From Alistipes sp. (GTDB lineage: Bacteria; Bacteroidota; Bacteroidia; Bacteroidales; Rikenellaceae), in contig JAFQTX010000027.1 in assembly GCA_017408825.1 (NCBI GenBank), positions 39,406 to 103,405 of the forward strand: DNA of 64,000 nt, written 5' to 3'. Positions 1 to 64,000 of this stretch are shown here, piece after piece (position 1 is the stretch's first letter; each line of letters opens with the position of its first letter). The notes under the pieces are model-generated. The model worked only from the letters and a program-made list of their open reading frames with translations. It did no database searches and was not told the origin of the DNA. The position numbers and the translations under genes were made by a program.

Positions 1-2079
1 CTCAAAGGGTTGTACGTGGAGCTCAACTTCTCGTCGTTCTTGCGTGATCTGGAGAATGTAGCACCCGAAGAGCCTAAGACGGATGGCCCTCATCAAGAGC
101 CGCAGATACAGCTTCAGGAGGTAGCACGTGCCAAGGCTGAGGCTAAGCGTCGTGCTAAGCTCGAGGGACAGGGAGACCTTTTCGCCATGTTCGGGGCTCC
201 AGCGCCTGCGGTTGAAGAGCAGACCCCAAAGGGTGATGAGCAGATGATTGAGGAGGAGGTGGTTGATGGCCCTCGCAACATATCAAATACCGAACACGAC
301 TACCGCATAATTCACAATGCCGAGGAGCTCAAAGAGCTATGCGACGAGCTGCAAAAGTACTCGGAGATATGTTTCGACACTGAGACTACGGGGCTAAGTC
401 CTGTGTCGAGCACAATCGTGGGTATGTCGTTTGCCGTAGAGCCTCACAAGGCGTGGTACATCCCATTTAGCAAGGCGACAACAGAGCGCTATGTCGAGAT
501 TTTGCGTCCACTTCTGGAGAATAAATTTGTCGCAAAGATTGGCCAAAATATCAAGTTCGACATTATGGTGCTTCGCCGCTTGGGTATCGAGGTGCAAGGT
601 CGCAAGATTGACACTATGCTGCTTCACTATCTTATAGATGCTGAGTCACGCCATAATATGAACTTCTTGGCCGAGCGCTACCTAAACTATACGCCCATAG
701 CCATAGAGACACTCATAGGCAAGGGCGCTAAGCAGCTAACGATGGATCTTGTTGGCATTGAGCGTATTGCGGAGTATGCTGCCGAGGATGCAGACATCAC
801 GCTACAACTCAAAGAGGTGCTCGTGAAGGAGGTCGAGGAGCTTGGTATGATGGAGCTCTACGAGCGTATCGAGGCACCGATGATAGATGTGCTTGCAGAT
901 ATTGAGATGGCGGGTGTTCGCATAGATTGCACGGCGCTAAATGCCTATGCCGAGGAGCTACGTAAGTTGCTCGCCAAACTTGAGCAGGAGGTACGCACAA
1001 TGGCCGACGAGCCAGAGTTAAACATCAACTCATCGCGTCAGCTTGGCGAGGTGCTCTTTGCCAAGTTGCGTATTGCAGCAAAGCCTAAGATGACCAAGAC
1101 CAAACAGTTTTCGACCGAAGAGGAGTACTTGCAGGGCTTTGCGCACGACTTCCCAATCGTGAGCAAGATACTCGAGTATCGTGGTGTCAAGAAGCTACTA
1201 TCGACATATGTCGAGGCGTTGCCAGAGTTGGTAAACACCGAGACAGGGCGTATACATACATCATATAACCAGGCTGTTACGGCCACAGGACGACTATCAT
1301 CAACAAACCCTAACTTGCAGAATATCCCCATTCGTGACGAGTTGGGCAAGCCTATTCGTGCCGCCTTTATCGCTGCGGACGAGCGACACCGTATTGTTGC
1401 TGCCGACTACTCACAGATCGAGTTGCGACTAATGGCGCATCTGAGTGGTGATAAGTCGCTTATCGAGGCCTTCCGCTCAAATCAGGATGTGCATACCTCG
1501 ACAGCTGCACGCCTATATCATAAGTCGGCCGAGGAGGTGACATCGTCGGAGCGCCGCAGCGCTAAGACCGCTAACTTCGGCATTATCTACGGCATCTCGG
1601 CATTTGGCCTTGCACAGCGTCTGGATATCCCTAATCGTGAGGCAAAGGAGCTTATCGAGAGCTACTTTGCGAGCTATCCCGAGGTTAAGCACTATATGGA
1701 CGATGCTGTGGCACGTGCCGCCGTTGATGGATATGTCGAGACGATGTTTGGTCGTAGACGCATACTGCGAGATATTACATCGTCGAACCGTACGGTGCGA
1801 GGCTTGGCAGAGCGTAACGCCATAAATGCACCTATTCAGGGCTCTGCGGCCGATATTATGAAGCTGGCAATGATCGAGATAAGCCGCCGCTTCAAGCAGG
1901 AGAACATACGCTCAAGGATGATTATGCAGGTGCACGATGAGGTTGTTGTGGATACTCTCGTTGAGGAACTTGACAAGGTTAAACGAATACTCAAAGAGGC
2001 TATGGAGAGCGTTGTGCAACTGAGCATACCGCTTATCGTTGAGGTGAACGATGGCGCAACGTGGCTTGAGGCCCACTAA
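1..2079 (+). CDS. polA: DNA polymerase I, 5'-truncated by the window edge (3'-5' exonuclease and polymerase domains)
   Basis: Exo I motif CFDTETTGL; ATGRLSSTNPNLQNIP; motif A ADYSQIELR; motif B RRSAKTANFGIIYG; motif C QVHDE. The frame is open from position 1. Confidence 0.97.
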   Translation, partial: LKGLYVELNFSSFLRDLENVAPEEPKTDGPHQEPQIQLQEVARAKAEAKRRAKLEGQGDLFAMFGAPAPAVEEQTPKGDEQMIEEEVVDGPRNISNTEHDYRIIHNAEELKELCDELQKYSEICFDTETTGLSPVSSTIVGMSFAVEPHKAWYIPFSKATTERYVEILRPLLENKFVAKIGQNIKFDIMVLRRLGIEVQGRKIDTMLLHYLIDAESRHNMNFLAERYLNYTPIAIETLIGKGAKQLTMDLVGIERIAEYAAEDADITLQLKEVLVKEVEELGMMELYERIEAPMIDVLADIEMAGVRIDCTALNAYAEELRKLLAKLEQEVRTMADEPELNINSSRQLGEVLFAKLRIAAKPKMTKTKQFSTEEEYLQGFAHDFPIVSKILEYRGVKKLLSTYVEALPELVNTETGRIHTSYNQAVTATGRLSSTNPNLQNIPIRDELGKPIRAAFIAADERHRIVAADYSQIELRLMAHLSGDKSLIEAFRSNQDVHTSTAARLYHKSAEEVTSSERRSAKTANFGIIYGISAFGLAQRLDIPNREAKELIESYFASYPEVKHYMDDAVARAAVDGYVETMFGRRRILRDITSSNRTVRGLAERNAINAPIQGSAADIMKLAMIEISRRFKQENIRSRMIMQVHDEVVVDTLVEELDKVKRILKEAMESVVQLSIPLIVEVNDGATWLEAH

Positions 2080-2090
2080 TACTCTGTATT

Positions 2091-4589
2091 ATGAGGTTAA
2101 GAGATCTATTTTTTTGCAGTGCGATATGCCTGATGCTTGCGGCATGCTCGAAATCGGATGTTGATGGTGGGGTTATGCCGCCTAATGGATATATGCAAAT
2201 CGCTATCTCAACAGCGATAGAGGGTTCGAGTGCTAAGCAAAAGTTCGATGCGGGCGACTGCATAGGTCTTTATGCGGTAAACTACAACGGTGATGTGACA
2301 GAGGGCATCTCTTCGAAAGGTAATCAGGCCGATAACGTGAAGTATAGCCACGCTGGAGGAAAGTGGGCATCGACCTCGCCAGCATACTATCGTGATGAGA
2401 ATACTCCAGTAAAGCTAATCGCCTATTACCCTTATATGGAGAGTATTGGCAGTATCACATCGCAGAAATTCTCCTTGACAGACAAAGAGTCGCAAGCACT
2501 CTATATTATGTGGGGCGAGAGGGATAAGGTCTCTCCCGCGAAATCACCTGTGGAGATAAGGATGAAGCCGTTGATGGCCTATATTGAGCTCACTATTAAG
2601 CGGGGCGCAGGGTGGAGTGATAACGAGTGGAAGAGCGCTGAAAAGAGCGTTAAGCTATGTAACACGCTGATAGATGCAGAGTTCAACGTAGCTATGGGTA
2701 AGGTGAAGGCTACGGGAGAGCCTAAGGAGGTAGATATTTCAGCTTCGGGTGATTGTTTTACGTCGGTAGCCATACCGCAGAGCGTTAGCGCCTCAACACG
2801 CCTATTTACCGTAGCGATTGATGGCGAGGAGTACCACTATAATCTCTCGGAAAAACTCGATATCACTGCGGGCCTAAAGCATAGCTTTGTGCTAACCATA
2901 CCCAAGCGTGGCGAATCACCCGATAGTAATAAGCTCTCAGGAACAGTTATCGGCACACGCTACTCGGTGGACTATAGTAATGGTCAGGCGAGCGAGACGG
3001 TGAACGTAAAGAGCAATGTCTTTGATGGCAACTACGACACCTTCTTTGCATCGTACGACCGCTCGAATACCTGGGTGGGATACGACCTTGGCCAGCCACA
3101 CGTAATAACCCGCATCGGCTATTCGCCACGCATAACACAGCCCTCACGTGTGGTGACAGCACTCATCGAAGGGGCTAACAATGCAGACTTTAGCGATGCG
3201 CTACCAATATACATTATCAAGGAGTCTGCACCAGAGCGTGTGATGACATATGCCGATGTGGAGTGCTCGCGTGGCTTTAGGTATGTACGCTATGTGACAC
3301 CCAACGACAAGCGTTGTAATCTTGCCGAGCTGGAGTTCTACGGCTATAAGGGTGCGGGAGACGACTCACATCTGTATCAGCTTACTAACCTCCCCACGGT
3401 AGTCATAAATACGGCTAATGCACAGCATATTACATCTAAGGAGGTGGAGATAACAAGTACCGTGCATATCATCTCGCAGGGAGGCACTAACCTCTTGACC
3501 GATACCCAGACTGGTGTGCGTGGTAGGGGTAATGCCAGCTGGGACTTTGAGAAGAAACCCTATCGCCTGAAGTTTAGCGAGAAACGTAGCCCACTGGGTG
3601 CTCCGGCTGAGGCCAAGAAGTGGACACTGCTTAGTAATCACGGCGATAAGACGCTGATGCGTAATATATTAGCATTTGAAGTGAGTCACCGTCTTGGGTT
3701 GGCCTATACCCCATTTTGTAAGCCTGTGGATGTGATTATCAATGGTGAGTATAAGGGGTGTTATCAGCTATGCGACCAGATAGATGTGCGCAAAAATCGT
3801 GTCGATGTCACCGAGATGAAGACTTCAGATAATGCGGGGACAAATCTTACGGGAGGATACCTCGTAGAGATTGATGCATATGCTTCGACGACCGAGAAGG
3901 TCTACTTCTACTCGAAGAGGGGTACGCCCGTAACAATCAAGTCGCCCGACGATGAGCTTATTACTGCTGAGCAGCGCAAATATATTGAGGATCACTTCAA
4001 TACGATGGAGGCTTCGGTATTTGCGGGTAACTATACCGACACCAATAATGGCTACCGTAAGTATCTCGATCTGGATAGCTTCCTACGCCACTTCCTTGTT
4101 GGTGAGTACACGGGAAATACCGATACCTACTGGAGCGTATATATGTATAAGGAGCGTGGCGATGATCGTTTCTATGTAGGGCCTATATGGGACTATGACC
4201 TTGCCTTTGAGAACGACTATCGCACCTATCCGATAAACAGTGCCAACGACTTTGTTTACTCGGAGAAGAGCTCGGGGGCAAGCGACGCTCTAAAGCAGAT
4301 GGTCCACCGCATCGTCAAGTATGATCCTATGGCACATGCCGAGCTGCAAAGTCTATGGAGCTGGGCAAAGCAAAATGGCCTTGATGCGAACTCAATGTTG
4401 AAGTATATAGATGAAACTGCCGAGCTACTTGAGGAGTCGCAGCAGCTTAACTTCAAGCGCTGGCCAATACTCAACCAGTGGGTGCATATGAACTTTCAGG
4501 CCCTCGGATCGTACGAAGCGGAGGTGGGGACTGTGCGCAACTACATCCAACAACGAGTAACGAAACTTGACGAACTTATTAATAGATAG
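2091..4589 (+). CDS. Lipoprotein with fimbrillin-like N-terminal domain, F5/8-type C (discoidin)-like domain and C-terminal CotH kinase domain
   Basis: Lipobox LAAC; FDAGDCIGLYAV..AYYPY fimbrillin-type segment; FDGNYDT..WVGYDLG..RYVRY..LAELEFYG discoidin pattern; CotH motifs RGRGNASW, KKPYRLK, GNTD, GPIWDYDLAF. Confidence 0.85.
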   Translation: MRLRDLFFCSAICLMLAACSKSDVDGGVMPPNGYMQIAISTAIEGSSAKQKFDAGDCIGLYAVNYNGDVTEGISSKGNQADNVKYSHAGGKWASTSPAYYRDENTPVKLIAYYPYMESIGSITSQKFSLTDKESQALYIMWGERDKVSPAKSPVEIRMKPLMAYIELTIKRGAGWSDNEWKSAEKSVKLCNTLIDAEFNVAMGKVKATGEPKEVDISASGDCFTSVAIPQSVSASTRLFTVAIDGEEYHYNLSEKLDITAGLKHSFVLTIPKRGESPDSNKLSGTVIGTRYSVDYSNGQASETVNVKSNVFDGNYDTFFASYDRSNTWVGYDLGQPHVITRIGYSPRITQPSRVVTALIEGANNADFSDALPIYIIKESAPERVMTYADVECSRGFRYVRYVTPNDKRCNLAELEFYGYKGAGDDSHLYQLTNLPTVVINTANAQHITSKEVEITSTVHIISQGGTNLLTDTQTGVRGRGNASWDFEKKPYRLKFSEKRSPLGAPAEAKKWTLLSNHGDKTLMRNILAFEVSHRLGLAYTPFCKPVDVIINGEYKGCYQLCDQIDVRKNRVDVTEMKTSDNAGTNLTGGYLVEIDAYASTTEKVYFYSKRGTPVTIKSPDDELITAEQRKYIEDHFNTMEASVFAGNYTDTNNGYRKYLDLDSFLRHFLVGEYTGNTDTYWSVYMYKERGDDRFYVGPIWDYDLAFENDYRTYPINSANDFVYSEKSSGASDALKQMVHRIVKYDPMAHAELQSLWSWAKQNGLDANSMLKYIDETAELLEESQQLNFKRWPILNQWVHMNFQALGSYEAEVGTVRNYIQQRVTKLDELINR

Positions 4590-4600
4590 GTATAAAATAA

Positions 4601-4720
4601 GAGGCTGAATAAAAAGTCTATTTTGTCGTTATGCTCGCCCTTAAAATGCTCATTTACGCTTAGTAAACTCCGCTTTTTCGGGCTTCGCAGGCCTAAAACT
4701 ACATCTTTTTATTCAACCTC
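4601..4720. mobile_element. 120 bp MITE-like element with 16 bp terminal inverted repeats
   Basis: Left end GAGGCTGAATAAAAAG vs right end reverse complement GAGGTTGAATAAAAAG (1 mismatch); ATAA on both flanks; internal hairpin CTCATTTAC-GCTTA-GTAAACTCCG. Confidence 0.65.
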
Positions 4721-4730
4721 ATAACAAACG

Positions 4731-4759
4731 GAGGTGACTAAACGTTAATTAGTCACCTC
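4731..4759. terminator. Hairpin between convergent genes, likely intrinsic terminator
   Basis: Perfect 11 bp stem GAGGTGACTAA/TTAGTCACCTC. Confidence 0.65.
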
Positions 4760-4786
4760 TATGGTTTTATTGTGATTTAGAGTGTA

Positions 4787-6028
4787 TTACTGCTGGCTGA
4801 TGATCCTTAGCAGCCTTGCCTTAGCCTTATCGTAAGTGTAGTCGCCATTAGTAACATATTTATCGAACCACACAGCATTCTCGGTGACAAATTTACGAGC
4901 CTCAGCAGCCCGATTATTCTTGCATAGGTGCATAATCACATCGACCATATACTGATAGTAGCAGTCGGCATTCATATAACTATCGCGCTCGTCATAATTG
5001 AGAGGATGGTACTCCCAGGCCTGATTGAACATCTCCTTGGCGATAAGCTTTTCGTAGATTAGCTTTGTGGCACGAGGCTCGTAGTTCCGGTGTGTCAGAT
5101 GGTCATAACCAAGTTCATCCATCTTGCAGTGCCCAGGAGTGATATTCTCGTAGACGTGGATTGCCTTCTCAACATCGTCGTTGGCGACATACTTCTCGAT
5201 AAGCTGACCTGCTAATCGGTATTTGTAGACATCTGAGGTCTGCAACATATGTGCAGCCTCGTCCAGCTGGTTGTTGTTGATCATTTGCTGAATCTTACTC
5301 TCAACACCCTTAACATCGGAGTCTGAGGCCGCCTGTATGGCCGAGAAGATGCAGCTCGCAATCACAAATAGGAGAATAAGTGTTGCCACCCAGTGCTCCT
5401 TGGCCCACTTTACGGCACGAAGCATTGTGCTCTGCGATTTTAGAGCTTTGACACGTTGCTCGATTTGTGGCAGGTCGGCGATGAAGGGGGCTAACTGTTT
5501 GTCGCCAGCAAAGGCCACCTTAGACTTCTCGATACACTCCTGATACTTCTTTAGGTAGGCATCTGTCATCTGGTTATACTCGCCCATAATACGTGGCTTG
5601 AGCGATGTGAGCAGCTCGATGAGGTCCGCCTTGGTAATAGGAATGGGGAATGTCTCGATAATCTCTATCTTCCTCCTTATGTCACTCTCGCAAAGTAGCT
5701 TGTCGGCAAGTTGTGTGGCGGTAGAGTTGGCCTTGATATTCTCAAACTCGTGTCCACACTCGTCACAGCGACCTTGATAGCTCGCCACGATAGCTCCACA
5801 CGCAGGGCACTTCTTTATATCTCCATACTTGTTCGATTGTGATGGCTGTGGAGTGTCGTTGCGCTTCAACTTCATTTCGTAGATCTTGGCGTTGAGTATC
5901 ATCTCAAACTCTGCAAGGTCGATACCCTCCTCCATAGCTCGCTTCAGGAGCACCTGCTTTTCTGCCTCAGTGATCTCTCCGTCGATCAATGCCATATCTA
6001 TGAGGGCGTTAATTCGGTCACTATACAT
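4787..6028 (-). CDS. Membrane protein with TerB-like N-terminus, zinc ribbon, one TM helix and helical C-terminal domain
   Basis: LIDMALIDGEITEAEKQVL (TerB-like); CPACG..CDECG; hydrophobic stretch WVATLILLFVIASCIF; own TACTTTTG promoter at 6065-6072 (minus strand). Confidence 0.6.
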   Translation of the reverse strand: MYSDRINALIDMALIDGEITEAEKQVLLKRAMEEGIDLAEFEMILNAKIYEMKLKRNDTPQPSQSNKYGDIKKCPACGAIVASYQGRCDECGHEFENIKANSTATQLADKLLCESDIRRKIEIIETFPIPITKADLIELLTSLKPRIMGEYNQMTDAYLKKYQECIEKSKVAFAGDKQLAPFIADLPQIEQRVKALKSQSTMLRAVKWAKEHWVATLILLFVIASCIFSAIQAASDSDVKGVESKIQQMINNNQLDEAAHMLQTSDVYKYRLAGQLIEKYVANDDVEKAIHVYENITPGHCKMDELGYDHLTHRNYEPRATKLIYEKLIAKEMFNQAWEYHPLNYDERDSYMNADCYYQYMVDVIMHLCKNNRAAEARKFVTENAVWFDKYVTNGDYTYDKAKARLLRIISQQ

Positions 6029-6137
6029 CGTTGCTTAGCTTAAGTTTTGGTGTAAAACGTAGAACAAAAGTAGTAAAAATGGTCTAACAATCAAAGTCTC
6101 GGTGCCAATATTTTGTCGCTACACATAGACTTAATAT

Positions 6138-6176
6138 AATAGATCCGTTGCAGTTTGTAGCCACAACGGATCTATT
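6138..6176 (-). terminator. Terminator hairpin at the end of the pilus operon
   Basis: 13 bp stem AATAGATCCGTTG/CAACGGATCTATT just after the stop codon at 6195. Confidence 0.65.
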
Positions 6177-6194
6177 CTTGGGATAGATAGCCTA

Positions 6195-9100
6195 TTAGCG
6201 GAGTACGATAGCGTTACCCTTGGCCACTACATCATCGTACAGAGCCTTGAGGCTTGAGTACCTGGCCTCGTAGACCTCACCATCCTTGATGTAGTTGAGC
6301 AGTATGGCATCATCCTCCCACGTGAATGAGTACTCGGCACGAAGGTTGAGGGCAAACGCTCCATCCGCAGTGATGTTCATCGAGCCGATACGTACGCCCG
6401 TGCGCTCTACGGCAAAGCTTACAAACTCGCTTTGGGATACGTCGAGCTGTACACCGTCTACCTCATACTTAATATTACCCTCGATAAGCGTATTGCTAAT
6501 CTTGAAGCGCTTCTCGAAGAACTCGCACACCTCAGTCTCGGAGCTAATAACAATCTCGCCCGCCGTTGTAACACCAGTGGTCACGAATGGGAGGGTCTTA
6601 CGCTCACCCGCCTGCGACGTTGCAGCAGGGTCTGTAATGAGAACACTCTGACCATTGCCCGTAGCACGCTCAGCCTCACGTGATGCATCTACGGTGTAGA
6701 CAAAGCGGCCAGGAATTGTAGCGTGTGGCTTGAGCTTGGCTGCCATCTCAGCGCTTAGGCGGCGCTCGTCGAGTGTGAGCATAGGTGCGTCGATATAGAT
6801 CTCGAACGAGGTGCCAAATGGGTCTGCCGAGCGGCCATCTGTACCCTGGAAGCTGGTAATCTCAAGGTTGATGTCTACCTGCTGGTTAGGCAAGTATGAC
6901 CACTCGAGATTGTCCACTGGGTCAGCATCGGTAGCAACGCCCCACGTACCTACTGGTGTGCCACTGCCGATAGCCACCTGCGCAGCAAAGCGGAATGGGT
7001 GGTAGGTCGAGAGCTCATAGATAAACGAACGGTAGGTGTTACCTGCGTAGTGCTCGTTGCTCTTACCAGGAAGTGCAGAGTAGCTCTCTGGCTGGTTAGA
7101 GGCAATACGTATCATATCGTCGCTACGTGACGAGTTGGTCTTCAAGAAGATAGAGTAGTTGCCCGTCTCCGCACCACTCTTATCAAACTTCGTAGGCTTG
7201 AACATAAGCATACGGCCGTTGGTGCTCTGCTGCCAGTAGCTGTCGTCTACGGTATAGAAGCGGCAGTCCCACTCCCAGTTATCGGGCAGACCAAACATAT
7301 CACGATCGGCCTGGTTGTAGAGCGAGTCGAGGGTACGTGTGTAGATAAAGAACTCGTCATTCTGGCCTGCATTGATGGGCTGAGGCGTAGTGCCCGAAAC
7401 GTCGTTGAGCAATACGTCAATACGTACTGGCGCATTTATCTTGCGAGGCACAAGACGATAGTAGATCACCTCATCGCTCACGCCTGAGACGCTATATGTC
7501 TCGAGATCCTTCACGCTGATAGCATTCTGGTGCGAAGCATACTGGAACTCCTTGTTTACGGTCTCGAAGAACTCAGCCTCAAGCATAATGTGATCCTTGC
7601 CGCCCTCCTCGTGAGTGAGGATGCTGTGCATATATAGACGCTGTGTGCCTGGCTCGGTAACGGTGTAAACATACTTGTAGCCAAGCTCATTATCAACGCC
7701 ATACCACCCCTCGTTGCCCTTATGTACCACAGGCAATGTGCGACCAGTAGTCTCAGTGCGCACGTCGAGTGAGTTTACCGATACGTAGACGTTGAAGGGG
7801 AAGAATGGGAAGTCCTCAGGAACGTTGAACTTGAAGGTTGCAAGCTCACCAATCTCACCTCCGTAGATCTGTGTGGCGGCCCATACAGGCGTAAACTTCT
7901 GGGTCTTGATAAGCACAATATTGATTGTACGATGCAAGCGCCCCTTTTTGACGATGAGCTTACCCTCGAGCATAGCGCTATCGCCCATCTCGTGAAGCTG
8001 TATGGTGATTGTGCCACGTCCCTCGTTGCCATTAGGGGTGAATGTGTGGTTGAAGTTGTGTGACGCCACATGGTTGCCATCAACCCACGATACCTCAGCA
8101 ATGTCGGCAGAGGTGAGTGTCGAGCTTCCAGTGATGGTGTAGCCAAGCTCAAGAGTCTGGCCCGCTCTATCCTCGCCAAGAACAACATTTGTCTGGTCTA
8201 CGGCCAACGATACTCCCTGGTACGATACCTCGTTTACCCAGTCATCAACAGCAACCCAGATGTTGTTGGTAGCGGGGGCTAAGAGAGCCTCCTCAAATGT
8301 GCGGCTACCATAGGTTAGCGTACCCGTGATGTTGAGTTTGTAGTGGTGGTTACGGCGAACCATAAGCTGCTCTCCCATCTCGTCGATAATCATCACACGG
8401 TAGTATAGCTCCTCGCTACCTCCCGTAGGGCGACCCTTGAGGATAATACTAATGGGGTCCTGCAACGTGTTCTCGTGCTCGAAGATATACTGCTCGGGCT
8501 TAGTCGTTACGTCGGTGATATCCGACATCTTAATTCGGTTTTCTGGCAGCGTCACGAAGTCCTCACCAGGCCATACAAAGGCTGTACCCTCGGTTGGGAA
8601 GCGCTTGTCGGGGTGGTAGGGCGCTGTTGTGCCATAAGCGTGGATGTTGGTAACGGTCCAGCCACTGATGGTGATAAACTCATTCGTAGGGTTCTCGACG
8701 GTAATCTTAGCCTGGTTGCGGATAAGCCTGATGCCCTCACCACCATTTACGGTTGCAAGCTGCTGCTGGTGGCTTCCCTCGTTAGAGAAAATAAATCTGC
8801 TCCAGTAGATAATCATTCCCGAAGCACCAACCATATCGTCCTGAATCTCATCCTCCGTACGATTTACAAACATCTCAGGCTCGTAGAGGTTAGGGTTCTG
8901 GTTGCCTACGAAGTGGATGATACGTGTATCCTCCGGAATGGTAGCCTCGTATGTTCCCGACAGCGATGGGGTCTCAATGGCGGGGTTGAGCGTTGCCTCC
9001 ACGTGGGTGATATATAGGCCATAGTCGTTGAAGCAGAAGAGCGTGAGGTTCTGAATGTCGATACCATCGGGATCAACGCCACGTACCGCCACCTCTGTCA

Positions 9101-9248
9101 TTACGGGAGCATTAGCCGTAAACTCTACCTTAACCCAGCCCTCGGGTGTAGCATCCTGCTCGGGAGCAATGATCTCTACATCGTGCTGGCAAGCCATCAT
9201 AACTACTGATATCAAGGCTGCGAATATATATGAAACTCTCTTTGTCAT
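6195..9248 (-). CDS. Large type V pilus accessory/tip lipoprotein
   Basis: Lipobox MMAC; Arg processing-like site VAVR/G; pilin-fold motifs LTLFCFN, IHFVGN, LIRNQAKITV, VRRNHHYKLNI; last gene of the pilus operon. Confidence 0.75.
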   Translation of the reverse strand: MTKRVSYIFAALISVVMMACQHDVEIIAPEQDATPEGWVKVEFTANAPVMTEVAVRGVDPDGIDIQNLTLFCFNDYGLYITHVEATLNPAIETPSLSGTYEATIPEDTRIIHFVGNQNPNLYEPEMFVNRTEDEIQDDMVGASGMIIYWSRFIFSNEGSHQQQLATVNGGEGIRLIRNQAKITVENPTNEFITISGWTVTNIHAYGTTAPYHPDKRFPTEGTAFVWPGEDFVTLPENRIKMSDITDVTTKPEQYIFEHENTLQDPISIILKGRPTGGSEELYYRVMIIDEMGEQLMVRRNHHYKLNITGTLTYGSRTFEEALLAPATNNIWVAVDDWVNEVSYQGVSLAVDQTNVVLGEDRAGQTLELGYTITGSSTLTSADIAEVSWVDGNHVASHNFNHTFTPNGNEGRGTITIQLHEMGDSAMLEGKLIVKKGRLHRTINIVLIKTQKFTPVWAATQIYGGEIGELATFKFNVPEDFPFFPFNVYVSVNSLDVRTETTGRTLPVVHKGNEGWYGVDNELGYKYVYTVTEPGTQRLYMHSILTHEEGGKDHIMLEAEFFETVNKEFQYASHQNAISVKDLETYSVSGVSDEVIYYRLVPRKINAPVRIDVLLNDVSGTTPQPINAGQNDEFFIYTRTLDSLYNQADRDMFGLPDNWEWDCRFYTVDDSYWQQSTNGRMLMFKPTKFDKSGAETGNYSIFLKTNSSRSDDMIRIASNQPESYSALPGKSNEHYAGNTYRSFIYELSTYHPFRFAAQVAIGSGTPVGTWGVATDADPVDNLEWSYLPNQQVDINLEITSFQGTDGRSADPFGTSFEIYIDAPMLTLDERRLSAEMAAKLKPHATIPGRFVYTVDASREAERATGNGQSVLITDPAATSQAGERKTLPFVTTGVTTAGEIVISSETEVCEFFEKRFKISNTLIEGNIKYEVDGVQLDVSQSEFVSFAVERTGVRIGSMNITADGAFALNLRAEYSFTWEDDAILLNYIKDGEVYEARYSSLKALYDDVVAKGNAIVLR

Positions 9249-9289
9249 AGTCTTATTCCAATTTCAGTAAATTGCTGATTACTCTCTTG

Positions 9290-11575
9290 CTAATAGGCAT
9301 CGCGGATACAGCGGATAGCCCATGAGTTGTCGTCTGCATTGTTCTGGCTGGTATTTCCGTCGTTCTTACGGTTGAACACAGGACCCGATGCCGAGTAGTA
9401 GAAGTCTGCATTTAGCAGGTAGTCGATAGCGTCGGCACTCTGCGACGATGTACCCTGAAGCTCGATGATGATGCGTAGCTCGCTGGCTGTAGGCAGTCGC
9501 CAATCATCGTATACCGTGCCATCGTCAGCCACCTCAACATAGTATGCGCAGTGGTCACGAGATACTGATAGACGTCTTGTTAGGTTGCTTGCTGCATTTA
9601 AGCCGCCTGAGTTTACGAAACCAAGACGTGATGCAATCATAAATGATGGCGACACAAGTGCTGCATTATCCTCTCCTGGATCGGTGTACTCGAAGTCTAC
9701 ATATTGGTTGGTAGTCTTACGTGGCACGCCAAGGTTGTAGTCGGCAGATGATGCTGTGATACGTACGTGGTACATTCGGGCATTACCTGGATCCTGCGCC
9801 CCTGAGTAGTTTAGTGTGTATGGCTGCGAGCTATACCATCTACTCCAATAGTAGTAGTCGATATCTGAGCGACCACGATAGCTATCACGACTATCTGTTG
9901 ATTCGTAGGTGCTACTTACAACCTTTGATGACCAGAAACCTCCAGGACTTGTGTTGTAGTTGTAGCTCCAGCGTCCTGTTGTAGAGTTCCAGCTACCCAA
10001 CGATACTGATGCATAGCGTGATCCCTGGTTGTAGATGGTCGTAGGGGCTTGGTTGCCTGTCTTGAAGTCGTCACGATAAGAGTAGTGTCCAAGGATATTA
10101 ACAACGTATACCAATGGGTACTGCTCCACATAGACAATCTCCTGCTCGCCCGTCTGGTTGGTAATCACAAGCGTGAAGTAGCGAACGGTGTTGTTCGTAG
10201 GGATGTCGCTTCGGACGGTGATATTACCCGAGAGCGCACCACTTTCGGTGCTACCAGAGATGTTATAGGCATAGGCTGATATAGTCTGCTTAGTGCCAAA
10301 CTTGTCGATGTAGTAGCAATCCCTTACCTCGATGGTAACGGCCGATGATGACGAGAAGAGCAACGACGTAGCGTCAATGTTGGTGTTGTAGATCTTCAGC
10401 TCATTAAGGTTTACCTTGAGGTATGTAGGACCTGTCTCGCCACCAATGTTGATGCTCTGCTCGGTCCATGGGTGTACGCTATACTTAAGGTTGGTAATGT
10501 CTACTGGCTCAGAGAAGTCCTCAGCTCCTGGGGCGTTTACGTTAGCTGTAACCTCGTAGTAGTGGTTGCGCTCGAACTTAAACTCACGGCTAAGGGGTAC
10601 CTGATAGTAGTTGTTGGGGTGAGACGTGGTGGTCTCAACACCCTCAACCTCGGTAGTGTAGAGCGCTGGGATGTCGATGATAAGGTTGGTAGCATACTCA
10701 AAGCTATTACCCGTCTCCCATGTGTGGCTATATACGTAGAGCGTAACCTCAACACCTATGATGTTGCCATCAGCATCACGCATCCACTTATAGTACTCGC
10801 TCATCGACTCGTGGGTAGTCTCAAGCTCCTCACTCTGGCGCAAGACACCATCGTTCATCACACGTGTTTGATATGGGGTGTTACGCATATAGTAGCCTGC
10901 CGACGAGCCTGCCATAGTGTTGGTGAATGTCATCTTCTCGGCCGAGAGTAGCTTTACAACAACCTTTGCTGCGGCACGACGAAGAGTGACGTTGAGCTCT
11001 ACGGTGTCGGTAATCTTATCTGTTGCGATGGTTATAGCATCCGCTGTGGCTGGCTCTGAAGCACCCATATAGGCTGTGCCATCCATCAAGAAGTGTGATG
11101 GGGTGTGCTGAAGACCTGTGGCAGTGAGATGAACGTTGTAGTTCTGCTGCGTAAGATCGAAGAGCGCCTCAGCATTGCCTATATTTGCGTAGGTATCGGC
11201 CGAGAGGGTGCTGTTGGCAACAACATATACCCAGTACTTTGCACCAATCTCGATAGAGTCGATATCTACATCAAGGCGTACCTGACCCTCAGGGCCTGCT
11301 GCTGTGGCACGCTCGTGGTAGAACAGCGTCTTGGCATCCTCCGTTGCGCCATCCTCGAAGATCATAATGTCGAGGTGCGTGATGGCATACTCGCGTGCGG
11401 TATCGGCCATATCGTCGGCACGTGTCTCAAGCCCTAACTCTCCGCCCGCAATGTTGAGGACGATAGCTCGCTCTGCCACGGGGGTAGTGCCCGCAACATC
11501 GTCGATGTCGCTATGACACGCCACAGCCGTAGTGCCGAGGAGGAGGACCATCATATATTTTATATATCGTTTCAT
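9290..11575 (-). CDS. Type V pilus tip pilin with C-terminal C-type-lectin-like (DUF1566-like) domain
   Basis: Lipobox AVAC; LETR/A site; YVVAN, LRRAAAKV, FERNHYYEV; C-terminal WRLPTASEL...AIRCIRD. Confidence 0.75.
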   Translation of the reverse strand: MKRYIKYMMVLLLGTTAVACHSDIDDVAGTTPVAERAIVLNIAGGELGLETRADDMADTAREYAITHLDIMIFEDGATEDAKTLFYHERATAAGPEGQVRLDVDIDSIEIGAKYWVYVVANSTLSADTYANIGNAEALFDLTQQNYNVHLTATGLQHTPSHFLMDGTAYMGASEPATADAITIATDKITDTVELNVTLRRAAAKVVVKLLSAEKMTFTNTMAGSSAGYYMRNTPYQTRVMNDGVLRQSEELETTHESMSEYYKWMRDADGNIIGVEVTLYVYSHTWETGNSFEYATNLIIDIPALYTTEVEGVETTTSHPNNYYQVPLSREFKFERNHYYEVTANVNAPGAEDFSEPVDITNLKYSVHPWTEQSINIGGETGPTYLKVNLNELKIYNTNIDATSLLFSSSSAVTIEVRDCYYIDKFGTKQTISAYAYNISGSTESGALSGNITVRSDIPTNNTVRYFTLVITNQTGEQEIVYVEQYPLVYVVNILGHYSYRDDFKTGNQAPTTIYNQGSRYASVSLGSWNSTTGRWSYNYNTSPGGFWSSKVVSSTYESTDSRDSYRGRSDIDYYYWSRWYSSQPYTLNYSGAQDPGNARMYHVRITASSADYNLGVPRKTTNQYVDFEYTDPGEDNAALVSPSFMIASRLGFVNSGGLNAASNLTRRLSVSRDHCAYYVEVADDGTVYDDWRLPTASELRIIIELQGTSSQSADAIDYLLNADFYYSASGPVFNRKNDGNTSQNNADDNSWAIRCIRDAY

Positions 11576-11591
11576 AGTCTATTGCCGATTT

Positions 11592-13181
11592 TTATTTTGT
11601 TACCTGTTGGATGTCGATAATTCGTGGCTCTGTGCCGCTGTTAGGCCAGAAGACGTGGTCTACCTCGCCGTTGATAAGCAGGTAGCGAGAGCCTGCTCCC
11701 ATCCAATCCTGCGTGTAGGTGATACCGAAGTGCACGACGCCTGTATAGTCGGGATCGGTAGGTATAACCTTGATGTTGTACCAGCCAGAGTAGGCAACAA
11801 GCTTAGAGCCATCCTTCAGCGATGCATCAGCCGCACTCTCGGTGGTGTATACCAGCTCACGGGTTATGGCATCTATCTCCTTGTATACACGAATCTCGCA
11901 GTTCGACGAGTTACGCAGTGTGGGTAGCCATGTTTGGTCGATAGGACCTACCATCTGGAACCAGCACGAGAATGCTCCCTCCTCGTTGCTGATAGCACCA
12001 ATGGTGTTAGGTGCTACGTAGTACATCGTAGGCTGCTCGGGGTATAGGTCGTTCGACGAGTCGCCATCACGTGTAGCCGTATCGGGAAGTACGGGGTTGT
12101 GGTAGTTAGGGTAGTCGAAGTGCTGTACCCACTCCCAAGCATCGCTACGCTCCCAGTCGGCAACCTCGTAGTTCAGCACAAGTGCGCCACTCTTCACCTC
12201 GGTGATGCGGAAGCGATAGATGGTGTTACGTACAATCTTAGCTGCATTGCCCGTAGGACGACCATCGACATAGCTCTTAAACTGAAGAGCATCGGCAAAG
12301 GTCATCGGCACACCGCCATTGTTTACCGAAACAGAGATCTTAGCCTCGTAGTCGGCGAAGAGGGTGTTGTTGTACTCTGGAAGGTAGATGATGAACTTAC
12401 GGCCCGTCTCAACCTCTGTTAGGCTGTGAGGTGTTGAGCGCAACGAGCGGAAGCTTCGGAATACTCCGTCACGATCCAAAGCCTCGGTGCTTTGTGTGGT
12501 GTCCCAGCCCGCAGGAAGAGCATAACCCTCACGGTTGTGGAAGTTGATGGTTGCATCGGTAAGAGTAAGTCCTGAGAGCGACTCATCAATGAGTACCTCT
12601 ACCTTAGCTACGGCACGAAGCAGCGAGATTACGCCAAGCTCCTGAACTCTATTGTTGAGCAGAGCGCTGATATTCACCTGCTTAACGCCCCACATAGGTA
12701 TTGCACCATCCTTCAAATCGATGTCGTCGATAGTGTAGCGGATCTCTGAGTTGTCACCCTCCGAGCAGTTGGCATATACCATAAACTTATACTCAGGGGC
12801 GGTGCCTGCGGCAAGACCTGAGGCGTGCTCGAGCAATGCTACGGGAACCTTACCGTTGAACTGGTAGCGTGTGCCGTCGTCGTTAATGGGCCAATAGACG
12901 AGGCTCTCAACGTCGCCAATATGCTGGTTTGCGGTGGTGAAGATGCCAACACGAAGGCTCGAGGGACGTATTCTGTTCTCGAAGTTTGTGCCGATCTCAT
13001 CCGTAGGATCTGTGTCACCCCACGTAGCACGTGTGGTGCTTGGAGCGTCGATGGCAAGGACAAAGTTGATGCTGTGCACCTCATCCAACGAGGGGCAGTC
13101 GCCGTACTCGTAGATAGAGTTACACGACACAAGATAGAGTCCTGCTATCGCTAACGCTATATTTCTAATTATATCTCTCAT
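11592..13181 (-). CDS. Type V pilus minor pilin
   Basis: Lipobox LVSC; TTR/A site; MVYAN, LLRAVAKVEV, IVRNTIYRFRI. Confidence 0.75.
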   Translation of the reverse strand: MRDIIRNIALAIAGLYLVSCNSIYEYGDCPSLDEVHSINFVLAIDAPSTTRATWGDTDPTDEIGTNFENRIRPSSLRVGIFTTANQHIGDVESLVYWPINDDGTRYQFNGKVPVALLEHASGLAAGTAPEYKFMVYANCSEGDNSEIRYTIDDIDLKDGAIPMWGVKQVNISALLNNRVQELGVISLLRAVAKVEVLIDESLSGLTLTDATINFHNREGYALPAGWDTTQSTEALDRDGVFRSFRSLRSTPHSLTEVETGRKFIIYLPEYNNTLFADYEAKISVSVNNGGVPMTFADALQFKSYVDGRPTGNAAKIVRNTIYRFRITEVKSGALVLNYEVADWERSDAWEWVQHFDYPNYHNPVLPDTATRDGDSSNDLYPEQPTMYYVAPNTIGAISNEEGAFSCWFQMVGPIDQTWLPTLRNSSNCEIRVYKEIDAITRELVYTTESAADASLKDGSKLVAYSGWYNIKVIPTDPDYTGVVHFGITYTQDWMGAGSRYLLINGEVDHVFWPNSGTEPRIIDIQQVTK

Positions 13182-13202
13182 AGCTCTAAGGTTTTAGGGT
13201 TA

Positions 13203-14234
13203 TTAGAGAATGTCGTTGTTAAAAACTACTCTCCAAGAGTTTACGATGATTGATGCTGAGAGCCAGTTGCCATCCTCGTCGAGGAAGAAAGTCATATTGT
13301 ACTCATCCTGGCGGTCGAGATACTCCTGATTGCTCATATCACGGTTGTAGTTGCCCTTAACCAATAGTGCATAGTCGGCAACAGGGATTGAGAGCACCCT
13401 CTTCTCCTCCTCAATGTTGTAGATAGTAAGGATAGGGCTCTGGCCATTAATCATACGGTTGATGGTGAACTCTGCAACAGCTACAGATACCTCATCGCTA
13501 CGTGTCACTGAGCTTGTTCCGTAGTCGGGAGCTACGTCGGCACTACCTGTTGCTACACTCCAAGGCTCGTAGATAAGTGTACCATCGGCAATCACGTCGT
13601 TGTTCCAATCCAATAGGCCATTGTCGGCAGTAATCTCGTAGCGGAACTTATCGGCTACAAGGCCGTCAGACATCTGCTGAAGTACGATACGCACCACGTT
13701 GGTATCCTTCGTAAGCGACATTGTCTCAGTGAAAGTGCCAGGCTCGGTAGTGTAGTTGAGTGTTTTTGAGGCGTGGAACAGAGGCTTCAAATCCTGAGAT
13801 ACCTTGCTCTCAACACTCTTTAGCTTCACCTGAAGCTCCTGCTTCTTGGTCTGGCCCACCTTGACATCTGCCAATAGGTCGAATGACTCCTCGTCGAGGA
13901 TGCCTGCCCACGCAACAAGCTCATACTTGCCGCTCTCAAGCTCCAAAGGAATTGAGAAATTGTCGGTCTTGAGCTTCGCCTCGTCGCTCTCGGTGATAGC
14001 CTCAACAAGAGTGTCGTTAGAGTCGAAAACGTAGAGAGCTACGGACTTAACCTCGTTGGCAAAAGCATCGGCAAACTTCATGTTGTAGTCGTACTTAAAC
14101 TCGATGTTGTAGTACGTACCGCAGTCGCCTTCACCCTCGTAGATGAATCCCTCCTTACAAGAGCTGGTCGATAGTGCTATGAACAAAGTGGCCAGCATCA
14201 AACCCCACTTACAAATTTTAGCTTGGGTCTTCAT
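13203..14234 (-). CDS. FimB/Mfa2-family pilus anchor subunit
   Basis: Lipoprotein with FKYDYNMKFADAF, LYVFD, YELVAWAG, QEYLDRQDEYNMTFFLD..INSW, typical of Bacteroidales Mfa2 proteins; directly after the major pilin. Confidence 0.85.
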   Translation of the reverse strand: MKTQAKICKWGLMLATLFIALSTSSCKEGFIYEGEGDCGTYYNIEFKYDYNMKFADAFANEVKSVALYVFDSNDTLVEAITESDEAKLKTDNFSIPLELESGKYELVAWAGILDEESFDLLADVKVGQTKKQELQVKLKSVESKVSQDLKPLFHASKTLNYTTEPGTFTETMSLTKDTNVVRIVLQQMSDGLVADKFRYEITADNGLLDWNNDVIADGTLIYEPWSVATGSADVAPDYGTSSVTRSDEVSVAVAEFTINRMINGQSPILTIYNIEEEKRVLSIPVADYALLVKGNYNRDMSNQEYLDRQDEYNMTFFLDEDGNWLSASIIVNSWRVVFNNDIL

Positions 14235-14425
14235 TGTTTTATACTTTTTATGTTTTACTTATTTTCGTTCTTGTTAGTCCGAGTCCGTGACTCTATATGT
14301 TATCCTCGCCTATGGAGGTTGTTATCTTCAATTTTGGTGGAAGTGCCCTCGTGGGCTCTTCATATCGTCATCTCTCTTTGCACCGATGTCGAAGGTGCGC
14401 CCCGCCTGAGGCCTCTAAAGTGTTA

Positions 14426-14463
14426 GAAAAAAGGGCCCGCCGACACTCCCGCCAAGCGGGCCC
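14426..14463 (-). terminator. Intrinsic terminator/attenuator after the major pilin gene
   Basis: Stem AGGGCCCGC/GCGGGCCCT followed by a T-run on the minus strand. Confidence 0.75.
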
Positions 14464-14496
14464 TAAATCAGATAGATTCTATCTCAGAACCTGTTG

Positions 14497-16032
14497 TTAC
14501 TCAAGGGTTACATTGTTTGAAACTACACGCCATGAGAGAACGTTGATCTCTGCCGAGATGTAGGTCTCCTTGTCGGTAGGCTTCACTGGAGTCTCAATCT
14601 CCATATTAGGATCGTAAACAGGAGTACCCCAACCTGCTACGCCTGTGACGTTGATCTTGTAGCTGTGGTTACGTACGATACCATAAGCATCACCAATGTG
14701 CTTAACGTCGGCATAGTAGTAAGTCTGGCCATTGTTCCAAACCTTTGCAGGCTCAATCTTTGCAAGCTCTCCGTTTACGTCAGCGACAGCTGTGTACTGA
14801 GTGCCGTCGAATGAGTACCAACCGGTCATAGGAGCATCTGCTGCGAGTTGGAACTTAACCTCGTAGCTCTCTGCGCCAAGAAGGCCTGCTACGCACTGAA
14901 GCTGTGAGTCGTCGATAGAGGTATATACGTTGTTACCACCCTCGGTTGTGAGCAACATGAGCTTGTTCTTAAGTGTTGGAGCTACAGCTGCCAAGAGAGC
15001 ATCCTCGCCAATGTAGTTTGTGCCGTACCACTGTGCAATCTCGATAGCGTTGCCATCAGCATCCTGAAGAGTTGCCGATACGATATACTTTGTACGGTCG
15101 GTGTTAGCAGCGTTTACATGCTCGCCAAGATACTCTACAGTGTCGTCGTTGTTAGTTAGCGCAGCTGGTGTGAATGCGTTAGATACAGCTACGGTTGAGG
15201 TCTTACCTGTCCAGTATGAGCGGAAATATGCTGCATCGTTCCATACGAAGCCAAGCTCTGCATCGGTCCAAGCAGCGTCGATGCTCTTTACGAAGTATGA
15301 CTCATCCTGAGTAGCTACTAAATCCCAGCCATTAACCTTTGCATATACCTCCTTCTCGCCTACCTTAACACCTGTGTTGAAGGCTGCGGTGCCAGCCTTA
15401 ACATTTGCCTTAGCTACGGTGCGCTCCACGTAGATAGTAACAGGGTTTTGCTCAGCCTTATCAATCGATGTCTGGAAATGATCGATTGTGAGTGGTGTTG
15501 CATCAACGACCTCACCAGCACCATTTACATATGCCGAGTTGGTCATGATGAACTGTGAGCCAGAGGTGTGACCTACGGTAGTAAGGGTATTCTTAAGGTC
15601 GTTCAACGAGAGGTTTGTGGTGCCTGTGTAGTTAACTACAGCAACAACCTTTGCTGGGAACTCGCCCTTATACTTCTCAACAACCAATACTGGGTCGGTC
15701 ATAGACTCAATATTTGGAGCCTCAACACCACCATTATCTGCAACACCCACGTTGTAGTAGTTGCCATTAGCATTTACGTTGAATGGGTTGCCCGCAGCAT
15801 CGAAGAAGAAGAAACATGCCGTTGAGATTGCCTGCTCCTCAGCAGTACCATCCTCATAGGTGTCTCCGGCACCTCGTGTAACGTCATCTGTAGACTTAAG
15901 GTTAATTGCAAGGTAGCCCTTATCGCCACCACCGATGCCCGCCTGTGGGGTATTGCCAGCATCCTCAACCTTTTCTGAGCAAGCTACTGCGCCAAGAGCA
16001 GCAAGCGCCAATGCGAAATACTTAATTTTCAT
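14497..16032 (-). CDS. Mfa1/FimA-family major pilin (type V pilus stalk)
   Basis: Lipobox AVAC; VTR/G site; FFFFD, MTNSAY, IYVERTVAK, YGIVRNHSYKINV; C-terminal donor strand INVLSWRVV. Confidence 0.88.
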   Translation of the reverse strand: MKIKYFALALAALGAVACSEKVEDAGNTPQAGIGGGDKGYLAINLKSTDDVTRGAGDTYEDGTAEEQAISTACFFFFDAAGNPFNVNANGNYYNVGVADNGGVEAPNIESMTDPVLVVEKYKGEFPAKVVAVVNYTGTTNLSLNDLKNTLTTVGHTSGSQFIMTNSAYVNGAGEVVDATPLTIDHFQTSIDKAEQNPVTIYVERTVAKANVKAGTAAFNTGVKVGEKEVYAKVNGWDLVATQDESYFVKSIDAAWTDAELGFVWNDAAYFRSYWTGKTSTVAVSNAFTPAALTNNDDTVEYLGEHVNAANTDRTKYIVSATLQDADGNAIEIAQWYGTNYIGEDALLAAVAPTLKNKLMLLTTEGGNNVYTSIDDSQLQCVAGLLGAESYEVKFQLAADAPMTGWYSFDGTQYTAVADVNGELAKIEPAKVWNNGQTYYYADVKHIGDAYGIVRNHSYKINVTGVAGWGTPVYDPNMEIETPVKPTDKETYISAEINVLSWRVVSNNVTLE

Positions 16033-16097
16033 AATTTTGAGTTTTTAGGTTATTAGTTAATTTGTTATCTTATCCTAAATCTATATGTTGTATATGA

Positions 16098-17543
16098 TTA
16101 TTTCTTTGTCTGCGTAACCTTCCAGTGGTTGCTTACGGCCTCGATAACGGCCTCAGCCTCCTTGATGCCACGCTCCTTAGCACGCTCGAGGTGTGGGAGT
16201 GATGCTACGTAGTCCTCCTTGAGCACCTCGATGCAACCACGTGAGTAGTCTACCTCGGGGCGGTCGCCAGCCTTGTCGAGATACTTGGCCGCACGCTCGT
16301 AGTCGCCCTTATCCATAGCCGAGTTTGCAGCGTTGAAGTTGGCAATCTCGTCGTTAGGGAACATTCGTACGGCAATCTCCCAAAGCTCGTCAAGCTCAGC
16401 GCTGCCCGACTCGTAGGTCTCGGCGAGGATGTAGAACTCCTCCAACGAGAGCTTCTGAGGTGCGGTGTTCATGATGCGCTCAATCTCCGCCGGTTTGCTA
16501 TACTGGCGCACGTTGTACTCGATAACGTAGTCTGAGTGACGAAGTGCAGGGTAGCAGTTCTCAAGCAAGAACTTGTAGTCGGCAGCGTACTTGCTCTTGA
16601 TGAGCCACTCCTTGCGGTCGGGCTCCTCGTCAGAGCGGATAAGCTTCAAAATAGCATCCTTGTTCTCAAGGTTAGATGCCTCGACATAGCGCTCAAGACC
16701 TGCCCAGTCCTCAGGCTCGTAAGATGTGGCGATGAAGCCAGCATCGAACTTATAGAGCTTCTCAACATAGCGCTTCAAAGCCTCGGTACGACCCTTTGCC
16801 AGACGGGTGTTGTTTGAGTAGGGACTCTCGGGCGATGCAAAACCCTTGATCGAGATCGCTGTGATGGTGATGTCGGCATCACCCTTTACAGAGTCGATAG
16901 TACCCGTGATCTTCGCAAGCTCAGCAGTGTTGTTGCGATAGGTTGGGCGAATGTCGGTCTTGTTCACTGGGAAGTCGATGAATGCGCTGCCGCTCAACGA
17001 ACGCATCTTGGTCTTCTCGGCCTCAGGACGTATATATATGAGTGTAGGATCGTAAGGCTCGAGTGGGAAGCGCTCGATAAGCACGTCGCCCTGCTTGCCA
17101 AGCTCCGTGTTGTTGCAACCGCAGTCCTCGCGCTCGAAGATAAGCTGGCAACCATCCATCCACTCCTCGAAGGGTACTACTGCGTGGTAGTGTATAAGCT
17201 CTGGAAGCTTATTGCTGCGATACGAGAGGTCGTCGCCCGATGTGGGAGCCTGCTCCTCGTTGCGCTGGTAGTAGAAGTGGCGGTTGCGACCATATACACC
17301 CACCGACCTGAGTGCTACCGACATAGTGTCGCGCACGATATGTGGGGTGAATACTACGGTCTGCGTGCCCTTGACGTCGAGTTGCGAGATGTCGAGGTCC
17401 ATATCTACGATCACAAAGCTACCGCTGCGCTCCATTGTGTAGCTCTCGATGGTTACACCATTAAGCGTCTGTGCATCGGCTGCCAACACTCCGGTTAGCA
17501 ATGCCGCCATTATAGTAAGAATTCGTCTCATCGTAGTAGTCAT
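16098..17543 (-). CDS. DUF3868 / OmpA-like / TPR protein of pilus loci
   Basis: AFIDFPVNKTDI, IKGFASPESPYSNNTRLAKGRT, EDWAGL, YPALR; C-terminal TPR-like helices. Confidence 0.85.
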   Translation of the reverse strand: MTTTMRRILTIMAALLTGVLAADAQTLNGVTIESYTMERSGSFVIVDMDLDISQLDVKGTQTVVFTPHIVRDTMSVALRSVGVYGRNRHFYYQRNEEQAPTSGDDLSYRSNKLPELIHYHAVVPFEEWMDGCQLIFEREDCGCNNTELGKQGDVLIERFPLEPYDPTLIYIRPEAEKTKMRSLSGSAFIDFPVNKTDIRPTYRNNTAELAKITGTIDSVKGDADITITAISIKGFASPESPYSNNTRLAKGRTEALKRYVEKLYKFDAGFIATSYEPEDWAGLERYVEASNLENKDAILKLIRSDEEPDRKEWLIKSKYAADYKFLLENCYPALRHSDYVIEYNVRQYSKPAEIERIMNTAPQKLSLEEFYILAETYESGSAELDELWEIAVRMFPNDEIANFNAANSAMDKGDYERAAKYLDKAGDRPEVDYSRGCIEVLKEDYVASLPHLERAKERGIKEAEAVIEAVSNHWKVTQTKK

Positions 17544-17545
17544 AC

Positions 17546-18127
17546 TTAAAATAGATAAACCAAATTAATCGCCGCCTTGGTAGGACCAAAGTAGTGGTGA
17601 TCAGACTCACCTATGTTGCGGCCACAACCCGTACAGCTGAATATGTCGTAGTTGAAATAGGTGTAACCAACACCAATCTCGAGCTCAAGGTTCCAGTGTT
17701 TGCCGAGGATGAAGGCGTAGCCATAAGCGACACCGGCACCCACGCCCCAACCCTGATAGCGCTTATCGGTGAAGTTCTTAAATGGGGTGCCCAGGAACGT
17801 AACATTGTTCTTGATGCCTGTGATGTTGTACTGGCCACCGATGGCGTGGAAGCCGAGGAAGTGACGCGAGAAGCGGTCGCAGAACCAGTAGCGAGCCTCG
17901 GGCTGCGCAAACCAGTGACGCCACTTGGTGTCCTCGTCGATGTCCCAAGCGTTGAGGTTACCAGAGATGTCGAGTGTCCACTTAGGAGCAAGACCTATCT
18001 CAACACCGAGGTTCACGGTTGCCGTAGCATCGTAGAGTAGGTTTGTCTTAACAGCGACATCCTGTGCCTTGGCATGTGTGAAGCACAATAGGCCAAGTAG
18101 CAGAGTGATGTAGAACTTTAGTTTCAT
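17546..18127 (-). CDS. DUF3575 outer-membrane beta-barrel protein
   Basis: AVKTNLLYDAT, QPEARYWFC, HWNLELEIGVGY, YFGPTKAAINLVYLF. Confidence 0.92.
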   Translation of the reverse strand: MKLKFYITLLLGLLCFTHAKAQDVAVKTNLLYDATATVNLGVEIGLAPKWTLDISGNLNAWDIDEDTKWRHWFAQPEARYWFCDRFSRHFLGFHAIGGQYNITGIKNNVTFLGTPFKNFTDKRYQGWGVGAGVAYGYAFILGKHWNLELEIGVGYTYFNYDIFSCTGCGRNIGESDHHYFGPTKAAINLVYLF

Positions 18128-18860
18128 AACCTTATTGTTTTAATTTATTTAAGTCTTTAATAAAAGTGGGCTATTGACTCAGTAGTCTCTGTCTGCATAT
18201 TATGTGTAACTGATTATAACCAATTCAATTACTGGTTAAAAAATTTATCCACACCAAATATTGTATTTTTAATCCTAACTATGAGTTTTTTGTTCTTTTA
18301 TCTGTTGCAAATATGGGTTAAAAAAATCATATCTGCAATAGTCTTGAATAAAAAAGTAGCAATATGTCTTTTTTTTAGATACATTATCTTTTTGACTTTT
18401 TTTCTTATTTGCCATTTTTTCATTGGTGGATATAAAGTCAATGTTAATTATATTCTTTTTTATGACGAAAGTGGTCTATTGGTATTTTAACCCTCTATAA
18501 GGCACAAAATAGCGCATAAAGTGCTGTGAAGAGCTGTTTGGAATAAAAATATTAGTTTATTATTCTATTTCATTTATTAATTAGTCAAATTGTTCTCTTT
18601 TACCAATGTTTGGTCGAAGAATAAAAAATCAATATTTTTTTACTCGCGCGCTGAATATTTTTATTTTTAAGTAAAAAATGGAGTATTATGACTAAAGTAG
18701 CATCTAATGGTTGAATGGTATAATTGGGGATTTCGATGATAAAACAATAAAAATTATATTTCGGTTTGTTTACAAAAATTTGTCTTTAATTGAACTTTTT
18801 AACTTTTGAAGAGCAAATTTAATCACATTCAACTTTAAGAGTTTATTCATATTTTATGCA
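18128..18860 (-). promoter_or_regulatory. Very AT-rich upstream region of the pilus operon with candidate Bacteroidota -7 elements
   Basis: About 730 bp non-coding and AT-rich; minus-strand TAAATTTG near 18814-18821 and CATATTTG near 18307-18314. Confidence 0.45.
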
Positions 18861-19045
18861 TCGTGCATCTCGGGCGGTGCTGTTGATGTGGGGCAGAATG
18901 GAGTTTAATGGCGCAGTGAGCATAGAGAGTTATGCTAACGTCCATTGATGTTGCTGAGTATGTTGCTTGGTAATTTTGATAGTAAACCGTAGATGCGCCA
19001 ATAAAATGTATGGGCCTTTTGCGCTTAATGTCCTATTATCTTTTC

Positions 19046-19128
19046 TTAGGACCATTAGGACCGTTATGACTATTAAGACCATTACGAGGTCGAGTGTCAT
19101 CGTGTCAGCAGTCTTAGTCTCTTAAGAC
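19046..19128. repeat. 9-nt tandem repeat element (TTARGACCR x4 plus TTACGAGGTCG tail)
   Basis: TTAGGACCA TTAGGACCG TTATGACTA TTAAGACCA TTACGAGGTCG; same unit and tail recur at 63593 and 63712. Confidence 0.8.
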
Positions 19129-19132
19129 CCAA

Positions 19133-19162
19133 CAAAAAAAGCCCCGATATATATCGAGGCTT
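19133..19162 (-). terminator. tRNA terminator
   Basis: Minus strand AAGCCTCGATATATATCGGGGCTTTTTTTT. Confidence 0.8.
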
Positions 19163-19169
19163 GGCGGTG

Positions 19170-19243
<74 letters not shown>

Positions 19244-19368
19244 AACGTTTTCACGTCTTGCGGTTGCAAAGATAGCAAAAATTTCGCAAATCTATAATTT
19301 ATAATAAAAAAAATAGAAATTCTCCTATGCAACACCCTTGTCCTACCGCATTATATATAGTATAGGTA

Positions 19369-19710
19369 TTACTCACGTACGTAGTGAGGCATATCCTGAG
19401 GAATCTCCAACGAGAACTCCACTAAGCCAGCAACCTCGCCCGACTCGAACCAGGGTGCCTGGTAGATGAGCTTGCGGATACCACGCTTCTCAATAGTGTA
19501 GGCATTAACCTCGGCATTGGCCATAAGGCGGCTGATAATCTGGCGTGAGCGCTCCGAGTGGCAGGGTATCATCGACTTACCACGTACATCGCCATTGACC
19601 TCTATTGAGCGTTTGTTCTGGTAGAGCACAACGCCGTCAAGATCGGCAACTGTAATGGCGCAAGTCTTCAGGTGGTCGCCCCAGGGGCAACGCAGTGTTT
19701 CGAAATCCAT
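19369..19710 (-). CDS. Small stand-alone PAS-domain protein
   Basis: AITVADLDGVVLYQN..GKSMIPCH..YTIEK..LIYQAPW..GLVEFS. Confidence 0.75.
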   Translation of the reverse strand: MDFETLRCPWGDHLKTCAITVADLDGVVLYQNKRSIEVNGDVRGKSMIPCHSERSRQIISRLMANAEVNAYTIEKRGIRKLIYQAPWFESGEVAGLVEFSLEIPQDMPHYVRE

Positions 19711-19729
19711 AATCGTATCAGGTTAGTTA

Positions 19730-21946
19730 TTAGTTAATTCGGTATGCATTCCTGACGCCCTTGATGCGGCGCAACGAGTGTAGCAACATATCGACAATAT
19801 TAGCGCCTGGCACTTCGACCGTAAGCTGTGCCGAGGCCATACCATCGCCCTTAGGCAGATAGTTGATGCCACGCACCGAGAGCTTCAGCTCCTTGCTCGC
19901 TACATCCATAATGGTTGTCGCAAGGCCTGGGATGTCGGCAGCCGAGATGCCGATGGTCACACGGAAAGCACCCTGTGCATCATCTCTCCAGCGTGCCTCC
20001 ATAACACGATAGGGGTAGCGTTCGCGCATACGTCGAGCGTTGGGGCAGTCGCAGCGGTGGATGGTGATGCCTGCATTGATGGTGATAAAGCCGAAGACAC
20101 TATCTCCCTTGATGGGGTTGCAGCAACGACCGAATTTATACTCTATGTTGTTTATGCGTTCGTCGATAACAAGGGCATCGTTGGAGCGTCGTGGCTCCTC
20201 ACCACGCTCCTCACGTAGGCGTGCCTTGCGCTCCTCAACCTCGGCAGCCGCCTGACGACGCTCCTCGTCGGCCTGGCCCGAGAGCCAGCGCTGAAGTATC
20301 TCCTTGATGCTGAGAAGCTCAATCTTCTGGTCGGCAATCATCATATAGAGCTCGATGCCACGGCGTATCTTGAAGTGCTTGCATAGATAGGCAACAACCT
20401 CGTCGATAGTGAGCTCCATCTTCCAGTTCTTGAGCTTGCGCTCCAGCTCCTCACGACCTAAACGGGCGTGCTTCTGACGCTGCTCACGTAGGTAGGCACG
20501 TATGCGTGAGCGGGCCTTCTGCGTGACACATATAGTGAGCCAGTCGGCCTTAGGGGTCTGATCCTTGCGTGTGAGCACCTCGCATATGTCGCCATTGTGC
20601 AGCGTCTCCTTGATGGGAACTACACGCCCACCAACCTTTCCACCGACACATATTGCGCCTAATGAGGTGTGGATGTCGAATGCAAAGTCGAGTACCGTAG
20701 CACCCTCGGGGAGCTTGCGTATGTCGCCCGATGGGGTGAACACAAAGATCTCGCCCGACGAGGGCTTTGCCTCAAAACGGTGTGCGATAGACTCCGAGGT
20801 GGTATCCTCGAGAAGTTCACGTAGGCGGCCAAGCCACTCCTCAGCGCCCATGCCTCCCTGCTTAACACCCTTATACCTCCAGTGTGCGGCGATACCTCGC
20901 TCGGCAACCTCGTCCATACGCTCGGTGCGTATCTGCACCTCGACCCAGCGGCCACCCTCGCCAAGCACCGTGGTGTGGAGCGACTCGTAGCCATTCGACT
21001 TAGGGATAGATATCCAGTCACGCATACGCTCAGGATTTGGCGTATAGAGGCTTGTGACGTGAGAGTATACGGTCCAGCACTGTGCCTTCTCGACCTCAGG
21101 AGGACAGTCGATGATGATGCGTAGGGCAAAGATGTCGAAGACACCCTTGAAGCCTACACGTTGCTTACGCATCTTCTGGAATATCGAGAAGATAGACTTG
21201 GTGCGGCTCTTGATATGATACTTTATGCCGTCACGGTCGAGGAGTTCACGTACGGGGCGCAGGAAGCTCTCGATGAAGGCCATACGCTCGGTCTCGCTCT
21301 CTTTAAGCTCCTGAACGATATGATTGTATGACTCTGGCTCTAAATGCTTTAGCGACAAATCTTCAAGCTCGCTCTTGATGCTATATAGGCCGAGCTTATG
21401 TGCTATCTGGGCATAGAGATTAAGACTCTCCCAACTCTTCTTGCGGCGCTTCTTCTCAGGGAAGATGTCGAGCGAGCGCATAACCTCAAGTCTGTCGGCG
21501 AGCTTTATAAGGATGACACGGGGGTCCTCGGAGTAGCTAACGATCATATCACGAAAGTCCGAGGCCTGCTCCTTTGAGGCCTTGAGCTTGATGTCAGAAA
21601 TCTTGCACAGCGCAACAGTTATACCGAGGGTCTCCTCGCCATATTCACGGCGTATGGTGTCGATTATCTCGTTGAGATTGTCGTCGTGGTGCTGCATGGC
21701 CTCACGCACAACATCGTGGATGATGGCTGCGATCGTGGAGTTACGGCCCAAGCCTATCTCCTCGATGACGATGCGAGCAACAGCCACGCCGTGGTCGAGC
21801 ATAGGTGTAGCGTCGTAGCGCTGTAGCCCATCAAGCCGCTCGGCAGCAAAGCTGAGGGCGTGGTCCACCATCTGCTGTGTGTGCTCCGAGAAGTTAGAGG
21901 CTACAATATCACGTAGGGCACTATATCTTTGGTGTACGTTATTCAT
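19730..21946 (-). CDS. relA: Long RelA/SpoT homologue, (p)ppGpp synthetase
   Basis: IKLADRL, AHKLGL, SRTKSIFSI, DIFALR, PKSNGYESLHTT, EVQIRT, AAHWRYK; TGS domain, CC motif and ACT-like C-terminus. Confidence 0.93.
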   Translation of the reverse strand: MNNVHQRYSALRDIVASNFSEHTQQMVDHALSFAAERLDGLQRYDATPMLDHGVAVARIVIEEIGLGRNSTIAAIIHDVVREAMQHHDDNLNEIIDTIRREYGEETLGITVALCKISDIKLKASKEQASDFRDMIVSYSEDPRVILIKLADRLEVMRSLDIFPEKKRRKKSWESLNLYAQIAHKLGLYSIKSELEDLSLKHLEPESYNHIVQELKESETERMAFIESFLRPVRELLDRDGIKYHIKSRTKSIFSIFQKMRKQRVGFKGVFDIFALRIIIDCPPEVEKAQCWTVYSHVTSLYTPNPERMRDWISIPKSNGYESLHTTVLGEGGRWVEVQIRTERMDEVAERGIAAHWRYKGVKQGGMGAEEWLGRLRELLEDTTSESIAHRFEAKPSSGEIFVFTPSGDIRKLPEGATVLDFAFDIHTSLGAICVGGKVGGRVVPIKETLHNGDICEVLTRKDQTPKADWLTICVTQKARSRIRAYLREQRQKHARLGREELERKLKNWKMELTIDEVVAYLCKHFKIRRGIELYMMIADQKIELLSIKEILQRWLSGQADEERRQAAAEVEERKARLREERGEEPRRSNDALVIDERINNIEYKFGRCCNPIKGDSVFGFITINAGITIHRCDCPNARRMRERYPYRVMEARWRDDAQGAFRVTIGISAADIPGLATTIMDVASKELKLSVRGINYLPKGDGMASAQLTVEVPGANIVDMLLHSLRRIKGVRNAYRIN

Positions 21947-22748
21947 TCTCAGATGTTAGGTTTGCAGATTCATCTTCGATCCTCTTGCGCACGATGACAA
22001 GATCGTCGGCGCCAGGGGCATATAGTCGCTTCTCCCACTCGGTAAGGCGTCGCACAAAGTCGTTACGCTCAACCTCGAAGCCGGCCTCTCGTAGGCGGTC
22101 GTCGTAGTCACGGCCATATACTCGGCGGTGGTCATACTGCCCGAAGAGGCGTGTGCGCTCCTTAGGGTCGGTGATGGAGTTATCCTCGTAGGTGGTCTCT
22201 CGCTCACGATCCTCGGGTACAAGGAGTATGCCCCAGCCTCCAGGGCGTAGGATGCGATATAACTCGCTCAGAGCACGACGGTCATCCTCGACATGCTCGA
22301 GAAGATGGTTGCATATAATGACATCGACCGACGAGGCTGGAAGAGGTATATCCTGCACGTCGAAATGCTTGTCGGCAATGGGCGACTCAAGGTCGGCAGT
22401 GATATACTTGTCGCTTGAGGCATACAGCTCCTTGAAGTGTTGCATCAGCGACTGCTCGGGGGCGATGTGCAACAAGCGTGGAAGACTCTTGAAGAGGTCG
22501 GTATTACGCTCCATCCAGAGCCAAATCATACGGTGTCGCTCAAGCGATAGACAGCTTGGGCATAGGGCATCTTCGCGTGTCTCTACATAGCCATATGGCA
22601 TAAAGCGACGATAGCGTGCACCACATATAGGGCACTCACGACCACGCCCCTTGTAGAATAGACCTAACACAGGCACTGCCCAGCCAGCAATGCGGTGTAG
22701 GAACTTACGTGGGAAGATGTTAAGACTTAATCGAATCAGATGTTTCAT
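21939..22748 (-). CDS. Class I SAM-dependent methyltransferase
   Basis: CPICG..CPSCLSLERHR, LHIAPE, DVIICNHLLEHVEDD, RILRPGG, FGQYDHRRVYG. Confidence 0.85.
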   Translation of the reverse strand: MKHLIRLSLNIFPRKFLHRIAGWAVPVLGLFYKGRGRECPICGARYRRFMPYGYVETREDALCPSCLSLERHRMIWLWMERNTDLFKSLPRLLHIAPEQSLMQHFKELYASSDKYITADLESPIADKHFDVQDIPLPASSVDVIICNHLLEHVEDDRRALSELYRILRPGGWGILLVPEDRERETTYEDNSITDPKERTRLFGQYDHRRVYGRDYDDRLREAGFEVERNDFVRRLTEWEKRLYAPGADDLVIVRKRIEDESANLTSENE

Positions 22749-22945
22749 TCTTCATCGGGATTTATTAGACGCTCGACCTCAGACTCGGTGCGACTGAGAA
22801 TCGTGCGACACTCTGCAATTAGTTGTGTGGCTCGGGCAACATTGCTCGAGAGCTCGTCAACGCTCATCTGGCCCGAGCGTAGGCGGGCTAATATTTGCTC
22901 TACCTCAGCCATAGCCTCGGAATATTTTATCTTCTTGGTAGCCAT
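22745..22945 (-). CDS. xseB: Exodeoxyribonuclease VII small subunit
   Basis: YSEAMAEVEQIL..MSVDEL..RATQLIAEC; coupled to xseA. Confidence 0.9.
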   Translation of the reverse strand: MATKKIKYSEAMAEVEQILARLRSGQMSVDELSSNVARATQLIAECRTILSRTESEVERLINPDEE

Positions 22946-24222
22946 TATATTGTGTTTATATGTTTGCTTTGCACGTTGGCCGTGAGCTCACCGCCACTTA
23001 TCTCTATATTAACGCTCGCACCAAGCTCAATAGTATCTATGTCGATGGTTCTTCCCTCGGCATCACGCACTATGGCAAAGCCTCGGCTGAGGATGTTGCG
23101 AGGGTTGTGGCTTGCGACAATATCGTCAATGGCATCGAGCCTCTGATGCTGACTGCAAACCATATGTCGAGCCTCCGACGTGATACTCTCCTCGAGGGTG
23201 TCGAGGCGATGTTGTAGACCGCTGAGCATCACCACGCAGTTGCGTGATAGCTCCGAGCCGACCTGTTCAATGGTAATGCGTTCGCCATTTATGCGTGCCA
23301 CAACTCCATCACGCAACGCTTGGGCGTAATACTCGATGCGAGCCATCTCGTTATCGGCCATCTCGACCAGAGTGGTGGCCACCGCCGTGGGGGTCTTACA
23401 CGCAGTGTGCGCAACCATATCCACCACCGATATATCCTTATCGTGTCCGATGCCCGTAAATACGGGTAGCGGAAACCCAGCTACGTGTGAGGCGATGGCA
23501 TATGAGTCAAAGAGTGCAAGGTCGCTGGTTGAACCGCCACCACGAAGAATTGCCACGATGTCGAACTCATCCTCACGCTCGGCAATGGCATACATTGCTC
23601 GTAGAATACTCTCCTCGGCAGCATCACCCTGCATAAGGCTCTCGAAGAGAGTGAGTTCAAAGCGGTATGATGAGCGTGAAATCTCCATCACAAAGTCACG
23701 ATAACCCGCCGCCGTGCCACTCGACACAATAGCAATACGCAGTGTTGGTGGCGTGAGCTCGAGCTCGTGGTTCATATCCCAGAGACCATCGGCCTTAAGC
23801 TGCTCGATAGTCTGGCGACGGCGACGCTCCACCTCGCCAAGCGAGTAGTCGGTGTTGATGTCGAGAATTTGTAGCGAGAAGCCGTAGACCTCGTGGTAGG
23901 TGACCATAACATTGACCATCACGCTTATGCCCGCACTGAGCTGAGCACCCGTGGCACGCTCAAACTTTGCGCTTATCGCAGCGTAGGTCGATCTCCATAT
24001 CACGGCACGTGCTTCGGCACGTGGTGTGGCGCTTCCCTCACCCTTCTCAACGAGGTTGAGATAGCAGTGTCCCGAACGATTGACCTTAAGCTCGGAGATC
24101 TCGGCATTGAGCCACAAGGGCCTATCAAATCGACTCTCAAGCGTGGCTCGTACCATGCGCTGAAGGTCGAGAAGGGTAAGGCTCTCGGACTCCGAAGTAT
24201 ATATGTTAAGGTTTTCGTTCAT
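22945..24222 (-). CDS. xseA: Exodeoxyribonuclease VII large subunit
   Basis: AEISEL..SGHCYLNL, ILRGGGS, TGIGHDKD, KTPTA, NPRNILSRGFA. Confidence 0.95.
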   Translation of the reverse strand: MNENLNIYTSESESLTLLDLQRMVRATLESRFDRPLWLNAEISELKVNRSGHCYLNLVEKGEGSATPRAEARAVIWRSTYAAISAKFERATGAQLSAGISVMVNVMVTYHEVYGFSLQILDINTDYSLGEVERRRRQTIEQLKADGLWDMNHELELTPPTLRIAIVSSGTAAGYRDFVMEISRSSYRFELTLFESLMQGDAAEESILRAMYAIAEREDEFDIVAILRGGGSTSDLALFDSYAIASHVAGFPLPVFTGIGHDKDISVVDMVAHTACKTPTAVATTLVEMADNEMARIEYYAQALRDGVVARINGERITIEQVGSELSRNCVVMLSGLQHRLDTLEESITSEARHMVCSQHQRLDAIDDIVASHNPRNILSRGFAIVRDAEGRTIDIDTIELGASVNIEISGGELTANVQSKHINTI

Positions 24223-24228
24223 AATATG

Positions 24229-24771
24229 TTATCTAAAAATCACTCCGGGCTCTACGGGGAGACTTTCGCCCTCGGGGAGTAGGAGGTTTACAAGGTGCGT
24301 ACTCTCGACACTACGACCATCACGAAGTGCCGGTTGCCAGCGTGGCGCCTGAGCAATAGCCTGCTCAACACGGCGTAAAAACTGGCGTGAGGTGGCCTGC
24401 AAAATCTTATCTATCGTCACACGACCCTCGCCATCGACCTTGATGCGTAGTGATACTCGCTCGGCCGGTTGCTTATCGCTCCAGCGAACACTCTTGGCAA
24501 GGTAGGTGGTGAAGTTGTCGAAGCCCTCATATTTGAAGTGTGCAGGGGTGTCGTAGCGCAGCGTAACGAGGATAACCCCCTCGGAGGCCTCTACACCCCA
24601 CTTAGCCACGGTCTCCTCGTCGGCAGGGAGCACATCAATACGCTCGATATCCTCCTGAGCTATATGCTCGATGCTCTCGACGATAGTGCCATTGACAACA
24701 TACATAGGACCTCGGGCGCTGAGTGTTGTAGCACCTAATACGAGGAGTATGATAAGTGATAGTCGTCGCAT
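24229..24771 (-). CDS. Exported protein with TonB-receptor plug-like segment and TonB C-terminal-like domain
   Basis: Signal peptide; PMYVVNG..EDIERIDVL..WGVEASEGVILVT; RVSLRIKVDGEGRV..APRWQPA. Confidence 0.6.
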   Translation of the reverse strand: MRRLSLIILLVLGATTLSARGPMYVVNGTIVESIEHIAQEDIERIDVLPADEETVAKWGVEASEGVILVTLRYDTPAHFKYEGFDNFTTYLAKSVRWSDKQPAERVSLRIKVDGEGRVTIDKILQATSRQFLRRVEQAIAQAPRWQPALRDGRSVESTHLVNLLLPEGESLPVEPGVIFR

Positions 24772-24774
24772 GGC

Positions 24775-25551
24775 TTAGAGCTTAAATTTGTATGAGATGC
24801 CGAAGATGTGGCGATGATCATTCTCCTGAACATAACCCTTCAAATCTCCCTTATTTCCCTTGTAATCAATGTTATATCCTCGGTCGTAGTCGAAGTAGTA
24901 GTAGAAGTCGAGTCGGTTGTTACGATCGATGCGTAGCTTTGCTCCGATGCCTGCACGGTAACGTGACACGTAGTTGTCGGTAGATAGCGTTGCCTCCTTA
25001 TAGTTTTCGACCACCTTTGGTGCGTTGAGCGTGTTGTTGAGCTCAAACATCAGGTATGGCGTCCAGCGTGAGTGGCGGATGTTATACTCAACCTTAAAGC
25101 GTGAGCGGAGTATCAACTCGGGGTTCATCTTCTCAAACCTATTCACTGAGTCGGTACGGAAGGTTGTCTGCACCCTCTCACGTAGCGAGAGAGCGAAGCG
25201 TCCCGCCTTGATATTACCCTCTATATTGGCATTTATACGGTGGCGGGGCTTCTCCCAGCGACCCACCTCGTGGCCATTGATAAGCACGTAGTCGGCGCCA
25301 ATATTGAAGTATTTGATAGGCTCGTACTTCAGCCCCACGGCACTCTGTATGCGGTCTACGGTGGCAAAATCGTTCTTAAGACGCATCTGCACCGAGGCCT
25401 CGAGGCTTAGGTCCTTGGCGACCTCCCACTCGAAAGCACCCTCAATGCGACCACGAAAGTCGTTGGTATTTTGTACCGCGGGGGTAAACTCCTGTGCCGA
25501 GAGCGATGCTACGACAAGGAGGAGGGATATTGTTGATAGTAACTTTTTCAT
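24775..25551 (-). CDS. DUF2490-like outer-membrane beta-barrel protein
   Basis: Signal peptide; amphipathic strands; LSLRERVQ, LRSRFKVEYNI..TPY; terminal YKFKL; next to DUF4956/VTC genes. Confidence 0.7.
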   Translation of the reverse strand: MKKLLSTISLLLVVASLSAQEFTPAVQNTNDFRGRIEGAFEWEVAKDLSLEASVQMRLKNDFATVDRIQSAVGLKYEPIKYFNIGADYVLINGHEVGRWEKPRHRINANIEGNIKAGRFALSLRERVQTTFRTDSVNRFEKMNPELILRSRFKVEYNIRHSRWTPYLMFELNNTLNAPKVVENYKEATLSTDNYVSRYRAGIGAKLRIDRNNRLDFYYYFDYDRGYNIDYKGNKGDLKGYVQENDHRHIFGISYKFKL

Positions 25552-25561
25552 ACTGAGGCTT

Positions 25562-26311
25562 TTATGCGTTAAATGAGTTCTTCTCGTTTATCTTCATTGT
25601 AGGCTCGGTCATAGGCTGCTCGCCACGCTCGGGGGTGTAGTGTACCTTGATGAAGGCCACGTCACGAAGGAAGTCCACGTTGCCAATGTCCACGCTATTA
25701 ACCTTATGGCCGAGGCGCTCCTCGAGGTCGGCGATAAGCTCTGCTCGGCGCTCGGGGCGTATAAGCTCGATGCGCTCGTAGCAAACGAGGCGTGTGGCAG
25801 TACGACCACGCATCACAATGCCCTCAAGTACGGCTAATACCGCAAGGATGAGTAGGTTTGCGACCAGTAATTCGGCATACGACACCATAAGATTGCTGCC
25901 ATTAATCACCGCCGTGGCAATAGTTAGGAAGAGGTAGGTCATCTCACGAATAGGCACCATCTCCGTACGGTAGCGCATAATGCCGAAGATCATAAACAGA
26001 CCCAGGCCAATGCTTACGTCGATACCGACGCTCTTCATAAAGAAGAGTAGCAGGAAGACCGACGTAGAGAAGAGTACGAACGTGACGGCAAAATCCTTGC
26101 GATGGCTCTTGGGGTAGTAGAAATAGCGCACGATGATGAAGCATACGACAAGGTTTATGAAGAATTGCAATGCCAGCTGCATAAGCGATGTGGTATCGCA
26201 CAGAGGGATACCAAGCATCGTAGCTCCTACCTCGCCATCACTACCTGTCAAGGCCGCAATATCGGCATCGAACAAATCGGGGTTTACACCCTCGCCATCA
26301 AATGTTGTCAT
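25562..26311 (-). CDS. DUF4956 membrane protein
   Basis: YFYYPKS, GLGLFMIFGIMRYRTEMVPIREMTYLF, YERIELIRPERRAELIADLEERLG. Confidence 0.88.
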   Translation of the reverse strand: MTTFDGEGVNPDLFDADIAALTGSDGEVGATMLGIPLCDTTSLMQLALQFFINLVVCFIIVRYFYYPKSHRKDFAVTFVLFSTSVFLLLFFMKSVGIDVSIGLGLFMIFGIMRYRTEMVPIREMTYLFLTIATAVINGSNLMVSYAELLVANLLILAVLAVLEGIVMRGRTATRLVCYERIELIRPERRAELIADLEERLGHKVNSVDIGNVDFLRDVAFIKVHYTPERGEQPMTEPTMKINEKNSFNA

Positions 26312-26313
26312 AG

Positions 26314-27108
26314 TTATTTTCGGTTTAGTCGTTTGTTAATACTTTGTAGCTTCGCCTTGAAGCGGTTACGCTTGATGCCATCGACAGTAAGCGTAGTGCC
26401 AAGGCAGTATTTGCTCACCTTGAGTGGTGGTATGCGCATATCTCGAAGGATGAGCTTCGTGAGAGATGTTACGTTACCATCCTGTTTTATCTCAACAATG
26501 GCCATGTCGGGGATGGAGGCTTGCTTACCGCTACGTATATCCTCATACTCAAGCTCAAGGTCGATGGTGATACGTTCGGTGAGCGTAGGGTTTACGAGCG
26601 TGATGCGTGTGAAGCGTGTGGTGAGCGCCGGCATAAGCTCCGAAATCTGATATGCAGAGTGTGTGCCCAGCAGTTTAACCGCCTCACAGTCGAGGTTGAA
26701 CGAGCTAAAATGCTCGGTGGCTATCTCGGTGCGGCGTTTCTTCGTACGCCCACGGTTGCTCTTGCTCTTTATCTCGAAGAAGGTTGTGTTGCTCTCGACG
26801 TAGGTGCGTGTTCGAAGCTTCTGGCGACATAGCTTGCGGTTGTGGTGCTGGCGGAACATCTCTCGCTCCGAGGTGTCGTAGTAGAGCGTGACATAGCGGC
26901 AGGCACGCACACCGTCGATGATCTGCACGTAGTAGTCGTTGTCGGCAGCTGCAGCGATAAGGCGTAGCACCTCGTCGTAGCTAAGCACATACTTGGTGTC
27001 GATGCGGTTCATAAGCTTGACACTACGCATCTGGCTGAGCGAGATGCTCCTCATCCGCTGCCACAGCTCCAGGCTGTTGAGATCGTCGTATGTCAAGATG
27101 TTGGTCAT
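26314..27108 (-). CDS. VTC (polyphosphate polymerase / CYTH-like) domain protein
   Basis: LMNRIDTKY, TLYYDT, RQKLRTRTY, FFEIKSK, ERITID, VEIK, SKYC. Confidence 0.9.
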   Translation of the reverse strand: MTNILTYDDLNSLELWQRMRSISLSQMRSVKLMNRIDTKYVLSYDEVLRLIAAAADNDYYVQIIDGVRACRYVTLYYDTSEREMFRQHHNRKLCRQKLRTRTYVESNTTFFEIKSKSNRGRTKKRRTEIATEHFSSFNLDCEAVKLLGTHSAYQISELMPALTTRFTRITLVNPTLTERITIDLELEYEDIRSGKQASIPDMAIVEIKQDGNVTSLTKLILRDMRIPPLKVSKYCLGTTLTVDGIKRNRFKAKLQSINKRLNRK

Positions 27109-27112
27109 CGGC

Positions 27113-27538
27113 TTACTCGTAGATAAATTCGAACTGACGGTATGAGTTTAGTACTCCGTTGGCGCTATAATTGAGGCGGCGAACGCAGGCGCCCGAGCTG
27201 TCGTACTCAAACTTACGCACCTTCGAGGGCTTATTGCGCTCGTTGTATAGGATCTCCTTCTCGAGCTGACCCTTGTCGTTGTAGAAGTACTCAGAGCGCC
27301 ACGATAGGCTACGGCCATAGTCGCTGTACTCCCGCTCCTCGATGAGCTGTCCCTGGGCATTGTATATCTCGATGTGGTCTACCCACTTGTTCTTGCCGTC
27401 GGGCGTTGTCTTCCACTCCTTGACCGTGAGCTTCTTGCCACGTGCCTTGGCGTGTGTTGCGCGCTCGGGGTAGTCGGCCGAGGCTGATACCGTGACCGCC
27501 AATAGCAGTAGTGTGAGTATGATGTGTAGTCGTTTCAT
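27113..27538 (-). CDS. Small exported protein with YD-like repeats
   Basis: Signal peptide; YNAQGQLIEE, YNDKGQLEKE, YDSSGACV. Confidence 0.6.
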   Translation of the reverse strand: MKRLHIILTLLLLAVTVSASADYPERATHAKARGKKLTVKEWKTTPDGKNKWVDHIEIYNAQGQLIEEREYSDYGRSLSWRSEYFYNDKGQLEKEILYNERNKPSKVRKFEYDSSGACVRRLNYSANGVLNSYRQFEFIYE

Positions 27539-27556
27539 GGTAGTGTCGATATAACC

Positions 27557-27594
27557 AAAAAACGACCTCGCCCCACGAAGGACAGGTCGTTTTT
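27557..27594 (-). terminator. Terminator after prfA
   Basis: AAAAAACGACCT...AGGTCGTTTTT stem with flanking A/T runs. Confidence 0.7.
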
Positions 27595-27630
27595 ATTGTG
27601 TGTAACTCAGATAAAATCTTTGTCCTTCGC

Positions 27631-28716
27631 CTACAACTCGCTCTCCTTCAATCGCTCGGCATTCTCAGCCACAATGAGCTGGTCGATGACATCCTGAATG
27701 TCGCCGTCCATAAATGCTGAGAGGTTGTAGATGGTGTAGTTGATACGGTGGTCGGTAATTCGGCCCTGAGGGTAGTTGTACGTACGAATTTTCGCAGAGC
27801 GGTCGCCCGTAGATACCATCGTCTTGCGCTTCGATGCAATCTCGTCGAGATACTTCGAGTACTCGAGGTTGAACACTCGTGTACGCAACTCCTCGAAGGC
27901 CTTGTCGAAGTTCTTAAGCTGCGACTTCTGATCCTGACACTGCACAACAATGCCAGTAGGGATGTGCGTAAGACGGATTGCTGAGTAGGTGGTGTTTACC
28001 GACTGGCCGCCAGGACCCGATGCACAGAAGATATCCTTGCGGATGTCGTTCATCGAGATCTCGATGTCGAACTCCTCGGCCTCAGGAAGAACTGCTACCG
28101 ATGCTGCTGAGGTGTGGACACGTCCCTGAGTCTCGGTCTGTGGTACACGCTGTACACGGTGCACGCCCGACTCATACTTCAGGGTGCCATATACGCTCTG
28201 GCCAGTAACCTTGAGCACCACCTCCTTGTAACCACCCGCTGCGCCATCCGACGATGAGGTGATCTCATAGCGCCAACCCTTCGACTCGATGTACTTGGTG
28301 TACATACGTAGTAGGTCGCCAGCGAAGATCGCTGCCTCGTCGCCACCGGTGCCACCACGAATCTCGACAATAGCATTCTTGTCGTCCTGGGGGTCTTTGG
28401 GAATAAGCAACAGCTTAATCTCCTCCTCCATCTTCTCGATGGCGGGCTCGAGCGTTGCAATCTCTTCACGTGCTATCTCACGGAACTCCTCGTCCTTCTC
28501 GTTAGCCATAACATCCTTAGCCTCAGCGAGGTTGGCAATCGCTGTGCGGAAGCGCTCCGATGTCTCGATGATTGGCTCAAGCTCCTTATACTCCTTGGTG
28601 AGCTGAACGAACTGCTTAACGTCGGCAATAACCTCAGGGTCGGTGAGCTTCTGACCTATCTCCTCATACTTTAGGCGGAGGCCGTCGAGACGAATCAATA
28701 TTGAATTATCAGCCAT
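27631..28716 (-). CDS. prfA: Peptide chain release factor 1
   Basis: EIRGGTGGDEA, ESGVHRVQRVPQTE (PxT motif), SGPGGQSVN, IRTYNYPQGR. Confidence 0.98.
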   Translation of the reverse strand: MADNSILIRLDGLRLKYEEIGQKLTDPEVIADVKQFVQLTKEYKELEPIIETSERFRTAIANLAEAKDVMANEKDEEFREIAREEIATLEPAIEKMEEEIKLLLIPKDPQDDKNAIVEIRGGTGGDEAAIFAGDLLRMYTKYIESKGWRYEITSSSDGAAGGYKEVVLKVTGQSVYGTLKYESGVHRVQRVPQTETQGRVHTSAASVAVLPEAEEFDIEISMNDIRKDIFCASGPGGQSVNTTYSAIRLTHIPTGIVVQCQDQKSQLKNFDKAFEELRTRVFNLEYSKYLDEIASKRKTMVSTGDRSAKIRTYNYPQGRITDHRINYTIYNLSAFMDGDIQDVIDQLIVAENAERLKESEL

Positions 28717-28756
28717 AATGCTATTTTAATACCTCTATAAATTACTATTTCGTGCG

Positions 28757-28764
28757 CAAATATA
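28757..28764 (-). promoter_or_regulatory. prfA promoter -7 element
   Basis: TATATTTG on the minus strand, about 40 nt upstream of the ATG. Confidence 0.65.
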
Positions 28765-28965
28765 ACGAAAAATTTTCATTTTCAGTGCTATGCACGCCAT
28801 CTTTATGCACTTTTGATCTCAATGTCGGCTCTTCGGGAGATTATAGAGGCTTCTCCAGTAGGATTGTGTCGAACTCACAAAAATAAATTTTTCGGCTAAT
28901 GTATTGGTAGTTAAAAAGTTTGATTTGTTTCCAAAATTTTTGGTAAAAAAATTTAACAAAAAGAC

Positions 28966-29005
28966 TTGACAAACGCTTTTTGATGTTGTATATTTGCACT
29001 GTCAA
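28966..29005 (+). promoter_or_regulatory. Promoter of the phage-like operon (-33 TTG, -7 TATATTTG) bracketed by a TTGACA/TGTCAA inverted repeat
   Basis: TTG at 28966-28968, 20 nt spacer, TATATTTG at 28989-28996; TGTCAA at 29000-29005. Confidence 0.65.
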
Positions 29006-29241
29006 ACAGGTCGAATGAGTGTTAGTAGCTATCGCATTTAGCCGATTATTAACATATCATAGTTGAGTTTGTGAACATTTATAAAATACTAATGTATAGG
29101 TATATAGTAGGTGTTATAATCATAAATCAACAATAATCAACATAGTATTAACCTAATTATCAACAGTCGTTGTGTAGCTATCATAAAACGGCGGTTGCCG
29201 GGTAAAATTTGCAAACCAATAATAAGTTAAAATATTTAATA

Positions 29242-30240
29242 ATGAGATTTCTGTCAATACCCCAAAGTGGACTATCGTGGCAGCAGCCATTAGTCTACAG
29301 TTTTACAACCGAAGGCGACGAGCCTGAAGATGTAAGGATTGTGATTTACGACCTACAAAGCGGTGAGCCAATAGCGACCAAGATGCTATATGGTGTTACA
29401 GTAGCGCAAGTGGATATTGCTCCCTATCTGCGCTCAGTCTACCAAGAGTCGATCGTAGCGCCCGAGGCAACAGGCGTGATGGTCTCTACCACATCACGAT
29501 ACGTCGGCGTAGATGTGGGTGGGGTAGTGTCATCGCCAGCGCTCTTTCTTGCTGCGCCACTCAATGTTGAGCAGCCTGAGATGTTGTCAATGCTTGCCGA
29601 TGTGCAGGATGTGGAGTATGGCGACTTGATCTACTTCACGCTGTTTACGCCGCAGAGAACCAAGCTGGTAATAACATCGTACACTCCGCTAACCGCTCGC
29701 CGACAACAGTTTACAGGCCCCGAGGTTGCTCAGCCCTTAGATGTGATTATTCACACGGCGAGACTCGCGCCGAATATTAAGAAGATTGTTGTAGATATTT
29801 ACAACGGCGAGGGGCAATATCGCACCTTAACATTCAACATCGTAGCGTCAGACTCACGCTCCAGACGACTCTTTTGGCGCAACGCTCGTGGAGGTGTTGA
29901 GAGCTACTCATTCCCGCGTAGCATACGCCTGGCTACACAGGCCACGATAGATAAGTTTGCGACTGGCAAAGAGTCCTACTATGCGAGGCTAAAGTCTTCG
30001 ACCGAGTGTTATCGACTATGTTCGGCATATGAGTCGGCGAATGAGCTTGAGCGCATTGCAGAGATTATACGCTCGCCATACGTATATGAGATGATGGGTG
30101 GCCAGCTACGACCAGTGGAGCTACGTACTCGCTCGGTGGAGTATGGGGCGCATGGCGAGCTTCGTCAGTTACTCCTTGAGGTGGAGACAGGGTGGGATGG
30201 AGCCTCTCAAACCGACGGAAAGGAGGTCCTCCATGGTTAG
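29242..30240 (+). CDS. Phage structural protein, putative distal-tail/tail-tip component
   Basis: ATG at 29242 after an AT-rich leader; LFWRNARGGVESYSF and EIIRSPYVY resemble tail proteins of Bacteroidota phages (recalled, not searched). Confidence 0.5.
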   Translation: MRFLSIPQSGLSWQQPLVYSFTTEGDEPEDVRIVIYDLQSGEPIATKMLYGVTVAQVDIAPYLRSVYQESIVAPEATGVMVSTTSRYVGVDVGGVVSSPALFLAAPLNVEQPEMLSMLADVQDVEYGDLIYFTLFTPQRTKLVITSYTPLTARRQQFTGPEVAQPLDVIIHTARLAPNIKKIVVDIYNGEGQYRTLTFNIVASDSRSRRLFWRNARGGVESYSFPRSIRLATQATIDKFATGKESYYARLKSSTECYRLCSAYESANELERIAEIIRSPYVYEMMGGQLRPVELRTRSVEYGAHGELRQLLLEVETGWDGASQTDGKEVLHG

Positions 30241-32554
30241 GCTGTGTATTGATGGGGTAGAGGTGATGTTGCGCACCGACTCCATACAGCTCCCTGGCTA
30301 TGATGCCGAGAAGCTGCACTCTGTTGAGCGTTGGCGTCAGGGTAGCGAGATTGTTGTCGAGGTGGTATCAACGCCCGAGAGTGATCGGGTGATGAGGTAT
30401 GCCTTTGACCTACATTGTGGCGATAAGTTTAACTCTGAGTTGCACCATGCACAGATAGATGTTGATGGGATAGTGGTATTCGAGGGTATGGCGACACTGC
30501 TTAGTACCGAACAACGTGCCGACACACGCTACTACCGACTAAGACTTCGTTCGGGAGGTAGCGACTGGGCAGACGATGTGGCTCGTCGAGAGCTCAATGA
30601 TTCGAGGGTGGAGTGCTCTGTAATGATGCGTCCCGCAGGCATCGAGTCTACCTGGGTGGAAGATACCCCCGTACGTTTTCTGCCCATCCGTCGTGATAGC
30701 TATCCTAAGTACAACGAGTCGAGCCTATGGAGTGCCGAGCGAGTGTTGATGCCTAACGACTACCACCCATTTCTCAGCGTAAGGCATATCATCGAGTCGA
30801 TAGCCGCAGCATCGGGTTACAAGCTCAAGAGCCGATGGCTTGAGAGTGAGTTGGCGGGCAAGCTGATGATAAGTGGTGCGTTCAAACGGGTAGATTGTGC
30901 CGAGGTAGACCGCATGATGGGCTTCAAGGCGTATAGGACCAAGAGTGCTACGGCGACAGCTGGTGTCGGGGGTATCCTCTTTGCCTGGGAGACACAGAGT
31001 CTCGGCGCTATTGTAGATAGTGTTTCACCAGATGCTGTCGATGAGGAGGGTAATGTGCTCAGCGATGCCTATAACAATGGCGGGGCACTGCAATTTGTAG
31101 ATGGTCTGCCAGTGTTTACGCCAAAGCGCCAGATAAGCGTATCATTCGAGTATCACATTAAGTATCGTACCGACTACAATATAGTGTCGAGTAGCGAATT
31201 GCAGGGCTTCAATCGGGTTCGTTTGGGTTTGGGCTGCGACGTAGAATTGCGACTTGAAAACCCATATACAAGTCGTCACGAGGAGTTAAATCCCAACACC
31301 GCCTATAAACTCTTCATCTTCGATTATGACCCATCGCAACAATATATGCTTTTGGGTGTTGGAGAGGTGAGTGGCAGGGTGTCACGTGTAGTCACAAGCA
31401 GTAACTGTCCACGAAGTACTCAGCTCTGTATGCGATCTGATAGCGATGCTGAGTATCAGCCATATACTGGTGATTGGGCGCTATACAACGGCTTTGTAGA
31501 GCCCACGGGTAGCCGTGAGGTGGAGTTCGTGGTGCGCACCCCGTATGTTGAGTTTTCGCCATCGTCACCTAAGCAGTTCAACAACGTAGCCTTTTACGGT
31601 GCTACTGAGGGTCAGAGTATGACGCTACTTAGCGGTTGTAGCGTAAGGACAATATTTGGTGGTATCACGGGCTACGGACACAAGGTTAAGTTTAGCGATG
31701 TGGCCAATCACAGATTTACGCAGCAGAGACTCTTGGAGGCCTTAGCACATATGTTCAACCTCTGCTTCTATCCCCACGAGCCCTCGAAAACATTGATTAT
31801 AGAGCCCTACGATGACTTCTTCTCTGGTGCAACGGTCGATTGGCGTCGTCGTCAGCTGCCCCACCAGTGGAGCATCGTGGAGGGGGCACCGCAGAGTAGT
31901 GAGAATGTACGTATCGCCTATGCTGGTAGTGATGGCGTGGTGAGTAGAGCCAATGATGTCTCTGATAAGGAGTTCGGCGTATGGAGTAGATATTTTGAGG
32001 GATATGGCACAAAGCATGGAGTGGATATTCGTCTAAACCCAATCTTGCTGCCGACCATCTCGACAAATGGCTTCTTGGGCTCGGCAGCCTCGGCTGAGGT
32101 GCTTACCGTGGGTGATCGAGATGCGGCGGTCGAGGGCGACTATATCGAGCCACGTGTGGTGCTATATCACGGCATCCAGCCACTTCCCGAGGATGAACGC
32201 TGGAGCTCGATGACGGCTATTGATGGTTACCCTTGCGTGGCCTTTCACAGTGCTACGCTGCAGCAGAGCCTATGTTTCGAGGATCGTGATGGGTGTACAG
32301 GACTTCATACCTACTACGATCAGGAGCTTAGCGAGATTGCCGAGCGAGGGTTGCTACAATGCAAGATACATCTCCCATTAGCCGAATATGTCGCACTATT
32401 AGATCCAGACTCTGAGTCGGCAACAATCCGCTCTCGCTTTCGCCTTGAGGTCGATGGAGCAGAGTCGCTATATACCCTACGTAGCATCGAGGCCTATGAT
32501 GCTGAACGTGGTGTGGCAACCTGCCTATTCAGGCGTTGCACAACAGATAGTTAA
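30233..32554 (+). CDS. Phage tail hub/tip-like structural protein (about 773 aa)
   Basis: Likely ATG at 30233 overlapping the previous stop, preceded by AGGAGG; MVRLCIDG start, YHPFLSVRHIIESI, TQQRLLEALAHMFNL..IEPYDDFF resemble Bacteroidota phage tail proteins. Confidence 0.55.
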   Translation: MVRLCIDGVEVMLRTDSIQLPGYDAEKLHSVERWRQGSEIVVEVVSTPESDRVMRYAFDLHCGDKFNSELHHAQIDVDGIVVFEGMATLLSTEQRADTRYYRLRLRSGGSDWADDVARRELNDSRVECSVMMRPAGIESTWVEDTPVRFLPIRRDSYPKYNESSLWSAERVLMPNDYHPFLSVRHIIESIAAASGYKLKSRWLESELAGKLMISGAFKRVDCAEVDRMMGFKAYRTKSATATAGVGGILFAWETQSLGAIVDSVSPDAVDEEGNVLSDAYNNGGALQFVDGLPVFTPKRQISVSFEYHIKYRTDYNIVSSSELQGFNRVRLGLGCDVELRLENPYTSRHEELNPNTAYKLFIFDYDPSQQYMLLGVGEVSGRVSRVVTSSNCPRSTQLCMRSDSDAEYQPYTGDWALYNGFVEPTGSREVEFVVRTPYVEFSPSSPKQFNNVAFYGATEGQSMTLLSGCSVRTIFGGITGYGHKVKFSDVANHRFTQQRLLEALAHMFNLCFYPHEPSKTLIIEPYDDFFSGATVDWRRRQLPHQWSIVEGAPQSSENVRIAYAGSDGVVSRANDVSDKEFGVWSRYFEGYGTKHGVDIRLNPILLPTISTNGFLGSAASAEVLTVGDRDAAVEGDYIEPRVVLYHGIQPLPEDERWSSMTAIDGYPCVAFHSATLQQSLCFEDRDGCTGLHTYYDQELSEIAERGLLQCKIHLPLAEYVALLDPDSESATIRSRFRLEVDGAESLYTLRSIEAYDAERGVATCLFRRCTTDS

Positions 32555-32573
32555 TCACTAAAACAAGCTAACA

Positions 32574-33749
32574 ATGACTTTTATTACCCCCTCTGGGCAG
32601 AGCTCCTATGGCTCTCTGCCTCGCCCCTCACGTCGATATGAACGCCTCGTCGGACTACTCGTGCACCACAATTTGGTCGATTGTTCGAGGCTGCGAGATA
32701 GAGCCATACACAGCTACGTAGAGCAGATGTGTCGCAAGGGTTTTCGCCGTTGTAGTGCTATGGAGCAGGCGGCCTACGATCTCGGATGCTCCTACTCGAC
32801 AGCTCGTAGGGCGGTATACGAAGTAGATAAAACCAAATCAAACATTAACTCTATGAACTCACAAATCAAGATCAAGAATGAGGCCGATTGCACGATAATC
32901 GACATCGAGGGTACGATAGGCCTCTCCGAGGAGTGGCAGTTCGACAATCCTGAGAGTCGTGTGGCCACCTATGAGCGATTTAAGGAGTGCGTGGCAGGCA
33001 TTGCCGACATCGAGAATAGCCATATCGTGGTGAACATACGATCGACAGGTGGCGATGTGAACGATGCGATGCTCATATACGAGGCGCTACGTGCAACAGG
33101 TGCTCACATCACCACACGCTGCTATGGCTACACCGCCTCGGCAGCAACTATCGTGGCGCAGGCTGCCAGCGAGGGTGCTCGTGAGATAGCCTCCACGTCG
33201 CTCTATCTTATCCACAACTCGCTATGCTCGACCGAGGGTAATGCCGAGGAGCTTCAGGCCGAAGTGGAGCTGCTACGCCAGACCGACCGCCGTATTGCAG
33301 AGCTATATGCTACACGCTCTGGGCATAGTGTCGAGGAGATTAGTGCCTTGATGGCAGAGAATGGTGGCCGTGGCCGCTGGCTATCACCCGAAGAGGCTCT
33401 TGCCGAGGGTCTTGTGGATCGTATAATCAACGACTCACGGGCTGTGGACAAGGAGGCAGCGACGCTTGTCGAGCGCACCAAGCAGGGTGTCATGGCGCTA
33501 CTTAAGGCTATCGGCATCGACACCGACACGGAGCATCCAAACGTGGGTGATGACATCAACGTGATCTCACGATCGCTACCCGAGGCGGTAGCATCAGCTC
33601 ATCCCTCGACAATAGCCCTCGATGAAGGTCAGCGTGCAGCACGTGCCTCGGAGGTTATGCCTACACAAGACCCCTCGCCAATATCTCAGACGGTGGATGC
33701 TCGTAGTAGTGCCTATGAACGTGACGTGCAGCTCATCAAAAAGCGATAA
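32574..33749 (+). CDS. Clp-type prohead protease/scaffold with an N-terminal HTH-like extension (possible internal start at 32853)
   Basis: NIRSTGGDV, GYTASAAT (catalytic Ser), YLIHN (His), WLSPEEALAEGLVD; N-terminal AMEQAAYDLGCSYSTARRAVY. Confidence 0.85.
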   Translation: MTFITPSGQSSYGSLPRPSRRYERLVGLLVHHNLVDCSRLRDRAIHSYVEQMCRKGFRRCSAMEQAAYDLGCSYSTARRAVYEVDKTKSNINSMNSQIKIKNEADCTIIDIEGTIGLSEEWQFDNPESRVATYERFKECVAGIADIENSHIVVNIRSTGGDVNDAMLIYEALRATGAHITTRCYGYTASAATIVAQAASEGAREIASTSLYLIHNSLCSTEGNAEELQAEVELLRQTDRRIAELYATRSGHSVEEISALMAENGGRGRWLSPEEALAEGLVDRIINDSRAVDKEAATLVERTKQGVMALLKAIGIDTDTEHPNVGDDINVISRSLPEAVASAHPSTIALDEGQRAARASEVMPTQDPSPISQTVDARSSAYERDVQLIKKR

Positions 33750-33796
33750 CAAACACTTTACAACCACTTTTATTAACCAACTAAAACCTTAAAACT

Positions 33797-34759
33797 ATGG
33801 GACTTATTGAAAACACAAAGACCTACTACGGTCGTGACCTTGAGACAATCTTTTTCCGTCCAATGTTTTCGGCAGAGAATGCCGAGCAGCTTGGCATTCG
33901 TGTACTCTACAATATGCCAGTGCCCACAACAATTCAGATGTGGAGCCCGCAAAGCGACATCCTCCAGAACTACGAGGCGGGTTGGAATGGTGGCGAGTCG
34001 GCTATCCGTATGCAGAAGAATATAGAGCTTACTAAGATCAAGGCCGAAGTGGGATTCTCGGCATCGACCTACTTCCAGGAGGTGCTTGAGCTGATCACTG
34101 GCCGTGCAGATGTAAATCTCGATGATCTCACAGGCACTGAGCTTGAGGCTGCCGAGACGGAGATGTTCCGTGCTGCTATTGCCGAGAGTCTACGTGTGAC
34201 AATGTGGCTTGGCGATATCGATTCGGATCGCTATAACAAGTTCAATGGATTCTTGCATAAGATTGTCAGGGATGCGAGCATATTGCCTATCAGTCACGAT
34301 CTTGTGGAGCCAACGGGTGACAATATTTTGCAGCTCTTCAACCTTATGTGGAAGAGTGCCTCGCCAACATTGAAGGCCTTGAAGCACGATGGTAATCTCG
34401 CCTTCTTCGTAACCTCGGACATCTATGATGCCTATGAGCAGCACCTCGACTCGTGTGGTACGGATGCCTCGTACAACGACCTTACAACAGGCCGTCGTGA
34501 GCTCTCGTACCACGGCATCAAGATCATCGATATGGGTATCTCGCAGTATCTGCCCGATACGTCGTTCGAATTTGGCTCGGCGTGTATCCTCACCGATCGT
34601 CGTAACCTTGTTATGGCAGTGAACACGGCAGACTACCCAGGCTCGGAGGTGCGTATGTGGTATAACCCCGACGAGATGGAGAACCGTCAGCGTGCAATCT
34701 TTATGGTGGGCTGTGAGATTGTCGATGATGATCTCATCGTAATTGCAACCTTCAAGTAA
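33797..34759 (+). CDS. Putative major capsid protein (HK97 fold)
   Basis: 320 aa directly after the prohead protease; MWLGD..KFNGFLHKI, FFVTSDIYDAY, LSYHGIKI, ILTDRRNLVMA patterns; long A/C-rich initiation region. Confidence 0.75.
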   Translation: MGLIENTKTYYGRDLETIFFRPMFSAENAEQLGIRVLYNMPVPTTIQMWSPQSDILQNYEAGWNGGESAIRMQKNIELTKIKAEVGFSASTYFQEVLELITGRADVNLDDLTGTELEAAETEMFRAAIAESLRVTMWLGDIDSDRYNKFNGFLHKIVRDASILPISHDLVEPTGDNILQLFNLMWKSASPTLKALKHDGNLAFFVTSDIYDAYEQHLDSCGTDASYNDLTTGRRELSYHGIKIIDMGISQYLPDTSFEFGSACILTDRRNLVMAVNTADYPGSEVRMWYNPDEMENRQRAIFMVGCEIVDDDLIVIATFK

Positions 34760-34772
34760 AAGAGGTAAGACT

Positions 34773-35999
34773 ATGTCTTGTGACAAGATTGCAACACGCA
34801 TTGCCGCCACCCGCAACCACACCGAGCCACTATTTGGCTCGGTGTCGGGTGGAAGGCTTGTCGGCGACAAGGTGTGGCTCTGGGGTGATGACAATCTACT
34901 ACCCAATGCCCTCTCGCTGATGGCTCGACGCTCGGCTATTCATCGTCGTATAATCAACGATAAGGCCGACTACATTGCTGGTAAGGGCCTTACATTCAGT
35001 GAGAGAACACCTATCCTCGGCGACATTATCCGTCGTGCTAATGGCTCGGGCGATACGCTACGTAGCGTCATCGCTCGGCTGGCACTCGACGAGGCGATGT
35101 TCGGAAATGCCTTTTTGGAGGTGGTGACCGACTCGTCGCATAGCTTCCTGTCGTTGTATCATGTCGATGCCTCGACCTGCCGTATCGCCCGTGACTCGGA
35201 GCATGTGGTTATGCACCACGACTGGCAAGCCTACCGAGCCTCCGAGGCCGTTACGCTACCACTCTACCCACACTTCGAGGAGCAGAACGATGGTACGCTA
35301 CGCAGCATCGTTCACTACAAAGACTATGAGCCTATGTTCAGACACTATGGCGTTGCCCCCTACATCGCAGGACTCGGCGCTGCGGCCATACTCTACAAAA
35401 CGGACAAGTGGAACATTGCACGCCTCGACAACTCGTTTCAGCTCTCTGGTGTGATGATGCTTGATGGCGCTGTGGATAGCGAGGATGAGGCTGAGAGGCT
35501 TGTGCGTATGGCCGAGGAGCGCTTCTCGGGAAATCCTGGTCAGGTGCTCTTCGTGCTGCGTGACCATAATGATGGCGATAACTCACGATTTATACCTATC
35601 GACACGCAGTCGGATGGTGATTGGGCATCGCTACACGAGCGCTCGGAGGCTGACCTGGTTGTTGCTCACTCGTGGTTTCGCTCGCTCAGCGGCTTGGACT
35701 ACTCGTCGGGCTTCTCCACAGAGCGCATCTTGCACGAATACGAGGTGGCACTGAATACCGTCATCCTATCGGAGCAGGAGCAACTTCTCGAGCCTATACG
35801 TGAGATTATCTCATTGATCTTGGGTGTGGATGCCTCGTCGTTGGAGATAATTAATCGTCCACCAACACGCTCCAAGCCTCTCTATATGCGAGTGTGGGAG
35901 GCGCGCAAGGCCGATGGTCTCGACTACGACGAGAGCGATCCCGACCAACAGCTCTTCTTAGCGCAAATAACAAAGTATAACATCACTTCATTAGAGTAA
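34773..35999 (+). CDS. Phage portal protein
   Basis: WGDDNLLP..RSAIHRRIINDKADYIAGKGL, DEAMFGNAFLEV, HYGVAPY, LDNSFQLSG, EYEVALNTVI. Confidence 0.8.
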   Translation: MSCDKIATRIAATRNHTEPLFGSVSGGRLVGDKVWLWGDDNLLPNALSLMARRSAIHRRIINDKADYIAGKGLTFSERTPILGDIIRRANGSGDTLRSVIARLALDEAMFGNAFLEVVTDSSHSFLSLYHVDASTCRIARDSEHVVMHHDWQAYRASEAVTLPLYPHFEEQNDGTLRSIVHYKDYEPMFRHYGVAPYIAGLGAAAILYKTDKWNIARLDNSFQLSGVMMLDGAVDSEDEAERLVRMAEERFSGNPGQVLFVLRDHNDGDNSRFIPIDTQSDGDWASLHERSEADLVVAHSWFRSLSGLDYSSGFSTERILHEYEVALNTVILSEQEQLLEPIREIISLILGVDASSLEIINRPPTRSKPLYMRVWEARKADGLDYDESDPDQQLFLAQITKYNITSLE

Positions 36000-36004
36000 C
36001 TACT

Positions 36005-36466
36005 ATGCAGACACTTATTACACCCACTCAGGTTGTTGCGTTGGCCTTTAGTGGTGAGGAACTTATGTCGAAAGATATTGTCACTCAGAGTGATATCATT
36101 GAGGCAGAGGCTCGTCATATCCGCCCGATACTGGGCGATGCCCTCGTCGATAAGTTACACGCAGGTGAGTATTCGGCTCTTCTCAACGACTATGTTGCTG
36201 TGGCTCTGGCTGCCTGGTGTCGCTATACTGTTGAGCCGCTGCTCGATGTTAGGTGCGATGCGTGTCATCGTGATAGTCGGCGTACCACTGCCGATAACGA
36301 GCACCATGCCGCTGTTATGCGCTCACTGCGCCGTAAGGCCGTAACCCTCTCTCATCGCCTCAGTGATCATCTCAATGCTCACGCTGGCGACTACCCTGAG
36401 TATAACCCTAAAAGCAACCCATTAAACTACTGTTCAATCTATGGTGATATTATCCAAGTACGTTAG
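36005..36466 (+). CDS. Putative head-tail adaptor/head completion protein
   Basis: 153 aa after the portal; IIEAEARHIRPILGDAL..RLSDHL..YPEY pattern of Bacteroidota phage adaptors. Confidence 0.6.
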   Translation: MQTLITPTQVVALAFSGEELMSKDIVTQSDIIEAEARHIRPILGDALVDKLHAGEYSALLNDYVAVALAAWCRYTVEPLLDVRCDACHRDSRRTTADNEHHAAVMRSLRRKAVTLSHRLSDHLNAHAGDYPEYNPKSNPLNYCSIYGDIIQVR

Positions 36467-36866
36467 CGGCCTCGTTGCTGCTCTTTTGGCCCTGCTCTGT
36501 CCAATAACACCCCTTATCATTACCGCCACGGTGTTTATCACAATTGACTTTATCACAGGCATCTACGCCTCGTATGCGGCAGCTCGCCGTGAGGGTCAAA
36601 AGTGGAGTATCGAGAGCCGTAAGGCGTGGCGCACAGTCTATAAGCTGGGCTTCGTAGTCACGGGCATTGTGATGACCTGGTTGGTCGATTCGCTGGTGCT
36701 CAGCTTTATGCATCTTAACCTTGCCAACCTCTTCACTGGCTTTGTGTGTGGCGTGGAGCTATGGTCCTTCTTCGAGAACGCCTCCACAATTAGCGGTGTC
36801 GAGATTTTCGAGTGGCTCGGCCGATGGATTAAGAGTAAACTAAGAAAGGAGATAGGCGATGAGTAG
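36441..36866 (+). CDS. Phage holin (holin family 4-like)
   Basis: Three hydrophobic segments; IDFITGI, ESRKAWRTVYK, ELWSFFENA; basic C-terminus; overlaps the lysin. Confidence 0.85.
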   Translation: MVILSKYVSGLVAALLALLCPITPLIITATVFITIDFITGIYASYAAARREGQKWSIESRKAWRTVYKLGFVVTGIVMTWLVDSLVLSFMHLNLANLFTGFVCGVELWSFFENASTISGVEIFEWLGRWIKSKLRKEIGDE

Positions 36867-37263
36867 AGGTCTTCGTAATTGTAATCCAGGAAATATCCGC
36901 AACTCGCACAGCCGCTTTGCTGGTGAGGTGCGACCATCGCAGGATGCTGCCTTTAAGCAGTTTGAGACGATGGCCTATGGTTATAGAGCGATGTTTGTGC
37001 TGCTCGATACCTATCGCAGGCGCTACGGTCTCGATACCATTCGAGGTATGATTAGCCGCTGGGCTCCCCCCGTGGAGAACCATACAGAGGGCTATATTCG
37101 CTATGTTGCCGAGCGCACGGGTATCGACGCTGATGCTAAGCTCGACACTCGCTCCGAGCGTGATATGATCCCCGTGGTGGCTGCAATGTCGCAGATGGAG
37201 AATGGCGTGAAGGCCGTGTGGGAGGATGTCGAGGCGGGCTGGAGACTCTTCGCCTCTCGCTAA
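36859..37263 (+). CDS. Putative endolysin (lysozyme-like, 'structural protein P5' family)
   Basis: RGLRNCNPGNIR, F..MAYGYRA, ISRWAPPVENHTEGY, MSQMENG; directly after the holin. Confidence 0.8.
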   Translation: MSRGLRNCNPGNIRNSHSRFAGEVRPSQDAAFKQFETMAYGYRAMFVLLDTYRRRYGLDTIRGMISRWAPPVENHTEGYIRYVAERTGIDADAKLDTRSERDMIPVVAAMSQMENGVKAVWEDVEAGWRLFASR

Positions 37264-37273
37264 TTTTTAGAGA

Positions 37274-37316
37274 TTGATGCGGGTAGATGGTGCACCTACC
37301 CGCATCAACTTTTATT
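37274..37316 (+). terminator. Intrinsic terminator closing the phage-like operon
   Basis: 13 bp stem TTGATGCGGGTAG/CTACCCGCATCAA followed by CTTTTATT. Confidence 0.85.
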
Positions 37317-37423
37317 GCCTAAAAGGCCAATTACCCCCTGAGCAAAACATTTTATGGCGCAAGATGTGCTAATTATTGAGATTAATTCGTACATTTGTAC
37401 GATTAATTTCAAAAGTTGGAGTT

Positions 37424-38443
37424 ATGCATAATAGGGTATTGGTCACTGGAGGTGCTGGATATATCGGCTCGCACACTACCGTGGAACTTATAAATGCTGG
37501 CTACGAGGTTATAGTTGTCGATAATCTCTCGAATAGCGATCGTGGAGCGTTGGAGGGTGTCCGTCAGATCACTGGCGTGGAGCCTAAGTTTATCGAGGCC
37601 GACTGTTGCGATCGAGATGCTATGCGCCGTGTGTTCGAGGAGTATGAGTTTGACTCGGTAATTCATTTTGCTGCCTATAAGGCTGTGGGTGAGTCTGTTG
37701 CTGAGCCAGCGAAGTACTATCGCAACAACATCCTGTCGTTTGTCACTATCCTTGAGCTGATGTGCGAGTTTGGGCGTAAGAACATCTTGTTCTCATCCTC
37801 GGCAACAGTCTATGGCGATGCCGACGTGTTGCCCGTAACCGAGCTTACACCTCGCAAGCCCGCAACCTCACCCTATGGTAATACCAAGCAGATGGCCGAA
37901 GATATTCTGCGAGATATGGTAGCTGCCAACGAGCACCTATCGGGCATTGCGCTGCGCTACTTCAATCCTATCGGTGCGCACCCCTCGGCACTTATCGGTG
38001 AGCTACCTCGTGGTGTGCCCAACAACCTTGTCCCCTATATCACCCAGACTGCGGCAGGCATTCGTGAGTGCCTGAGCATCTTTGGCGACGACTATGATAC
38101 TCCCGATGGCTCGTGCCTTAGAGATTATATCGACGTGGTGGATCTGGCTAAGGCTCACGTAGTAGCTATTCAGCGCCTTGTGGATGGTCGCAATAAGCAC
38201 CGCTACGAGATCTTCAACGTAGGTACTGGCCGCCCAGTGTCGGTATTTGAACTCGTGCGAGGTTTCGAGGAGGCTAACTCGCTAAAGCTAAACTACAAAG
38301 TGGCGCCACGTCGTGCTGGGGATGTTATGGCTGTATGGGCCGATACTCGACTGGCCAACGAGGAGCTTGGTTGGAGGGCTGAGCGTGAGCTGTACGACAC
38401 GCTGCGTGCTGCCTGGGAGTGGGAGAAACACCTCAGACAATAA
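37424..38443 (+). CDS. galE: UDP-glucose 4-epimerase
   Basis: VTGGAGYIGSHT, HFAAYKAVGES, FSSSATVYG, YGNTK, LRYFNPIGAH; TACATTTG promoter at 37390-37397 supports the start at 37424. Confidence 0.97.
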   Translation: MHNRVLVTGGAGYIGSHTTVELINAGYEVIVVDNLSNSDRGALEGVRQITGVEPKFIEADCCDRDAMRRVFEEYEFDSVIHFAAYKAVGESVAEPAKYYRNNILSFVTILELMCEFGRKNILFSSSATVYGDADVLPVTELTPRKPATSPYGNTKQMAEDILRDMVAANEHLSGIALRYFNPIGAHPSALIGELPRGVPNNLVPYITQTAAGIRECLSIFGDDYDTPDGSCLRDYIDVVDLAKAHVVAIQRLVDGRNKHRYEIFNVGTGRPVSVFELVRGFEEANSLKLNYKVAPRRAGDVMAVWADTRLANEELGWRAERELYDTLRAAWEWEKHLRQ

Positions 38444-38481
38444 TCTAACAGTTAGTACGTTATAACAAAAAATATGATAGT

Positions 38482-39105
38482 ATGAAGAGATTTGTTTTGC
38501 TGCTCGTTGCAGTGTTGATGATACTACCTTCGGCAGAGGCTAAGCGCCGTGAGACTCCCGAGGAGATTGAGCGTAAGACACGCCACTACTCAGGCTGGGA
38601 GTGGGGTGCTGAGGGGCGTTTCAACCTTGTGTTCTACGATATGGACTACCAGAAGGTGTTCAACGAGAGCCCAGTGAAGTCGTATCGTGCGTGGGCAAAG
38701 TTCGGCGGTAACTTTATGCTCAACGGCGGATATTTCATCAACAACAACTGGAAGGTGGGCCTCGAGCTCGGTGCGCAGATTCAGTATAACTACACAGTGA
38801 TGCCTGTGGCTGTTACTGCAAGGTATTTCTACGGCAAGCGCAAGAACTGCCTATTCAACTTTGTGAACGTCGGTACTAATATGCTCTTCAAAAATGGTGT
38901 GCGCTTTGGTGCTTTAGGCGAAGGTGGTGTTGGTGTGCGCCTTCAGTCTCCCGACAGCAAGTTCAAGTATGACATTATCATTGGCTATCAGGCAATAATG
39001 ATGAACCCAAAGCCTCAGGGCGGCGAGTTCCAGTTTAATGCAAAGGATATAAACTATAAGAAGGTAAACCAGTCGGTATATATTGGCCTCGGTATCAACT
39101 TCTAA
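38482..39105 (+). CDS. Exported protein, probable small outer-membrane beta-barrel
   Basis: Signal peptide, alternating aromatic/Gly strands, C-terminal GLGINF. Confidence 0.6.
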   Translation: MKRFVLLLVAVLMILPSAEAKRRETPEEIERKTRHYSGWEWGAEGRFNLVFYDMDYQKVFNESPVKSYRAWAKFGGNFMLNGGYFINNNWKVGLELGAQIQYNYTVMPVAVTARYFYGKRKNCLFNFVNVGTNMLFKNGVRFGALGEGGVGVRLQSPDSKFKYDIIIGYQAIMMNPKPQGGEFQFNAKDINYKKVNQSVYIGLGINF

Positions 39106-39111
39106 GCGAAA

Positions 39112-39156
39112 AACAGACAAAAAAAAGGGGGATGCACCCCCTTTTTTTTGTCTGTT
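39112..39156. terminator. Bidirectional terminator
   Basis: AACAGACAAAAAAAAGGGGG-ATGCA-CCCCCTTTTTTTTGTCTGTT between convergent genes. Confidence 0.85.
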
Positions 39157-39160
39157 AGCA

Positions 39161-40873
39161 CTACGCCTTTCGCACGTAACCCTCGACAAGTGGGATGAGC
39201 AGCATTGCGTCGAATAGTGCAAGCATCACCACAGCACCAAAAGCTCCAATCGTAAGAGCCATCGCCAACGTGTAGAGGAACGACAGGGCGTGAAGCAGCG
39301 CAAGCGCAATGCCTACCAAGTACCACTCACGAATATTTGTCAGGCGATAGAGCACGAGCGATAGGGTGGTAGCCGTTAGAGGGATGAAGAACATAAGGTT
39401 CTCGCCAATCGCAACCAGTAGCACGAGGCTGAGAATAGCAAACATGGATAGCGCACCATAGAGTGCGTTATTTGCGTTTATAGCCGTAGCTGCATCTGCT
39501 GCCGAGCTACGTACCGAGCCCAATGTCTGACGCATAATGTTGCGTCGCTTGCGAAGATATATCACTACGACAGCTGCAAGGATGAGAGCTACGCTAATAG
39601 CCATAATAGCATTATCGCCTGCGATGCCCTGAACGATGCCGAAGGGCTTGAATTGAGCCCCTGCAATAGCACTGCTCACCCATGCGATAAGCTCGCCAAG
39701 GATAAGACCACAGATGGCAACGATGAGGGTTGTAAGTGCACTACGCATAACCTTTCGACCCTGCGCACGACCACGCATAATCTCTACGACGAGAAGTGCG
39801 ACAAAGAGTGCAACCACAACGATGTTTATCGTCCAGTAGGTGCCCTTCGAGAAGTTGAAGAGTCCGAGTGCGGGGAGCGTAAAGTTTACGGTGTCGCTAT
39901 CGCTACGTAGGCTCTCGGGGTTAGAGTATTTAGCGTCTGTAAGATATGCTCGTAGTATTGGAACTATTTGTGAACCATAGTGTTGTATTGATCGCAGATT
40001 GATATTCGAGTAGTTGTCGAGGTCGGTGTGATAGTGGTTGATATCTGCCACAGTCGAGAAGTTGAAGCCGGGCACGCTATCCTTTATAATGGTGAAGTCG
40101 GTGAAGTTAGGCATAAAGCCATATACTACGGTGGTCAGCGAGTAGGTATATGGATAGTCGGCCGCCGAGGCGTATAGCTCCATAAGTCTATTGTTGCCCG
40201 GCGATGTCTCGAAGAGTAGTGCTGGACCATATGGGCCACGTGCCTCGATGTTGATGACAAGGCCGACATCGGCGAACTCCTCACGGTTGTTCTCCCACAG
40301 CGCCTTCATACCCTTCATTCCAACCTCCTCGGCATCGGTAAAGAGGATCTTGATGCCTTGCTGCCACTCATCACGATACTTGAGCGCGAGGTTAGTGGCC
40401 TCGAGTGCAATGCCAAGGCCGTAGCCATCGTCGGCTGCACCATACGACCATACGGTATCCTGTTGGGGCATGGGCTGTGAGTAGCGTGAGTCGTAGTGAG
40501 CTATGAACATCAGCTTAGGGCTACTCTCGGAGTGCTTTGCCGAGAACTCTGCGAGGATGTTAGTAGCATCAAACGTATATGTCACGTGCTTATTCTCGGG
40601 GCCTGTGAGTGCCTTATGCTCAAATAGTTTCACGGTATCGGCCCCCATAGCTGTGAGCCTTTCTACGAGGTATTCACGCACCTCGGCACGTTCCTTGGGG
40701 TGAGCTACGGAGTGGTGCTGGCGTGAGATAACCTCGATGTCACGTGCCACACGCTCTGCCGAGAACTCTGCCGAATCGGCGCTCTCGACCTGTGGACGGC
40801 TGAATAGCCCGAATGAAACAACTCCTACAACTACTGCTACGATAATAAGCGCAGCCAATCTCACTCTGTTCAT
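39161..40873 (-). CDS. M28-family metallopeptidase with C-terminal multi-TM domain
   Basis: AHYDS, GAADDGYG, TDAEEVG, INIEARG, YHTDLD; about 6-7 C-terminal TM helices. Confidence 0.9.
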   Translation of the reverse strand: MNRVRLAALIIVAVVVGVVSFGLFSRPQVESADSAEFSAERVARDIEVISRQHHSVAHPKERAEVREYLVERLTAMGADTVKLFEHKALTGPENKHVTYTFDATNILAEFSAKHSESSPKLMFIAHYDSRYSQPMPQQDTVWSYGAADDGYGLGIALEATNLALKYRDEWQQGIKILFTDAEEVGMKGMKALWENNREEFADVGLVINIEARGPYGPALLFETSPGNNRLMELYASAADYPYTYSLTTVVYGFMPNFTDFTIIKDSVPGFNFSTVADINHYHTDLDNYSNINLRSIQHYGSQIVPILRAYLTDAKYSNPESLRSDSDTVNFTLPALGLFNFSKGTYWTINIVVVALFVALLVVEIMRGRAQGRKVMRSALTTLIVAICGLILGELIAWVSSAIAGAQFKPFGIVQGIAGDNAIMAISVALILAAVVVIYLRKRRNIMRQTLGSVRSSAADAATAINANNALYGALSMFAILSLVLLVAIGENLMFFIPLTATTLSLVLYRLTNIREWYLVGIALALLHALSFLYTLAMALTIGAFGAVVMLALFDAMLLIPLVEGYVRKA

Positions 40874-40898
40874 ACTCTATATTTATTTTATATATACA

Positions 40899-40937
40899 CT
40901 AAGGGCTGACAGCCACCAGTGTCGCTATCAGCCCTTA
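40899..40937 (-). terminator. Hairpin after the transporter gene
   Basis: TAAGGGCTGA...TCAGCCCTTA stem. Confidence 0.6.
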
Positions 40938-40947
40938 ATGTTAAAAA

Positions 40948-42576
40948 TTATTTAGTCTCCTGTGCTGGAGTCTCCTGTGCTGGAGCCTGCTCGCGAGTGG
41001 TCTCCTCCACCTCAGGACGCTCAAACTTGAATGGGATGCTCTCATCAAGAGCCTTAATCTCCTCGTCGTTAAGCTCCTTCACCGTGCGGCCGTCGAACTT
41101 GGTCTTGGCAATCTCGTCACGATACATTGCAAAAGCCGCCTCGACCTCCTCCATCAAGCTCTCCTGAGTCTCATATGGGAGCTTCTCGGCCTCTACGAAG
41201 CTTGTAGCGTCGATCTTCTGGCCGTCGGCAACCTCTACAATCTTGTGGTTGGTAAGCAGCATATCCTTAATTACATGGGCCATAGAGTCCTCCTGCTCAG
41301 GAGTATCGCCCTCATTATCGGTGAATACACGGTCGCCGATACGCACCTGGTTCTCGCTTACGAACTCGATCTTTACAGGTGACGATACTGTTGCATAGCG
41401 GTCTGCACCACCCTCGAATGTTGCGGGCGTACCAAATGCAAGAGCGTAGAGTACAAACAACCAGTGTGCTGCGATACCTGCAACAAGACCACCTATGGTG
41501 TGAGCGAGGATAGCCTTTGAGGTGAGCTTACGGTAGCCAAGAGCGTCGAGCATAGCGGTGTGTGTGCTGAGATAACCGCTCCAGCACATACCGATAGCCG
41601 TAAATACTGCGATAGCATTACCATTGATGATTTGCTGAGCTGCGAACTCTGGCACAAGGCTCAACGCAGCACCTACTGCGCCCAATGATGTGATTGGGAA
41701 TGCCATAAGTGCAGGGTGCTCGAAGCCAAACAGCCACTCAAACAAGAAGTTAATCTTGCCAAATACCAAAGGCAAGAACTCGATACCCTCGTAGGCAGCA
41801 CCGTCGTAGATGCCATTGTCGCCAGTGCCAAACGTGAGGATCATCACGAGTGTTGAGATGATAAGCACGCCAGGGATGATCGAAAGACCTACATCAACAC
41901 CTGTCTTACCACCATCGAGCAACGAGTTGAGGATACGTGTAAACATCGAAGTCTCCTTCACCGACTCCGCCTCGAGCTTGTCGTTCTCATCAATAATTGC
42001 TGCCATCTCCTCCTTGAACTCTGGGTGGGCCTTGCATACGAAGTGCTGCATAAGGCGTGTAGAGCAGATACAACCGATGAATGCACCCAGAAGACCGATG
42101 AATGGCTCTACGAAGTAACCCTGTGAGATCATAAACACGATAACGAGCAAACCCATACCGAATGCTGTGCCGAAGTTTGTGAGCGATATTAGCTGAAACT
42201 TCTTGAAGTATGAACTGAAGCGCTTATCCTTAGCCAGCGAGATGATTGCTGGGTTGTCCGAGAGGAATGTCATCACTGCACCGAGCGACGCAACACCAGG
42301 AAGGTTAAACAGTGGCTTCATCAGAGGGCGAAGAATACGCTCAAGAAGGCTTACCACGCCAAACTCAACGAAGATACGTCCCAAGGCACCTGTGATAACG
42401 CAGATGGCCATAAGGTAGAAAACGGTGTTGAGCAAAAGGTCGTGAGCAGTCTTCATAATGGTGTTGAGCATGTTTGCCACGCCCATCACTGAGGCGATAC
42501 CTCCGAAGATGCCGATAACGATAATTAGACAGAAGATACCCGCAAGGTATTTCTGAAGTCTGTTCTGCTTCTCCAT
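40948..42576 (-). CDS. Gate (nucleoside-recognition)-domain membrane transporter with C-terminal soluble extension
   Basis: LRPLMKPLFNLPGVASL..TFLSDNPA, LTNFGTAFGMG, WSGYLSTHTAM; about 150 aa hydrophilic tail. Confidence 0.7.
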   Translation of the reverse strand: MEKQNRLQKYLAGIFCLIIVIGIFGGIASVMGVANMLNTIMKTAHDLLLNTVFYLMAICVITGALGRIFVEFGVVSLLERILRPLMKPLFNLPGVASLGAVMTFLSDNPAIISLAKDKRFSSYFKKFQLISLTNFGTAFGMGLLVIVFMISQGYFVEPFIGLLGAFIGCICSTRLMQHFVCKAHPEFKEEMAAIIDENDKLEAESVKETSMFTRILNSLLDGGKTGVDVGLSIIPGVLIISTLVMILTFGTGDNGIYDGAAYEGIEFLPLVFGKINFLFEWLFGFEHPALMAFPITSLGAVGAALSLVPEFAAQQIINGNAIAVFTAIGMCWSGYLSTHTAMLDALGYRKLTSKAILAHTIGGLVAGIAAHWLFVLYALAFGTPATFEGGADRYATVSSPVKIEFVSENQVRIGDRVFTDNEGDTPEQEDSMAHVIKDMLLTNHKIVEVADGQKIDATSFVEAEKLPYETQESLMEEVEAAFAMYRDEIAKTKFDGRTVKELNDEEIKALDESIPFKFERPEVEETTREQAPAQETPAQETK

Positions 42577-42597
42577 AAAGTTATGAGTTTTAGATTG

Positions 42598-43695
42598 TTA
42601 CTTTCTTACCTTGTTGATAAACTTCTCGGCTGCCGACAAAATGTCAATCTTCCACGTAAGACCTACTGTTAGGTACGACTGCTTGTTTACAGCCGTGGGC
42701 GCAGGGTTTGTGTTTGTGCCCAAGGTGTGAGCATATACAGCGTGAAGGCGAATATCACGATTGCCCTTATGGCTGAGAGGGTAGTACTCAACACCACCAC
42801 CGAGGCGTGTAATCTCACTGCCTGGGTAGAGGAAGAGTCCCGATGCATAGTTATTACCCACCTTGTCGTATGTTGCCTTTGCGAAGATGTTTACACGGTC
42901 GGCAACGAGATATGAGAACTCACCCATAATCGAAAAGTTGTCGAATAGTAGCTCACGTGCGCTCACGCCACGGTTCATCAGGTCGAGCTGAAGCTTAGCA
43001 TCGCCAAACTGGAACTGATTACCAAGCACCACATATGCATCGTACTTACCTGGAGCATATTGCGAGAAGTTCAACGAGTAGAGTGCCGAGAAGAAACCAT
43101 GCTGACCGCTCCAGTAGAGGTTATATGCAAAGTAATCGGCCTCGGCGTGGTCGTATGGGCTCTGGCAGAACTGGAATGTAAGGGTGTCGTTACCCTCGTT
43201 TGTGGTATATGCTACGCTTGCACCAAGCTGATAGCAAGCCACATTGTTCCAATACTCCGAGCAGAAATATAGCTCGATAGGTGCACGGTCGTACTCCCAG
43301 CCACCAATCATCACCACCTGTTTACCTGCCGAGATTGCCCAATTCTCCGTTGGACGGTAGGTGAGGTGTAGCCAGTCGGTGTTCTGTGCAAAGTCCGATA
43401 GGGAGTTCATGCGGTTGAAACGCTGACGCCACGAGTAGCTGAACTTTGGCGTGATCTGGCCATCCATGCGGAGGTTGAAATAACGCACCTTGAAGCCCGA
43501 GTTACCATTAATCTTCGTGCCGTCGATAGCCTCGTGGAGGTAGTCGAAACGAGCCTCGACGCCAAGGCGGAAGATCTCATTATCCTTCTGGTAGCCATCT
43601 TGCTGTGCCTGAGCCAGACCAAAGGTGAATAGTGCAGCTATGAGCAACGTAGCACGTCGAATGGTTGCACCAAGCGAGTTAGTAGTCTTTGTCAT
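42598..43695 (-). CDS. Outer-membrane porin (OprO/OprP-like)
   Basis: Signal peptide from the ATG at 43695; FSYSWRQRFN, SAGKQVVMIGGWEYD; TACCTTTG promoter at 43759-43766. Confidence 0.7.
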   Translation of the reverse strand: MTKTTNSLGATIRRATLLIAALFTFGLAQAQQDGYQKDNEIFRLGVEARFDYLHEAIDGTKINGNSGFKVRYFNLRMDGQITPKFSYSWRQRFNRMNSLSDFAQNTDWLHLTYRPTENWAISAGKQVVMIGGWEYDRAPIELYFCSEYWNNVACYQLGASVAYTTNEGNDTLTFQFCQSPYDHAEADYFAYNLYWSGQHGFFSALYSLNFSQYAPGKYDAYVVLGNQFQFGDAKLQLDLMNRGVSARELLFDNFSIMGEFSYLVADRVNIFAKATYDKVGNNYASGLFLYPGSEITRLGGGVEYYPLSHKGNRDIRLHAVYAHTLGTNTNPAPTAVNKQSYLTVGLTWKIDILSAAEKFINKVRK

Positions 43696-43818
43696 ACTTA
43701 AGTTTGCGGGGCGTGAGCCCAAAATGTGGTTAAAAATTCTTATACGTAGTACGGGGCGCAAAGGTAATACAAAATTTGAGATGCCGAGCATCAAACGTCG
43801 TATAAATGCTATGCATTG

Positions 43819-45162
43819 CTACTTTGTAGCCCTATATTTGTACTTGCCATCGGTAATCTCCTCCAACGAGAGGCTCTCGTATACCATATTGTAGCCTCCA
43901 TATGAGTGGGCACTTACACCGTAGGTCTCCTCCTCGTAGAAGAAACCGAGGTTGTTATCCTTCTGCCATATCATTGTCGAGTATGCCGAGTTGAGTGTCG
44001 ATACCTGCAACGAGCCATCCCAATCACGGGCAAGTTCGTATGGCGATACGTAGTCATCGAGCTCTGAGGCAAGTTCCTTATAGTAGATACCTACGTTGGC
44101 ACGCTGTGGGCCCATAGGCACCGACTGTAACAACAGATGCATAGGCTCATTATCAGCGGTGCGAGTTACTGGGATGACTGCCACCTCGCCATTTGTCGAG
44201 TTTTGAGTAGCTACTACGCCTCGGTTGTTTGCGCCCGAGAACTGAGCCTCATCCCACGAGCCTGTACCTGCAGCTACGTCATCGAAGGTGAAGATGTTGT
44301 AGTAACGGCCCTCGTTGTAGCGTGAGCTGATAAGGATTGTCCCATTAGGCAACTCCTCGACCTTAGGCTCATCGGCAGTGCGGTAAACGGCAGGTTCGTT
44401 AATGTCGCCAAGAACCTTCCAGCTGCCACCGAAGTCATCCGAGAAGAGCACATAGTTCATATGTGTTGCCGACTTATCACGCACCAGCACAGCGCAGTAG
44501 AGGCGGTAGTGGCTGCCTACCTTCACTGTGCTACTCTGCATTATACGGCCCGAGGCTACGAACATCGAGCGCACAGGACCATACGATGACTCATCAAACT
44601 GTGAGTATATCGACTCGGCGATATCCTCAGGAGCGCTCCAGGTCTGGCCACCATCCTCAGAGTAGAAGCGTGCGATATTTTGGTGACGCTGACGAGTACC
44701 ATTCTGGAACGATACGTTGCCTGCGCAACTCATCACAAGCACTCTATCAGACTCTCTGTCTGCCACGATGCAGGGGTCGCCATAGCCCACACTCATAAAG
44801 TCGGTGGCCTCAGCACCCTTACCCTCGATAAGTACCTTGGTGTCGCTCCACGTATGGCCGTTGTCGTCCGAGGTGCGGTAGTGTAGGTCGATACGTCCGT
44901 TATTGACAACGCCGATGTCGGAACGAACAATTCGATAGTCTACAACGGCGATAAGTCGTCCTGTTTGGGTTACGGCAATAGATGGAATACGATAGGCTAT
45001 ATCCTCGGCACTCTTTACGGCGAAGAGGTCAGTACGCTCAACCGTAGGCTGTGGTTGAGGCTCTTTGTCACCCTCGCTTGGGGTTTCGGGCTTGGTGCAG
45101 CCGCAGGCAAATGTCGAAATACCAATTAGCGTGGTAAGGAGTAGAGTAAGGCTTCTTCTCAT
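43819..45162 (-). CDS. GH33 sialidase lipoprotein
   Basis: YRIP motif; Asp-boxes SDDNGHTW, SEDGGQTW, SDDFGGSW; DEPK, ISSR, SAYS, YEE. Confidence 0.88.
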   Translation of the reverse strand: MRRSLTLLLTTLIGISTFACGCTKPETPSEGDKEPQPQPTVERTDLFAVKSAEDIAYRIPSIAVTQTGRLIAVVDYRIVRSDIGVVNNGRIDLHYRTSDDNGHTWSDTKVLIEGKGAEATDFMSVGYGDPCIVADRESDRVLVMSCAGNVSFQNGTRQRHQNIARFYSEDGGQTWSAPEDIAESIYSQFDESSYGPVRSMFVASGRIMQSSTVKVGSHYRLYCAVLVRDKSATHMNYVLFSDDFGGSWKVLGDINEPAVYRTADEPKVEELPNGTILISSRYNEGRYYNIFTFDDVAAGTGSWDEAQFSGANNRGVVATQNSTNGEVAVIPVTRTADNEPMHLLLQSVPMGPQRANVGIYYKELASELDDYVSPYELARDWDGSLQVSTLNSAYSTMIWQKDNNLGFFYEEETYGVSAHSYGGYNMVYESLSLEEITDGKYKYRATK

Positions 45163-45185
45163 AGGTCTAACTATTTTGTTTAGTG

Positions 45186-45932
45186 TTATTTACGGTAGGT
45201 GTAGTATGCTCCTGCCTGACACGTTGGCATCAGCACGATGTCGTTCACGTTCATATGTGCGGGGAGCGATAGCATCCAGTGGATTGCCTCGGCAATATCC
45301 TCACCCTGGAGTGCCTCTACGCCGTTGTAGACGCCTGCGGCACGCTGCTTGTCGCCGTGGAAGCGCACCTCCGAGAACTCGGTCTCGACCATTCCTGGGC
45401 GCACCTCGCCAACCTTTATGCCGGCCGACAGCAGGTCGGCACGCATAGCCTGTGATATGGCGTGCACGGCGTGCTTCGAGGCACAGTATACAGCACCATT
45501 CTCATAGGGCTCAGTGCCAGCGATAGAGCCTATGTTGATGATGTGGCCACCCTTGCCCGCCTCGACCATAGCACTGCTGATGATCTTGGTGACGTAGAGC
45601 AAGCCCTTGACGTTGGTATCGATCATAGCATCCCAGTCACGTGAGTCACCCTTGTCGATATGCTCAAGGCCGGCGGCGAGGCCAGCGTTGTTAATCAAGA
45701 TGTCTACACGACCAAGAGGCTTTAGATGCTCGATACACTCAGCCTCCGAGCGTACGTCGAAGTTAAGCGCTATGCACTCAGCGCCCTTAGCCTCGACCTC
45801 GGCCTTGAGTGCCTCAAGACGCTCCTTACGGCGGCCAGTGATGATTATCTGGCTATCTGGGGTGGCAAGACGTAGTGCCGTAGCACGACCAATGCCCGAT
45901 GTTGCTCCCGTTACAAGTATTCTCTTTTTCAT
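45186..45932 (-). CDS. SDR oxidoreductase (YdfG-like)
   Basis: TGATSGIG, NNAG, YCASK, PGMVETEFS. Confidence 0.92.
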   Translation of the reverse strand: MKKRILVTGATSGIGRATALRLATPDSQIIITGRRKERLEALKAEVEAKGAECIALNFDVRSEAECIEHLKPLGRVDILINNAGLAAGLEHIDKGDSRDWDAMIDTNVKGLLYVTKIISSAMVEAGKGGHIINIGSIAGTEPYENGAVYCASKHAVHAISQAMRADLLSAGIKVGEVRPGMVETEFSEVRFHGDKQRAAGVYNGVEALQGEDIAEAIHWMLSLPAHMNVNDIVLMPTCQAGAYYTYRK

Positions 45933-46047
45933 GCGAAAGAAGTTTTAAGTATATAATATTGGTTACAAATTTATAAAATTTATCGTTGATAACACCTCGT
46001 AGCCACAAAAATTTATTAACTTTGTACGTTTTAATATTTATAATGCG

Positions 46048-46608
46048 ATGAAAGAGGTACTTAAATACTACAGAGATTTCCCTAAGGAGGGTATTGTTTT
46101 TGTCGATATCATCCCCTTTATGCAGAATAAGGCGGTGTTCAAGGAGCTTATGGGGCGTGTAGGCGAGGCTTGCACAACACCCAATATCATAGCCCCAGAG
46201 GCTCGTGGTTTCTTGTTTGCAGCTCCGCTGCTTACCGAGTGCGACAGGGTTGAGAATATTGTCCCTGTGCGTAAGAGCGGTAAGCTCCCATTTGCCGAGG
46301 GTGATCTTCACGAGGTGCTTATCGAGAAGGAGTATGGTTGCGACAAACTCTACTATCGCCTTAGCGATATCGCTGCGGGTAAGCCTAATGGCGATCTGTT
46401 TGAGGTTACCATCCTCGACGATGTGCTTGCCACGGGCGGTACTGCCGAGGGTCTTGCCCAGTCGTTGGAGCGTACACACGTTGTGGTCGAGGGCAAGGAG
46501 TATGGTATCAAGGTACGAGAGTTTGTCTTTATCGTTGAGATTGAGGAGCTTGGTGGTGCTCAGCGTCTTGAGCGCATAGCCCCTGTACGCTCTATCACAA
46601 AGATCTAA
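46048..46608 (+). CDS. apt: Adenine phosphoribosyltransferase
   Basis: DFPKEGIVFVDI, PEARGF, RKSGKLP, ILDDVLATGGT. Confidence 0.88.
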   Translation: MKEVLKYYRDFPKEGIVFVDIIPFMQNKAVFKELMGRVGEACTTPNIIAPEARGFLFAAPLLTECDRVENIVPVRKSGKLPFAEGDLHEVLIEKEYGCDKLYYRLSDIAAGKPNGDLFEVTILDDVLATGGTAEGLAQSLERTHVVVEGKEYGIKVREFVFIVEIEELGGAQRLERIAPVRSITKI

Positions 46609-46628
46609 ACAGCGAATTGTCGGGTGCA

Positions 46629-48752
46629 ATGTCGGGTGTGCTGGCTCGAGATATAAAGTTTGTAGGTGGTGTCGGCGAACTACGTGCCAAGGTCCTCGAG
46701 CGTGAGGCTGGTGTACGTACCATCGGCGACCTTCTTATGCGCTTTCCCTATCGCTATATCGACCGCACACGACATATCACACTCAGCGAGGTCGATGAGT
46801 CGATGGAGAGCACCTATGTGCAGGTTCGCTGTCGCCTTGTCGGCAAGTCGTATGTTGGCGAAGGGCCACGTCGCCGATTTGTTGTCGAGGCCTTAGATGG
46901 CACAGGCTCTGCCGAGCTGCTGTGGTTTCAAGGTGTCAAGTGGATAGAGAAGCGCATCGAGATAGGGCGTGAGTATATCATCTTTGGTCGTCCGTCGCTC
47001 TATCGTGGCCGTGTCAGCTTCGTGCATCCCGAGATTGAGAGTGTTGAGCAGGCTCTCTCTCGCAAGCAGGAGAGCGGCTTTCAGGGTATCTATCCATCCA
47101 CCGAAAAGTTGTCGCAGTCGGTGCCTATAAAGGCGATGCAGACAATCATCACCAACGCCTGGCAGATAGCCTCGACCGACCCGTCGGCCTTTGCCGATCC
47201 ACTCTCGGAGCAGCTACGCCGCCGCTATGGCCTTATCTCGCTACGTGAGGCGATATATAACATCCACTTTCCGCAGTCACAGGAGCTGCTACGTCAGGCG
47301 CAGTATCGTCTAAAGTTCGACGAGTTGCTGGGTGTGCAGCTAACCATTCAGGCACGACGTACTGAGCGCCATACACGTAACAACGGATTTCTGTTTCCTC
47401 GTGTAGGTGAGCACTTTAACACCTTCTACCACCATAAAATACCCTTTGCTCTTACGGGCGCACAGCAGCGTGTTATCAAGGAGATCCGCTCCGATATGAT
47501 CTCGGGTCGCCAGATGAACCGTCTGCTTCAGGGTGATGTGGGTAGCGGCAAGACCATGGTGGCCTTTATGACCATGCTTCTGGCCGTAGATAATGGCTTC
47601 CAGGCCTGCATTATGGCACCTACGGAGATCCTTGCCCGCCAACACTACGCCTCGATGCAGCGCTTTGCCGAGGGACTTGATGTGCGTGTGGCGATACTCA
47701 CAGGCTCTTCGAAGGCCAAGGAGCGTCGCTTGTCGCTCGAGGGTATTGCCTCGGGTGAGGTAGATATACTCATTGGTACTCACGCTCTTATCGAGGATAA
47801 GGTACAGTTTGCGAACCTCGGCTATGTGGTCATCGACGAGCAACACCGCTTTGGCGTGGAGCAGCGTGCCAAGCTCTGGACAAAGAACCAACAGCCACCC
47901 CATATCCTCGTGATGACTGCCACCCCCATCCCTCGAACCCTTGCGATGACCCTTTATGGTGACCTTGAGGTCTCGGTCATTGACGAGCTGCCCCCAGGCC
48001 GACAGCCTATACGCACCTACCACTACTACGACTCTTCACGTCTGAAGATGTTTGGCTTCCTGCGTGGCGAGATTGCCAAGGGGCGTCAGGTATATATCGT
48101 CTATCCGCTTATCAAGGAGTCTGAGAAGATGGACTACAAAGATCTATACGATGGCTTTGAGTCTATATCACGTGACTTTCCACTGCCCGACTACCGTATT
48201 GCGGTGTGTCACGGCAAGATGAAGCCCGAGGATAAGGATGCCTCGATGGCGCAGTTCAAGAGTGGTGAGGCCGACATTATGATTGCCACCTCGGTCATAG
48301 AGGTGGGCGTTGATGTACCCAATGCTACGGTTATGGTCATTGAGTCGGCCGAGAGGTTTGGCCTCTCGCAGCTCCACCAGCTACGTGGCCGTGTGGGTCG
48401 TGGTGGAGAGCAGTCCTACTGCATACTTATGTCGGGCGAGAAGCTATCGAAGGAGGGACGTGCACGTCTCGAGGCTATGTGTGCTACCAACGATGGTTTC
48501 AAACTCTCGGAACTCGACCTTAAGTTGCGTGGTGCGGGCGATATCCACGGCACGCAGCAGAGTGGCGATGCCTTTGAACTTAACATCGCAAACCTCTCGA
48601 CCGATACCCAGATTATGCAGCTAACGCGCGATGAGGCACTTAACATCCTTGCACAAGACCCAAAGCTTGAGCACCCCGAAAATGTGCTGTTGCGCCAGCT
48701 TCGTGACAAGCATTGCAAGCGCGAGCGCATAGATTTTTCTGACATTTCGTAA
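46629..48752 (+). CDS. recG: ATP-dependent DNA helicase RecG
   Basis: RLLQGDVGSGKT, DEQHRFGV, MTATPIPRT, QLHQLRGRVGRG. Confidence 0.97.
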   Translation: MSGVLARDIKFVGGVGELRAKVLEREAGVRTIGDLLMRFPYRYIDRTRHITLSEVDESMESTYVQVRCRLVGKSYVGEGPRRRFVVEALDGTGSAELLWFQGVKWIEKRIEIGREYIIFGRPSLYRGRVSFVHPEIESVEQALSRKQESGFQGIYPSTEKLSQSVPIKAMQTIITNAWQIASTDPSAFADPLSEQLRRRYGLISLREAIYNIHFPQSQELLRQAQYRLKFDELLGVQLTIQARRTERHTRNNGFLFPRVGEHFNTFYHHKIPFALTGAQQRVIKEIRSDMISGRQMNRLLQGDVGSGKTMVAFMTMLLAVDNGFQACIMAPTEILARQHYASMQRFAEGLDVRVAILTGSSKAKERRLSLEGIASGEVDILIGTHALIEDKVQFANLGYVVIDEQHRFGVEQRAKLWTKNQQPPHILVMTATPIPRTLAMTLYGDLEVSVIDELPPGRQPIRTYHYYDSSRLKMFGFLRGEIAKGRQVYIVYPLIKESEKMDYKDLYDGFESISRDFPLPDYRIAVCHGKMKPEDKDASMAQFKSGEADIMIATSVIEVGVDVPNATVMVIESAERFGLSQLHQLRGRVGRGGEQSYCILMSGEKLSKEGRARLEAMCATNDGFKLSELDLKLRGAGDIHGTQQSGDAFELNIANLSTDTQIMQLTRDEALNILAQDPKLEHPENVLLRQLRDKHCKRERIDFSDIS

Positions 48753-48802
48753 TAGTAGCAAAGAAAATACGTTATATTTGCAAAAAAATAACCCATTATC
48801 AT

Positions 48803-50158
48803 ATGGCACTAATTAGATGTAAGAGTTGTAATAACCCCATTTCAAGTCGTCTTACGACCTGTCCATTCTGTGGTGCGGCGATCACCCCCGGTGCTGATAC
48901 TGCCGAGGGCAATGCTCCAGCTGCAAATACTATCAACGATGCACAGGCAACACCCGTCAAGACCCTTAACGAGATTCTTGCGGAGCGTAAGGCGCAGCCC
49001 ACAACGATCAATGAGAGTCACACACAGCCAGAGCCGGTAGCCGAGCCTGAAGTTGCTAATGGTGAGGATGTTGAGGCGAAGGATGAGCCTGTCGTAGAGC
49101 CAAATCCCGAGTCAAACCCTGAGCCCGTAGCACCTGAGAAACCAGCCACTCCAGCTACTCCAGTCGCTCCAGTTACACCCGTTGTCCCTACTCCACGCTA
49201 CGACGATTATGATGGTGGATACGACCGTGATGAGCGCAATATGGATGATCTCGAGGCCGAGGTTGTACGCTACAAGCGCTCGTCGTCGGGCTTCCTTATC
49301 GTGGCTATCGTACTGCTCATCGCACTTGTGCCACTCACCATCTTTGCCGTTAAGAACTATGGCAAGGTGAAGAGCATCGAGCAGGATTATGCTCTGCTTG
49401 AGTCGGCACGTAAGCTCTTCGAGGAGCAGAATAGTATGCTTCAGCGTGATGCCGAGACTCTGGTCGAGGAGCTCGAACAGTATAAGAGCAAGAACGATAC
49501 TATGATGCAGAAGTATCAGGAGGCTGTGGTTATGCTCGAGCAGTTGCAGAAGGAGAAGACCTACAACTATAACCAGCTGGCTAAGTATCGTCGTGAGGTA
49601 GATATGCTCAAGGGAGTAATGAAGGGCTATGTGCGTCAGATTGACTCGCTGAACAATATCAACAGCGACCTTACGGCTAAGAATAAAGCCTACGAAAAGG
49701 AGCGTACGACATTCCGTGAGCGTGCCGAGAAGGCTGAGGAGAAGGCCGAGGAGCTAAATACCAAGGTGCGTATCGGCTCGGTTATTCGCACTGGTGGCGT
49801 ACGTATGGTAGCGCTCAACGACAATGGCAAGACCGTAAGACGTATCAAGGTGGCGTCACGCCTCCGTGTCGATTTCGAGCTCACGGCCAACGAACTTGCC
49901 GAGCCTGGCGAGAAGACCATCTACGTATGTATCACCGACCCTGAGGGTTTTGCGCTATCGCCTATCGACAAGATGATCCCATTCACCTTCGAGGGTGAGA
50001 GTCGTGCAGCCTCGGCTATGCGTAAGGTGAGCTACGAGAATGAGTCGGTGCCTGTGAGCATCTTCTACGATGGCTCAGCCTTCCAGAAGGGTACTTACAC
50101 CGTGGATATATATATCGATGGTCGTCACTGTGGTAGTGGTAGTACCTACTTCGACTAA
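48803..50158 (+). CDS. Zinc-ribbon / Pro-rich linker / TM / coiled-coil protein
   Basis: CKSC..CPFC; PAT/PVT repeats; one TM helix; long heptad region; beta-rich C-terminal domain; TATATTTG promoter at 48773-48780. Confidence 0.65.
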   Translation: MALIRCKSCNNPISSRLTTCPFCGAAITPGADTAEGNAPAANTINDAQATPVKTLNEILAERKAQPTTINESHTQPEPVAEPEVANGEDVEAKDEPVVEPNPESNPEPVAPEKPATPATPVAPVTPVVPTPRYDDYDGGYDRDERNMDDLEAEVVRYKRSSSGFLIVAIVLLIALVPLTIFAVKNYGKVKSIEQDYALLESARKLFEEQNSMLQRDAETLVEELEQYKSKNDTMMQKYQEAVVMLEQLQKEKTYNYNQLAKYRREVDMLKGVMKGYVRQIDSLNNINSDLTAKNKAYEKERTTFRERAEKAEEKAEELNTKVRIGSVIRTGGVRMVALNDNGKTVRRIKVASRLRVDFELTANELAEPGEKTIYVCITDPEGFALSPIDKMIPFTFEGESRAASAMRKVSYENESVPVSIFYDGSAFQKGTYTVDIYIDGRHCGSGSTYFD

Positions 50159-50167
50159 AAGGAAAAC

Positions 50168-50343
50168 GTGTATAAAAAGGGTATTTTGTCGTTATACAAA
50201 CTCAGAGGGCTCCTCACATACGTTCAGTATGCTGCGGGCCCTCTGAGGTTTTTTAGGCGTGAGTTTAGTGAATTTAGGGAGATTAAGGAATGTGTATCTT
50301 TACCCCTCCCTAAACTCTTTAATCTCCTTACGCTCTCCCTAAC
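50168..50343. repeat. Composite repeat: MITE-like hairpin plus inverted array of 9-nt units
   Basis: ATAAAAAG..TATTTTGTCGTTAT shared with the 4601 element; core CTCACATAC-GTTCA-GTATGCTGCGG; then GAGTTTAGT GAATTTAGG GAGATTAAG ... CCTAAACTC TTTAATCTC. Confidence 0.75.
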
Positions 50344-50352
50344 CAAAATCCT

Positions 50353-51507
50353 CTACATCTCCACCTTAAACTTGCGGCCAAAGCGGTCGGTGGCAGTAAT
50401 GGTAATATGGCTATTTGGCGCTGTGCGGCGACAGCGGAAATAGTGGTTGTTTGGTCGTCCCGAACGACGCAGGCGCTGCATTATAACCTCGTCGAAATCA
50501 GCCTCATTCTCTACGTAGTGTGTGTAGCCAGGATCGACGATCTCAATCTGCTCCATACTACCCATATTATTGCCATTTTCTGCCCATTCAACACTCCACT
50601 CTTTATCCCAGCCAATCACCTTGATTACCACATACTCCTCGTGGCCCTTGACCTCGCCCTCGCTCCACGTGATAAGCTGCTTGTCGGCCGACTCGCCAAG
50701 AAGTCGATGATGCCAGCTCCACTCGCCGTTGCGCTCCTCGATACAGAAGACGCCTCGTGGCGTTCCATCGGCACATATCGGCGCATACCATAGGTTGCCA
50801 TTCACCTGTGCCACGCTGTGCTCGATAATATTCGTGGCGATATCCACGGTGTTGTGGCGATGGCAATGTCCCGTGATAAAGTGTAGCGCGTGGCCCTCGC
50901 TAAGGCGTATTAGGCGTCTGGCATAGCGCAGTGGAGTGCCGCTGCTTATGTTGCTGGCTGGAGCGTGCATACATATCGCTATGCGCTGATTGTCATCTAC
51001 CTCTGCGGCTATCTGCTTGAACCACTTGCGCTGCTTGCGGTCGAGTCCTATGGTGTAGTTTTCGTAGCTTTTGTAGAGGATGTTATCCATTGCAATGAAG
51101 AGGGTGCTGCCGAGTGTGAAGGTGTAGTACTTAGGTCCGAAAGTGTCGATATAATCCTGCTCAGCACCCTGTCTATCACACTTCACCGCACGGTTGTGAT
51201 CGTGGTTGCCCATTACTGCATATACGGGAACGCCCAGCCTCTCAAACATCTGCTTGACACGTGGTAAAAACTCCATTGTGTCCCACACTACATCACCCGT
51301 AAGGAGTATGGCTGTGGGATAGCCCGTGGCCTTATACTCTTCGACAATAGAGCCAATCTTGGGGATTATATCTTGCTCAAGATTAGCTATTTGTGCCTCG
51401 GTCTGAGGCTGTGGGTCACCCACGACAATAAGGTTGAAACCTTGCTCTTGTGCCCACGCTATCGTGTGGGCAACGACCAAAACTAAAAGGGCAAAAAATC
51501 TTCTCAT
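50353..51507 (-). CDS. Exported calcineurin-like metallophosphoesterase
   Basis: GDPQ, GDVVWD, GNHD, HAP, GHCH; signal peptide. Confidence 0.9.
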   Translation of the reverse strand: MRRFFALLVLVVAHTIAWAQEQGFNLIVVGDPQPQTEAQIANLEQDIIPKIGSIVEEYKATGYPTAILLTGDVVWDTMEFLPRVKQMFERLGVPVYAVMGNHDHNRAVKCDRQGAEQDYIDTFGPKYYTFTLGSTLFIAMDNILYKSYENYTIGLDRKQRKWFKQIAAEVDDNQRIAICMHAPASNISSGTPLRYARRLIRLSEGHALHFITGHCHRHNTVDIATNIIEHSVAQVNGNLWYAPICADGTPRGVFCIEERNGEWSWHHRLLGESADKQLITWSEGEVKGHEEYVVIKVIGWDKEWSVEWAENGNNMGSMEQIEIVDPGYTHYVENEADFDEVIMQRLRRSGRPNNHYFRCRRTAPNSHITITATDRFGRKFKVEM

Positions 51508-51594
51508 AACCGATACTAAAAAGTGTTAAATCACCCTCCTTTGAGGACTCTGTTAGTATTCGAGGCTCTTTGAGTAGGGCCATCGTAACGTAGG

Positions 51595-51654
51595 CAAAGG
51601 TATGAAAAAAATCTCTCACGTACGTGCGCATATGAGAAATTTTTTATACCTTTG
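51595..51654. promoter_or_regulatory. Back-to-back divergent promoters
   Basis: TACCTTTG on the minus strand (51595-51602) and the plus strand (51647-51654). Confidence 0.7.
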
Positions 51655-51661
51655 TGGGGTT

Positions 51662-53569
51662 ATGGAAAATTTTGTAGTATCAGCACGCAAGTATCGCCCT
51701 CAGACCTTTGCTTCGGTCGTGGGGCAGCGACATATCACCTCGACTCTGAAGAATGCCATTGAGCGTGGCCAGCTGGCACACGCCTATCTGTTCTGTGGCC
51801 CCCGAGGTGTGGGTAAGACTACCTGCGCACGTATCTTTGCCAAGGCTATCAACTGTCTAAATCCCCAGTCGGGAGAGGCCTGTAACGAGTGTGAGTCGTG
51901 CCGTTCGTTCAACGAGGGACGCTCGCTCAATGTTCACGAACTTGATGCGGCGTCGAACAACTCGGTAGATGATATCCGCAACCTCATCGAGCAGGTGCGC
52001 ATCATCCCGCAGCAGGGTCGTTACTCGGTATTTGTCATCGACGAGGTGCATATGCTCTCGGCCTCGGCCTTCAATGCCTTCCTTAAGACCCTTGAGGAGC
52101 CACCACGCCACGCTATATTTATCCTTGCCACGACAGAGAAGCATAAGATTATCCCAACGATATTGTCACGTTGCCAGATCTACGACTTTAACCGTATTCG
52201 TGTTGAGGATGGTGTTGAGTATCTACGTCACATCGCCTCGCAGGAGGGTGTCGAGGCCGACGATGAGGCGCTTAACCTTATCTCGCATAAGGCCGATGGT
52301 GGTATGCGTGATGCCCTGTCGATGTTCGACAAGGCGGTGTCGTTCTGTGGCGCTAAACTCAGCTATAAGGATGTGGCGGCAACGCTTAATGTCCTCGACT
52401 ACGACACATATTTTAAGGCCACCGATCTGCTGCTTGAGGGCCGTTATGTCGATACGTTAATGCTCTTCGACGAGGTGCTCTCACGAGGCTTCTCGCCACA
52501 GGTGTTCACCTCGGGTCTCAATGCCCATATGCGTGATCTGCTTATGGCCAAGGGCCCTGCGATATCGCTTGTGGAGTTCACCGGAACACTTATCGAGCGC
52601 TATCGTGAGCAGGCGGCACGATGTGCTGAGAGCTTCCTGTTTAATGCTATGTCGCTACTCACGGAGGCTGATGGGAAGTTGCGACAGTCGTCAAATCAAC
52701 GTCTGTTTGTGGAGCTGGGACTTATGAAGATTGCGGGTCTCGGCCAAAAAAAAAATGACGAGGTAGCAACGCCTACATTCGATACCGATATTCCGCTTCC
52801 GGAGCTTGTTGTGGCGGCAGCATCGCCCGCAGTGCAGAGTGCTCCAAAGGTAGTACCTCAGCCAGAGCAGCAACCCGTGGCATCGCCCGTGGTGAGAGAG
52901 GTGGGGGCATCGCCCGCATCACAGCCTGCAACGCAGAGTGTGCAACCCGCAACACCCGCAACGCAGCCCGCAATGCAAAGTGTGCAGCCCTCAGCACCCG
53001 CAGTACAGCCCGTAGTGCAGAGCGAGCAAACCGTAACGCAATCTGCGCAGCAGCCTGGGCAGCACGTTGAGTCACCGACGATGCGTCGTTCGGCGACACG
53101 ACCTCCCCGCAAGAGTGTCTCGATAACCAGTATGATGGGTGGAGAGGCTAAGACCGCTTCGGAGATTGTTGAGGAGGCAGCGGCTGCGGCGGCATCTAAA
53201 GTGGTGATGGATGGATTAAGCGAGCAGAAGCTGACAAATGCCAAGGAGGCGATTATCGAGCGACTGAGCACAACGGGTCGTATTCGCTATGTGCCAGTAT
53301 TCGATACGATGCGTGCCGAGGGTAATAGGGTAAAACTCACGGTGGCATCACGTGAACTCTTCGAGGAGATGATGCGAGATCAGCTTACGTGGCTCAACGA
53401 GATTGCCCAGATAGCAAAGATCAACGGAGCACTGGAGTTCGACATCGAGATTAATGAGGCCATACGTGTGGCACGACCCATAACCATCGAGGATCGTCTG
53501 AAGTATCTTGTGACAAAGAACGACCGACTCCGAGATATGATTGAGCAACTTGCCCTTGATGCCGAGTAA
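51662..53569 (+). CDS. dnaX: DNA polymerase III subunit gamma/tau
   Basis: ARKYRP, GPRGVGKTT, CNECESC, DAAS, DEVHML, SRC, GGMRDALS; start at 51662 given the promoter position. Confidence 0.96.
   Translation: MENFVVSARKYRPQTFASVVGQRHITSTLKNAIERGQLAHAYLFCGPRGVGKTTCARIFAKAINCLNPQSGEACNECESCRSFNEGRSLNVHELDAASNNSVDDIRNLIEQVRIIPQQGRYSVFVIDEVHMLSASAFNAFLKTLEEPPRHAIFILATTEKHKIIPTILSRCQIYDFNRIRVEDGVEYLRHIASQEGVEADDEALNLISHKADGGMRDALSMFDKAVSFCGAKLSYKDVAATLNVLDYDTYFKATDLLLEGRYVDTLMLFDEVLSRGFSPQVFTSGLNAHMRDLLMAKGPAISLVEFTGTLIERYREQAARCAESFLFNAMSLLTEADGKLRQSSNQRLFVELGLMKIAGLGQKKNDEVATPTFDTDIPLPELVVAAASPAVQSAPKVVPQPEQQPVASPVVREVGASPASQPATQSVQPATPATQPAMQSVQPSAPAVQPVVQSEQTVTQSAQQPGQHVESPTMRRSATRPPRKSVSITSMMGGEAKTASEIVEEAAAAAASKVVMDGLSEQKLTNAKEAIIERLSTTGRIRYVPVFDTMRAEGNRVKLTVASRELFEEMMRDQLTWLNEIAQIAKINGALEFDIEINEAIRVARPITIEDRLKYLVTKNDRLRDMIEQLALDAE
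52746..52758 (+). other. A10 run followed by TGA: candidate slippage/frameshift site producing the gamma subunit
   Basis: GGC CAA AAA AAA AAT GAC GAG GTA G; both shifted frames stop almost immediately. Confidence 0.7.
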
Positions 53570-53629
53570 TGGGTGGTTGCTGGCTTAGAACAAGTTGGAA
53601 AACGAACAAATAAGAGAATAAATAAGAGT

Positions 53630-54922
53630 ATGAAAGATTTTATTAAAGAGCTTGAGTGGCGTGGCATGATCCATACCGTGATGCCTGGTGCTGAGGAGGA
53701 ACTTAAGAAGGGTATGGCTTCGGCATACCTCGGTATCGACCCTACGGCCGACTCGCTACATATCGGACACTTGGTGGGTGTTATGATTTTGAAGCATTTC
53801 CAGATGTGTGGTCACCGCCCCATCGCCCTTATCGGTGGTGCTACGGGTATGATTGGCGACCCCTCGGGTAAGTCGCAGGAGCGTAACCTCCTCGACGAGC
53901 CTACGTTGCGTCACAACCAGGAGGCGTTGAAGCGCCAGCTGTCGAAGCTCCTCGACTTCGAGTCGGAGGCCGAGAACAGGGCTATCCTTGTGAACAACTA
54001 CGACTGGATGAAGGAGTTCTCGTTCCTCGAGTTTGCACGTGACATCGGCAAGTGTATCACCGTGAACTATATGATGGCTAAGGACTCTGTGAAGAAGCGC
54101 TTCAATGGCGATGGCGACGGAATGTCATTTACGGAGTTTACCTACCAGCTACTTCAGGGCTACGACTTCTTGCACCTCTACCAGACCGAGGGGTGTAAGT
54201 TCCAGCTTGGTGGCGCTGACCAGTGGGGTAACATCACCACAGGTACAGAGCTCATTCGTCGTAAGCTTGGCTCTGAGGCTGAGGCCTTTGCCATCACCTG
54301 CCCGCTGATCACCAAGGCTGATGGAACGAAGTTTGGTAAGACCGAGAGTGGTAACGTATGGCTCGATGCCCGCTACACCTCGCCATATAAGTTCTACCAG
54401 TTCTGGCTCAACGTAAGCGACGAGGATGCTAAGCGCTATATCAAGATCTTCACACTTCTCGATCGTGAGACCATCGAGCGCCTCACTGCCGAGCATGACG
54501 CTGCTCCACACCTCCGCATCCTGCAGAAGCAGCTTGCCGAGATTCTCACCGAGACTATCCACTCTCGTGAGGAGCTTGAGAAGGCTCAGGCCGCAAGTGG
54601 CATCCTCTTTGGCAATGCTACGTCGGAGGCTCTTCGCTCGTTGGACGAGGCAACACTGCTTCAGGTGTTTGAGGGTGTGCCACAATTCACTATCTCACGT
54701 GATAATCTTGACAAGTCATTTGTAGACATCATTGCCGACATATGCAAGGTATTCCCATCTAAGGGCGAGTGCCGCAAGATGGTGCAGGGTGGTGGCGTGC
54801 AGCTTAACAAGGAGAGGGTGCAGGATGCTATGCGTACTGTGACCGAGGCCGACCTCATCGCTGGTAAATATCTTCTTGTGCAGCGTGGCAAGAAAAACTA
54901 CTACCTAATCACCGTAGAGTAA
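53630..54922 (+). CDS. tyrS: Tyrosyl-tRNA synthetase
   Basis: [30 protein letters not shown]-terminal S4 domain. Confidence 0.98.
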
Positions 54923-54932
54923 CGATCAGACG

Positions 54933-55292
54933 ATGAACCCCCTTTATACCATACGCCTCGACGGCATATATGTGCGTGCTTTTCACGGCTGCTACGACCT
55001 TGAGCAGCAGGTGGGCAACCGCTTTCGTGTCGATATTGTGATACGCACTCCGCTGGGTAACCTGCCTCAGAGCGACGATGTTACGCAGGCGGTGAACTAC
55101 CTCACGGTATTCGAGATTGTGGAGCGTACCATGCAGCGCACACAGCGCACCATTGAGGCTGCAGCAAGCAATATCATTGCTGCGATAAGAGAGCAATTCC
55201 CCCAGATTGTTGAGGTGGAGTGCTCCGTGTCGAAGATAGCACCTCCGCTTGGGGGCAAGATTGACAAAGTATCTGTAACGTTAATTGGATAA
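54933..55292 (+). CDS. folB: Dihydroneopterin aldolase
   Basis: AFHGCYDLEQQVGNRFRVD, DDVTQAVNY, KIAPP. Confidence 0.92.
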   Translation: MNPLYTIRLDGIYVRAFHGCYDLEQQVGNRFRVDIVIRTPLGNLPQSDDVTQAVNYLTVFEIVERTMQRTQRTIEAAASNIIAAIREQFPQIVEVECSVSKIAPPLGGKIDKVSVTLIG

Positions 55293-55294
55293 TA

Positions 55295-56782
55295 ATGGCA
55301 CAAGAGAAAACAAAACGTGGTGGCTTTGGCGGTAAACTTGCCGCCATCCTCGCCGCCGCAGGCTCGGCAATCGGCTTGGGCAACATCTGGCGCTTCCCCT
55401 ACATCACTTCAGAGCACGGTGGTGGCGCATTTATCCTCATCTACTTAGGATGCATCCTCTTACTTGGACTACCACTGCTCATCGCTGAGTTCTCGGTGGG
55501 TCATAACTCTAAGTGTAACCCTATCGACGCCTTCTCGAAGATACGTCGTGGCTGGGGTTGGCTTGGCGCTATGGGCCTAATCTCAGTGACCCTCATCATG
55601 GGCTACTACTTTGTGATCTCTGGATGGACGCTCAACTACGCCATCTCAGCGGCTACAAATAGCCTCGGCGGTGACTTTGGAGCATTCTTCACCGACTTTA
55701 CTACCGCAACATGGAAACCACTCATCTTCACTTATCTGTTCATCTTTGCCAACCACTTCATCATCGTTGGTGGTGTGCAGGGAGGTATCGAGAAGGCCTC
55801 TAAGGTGATGATGCCGCTCTTGTTTGTCATCCTTGTCGTTCTGGCTATCTACTCGTTGTGGTTGCCTGAGGGCCGTGAGGCGTTGGGCAATGTGTTTACG
55901 CCCGATTTCTCGAAAGTCACGGGTAAGACCTTCCTCGATGCTATGGGTCAGGCATTCTTCACGCTCTCTATCGGTATGGGCGCTATGCTCATCTATGGCT
56001 CATACTTTAAGAAGGGTACAAAGATCGCAGGCACAGCTATTAGCGTGGTGTCGCTCGATACGTTCGTGGCGCTCACCGCAGCTGTTATCATCTTCTCGGC
56101 AGGCGTTGAGGACCAGAGTGGTATGCAGCTTGCCTTTGTTGCAATGCCTAAGGTCTTCTCGGCGATGCCCGCAGGAAACATCTGGGCTATGCTCTTCTTC
56201 CTATTGTTGGGCCTTGCAGCACTCTCATCGACAATATCTATGCACGAGGCCGTAACATCATACTTCGTGGAGAAACGTGGAATGTCACGTGGTAAGGGTG
56301 CTTGGATTGTAACTATCATCGCCCTTGTGCTTGCCACCATCTGCTCCTTGTCGTTGGGCGACTGGAGTGGTGTTAAGGTATTGGGCATGAACATCTTCAC
56401 GCTGCTTGATAGCTTTACAGCTATTGTCATGCTTCCGTTGCTTGGCATCCTCACCTCTATATTTGTGGGCTGGGTATGGCGCAAGGAGGATATGCGTGCC
56501 GAGCTTACGGCTGAGGGAGGTGTTGATAAGGCTACCTACCCAGTAATCCGCTTCTTGCTCCGCTACGTATGCCCCGTATTGGTCTCTGTCGTCTTTGTCT
56601 TTGGTATCATTGACTTTGTTAAGGGTATCAACGCTGAGCCAGAGGCTGAGCAGACCAGCATCGAAGATCAGAAGGAGATTACACTGAAGGTGCAGGGGGC
56701 ACACTTCAAGGATGTCGATGTCGAGAAGTTCGAGATGACAACCATCACCCCCGTAACAGATAACACAAACAATAAAAACTAA
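55295..56782 (+). CDS. Sodium-dependent transporter (NSS/SNF family)
   Basis: GSAIGLGNIWRFPY, GGGAF, GQAFFTLS. Confidence 0.93.
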   Translation: MAQEKTKRGGFGGKLAAILAAAGSAIGLGNIWRFPYITSEHGGGAFILIYLGCILLLGLPLLIAEFSVGHNSKCNPIDAFSKIRRGWGWLGAMGLISVTLIMGYYFVISGWTLNYAISAATNSLGGDFGAFFTDFTTATWKPLIFTYLFIFANHFIIVGGVQGGIEKASKVMMPLLFVILVVLAIYSLWLPEGREALGNVFTPDFSKVTGKTFLDAMGQAFFTLSIGMGAMLIYGSYFKKGTKIAGTAISVVSLDTFVALTAAVIIFSAGVEDQSGMQLAFVAMPKVFSAMPAGNIWAMLFFLLLGLAALSSTISMHEAVTSYFVEKRGMSRGKGAWIVTIIALVLATICSLSLGDWSGVKVLGMNIFTLLDSFTAIVMLPLLGILTSIFVGWVWRKEDMRAELTAEGGVDKATYPVIRFLLRYVCPVLVSVVFVFGIIDFVKGINAEPEAEQTSIEDQKEITLKVQGAHFKDVDVEKFEMTTITPVTDNTNNKN

Positions 56783-56788
56783 AATATT

Positions 56789-58402
56789 ATGGCAGATTTC
56801 ATCTATCAGGAGCCGTTCCCTATCCAGCAGGATAAGACGGAGTATCGCCTTCTCACGAAGGATTACGTTAAGGTTGTAGAGTGCGACGGACGTAAGATTT
56901 TGAAGGTAGACCCTAAGGGTCTTGAGCTTTTGGCCAAGGAGGCATATAGCGACGTATCGTTCTACTTGCGTGCCTCGCACCTTCAGAAGTTGGCCAACAT
57001 CCTCGAGGATCCCGAGGCTACTGACAACGATAAGTTCGTGGCATATACCATGCTTATGAACCAGTGCGTAGCTGCCGAGGGCGAGTTGCCTACGTGTCAG
57101 GATACAGGTACCGCTATCTGTATCGGCCATAAGGGCGAGGATGTATATACAGGTGCTAACGACGCTGAGTGCATCTCACGTGGTGTCTACGAGACTTATA
57201 AGGAGCGTAACTTGCGCTACTCTCAGGTTGTGCCATTCACTATGACCGAGGAGAAGAACTCAGCAACCAACCTCCCAGCGCAGATCGACATCTACGCAGG
57301 TCACCCCGGCATGGAGTACGAGTTCTTGTTCATCACCAAGGGTGGTGGCTCAGCAAATAAGACCTTCCTCTATCAGCAGACTAAGGCCCTTCTGAACGAG
57401 GAGTCATTGACCAAGTTCATCAAGGAGCATATCCTCGACCTCGGTACTTCGGCATGTCCTCCTTATCACCTCGCAATATGTATCGGTGGTACATCGGCCG
57501 AGATGTGTCTCTCGACCGTTAAGAAGGCTTCGGCGGGCTACCTCGACGAGCTTCCAACATCGGGCAACGAGGGTGGTCGTTGTTTCCGTGACCTCGAGTG
57601 GGAGGCTAAGGTTGAGAAGATCTGCCAGGAGATAGGCCTCGGCGCACAGTTTGGTGGTAAGTACTATGTTCACGACGTACGTGTGATCCGTGCACCACGT
57701 CACGCAGCATCGTGCCCTGTAGCCATCGGCGTAAGCTGCTCTGCAGACCGTAATATCAAGGCTAAGATCACTCCTGAGGGTATCTTCATCGAGCAGCTCG
57801 AGAAGAATCCTGCACGTTTTCTCCCAGCTCAGGCCCCAGCAATGTCGCCTGCCGTAGACATCGACCTCGACGAGGGTATGGATCGTGTACGTGAGATCTT
57901 GTCGCAGTATCCTATCAAGACACGCCTTAACCTTAAGGGTACATTGGTGGTGGCTCGTGATATCGCTCACGCTCGCATCAAGCAGATGCTCGACGAGGGC
58001 AAGCCTATGCCTGAGTACTTCAAGAAGCACCCTGTATACTACGCAGGTCCTGCTAAGACCCCTGCGGGTATGGCTTCAGGCTCATTTGGCCCAACTACCG
58101 CAGGCCGTATGGACTCATACGTAGACCTCTTCCAGAAGGCTGGTGGCTCTATGGTTATGGTGGCTAAGGGCAACCGCTCGCAGCAGGTTACCGATGCTTG
58201 TAAGGCTAACGGTGGCTTCTACCTCGGCTCTATCGGTGGTCCTGCGGCAATCCTTGCCAAGAACTCCATCAAGAGCGTTGAGGTTGTCGATTTCGAGGAG
58301 CTCGGCATGGAGGCTGTACGTAAGATCTATGTTGAGAACTTCCCTGCTTTCATCATTGTTGATGATAAGGGTAATGATTTTTTTGCTGACTTCGCTCATT
58401 AA
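56789..58402 (+). CDS. fumA: Class I fumarate hydratase
   Basis: [33 protein letters not shown]. Confidence 0.95.
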
Positions 58403-58409
58403 AATTGTA

Positions 58410-58640
58410 TAGCGAGGTTATTTCGGCGTCTTGCTTGCTTGCGAAATCCTCACATACGCTAAGTATGCTGCGGTTTCGCAAGCGGCGACAAGCCGTCAAA
58501 CTAACCCCACTCTCCAATTTTAATTATGCTTTTGGTAGCGAGGTTATTTCGGCTTTATTTCTGCTTGCGTGATGCTTACATACGCTAAGTATGCTGCGGT
58601 TTCGCAAGCGGCGACAAGCCGTCAAACTAACCCCACTCTC
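58410..58640. repeat. Two tandem copies (about 105 bp) of a palindromic REP/MITE-like element
   Basis: 58410-58514 and 58536-58640 share TAGCGAGGTTATTTCGGC and ACATACGCTAAGTATGCTGCGGTTTCGCAAGCGGCGACAAGCCGTCAAACTAACCCCACTCTC. Confidence 0.9.
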
Positions 58641-58643
58641 GGG

Positions 58644-58763
58644 GAGATTAAGGAGATTAGAGAGGTTAAGGAGTTTAGAGAAATTAAAGAGTTTAGGGAG
58701 GTTAGTGTCTATGATGTTCACTAAATTCCCTAACTTCACTAAACACTCTACTCCTCACTAAAG
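58644..58763. repeat. Inverted array of 9-nt units (GAGWTTARR x7, then complementary units)
   Basis: GAGATTAAG GAGATTAGA GAGGTTAAG GAGTTTAGA GAAATTAAA GAGTTTAGG GAGGTTAGT ... ACTAAATTC CCTAACTTC ACTAAACAC. Confidence 0.8.
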
Positions 58764-58852
58764 CTTACAGCCTCGTTCCACATACACGGGGCCAACAATA
58801 AAACGCCACACCGAGGCGTTTGACAAGTATCGGAGTGTTAAGACTATTTAGT

Positions 58853-60721
58853 ATGAATAGAGTACGACATCTTTTACTTGTGCTTGTGATGTTGCTATCT
58901 TCGTGGACATCGTGGGCGCAGGTCACATTTAGGGCTGATGCACCACTACTCGTCTCGATGGACGAGCGTGTGCGTGTGGAGTTTACCGTAAACAAGGAGC
59001 CCGACGGCGACAACACATTCCAGGCACCAACGTTCGAGGGCTTTAACATCCTTGCAGGACCAAGTGTGGCCACAGGTATGGAGGTGCAGTGGATAAACGG
59101 CCATCAGACATCGAGCTATAGCCGCACCTACACCTTTATCCTCAAGCCTCAGTCGGCAGGCAAGCACAAAATTGGTGCTGCGTCTATCGTTGTGGGTGGC
59201 AAGAAGTACACAACAAAGCCACTACCAATAGAGGTTATCGACGAGAGTGCCGGCGCACAGCAAAGGCCATCTATAACACCTAACACACAACCCGCAACCG
59301 CAAAGCCCGAGGCTAAAAAACAGGAGAAACAGCGTGATAAGAGCATCACGTCGGATGATATATTCATCGTGCTAAACACCTCTAAACGTGAGGTTTATAA
59401 GGGTGAGGCGCTTACGGCAACACTAATGCTCTATACACGTGTGGGCTATCCCGATGTGAGAGGCTTCGACCTCCCGCTGTTCAACGACTTCTGGACGCAG
59501 GAGCTTCCCACACAGAACCAGCGTTCACGTGCCGAGTATAATGGCCGTGTATATGACATCTATCGTCTTGCTGAGTATATCGTAGCGCCACAGCGTACTG
59601 GCGAACTAACCATAACTCCCGCCGAGCTAAATGTTGTAATACAGGTGGTTACGCAAAACGAAGATCCCAATGCGAGCTTCTTCCACGCTGGCCCGCAGGT
59701 AAGCCTCGTAAACCGTAAGCTACGTTCAGCGCCAGTAAGCATCAAAGTACGTGAGTTCCCCGAGGGTGCTCCCTCGTCGTTCAATGGCGCTGTGGGTAAG
59801 TTCACTATGTCGAGCAAGGCACCTGAGGCGACGATGAGTGCTAATAGCTCGAATGAGATAACGGTAACAATATCGGGAAGTGGTAACCTTAAGTTTATCA
59901 CGGCACCAAAACTGAAGCTCCCAGAGTCGTTCGAGCTATACGATACGAAGGTGGTGGACAACATCCGCACCTCGGCGCAGGGGGCATCTGGCAGCATCAC
60001 ATATAGCTATCCATTTGTTGCACGTGCTGCTGGCGAGTATAGGCTCGAGCCGCTGGTATTCAGCTATTTTGACCTCGATGCTAAGGAGTATAAGACTCTT
60101 TCGACAGAGCCATTTACCGTCACCGTGTCGAACGATGGCTCGGTGGCTGCATCATCGACCAAGGCGCAGCGCAACTACTCCGATTATGGTGGCCATATGA
60201 AGCAGCTCGATCGTGATATTCGCTTCATACACACCGATGTGTTGGCTACACGTGCCTCATCGCTATTTATCTTCTCGCCCCTATATTGGCTACTTATCGT
60301 GCTGAGCATCACCATCTTCATCGTGGTCTATGTCCTTATGCGCAAACGTATCCTCGAGAATCGCAACATCGTGGCTCGTCGTATGCGTCAGGCCGATAAG
60401 ATCGCCGTGCAGCGTCTACGTATGGCCGAGCGCTCGATGAAGGAGGGCAACCGCCACGCCTTCTACGAGGAGATGCTACGTGCCATGTGGGGATATATCA
60501 GCGACAAGTTCAATATTCCGGTGTCGAACCTCACTAAGGAGACCATACGTGAGGAGTTGTATCGTCGTGGTGTCACGGCGGCCGATGCCGAGCAGTTCTG
60601 CGAGATTATCTCTCGCTCGGACGAGGCCCAGTATGCCCCCTCTACCGAGAGCGATATGGGTGAGGTCTATGGTGATGCCGTAGCGGTAATTTCGAAGATT
60701 GAGTCGATAGTAAAACGTTAG
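58853..60721 (+). CDS. batD: BatD family protein
   Basis: Signal peptide, FNILAGPS, GAVGKF, ISGSGNL, late TM helix, FYEEMLRAMWGYISDKF; followed by batE. Confidence 0.88.
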   Translation: MNRVRHLLLVLVMLLSSWTSWAQVTFRADAPLLVSMDERVRVEFTVNKEPDGDNTFQAPTFEGFNILAGPSVATGMEVQWINGHQTSSYSRTYTFILKPQSAGKHKIGAASIVVGGKKYTTKPLPIEVIDESAGAQQRPSITPNTQPATAKPEAKKQEKQRDKSITSDDIFIVLNTSKREVYKGEALTATLMLYTRVGYPDVRGFDLPLFNDFWTQELPTQNQRSRAEYNGRVYDIYRLAEYIVAPQRTGELTITPAELNVVIQVVTQNEDPNASFFHAGPQVSLVNRKLRSAPVSIKVREFPEGAPSSFNGAVGKFTMSSKAPEATMSANSSNEITVTISGSGNLKFITAPKLKLPESFELYDTKVVDNIRTSAQGASGSITYSYPFVARAAGEYRLEPLVFSYFDLDAKEYKTLSTEPFTVTVSNDGSVAASSTKAQRNYSDYGGHMKQLDRDIRFIHTDVLATRASSLFIFSPLYWLLIVLSITIFIVVYVLMRKRILENRNIVARRMRQADKIAVQRLRMAERSMKEGNRHAFYEEMLRAMWGYISDKFNIPVSNLTKETIREELYRRGVTAADAEQFCEIISRSDEAQYAPSTESDMGEVYGDAVAVISKIESIVKR

Positions 60722-60724
60722 CCT

Positions 60725-61543
60725 ATGTCATCTATTAATAATATAACTAAGGTATTGACCCTTGTGTTGGCCATCTTTGGTCTTAACTTTTGTTATGCTT
60801 CGCAGTCGCGTGCTGAGGCCGAGGCCGAGTGGCAGCGAGCTCTTGACGCCTATACCAATAAGGAGTATCAGGCGGCAGTCGAGGCCTTGGAGCATATTGT
60901 GGAGCTCGACGAGTCTACGGCCGATGTCTACTATAACCTCGGTAACGCCTACTACAAGCTTGGTCAGCAGGGTGATGGCGCCGCCTTCGCCTCGGGCGAG
61001 ATAGGACGTGCCATATTGAACTATCGTCGTGCGCTACGCCTTGACCCCTCGATGGAGGATGCAAGCTATAACCTCGACTTGGCCATCGACCATACCAACG
61101 ATGTTGAGCCTCTGCCCCAGGGTGTTGTCGCCTCGATGTGGAGTGCTACAAGCGGCGTTATGTCGTCAAACGGCTGGGCGATATGCTCTGTTGTATTCTT
61201 TGTGCTTACACTCGCCCTGGCGCTGGTATATATGCTCTCTAATCGTATAGCCCTACGCAAGGTGGCCTTCTTTGTGGCAATAGCGACATTTGTCGTGTCA
61301 CTCTTTAGCACCATCTTCGCCCTCTCGCAGCGTGCAATATATGAGGATAGCGATGAGGCCGTGGTGATATGCAACACAACGACCTCGGTGCATGCATCAC
61401 CTGATGCTACCTCAAAGGTTATACGCCAGCCAAGCTCGGGTGTCAGCGTTCGTATCCTGCGCAGCTTCGGCGACTGGAGCGAGATAGAGTTTGCCGATGG
61501 CGAGAAGGGGTGGATTACAAACAACGATATCGAGCGAGTGTAG
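60725..61543 (+). CDS. batE: BatE (TPR, TM, SH3-like)
   Basis: YYNLGNAYYK, GRAILNYRRAL, two TM helices, WSEIEFADGEKGW. Confidence 0.88.
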   Translation: MSSINNITKVLTLVLAIFGLNFCYASQSRAEAEAEWQRALDAYTNKEYQAAVEALEHIVELDESTADVYYNLGNAYYKLGQQGDGAAFASGEIGRAILNYRRALRLDPSMEDASYNLDLAIDHTNDVEPLPQGVVASMWSATSGVMSSNGWAICSVVFFVLTLALALVYMLSNRIALRKVAFFVAIATFVVSLFSTIFALSQRAIYEDSDEAVVICNTTTSVHASPDATSKVIRQPSSGVSVRILRSFGDWSEIEFADGEKGWITNNDIERV

Positions 61544-61546
61544 TCT

Positions 61547-62140
61547 ATGTCTAAGCTGTTGGACAACGTATGCTCTGAGTTGCAGCGCCTGCCTGGCATA
61601 GGTCGCCGCACGGCACTGCGCTTAGCTATGCATATCCTGCGCATGGATACCGAGAGTGTCGATTCGCTATCGGAGAGTATCGCTCGCTTTCGTCACGATA
61701 TACGCTACTGCCGTAGCTGTAATAACCTCTCGGACGAGGCGCTGTGTCCTATTTGTAGTGACCCTCGCCGCGACCGTTCGACGATATGTGTCGTTGAGCA
61801 GGTAGGAGATCTGCTATCTATCGAGAATACAGGGCAATACCACGGTATGTATCACGTGCTTGGAGGCGTGATCTCACCTATGCAGGGCATAGGCCCTTCG
61901 GACCTGAAGATCGACCTGCTGTGCGACAAGCTTCTCACGGGCGAGGTTAAGGAGGTGATCATCGCAATATCAACCTCGGTCGAGGGCGAGACCACGCTCT
62001 TCTACCTTATGAGCCGCCTCAAGGCCTTCCCCGATGTCAAGGTTACGACCATAGCTCGTGGTATTGGCTTTGGCGATGAACTGGAGTATGTCGATGAACT
62101 CACAATCACTCACGCACTTATGAACCGCCGTGAGGTGTAG
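61547..62140 (+). CDS. recR: Recombination mediator RecR
   Basis: LPGIGRRTALR, C4 zinc finger, YHVLGGVISP, TOPRIM EGETT, ELEYVD. Confidence 0.97.
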   Translation: MSKLLDNVCSELQRLPGIGRRTALRLAMHILRMDTESVDSLSESIARFRHDIRYCRSCNNLSDEALCPICSDPRRDRSTICVVEQVGDLLSIENTGQYHGMYHVLGGVISPMQGIGPSDLKIDLLCDKLLTGEVKEVIIAISTSVEGETTLFYLMSRLKAFPDVKVTTIARGIGFGDELEYVDELTITHALMNRREV

Positions 62141-62202
62141 TGTGCCGAACGTGGGGTGATGTAAAAAAATAGATAAAAAGTTGCTGATTGCCAATTTTTT
62201 AC

Positions 62203-62296
62203 TACCTTTGCAGTCCAAAAGCAGATGTCTATGGGGGTGCGACTGACTATTGCACCTGAGTGACATCGAAGTTAAACTATTAATATTTAAGTATTT
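62203..62296 (+). promoter_or_regulatory. rplY promoter and structured 5' leader
   Basis: TACCTTTG at 62203-62210; nested stems GATGTC/GACATC and GGTGC/GCACC. Confidence 0.55.
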
Positions 62297-62857
62297 ATGA
62301 AGTCAATTCAGATTAACGGTACTGCACGTGCTAACTTCGGTAAGAAGTTCGCAAAGGCAGCTCGTCGTGAGGGTCAGGTACCTTGCATCATCTACGGTGG
62401 TGGCGAGGAGAAGGCATTTACTATCGACGCTAAGGAGCTCAACCAGCTCATCTACACTCCTAACTCGTACATCGTAGAGCTTAACATCGATGGCGTTGTT
62501 GAGAAGGCAGTTATGCGTGAGGTTCAGTATCACCCAGTTCGTGAGCAGGTTCTCCACGTAGATTTCTACCGTGTTCAGGAGGGTAAGCCTGTTGCAGTTA
62601 ATGTTCCTGTACGCCTCACTGGTAACGCTGAGGGTGTTAAGATCGGTGGTAAGCTTCAGCTCTCTGCTCGTAAGCTCACTATCAAGGCTTTGGTTGAGTA
62701 CATTCCAGATGAGATCGTTGTTGATGTTACTCCATTGAAGGTTGGTCAGACTATCTTCGTTGGCGACCTTAAGCGTGAGAACCTCACATTCGTTACTCCT
62801 GCAACTACCGCAGTTTGCGCTGTACGTGTAACACGTGCTTCACGTGCTGCTCAGTAA
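62297..62857 (+). CDS. rplY: 50S ribosomal protein L25/Ctc
   Basis: RREGQVPCIIYG, REVQYHPV..LHVDF, GVKIGG. Confidence 0.96.
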   Translation: MKSIQINGTARANFGKKFAKAARREGQVPCIIYGGGEEKAFTIDAKELNQLIYTPNSYIVELNIDGVVEKAVMREVQYHPVREQVLHVDFYRVQEGKPVAVNVPVRLTGNAEGVKIGGKLQLSARKLTIKALVEYIPDEIVVDVTPLKVGQTIFVGDLKRENLTFVTPATTAVCAVRVTRASRAAQ

Positions 62858-62885
62858 TAGTCCGAACACCAAACCTTAGACTATT

Positions 62886-63449
62886 ATGAAGTATCTTGTT
62901 GTCGGGCTGGGCAACATCGGAATGGAGTATGCCGCAACCCGCCACAACATAGGTTTCAGAGTGTTGGATGCCTTAGCCGAGGCATCCAATATCTCTTTTA
63001 CAACCGTACGTTATGGTGCTATGGCGACACTTAAGCATCGTGGTCGCACGCTGCTACTGTTGAAGCCCTCGACATATATGAACCTCTCGGGAAAGGCTGT
63101 TCGCTACTGGATGGAGCAGGAGCGCATACCTCGTGAGAATCTTCTCGTTATCTCGGACGACATTGCCCTTCCATTTGGTACGTTCCGTATGCGTAAGAAT
63201 GGCTCGGAGGGTGGTCACAACGGTCTGAAGAGTATCACCGAGCTACTTGGTGATAATCAGTATGCACGTCTGCGTTTCGGTGTGGGTGGCGACTTTGCTC
63301 GTGGCCATCAGGTAGACTATGTCCTTGGCGAGTTCTCCGACGAGGAGAATAAGGCTATGCCCGAGCGTCTTAAACTCTTTGGCGATGCCATCCTTTCGTT
63401 TGCCTCGATAGGTGTGGATCGTACTATGAATACGTACAACGGCAAGTAA
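62886..63449 (+). CDS. pth: Peptidyl-tRNA hydrolase
   Basis: GLGNIG..TRHNIGF, KPSTYMNLSG, GGHNGL. Confidence 0.97.
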   Translation: MKYLVVGLGNIGMEYAATRHNIGFRVLDALAEASNISFTTVRYGAMATLKHRGRTLLLLKPSTYMNLSGKAVRYWMEQERIPRENLLVISDDIALPFGTFRMRKNGSEGGHNGLKSITELLGDNQYARLRFGVGGDFARGHQVDYVLGEFSDEENKAMPERLKLFGDAILSFASIGVDRTMNTYNGK

Positions 63450-63484
63450 TTTGTTGTGATAAGGGGTCGATTGCGTCCCCTAAC

Positions 63485-63538
63485 AAAAAATGCCACCAAT
63501 GGGACGTACACCAAGTACTGCCCATCTGTGGCATTTTT
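63485..63538 (+). terminator. Hairpin after pth
   Basis: AAAAATGCCAC..ATGGG...CCCAT..GTGGCATTTTT. Confidence 0.65.
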
Positions 63539-63592
63539 GCCGAGTGTAGCACTCGGTACCCTTCTGACAATAAATTTGGTTGTGGGATTTTT

Positions 63593-63764
63593 TTAGGACC
63601 GTTAGGACCGTTAGGACCATTAGGACCATTACGAGGTCGGGTATCACACATTGTCCGCAACCATCTTAATTGTCTTAAAGGTCTCAAAGGTCTCAATTGT
63701 CTTAATTTTTTTTAGGACCGTTAGGACCATTAAGACCATTAAGACCATTACGAGGTTGGGTATC
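63593..63764. repeat. 9-nt repeat element: forward array, spacer, inverted array, second forward array
   Basis: (TTAGGACCR)x4 TTACGAGGTCGGGTATC ... TTGTCTTAA AGGTCTCAA AGGTCTCAA TTGTCTTAA ... (TTARGACCR)x4 TTACGAGGTTGGGTATC. Confidence 0.88.
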
Positions 63765-63814
63765 GCCGTTGTCTTGCCCGTTGTCTCAGCCGCAGCCATC
63801 CCAGTTGTGCACTC

Positions 63815-64000
63815 TTACCTCTTGTCGGCAGCCTCGCCCACGGCCTTCATAATGCCCACGAGCGTGCCGTTAGAGAGTAGTAGCATATGGTCGGCATCCA
63901 TCTCATAGTGAGTAACGCCCTCGAGCATATCGAAATATGCGGCCTCGGCCTCGTGGTGTGGCGTATAGCGGCGTGTGGTGCCAAGCTCGCCAATCTCGAG
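63815..64000 (-). CDS. C-terminal part of a probable META/HslJ-domain protein (runs off the window)
   Basis: Manual translation LEIGELGTTRRYTPHHEAEAAYFDMLEGVTHYEMDADHMLLLSNGTLVGIMKAVGEAADKR*; META resemblance by eye. Confidence 0.5.
   Translation of the reverse strand, partial: LEIGELGTTRRYTPHHEAEAAYFDMLEGVTHYEMDADHMLLLSNGTLVGIMKAVGEAADKR

What the first reader, a model, noticed from the sequence alone, without database searches (positions are those of the whole stretch)
29209..37316. Candidate gene-transfer-agent-like / domesticated phage particle operon between prfA and galE
Seen: eight intact, co-oriented, abutting or overlapping ORFs in 8 kb. A host-type TAnnTTTG promoter opens the block and a strong intrinsic terminator closes it, with core genes on both sides. 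No frameshifts, integrase, att repeats, repressor or replication genes are visible, and codon style looks host-like by eye. Family knowledge: Clp prohead protease, capsid, portal, adaptor, holin and lysin are the head and lysis modules of tailed phages. Known GTAs (RcGTA, VSH-1, BaGTA) are host-controlled structural clusters of this kind, often with other functions at separate loci. Inference: this is a host-maintained particle-producing system rather than a decaying prophage. I do not know of a characterised GTA in Rikenellaceae.
Basis: partly seen in the sequence, partly recalled or inferred. Interest (0 to 1): 0.92.

Follow-up and report, generated by a model that had tools for sequence, protein, structure and literature searches.

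The report
Tube-less tamed phage system of Alistipes
This gut bacterium, like about nine in ten sampled species of its family (Rikenellaceae), carries an intact, inherited set of phage head, tail-tip, DNA-packaging and cell-lysis genes split over separate chromosomal sites, which likely builds a damage-inducible gene-transfer-agent-like particle, though no particle or gene transfer has been shown.

Summary
The block encodes a tail-tip pair, a small HTH-like protein fused to the Clp prohead protease, a capsid, a portal, an adaptor, a holin and a lysin.

It is not a decaying prophage. The capsid gene is in 362 of 400 sampled family genomes, nearly always once, and dN/dS is 0.11-0.25. Its trees broadly follow rpoB.

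A CI-type repressor, a 95-aa phage gene and an intact TerL form a second locus (TerL in 365 of 400 genomes), and a spanin-like gene forms a third. Both main loci share a rare promoter and an operator-like palindrome.

Two patchy helicase or helicase-primase modules carry the same promoter; they may be satellites or run-off origins. No tail tube, tape measure or small terminase was found in this lineage.

Best reading: a GTA-like particle, likely induced by DNA damage (about 0.55). Particles, packaging and delivery are untested, and one gut virion survey listed no Rikenellaceae GTA event. The scan found this system before in two other genomes (e1-5263542, e1-4312833). My literature searches found no description of it.

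The parts
27631..28716 (-). prfA (host gene, upstream flank, divergent)
   Evidence: PCRF/RF-1; adjacent in 43 of 66 related loci
28911..28923 (.). Operator-like palindrome, distal site (-55 from the TTGAC); repressor binding inferred
   Evidence: Conserved column block in 66 promoters; PWM trained on the repressor locus only
28944..28956 (.). Operator-like palindrome, proximal site (-22); repressor binding inferred
   Evidence: Among the two best sites in 43 of 66 operon promoters
28966..28996 (+). Operon promoter-like site, TTGAC-N18-TATATTTG
   Evidence: Found upstream of the first gene in 66 of 96 loci with a relaxed pattern; only 7 of 413 AT-rich TAnnTTTG sites in this genome have TTGAC at that spacing
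29242..30240 (+). ORF1, 332 aa: two Ig/FnIII-like domains plus a C-terminal split-barrel-like domain; distal-tail (Dit-like) role inferred
   Evidence: Model pLDDT 94; whole-length matches to uncharacterised Caudovirales proteins, TM 0.7; PDB gives Ig folds and one split barrel at Z 8.2, no Dit; same position in related phages
30233..32554 (+). ORF2, 773 aa: baseplate hub / Tal-like protein with an inserted C1q/TNF-like knob (about residues 217-476), a likely receptor-binding part
   Evidence: Model pLDDT 91.5; Z 9.2-9.6 over 303-312 residues (rmsd about 5) to Milano, 7-7-1 and Mu baseplate hubs; knob Z 9.8 to the phi812 spike knob
32574..32852 (+). Conserved HTH-like unit (93 aa), fused in frame to Clp in this lineage; function unknown (Mor-like lead only)
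   Evidence: 68 hits in related loci, 40 fused; Atlas Mor 0.77
32853..33749 (+). ClpP-type prohead protease with a C-terminal extension (scaffold role inferred)
   Evidence: Ser96 and His121 invariant in 14 of 14
33797..34759 (+). Major capsid protein (HK97-type, inferred)
   Evidence: PHROG hits; Atlas neighbours with PF05065 at 0.98, 25% of members; 50% identical to the same-position gene of related phages
34773..35999 (+). Portal
   Evidence: phrog_11226, TIGR01540 and PF04860 (the last two below their cut-offs)
36005..36466 (+). DUF6712 protein; head-tail adaptor role inferred from position
   Evidence: PF20459; follows portal in phages
36441..36866 (+). Holin
   Evidence: PF05105; in 53 of 66 loci
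36859..37263 (+). Endolysin-like protein
   Evidence: phrog_873 E 8e-46; in 65 of 66 loci
37274..37312 (+). Intrinsic terminator-like hairpin
37424..38443 (+). galE (host gene, downstream flank)
   Evidence: Epimerase

Best explanation
The block is the head, tail-tip and lysis operon of an anciently domesticated, chromosomally fixed phage system of Rikenellaceae, which likely works as a gene-transfer-agent-like particle: a host-encoded CI-type repressor would hold it silent, DNA damage would cleave the repressor, and a separately encoded terminase would fill the heads with host DNA before lysis. SHOWN: the genes, their conservation, purifying selection, split location and shared promoter sequence; the intact catalytic motifs; no integrase in or beside the block. 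INFERRED: repressor binding to the palindromes; RecA-dependent induction (from the S24 Ser/Lys and Ala-Gly motifs; established for CI/LexA proteins); headful, non-specific packaging; lysis by holin, lysin and a spanin-like protein. PREDICTED: in this lineage the particle has no tail tube, so the Dit-like and hub proteins would dock close under the portal-adaptor as a stub. UNTESTED: particle formation, DNA content and delivery.
For: Capsid gene in 362 of 400 family genomes and 220 of 226 in the genus, nearly always one match, with no stops in the listed matches; in 0 of 24 genomes of other families of the order. TerL (G000:C38:73966-75426) in 365 of 400. Seven genera lack both (capsid 0 of 22, TerL 1 partial of 22). 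In closed Alistipes-genus genomes the two loci lie 0.7-1.5 Mb apart; in G104, G099, G087 and G125 they are adjacent or about 10 kb apart. Repressor-p95-TerL order in 30 of 30 close loci. Median dN/dS 0.11-0.25 for the operon, 0.07 for TerL and repressor, against 0.02-0.24 for three host genes. rpoB against concatenated capsid+portal+TerL in 29 genomes: 11 of 26 splits shared (shuffle maximum 3), patristic rho 0.90. TerL Walker A/B and nuclease acidic residues invariant in 31 of 31. The repressor keeps Ser, Lys and Ala-Gly in most rows. A PWM trained only on the repressor locus scores 74% of 66 operon promoters above the 95th percentile of 413 control promoters, against 7% after shuffling. Related temperate phages have the same gene order plus integrase, replication, TerS, tape measure and fibres, which the host system lacks. 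TerL is 47% identical to that of vB_BfrS_23, described as circularly permuted (PMC7644841, passages).
Against: No particle, packaging or transfer data. In the gut virion survey PMC12946183, Rikenellaceae were among the most abundant families (passage), yet none of the 63 listed packaging events labelled GTA carries a Rikenellaceae name. Two rows, 'A. megaguti' and 'A. avistercoris' (Alistipes, recalled), are classed as prophage induction (supplement 3, both parts). The candidate tail-tube gene was not found in 11 of 15 genomes, four of them closed. No tape measure fits at its ancestral place, and that family was not found in 4 of 5 genomes. No TerS was found here. So packaging and injection lack known parts. 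Trees have 2 strongly supported conflicts with rpoB, and the two related phages fall among the basal host copies, so a single capture is not shown. The operator is AT-rich, and the window's own promoter ranks only 12th of 413.
Confidence: 0.55

Rival explanations
1. Particles form and may package DNA but do not deliver it. The benefit is programmed lysis with release of protected DNA, decoys or adhesive or killing particles (PBSX-like in outcome).
For: Loss of tail tube, tape measure and TerS in many lineages while head, tail-tip and lysis genes stay. PMC12946183 raises the same alternative for FpGTA (passage).
Against: No sheath or tube, so it is not a tailocin. TerL and portal are among the most conserved parts, which a pure lysis role would not need. 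The hub keeps a knob domain.
Confidence: 0.22
2. Anti-phage function: the fixed repressor gives immunity to the related temperate phages, and the head genes and TerL interfere with their assembly or divert their packaging.
For: Close temperate relatives still exist (capsid 47-71%, TerL 50-60% identical). Missing tail parts could be borrowed from such phages.
Against: The host repressor is only 21% identical to that of phage G445. The promoter form was not found in the three phage records. A holin and lysin are kept in the operon.
Confidence: 0.1
3. The system is a resident helper whose main cargo is small replicons: the helicase/primase modules that share its promoter replicate on induction and are packaged preferentially.
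For: Same promoter at 16 of 19 close helicase-primase loci and 25 of 30 lone-helicase loci, against 0 of 29 rpoB loci. These modules are patchy, sit at varied sites and are sometimes multi-copy. The lone helicase is bracketed by 79-bp inverted repeats.
Against: The modules were found in only 23 of 400 and 72 of 230 genomes, so they cannot explain family-wide maintenance. No integrase hit near them.
Confidence: 0.08
4. An ordinary defective prophage that is decaying.
For: Several virion genes are missing.
Against: Single copy in about 90% of sampled species across 24 genera, no stops in listed capsid matches, dN/dS well below 1, trees follow the host.
Confidence: 0.02

Closest known systems
FpGTA of Faecalibacterium (PMC12946183; passages and supplement 3 read)
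   Same: Gut commensal; near-ubiquitous in its genus; two separate loci; particles without identifiable tails.
   Different: Different phylum. FpGTA keeps TerS-TerL with the head genes and is described as podovirus-like, with particles and ~8.5 kb DNA shown. Here TerL sits with a CI repressor away from the head genes, the ancestor had a tape measure, and nothing is shown experimentally. Sequence homology was not tested.
Bartonella BaGTA with run-off replication (PMC2697382; passages read)
   Same: Conserved phage clusters at separate loci; a phage-derived helicase locus linked to the system; tail-less particles in some species.
   Different: The Bartonella helicase cluster is well conserved and its amplification is shown. 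The AAA_25/DUF6371 modules here are patchy, at varied sites, and linked only by promoter sequence.
RcGTA / CcGTA and the GTA viriform definition (PMC9662315; passages read)
   Same: Caudoviricete-derived genes, endogenised at several loci, vertically inherited.
   Different: RcGTA has a tape measure, a tail terminator (PMC7947584, passage) and a TerS (PMC6854486, listing only). Control here appears to be a retained cleavable CI-type repressor.
Temperate phages in IMG/VR (G444, G445, G446) and Bacteroides phages B40-8 and vB_BfrS_23
   Same: Same order of tail-tip pair, Clp, capsid, portal and DUF6712; TerL 50-60% identical to G445/G446 and 47% to the Bacteroides phages; a p95 homolog near the repressor in G445.
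   Different: The IMG/VR phages keep integrase, replication genes, TerS, tape measure, the 181-aa candidate tube protein and fibres, and use a different lysin (M15).

Membership tests
Gene transfer agent (definition of PMC9662315) | Uses caudoviricete-derived proteins (similarity or imaging) | tested here: met
   Portal, protease, TerL, holin and hub hits; same gene order in phages. Particles were not imaged.
Gene transfer agent (definition of PMC9662315) | Mostly encapsidates random host DNA | not testable with these tools
   Needs particle DNA. One published survey lists no Rikenellaceae GTA event.
Gene transfer agent (definition of PMC9662315) | Fully endogenised, often across multiple loci | tested here: met
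   Genomic side only: single-copy loci among host genes, 0.7-1.5 Mb apart in closed genomes.
Gene transfer agent (definition of PMC9662315) | Own genome cannot be fully packaged | tested here: inconclusive
   Follows if loci are Mb apart, but head capacity is unknown.
Gene transfer agent (definition of PMC9662315) | Vertical inheritance, co-diversification with host | tested here: met
   Broad congruence with rpoB in 29 genomes: 9-12 of 26 splits shared, shuffle maximum 3, 0-2 strong conflicts (FastTree).
Gene transfer agent (definition of PMC9662315) | Packaged DNA delivered to other cells | not testable with these tools
   Needs a transfer assay.
Active temperate prophage | Contiguous element with integrase, replication and full virion genes; patchy presence | tested here: not met
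   Split loci, near-universal, no integrase at the block, tape measure not found.
Tailocin (R- or F-type) | Tail tube, tape measure (and sheath) without head genes | tested here: not met
   The opposite pattern: head genes kept; tube candidate and tape measure not found.
Phage satellite (for the helicase modules) | Integrase, excision and helper-dependent packaging | tested here: inconclusive
   No hit with one phage integrase query in 58 loci; packaging is untestable here.

The most novel reading that the evidence does not exclude
Rikenellaceae carry an independently evolved, damage-inducible gene transfer agent, none of which my searches found described for Bacteroidota. In many Alistipes it has shrunk to a head plus tail tip with no tube, tape measure or small terminase, yet still delivers DNA. 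It is parasitised or steered by 1-2.5 kb helicase/primase modules that have adopted its promoter and operator, so that they and their neighbouring DNA are amplified and packaged.
Probability: 0.25. Interest if true: 0.93.

Novelty: new variant of a known kind. Interest (0 to 1): 0.76.

Why it matters
Alistipes and relatives are abundant gut bacteria. A family-wide GTA would be a major unrecognised route of gene exchange in the gut and an independent GTA origin in a new phylum. Living phage relatives and a graded series of gene loss show how a phage is tamed. The repressor gives a direct switch to test function. A tube-less, TerS-less particle would define the minimum needed to package and deliver DNA. 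These loci also enter viral catalogues as false phages.

Tried and rejected
Expression: three RNA runs hold the stretch, but their contigs cover the whole 20 kb evenly, flanks included, so DNA carry-over cannot be excluded. Not used as evidence.

A TIGR01547 terminase search found nothing in this genome or in the four phage records. TerL was found with the phage proteins as queries instead.

PDB sequence searches with the capsid and the candidate-tube alignments gave nothing significant. The 'tail tube' label rests on position, size and homology to the 181-aa phage gene.

The fold search did not return a Dit for ORF1; Ig domains filled the list.

One search used wrong ORFs for two rpoB rows and was redone. 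G083 was left out (no rpoB match). One search timed out and was rerun with filters.

The idea that the helicase-primase locus is a core part of the system was rejected: 23 of 400 genomes.

The idea that the repressor is a general SOS regulator was not supported: no repair gene was evident among the 14 top-scoring promoters of 413 (genes judged from N-terminal sequence only).

The strict promoter pattern missed the operon promoter in the five closed genomes, where the spacer is longer, and returned a repeat family in G174.

Literature searches found no description. The supplements of PMC13371034 could not be read and could bear on that claim. No complex prediction was run.
Full report
OBSERVATION. 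The window is G000:C29:39406-103405. The closest relatives are public records titled Alistipes sp. or Rikenellaceae bacterium. Eight co-oriented ORFs lie between prfA and galE. Families: Clp-type head maturation protease, portal, DUF6712, holin and endolysin, with weak major-head hits for the 320-aa gene. The Atlas places that gene at 0.98 beside clusters with PF05065 (25% of members). The promoter-like site (28966-28996) and the terminator hairpin are real. A ninth unit, an HTH-like ORF at 32574-32852, is conserved: 68 hits, 40 of them in frame with Clp as here.

WHAT THE UNKNOWN GENES ARE. ORF2 folds (pLDDT 91.5) as a baseplate hub: Z 9.2-9.6 over 303-312 residues, rmsd about 5, to the Milano, 7-7-1 and Mu hubs. 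It carries an inserted C1q/TNF-like knob. ORF1 (pLDDT 94) has two Ig-like domains and a C-terminal domain whose only listed match is a split barrel (Z 8.2). It matches uncharacterised Caudovirales proteins over its length. Its Dit role is inferred from position.

DISTRIBUTION. The capsid gene was found in 35 of 36 genus genomes and 0 of 24 genomes from other families of the order. In a larger draw it was in 362 of 400 family genomes, nearly always once. Of 80 related loci, 66 had enough flank. ORFs 1-6 were in 66 of 66, lysin in 65, holin in 53, and all eight in order in 53. prfA was adjacent in 43 and galE in 15.

THE ANCESTOR AND THE MISSING PARTS. Of 31 IMG/VR matches, many are host-type loci, but G444, G445 and G446 are temperate phages. 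Their order is TerS, TerL, 312 aa, 136 aa, 156 aa, ORF1-like, ORF2-like, tape measure, Clp, capsid, 181 aa, 86 aa, portal, DUF6712, fibres, holin, lysin. Their TerL found a 60%-identical gene in this genome: G000:C38:73966-75426, preceded by a 95-aa gene and a divergent XRE/S24 repressor, between yidC and a peptidase. This TerL is in 365 of 400 family genomes. Seven genera lack both genes (capsid 0 of 22, TerL 1 partial of 22). The two loci are 0.7-1.5 Mb apart in closed Alistipes-genus genomes, but adjacent or about 10 kb apart in G104, G099, G087 and G125, a trace of the original single element. A spanin-like gene (label from my knowledge of Bacteroidota lysis cassettes; 44% identical to a G446 gene) sits alone at G000:C11:41776-42399. 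It was found in 13 of 15 genus genomes and 0 of 13 genomes from the system-negative genera, and directly after the lysin in G075 and G079.

GRADED LOSS. In a hand-picked set of 29 genomes that all carry the system, the candidate tube gene between capsid and portal was in 20, and a TerS-like gene beside TerL in 7. The tube candidate was in 0 of 43 loci of the prfA-adjacent clade and 13 of 23 others. Genome-wide it was found in 4 of 15 genomes, always at the operon, and not in four closed genomes. The gap from ORF2 to the capsid gene is 991-3198 bp in 24 loci and includes Clp, which leaves no room for the 3.2-4.4 kb tape measure. G000 is only 83% complete, so absence rests on those relatives.

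SELECTION AND INHERITANCE. Median NG86 dN/dS for pairs with dS 0.05-1 (pairs are not independent): ORF1 0.20 (4 pairs), ORF2 0.11 (5), Clp 0.19 (41), capsid 0.25 (100), portal 0.12 (63), adaptor 0.17 (25), holin 0.18 (90), lysin 0.14 (46), repressor 0.07 (29), p95 0.41 (20), TerL 0.07 (11). Host genes: prfA 0.02, galE 0.07, vtc 0.24. Catalytic motifs are intact in TerL, Clp and the repressor. FastTree trees of 29 genomes share 9-12 of 26 splits with rpoB against a shuffle maximum of 3. The concatenate gives patristic rho 0.90 with 2 strong conflicts. Two phages form a pair among the basal host copies in a midpoint-rooted tree, so one capture is plausible but not shown. The genus copies form one side at support 100.

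REGULATION. An earlier scan note (e1-5263542) suggested a shared operator, and I tested it. The operon and the p95-TerL promoter share TTGAC-N18-TAnnTTTG, a form seen at 7 of 413 AT-rich sites in this genome. A palindromic matrix (TYMAA-N3-TTKRA) trained only on the repressor intergenic region put 74% of 66 operon promoters above the 95th percentile of the 413 controls, at fixed offsets (-22, -55). Shuffles gave 7%. The promoters are related by descent and the motif is AT-rich, so binding remains inferred.

NEW HERE: REPLICATION MODULES WITH THE SAME PROMOTER. Two of the seven sites drive an AAA_25 helicase plus a Zn-ribbon/DUF6371 primase-like gene (G000:C29:18925-20934) and a lone AAA_25 gene (G000:C40:168627-169808). 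They are patchy (23 of 400; 72 of 230), sit at varied sites, and are sometimes multi-copy or broken. Yet 16 of 19 close and 25 of 30 loci carry the promoter, against 0 of 29 rpoB loci. The matrix scored 80% of 15 and 50% of 18 above the control threshold. The lone helicase is bracketed by 79-bp inverted repeats that recur as short pairs elsewhere, and one integrase query found nothing nearby. They read as small mobile elements wired into the regulon: satellites, or run-off origins as in Bartonella (PMC2697382, passages). Look-ups in the scan's notes found no mention.

MECHANISM. Most likely (0.55): damage cleaves the repressor; the operon and TerL are expressed; heads are matured by Clp and filled by a headful-type TerL (47% identical to that of circularly permuted vB_BfrS_23); they are closed by the adaptor and a stub tail tip, and released by lysis. 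Against this: TerS, tube and tape measure are missing, and a gut virion survey with abundant Rikenellaceae listed no GTA event for them (PMC12946183, passages and supplement 3). Tight repression could explain that. RNA runs were uninformative. Rivals: non-delivering particles or lysis (0.22), anti-phage function (0.10), helper for small replicons (0.08), decay (0.02).

COMPARISON AND NOVELTY. Three of the six GTA criteria of PMC9662315 (passages) are met genomically, one is inconclusive and two need experiments. It is therefore a strong candidate, not a member. Seven literature searches over an open-access library found no description. I read passages of PMC7947584 and of the preprints 10.64898/2026.07.08.737213 and 10.64898/2026.01.26.701711, with no mention of Alistipes. 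Supplements of PMC13371034 were not available. The scan had noted the system in two other genomes; that is not independent support. Verdict: a new variant of a known kind, interest 0.76.

Noticed in passing
L307:7925-9934 (G000:C29:18925-20934, outside the window): Helicase (AAA_25) plus primase-like (Zn ribbon, DUF6371) two-gene module with the operon's promoter; 51-bp inverted repeats lie inside the primase-like gene (possible origin).
   Followed up: partly
L308:8627-10300 (G000:C40): Lone AAA_25 gene with the same promoter, bracketed by 79-bp inverted repeats. Similar repeat pairs 400-500 bp apart on C2 and C18 look like non-autonomous derivatives. A dispersed REP-like repeat family lies in its leader.
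   Followed up: partly
L371:1500-3030 (G024:C2): Similar promoter upstream of a 94-aa HTH-like gene, a 105-aa holin-like gene and a lipoprotein, in a genome whose operon lacks the holin (labels from sequence appearance).
   Followed up: partly
L338-L367 (G174): About 30 copies of a dispersed repeat that carries a promoter-like TTGACA-N17-TATCTTTG upstream of unrelated genes.
   Followed up: no
L377-L381 (G244): Several extra copies of the regulon-type promoter, some without an obvious downstream gene (possible remnants of the helicase modules).
   Followed up: partly
L111-L116, L125, L126, L137; phage record MT838736.1: Host-type copies of the operon are filed as viruses in IMG/VR and, probably, GenBank (7.4 kb record, matched only by the capsid gene).
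   Followed up: partly
window 18001-19000: GC drops to 0.31 against about 0.51 for the window.
   Followed up: no
G000:C13:17879-17962: Divergent promoters with the best operator-matrix score in the genome, upstream of a lipoprotein-like and an unknown gene.
   Followed up: no
L139, L140, L070, L279: Insertions inside or between operon genes in a few relatives (capsid match spread over 7-8 kb in L139/L140); single TerL genes are split or carry a stop (e.g. G069).
   Followed up: no
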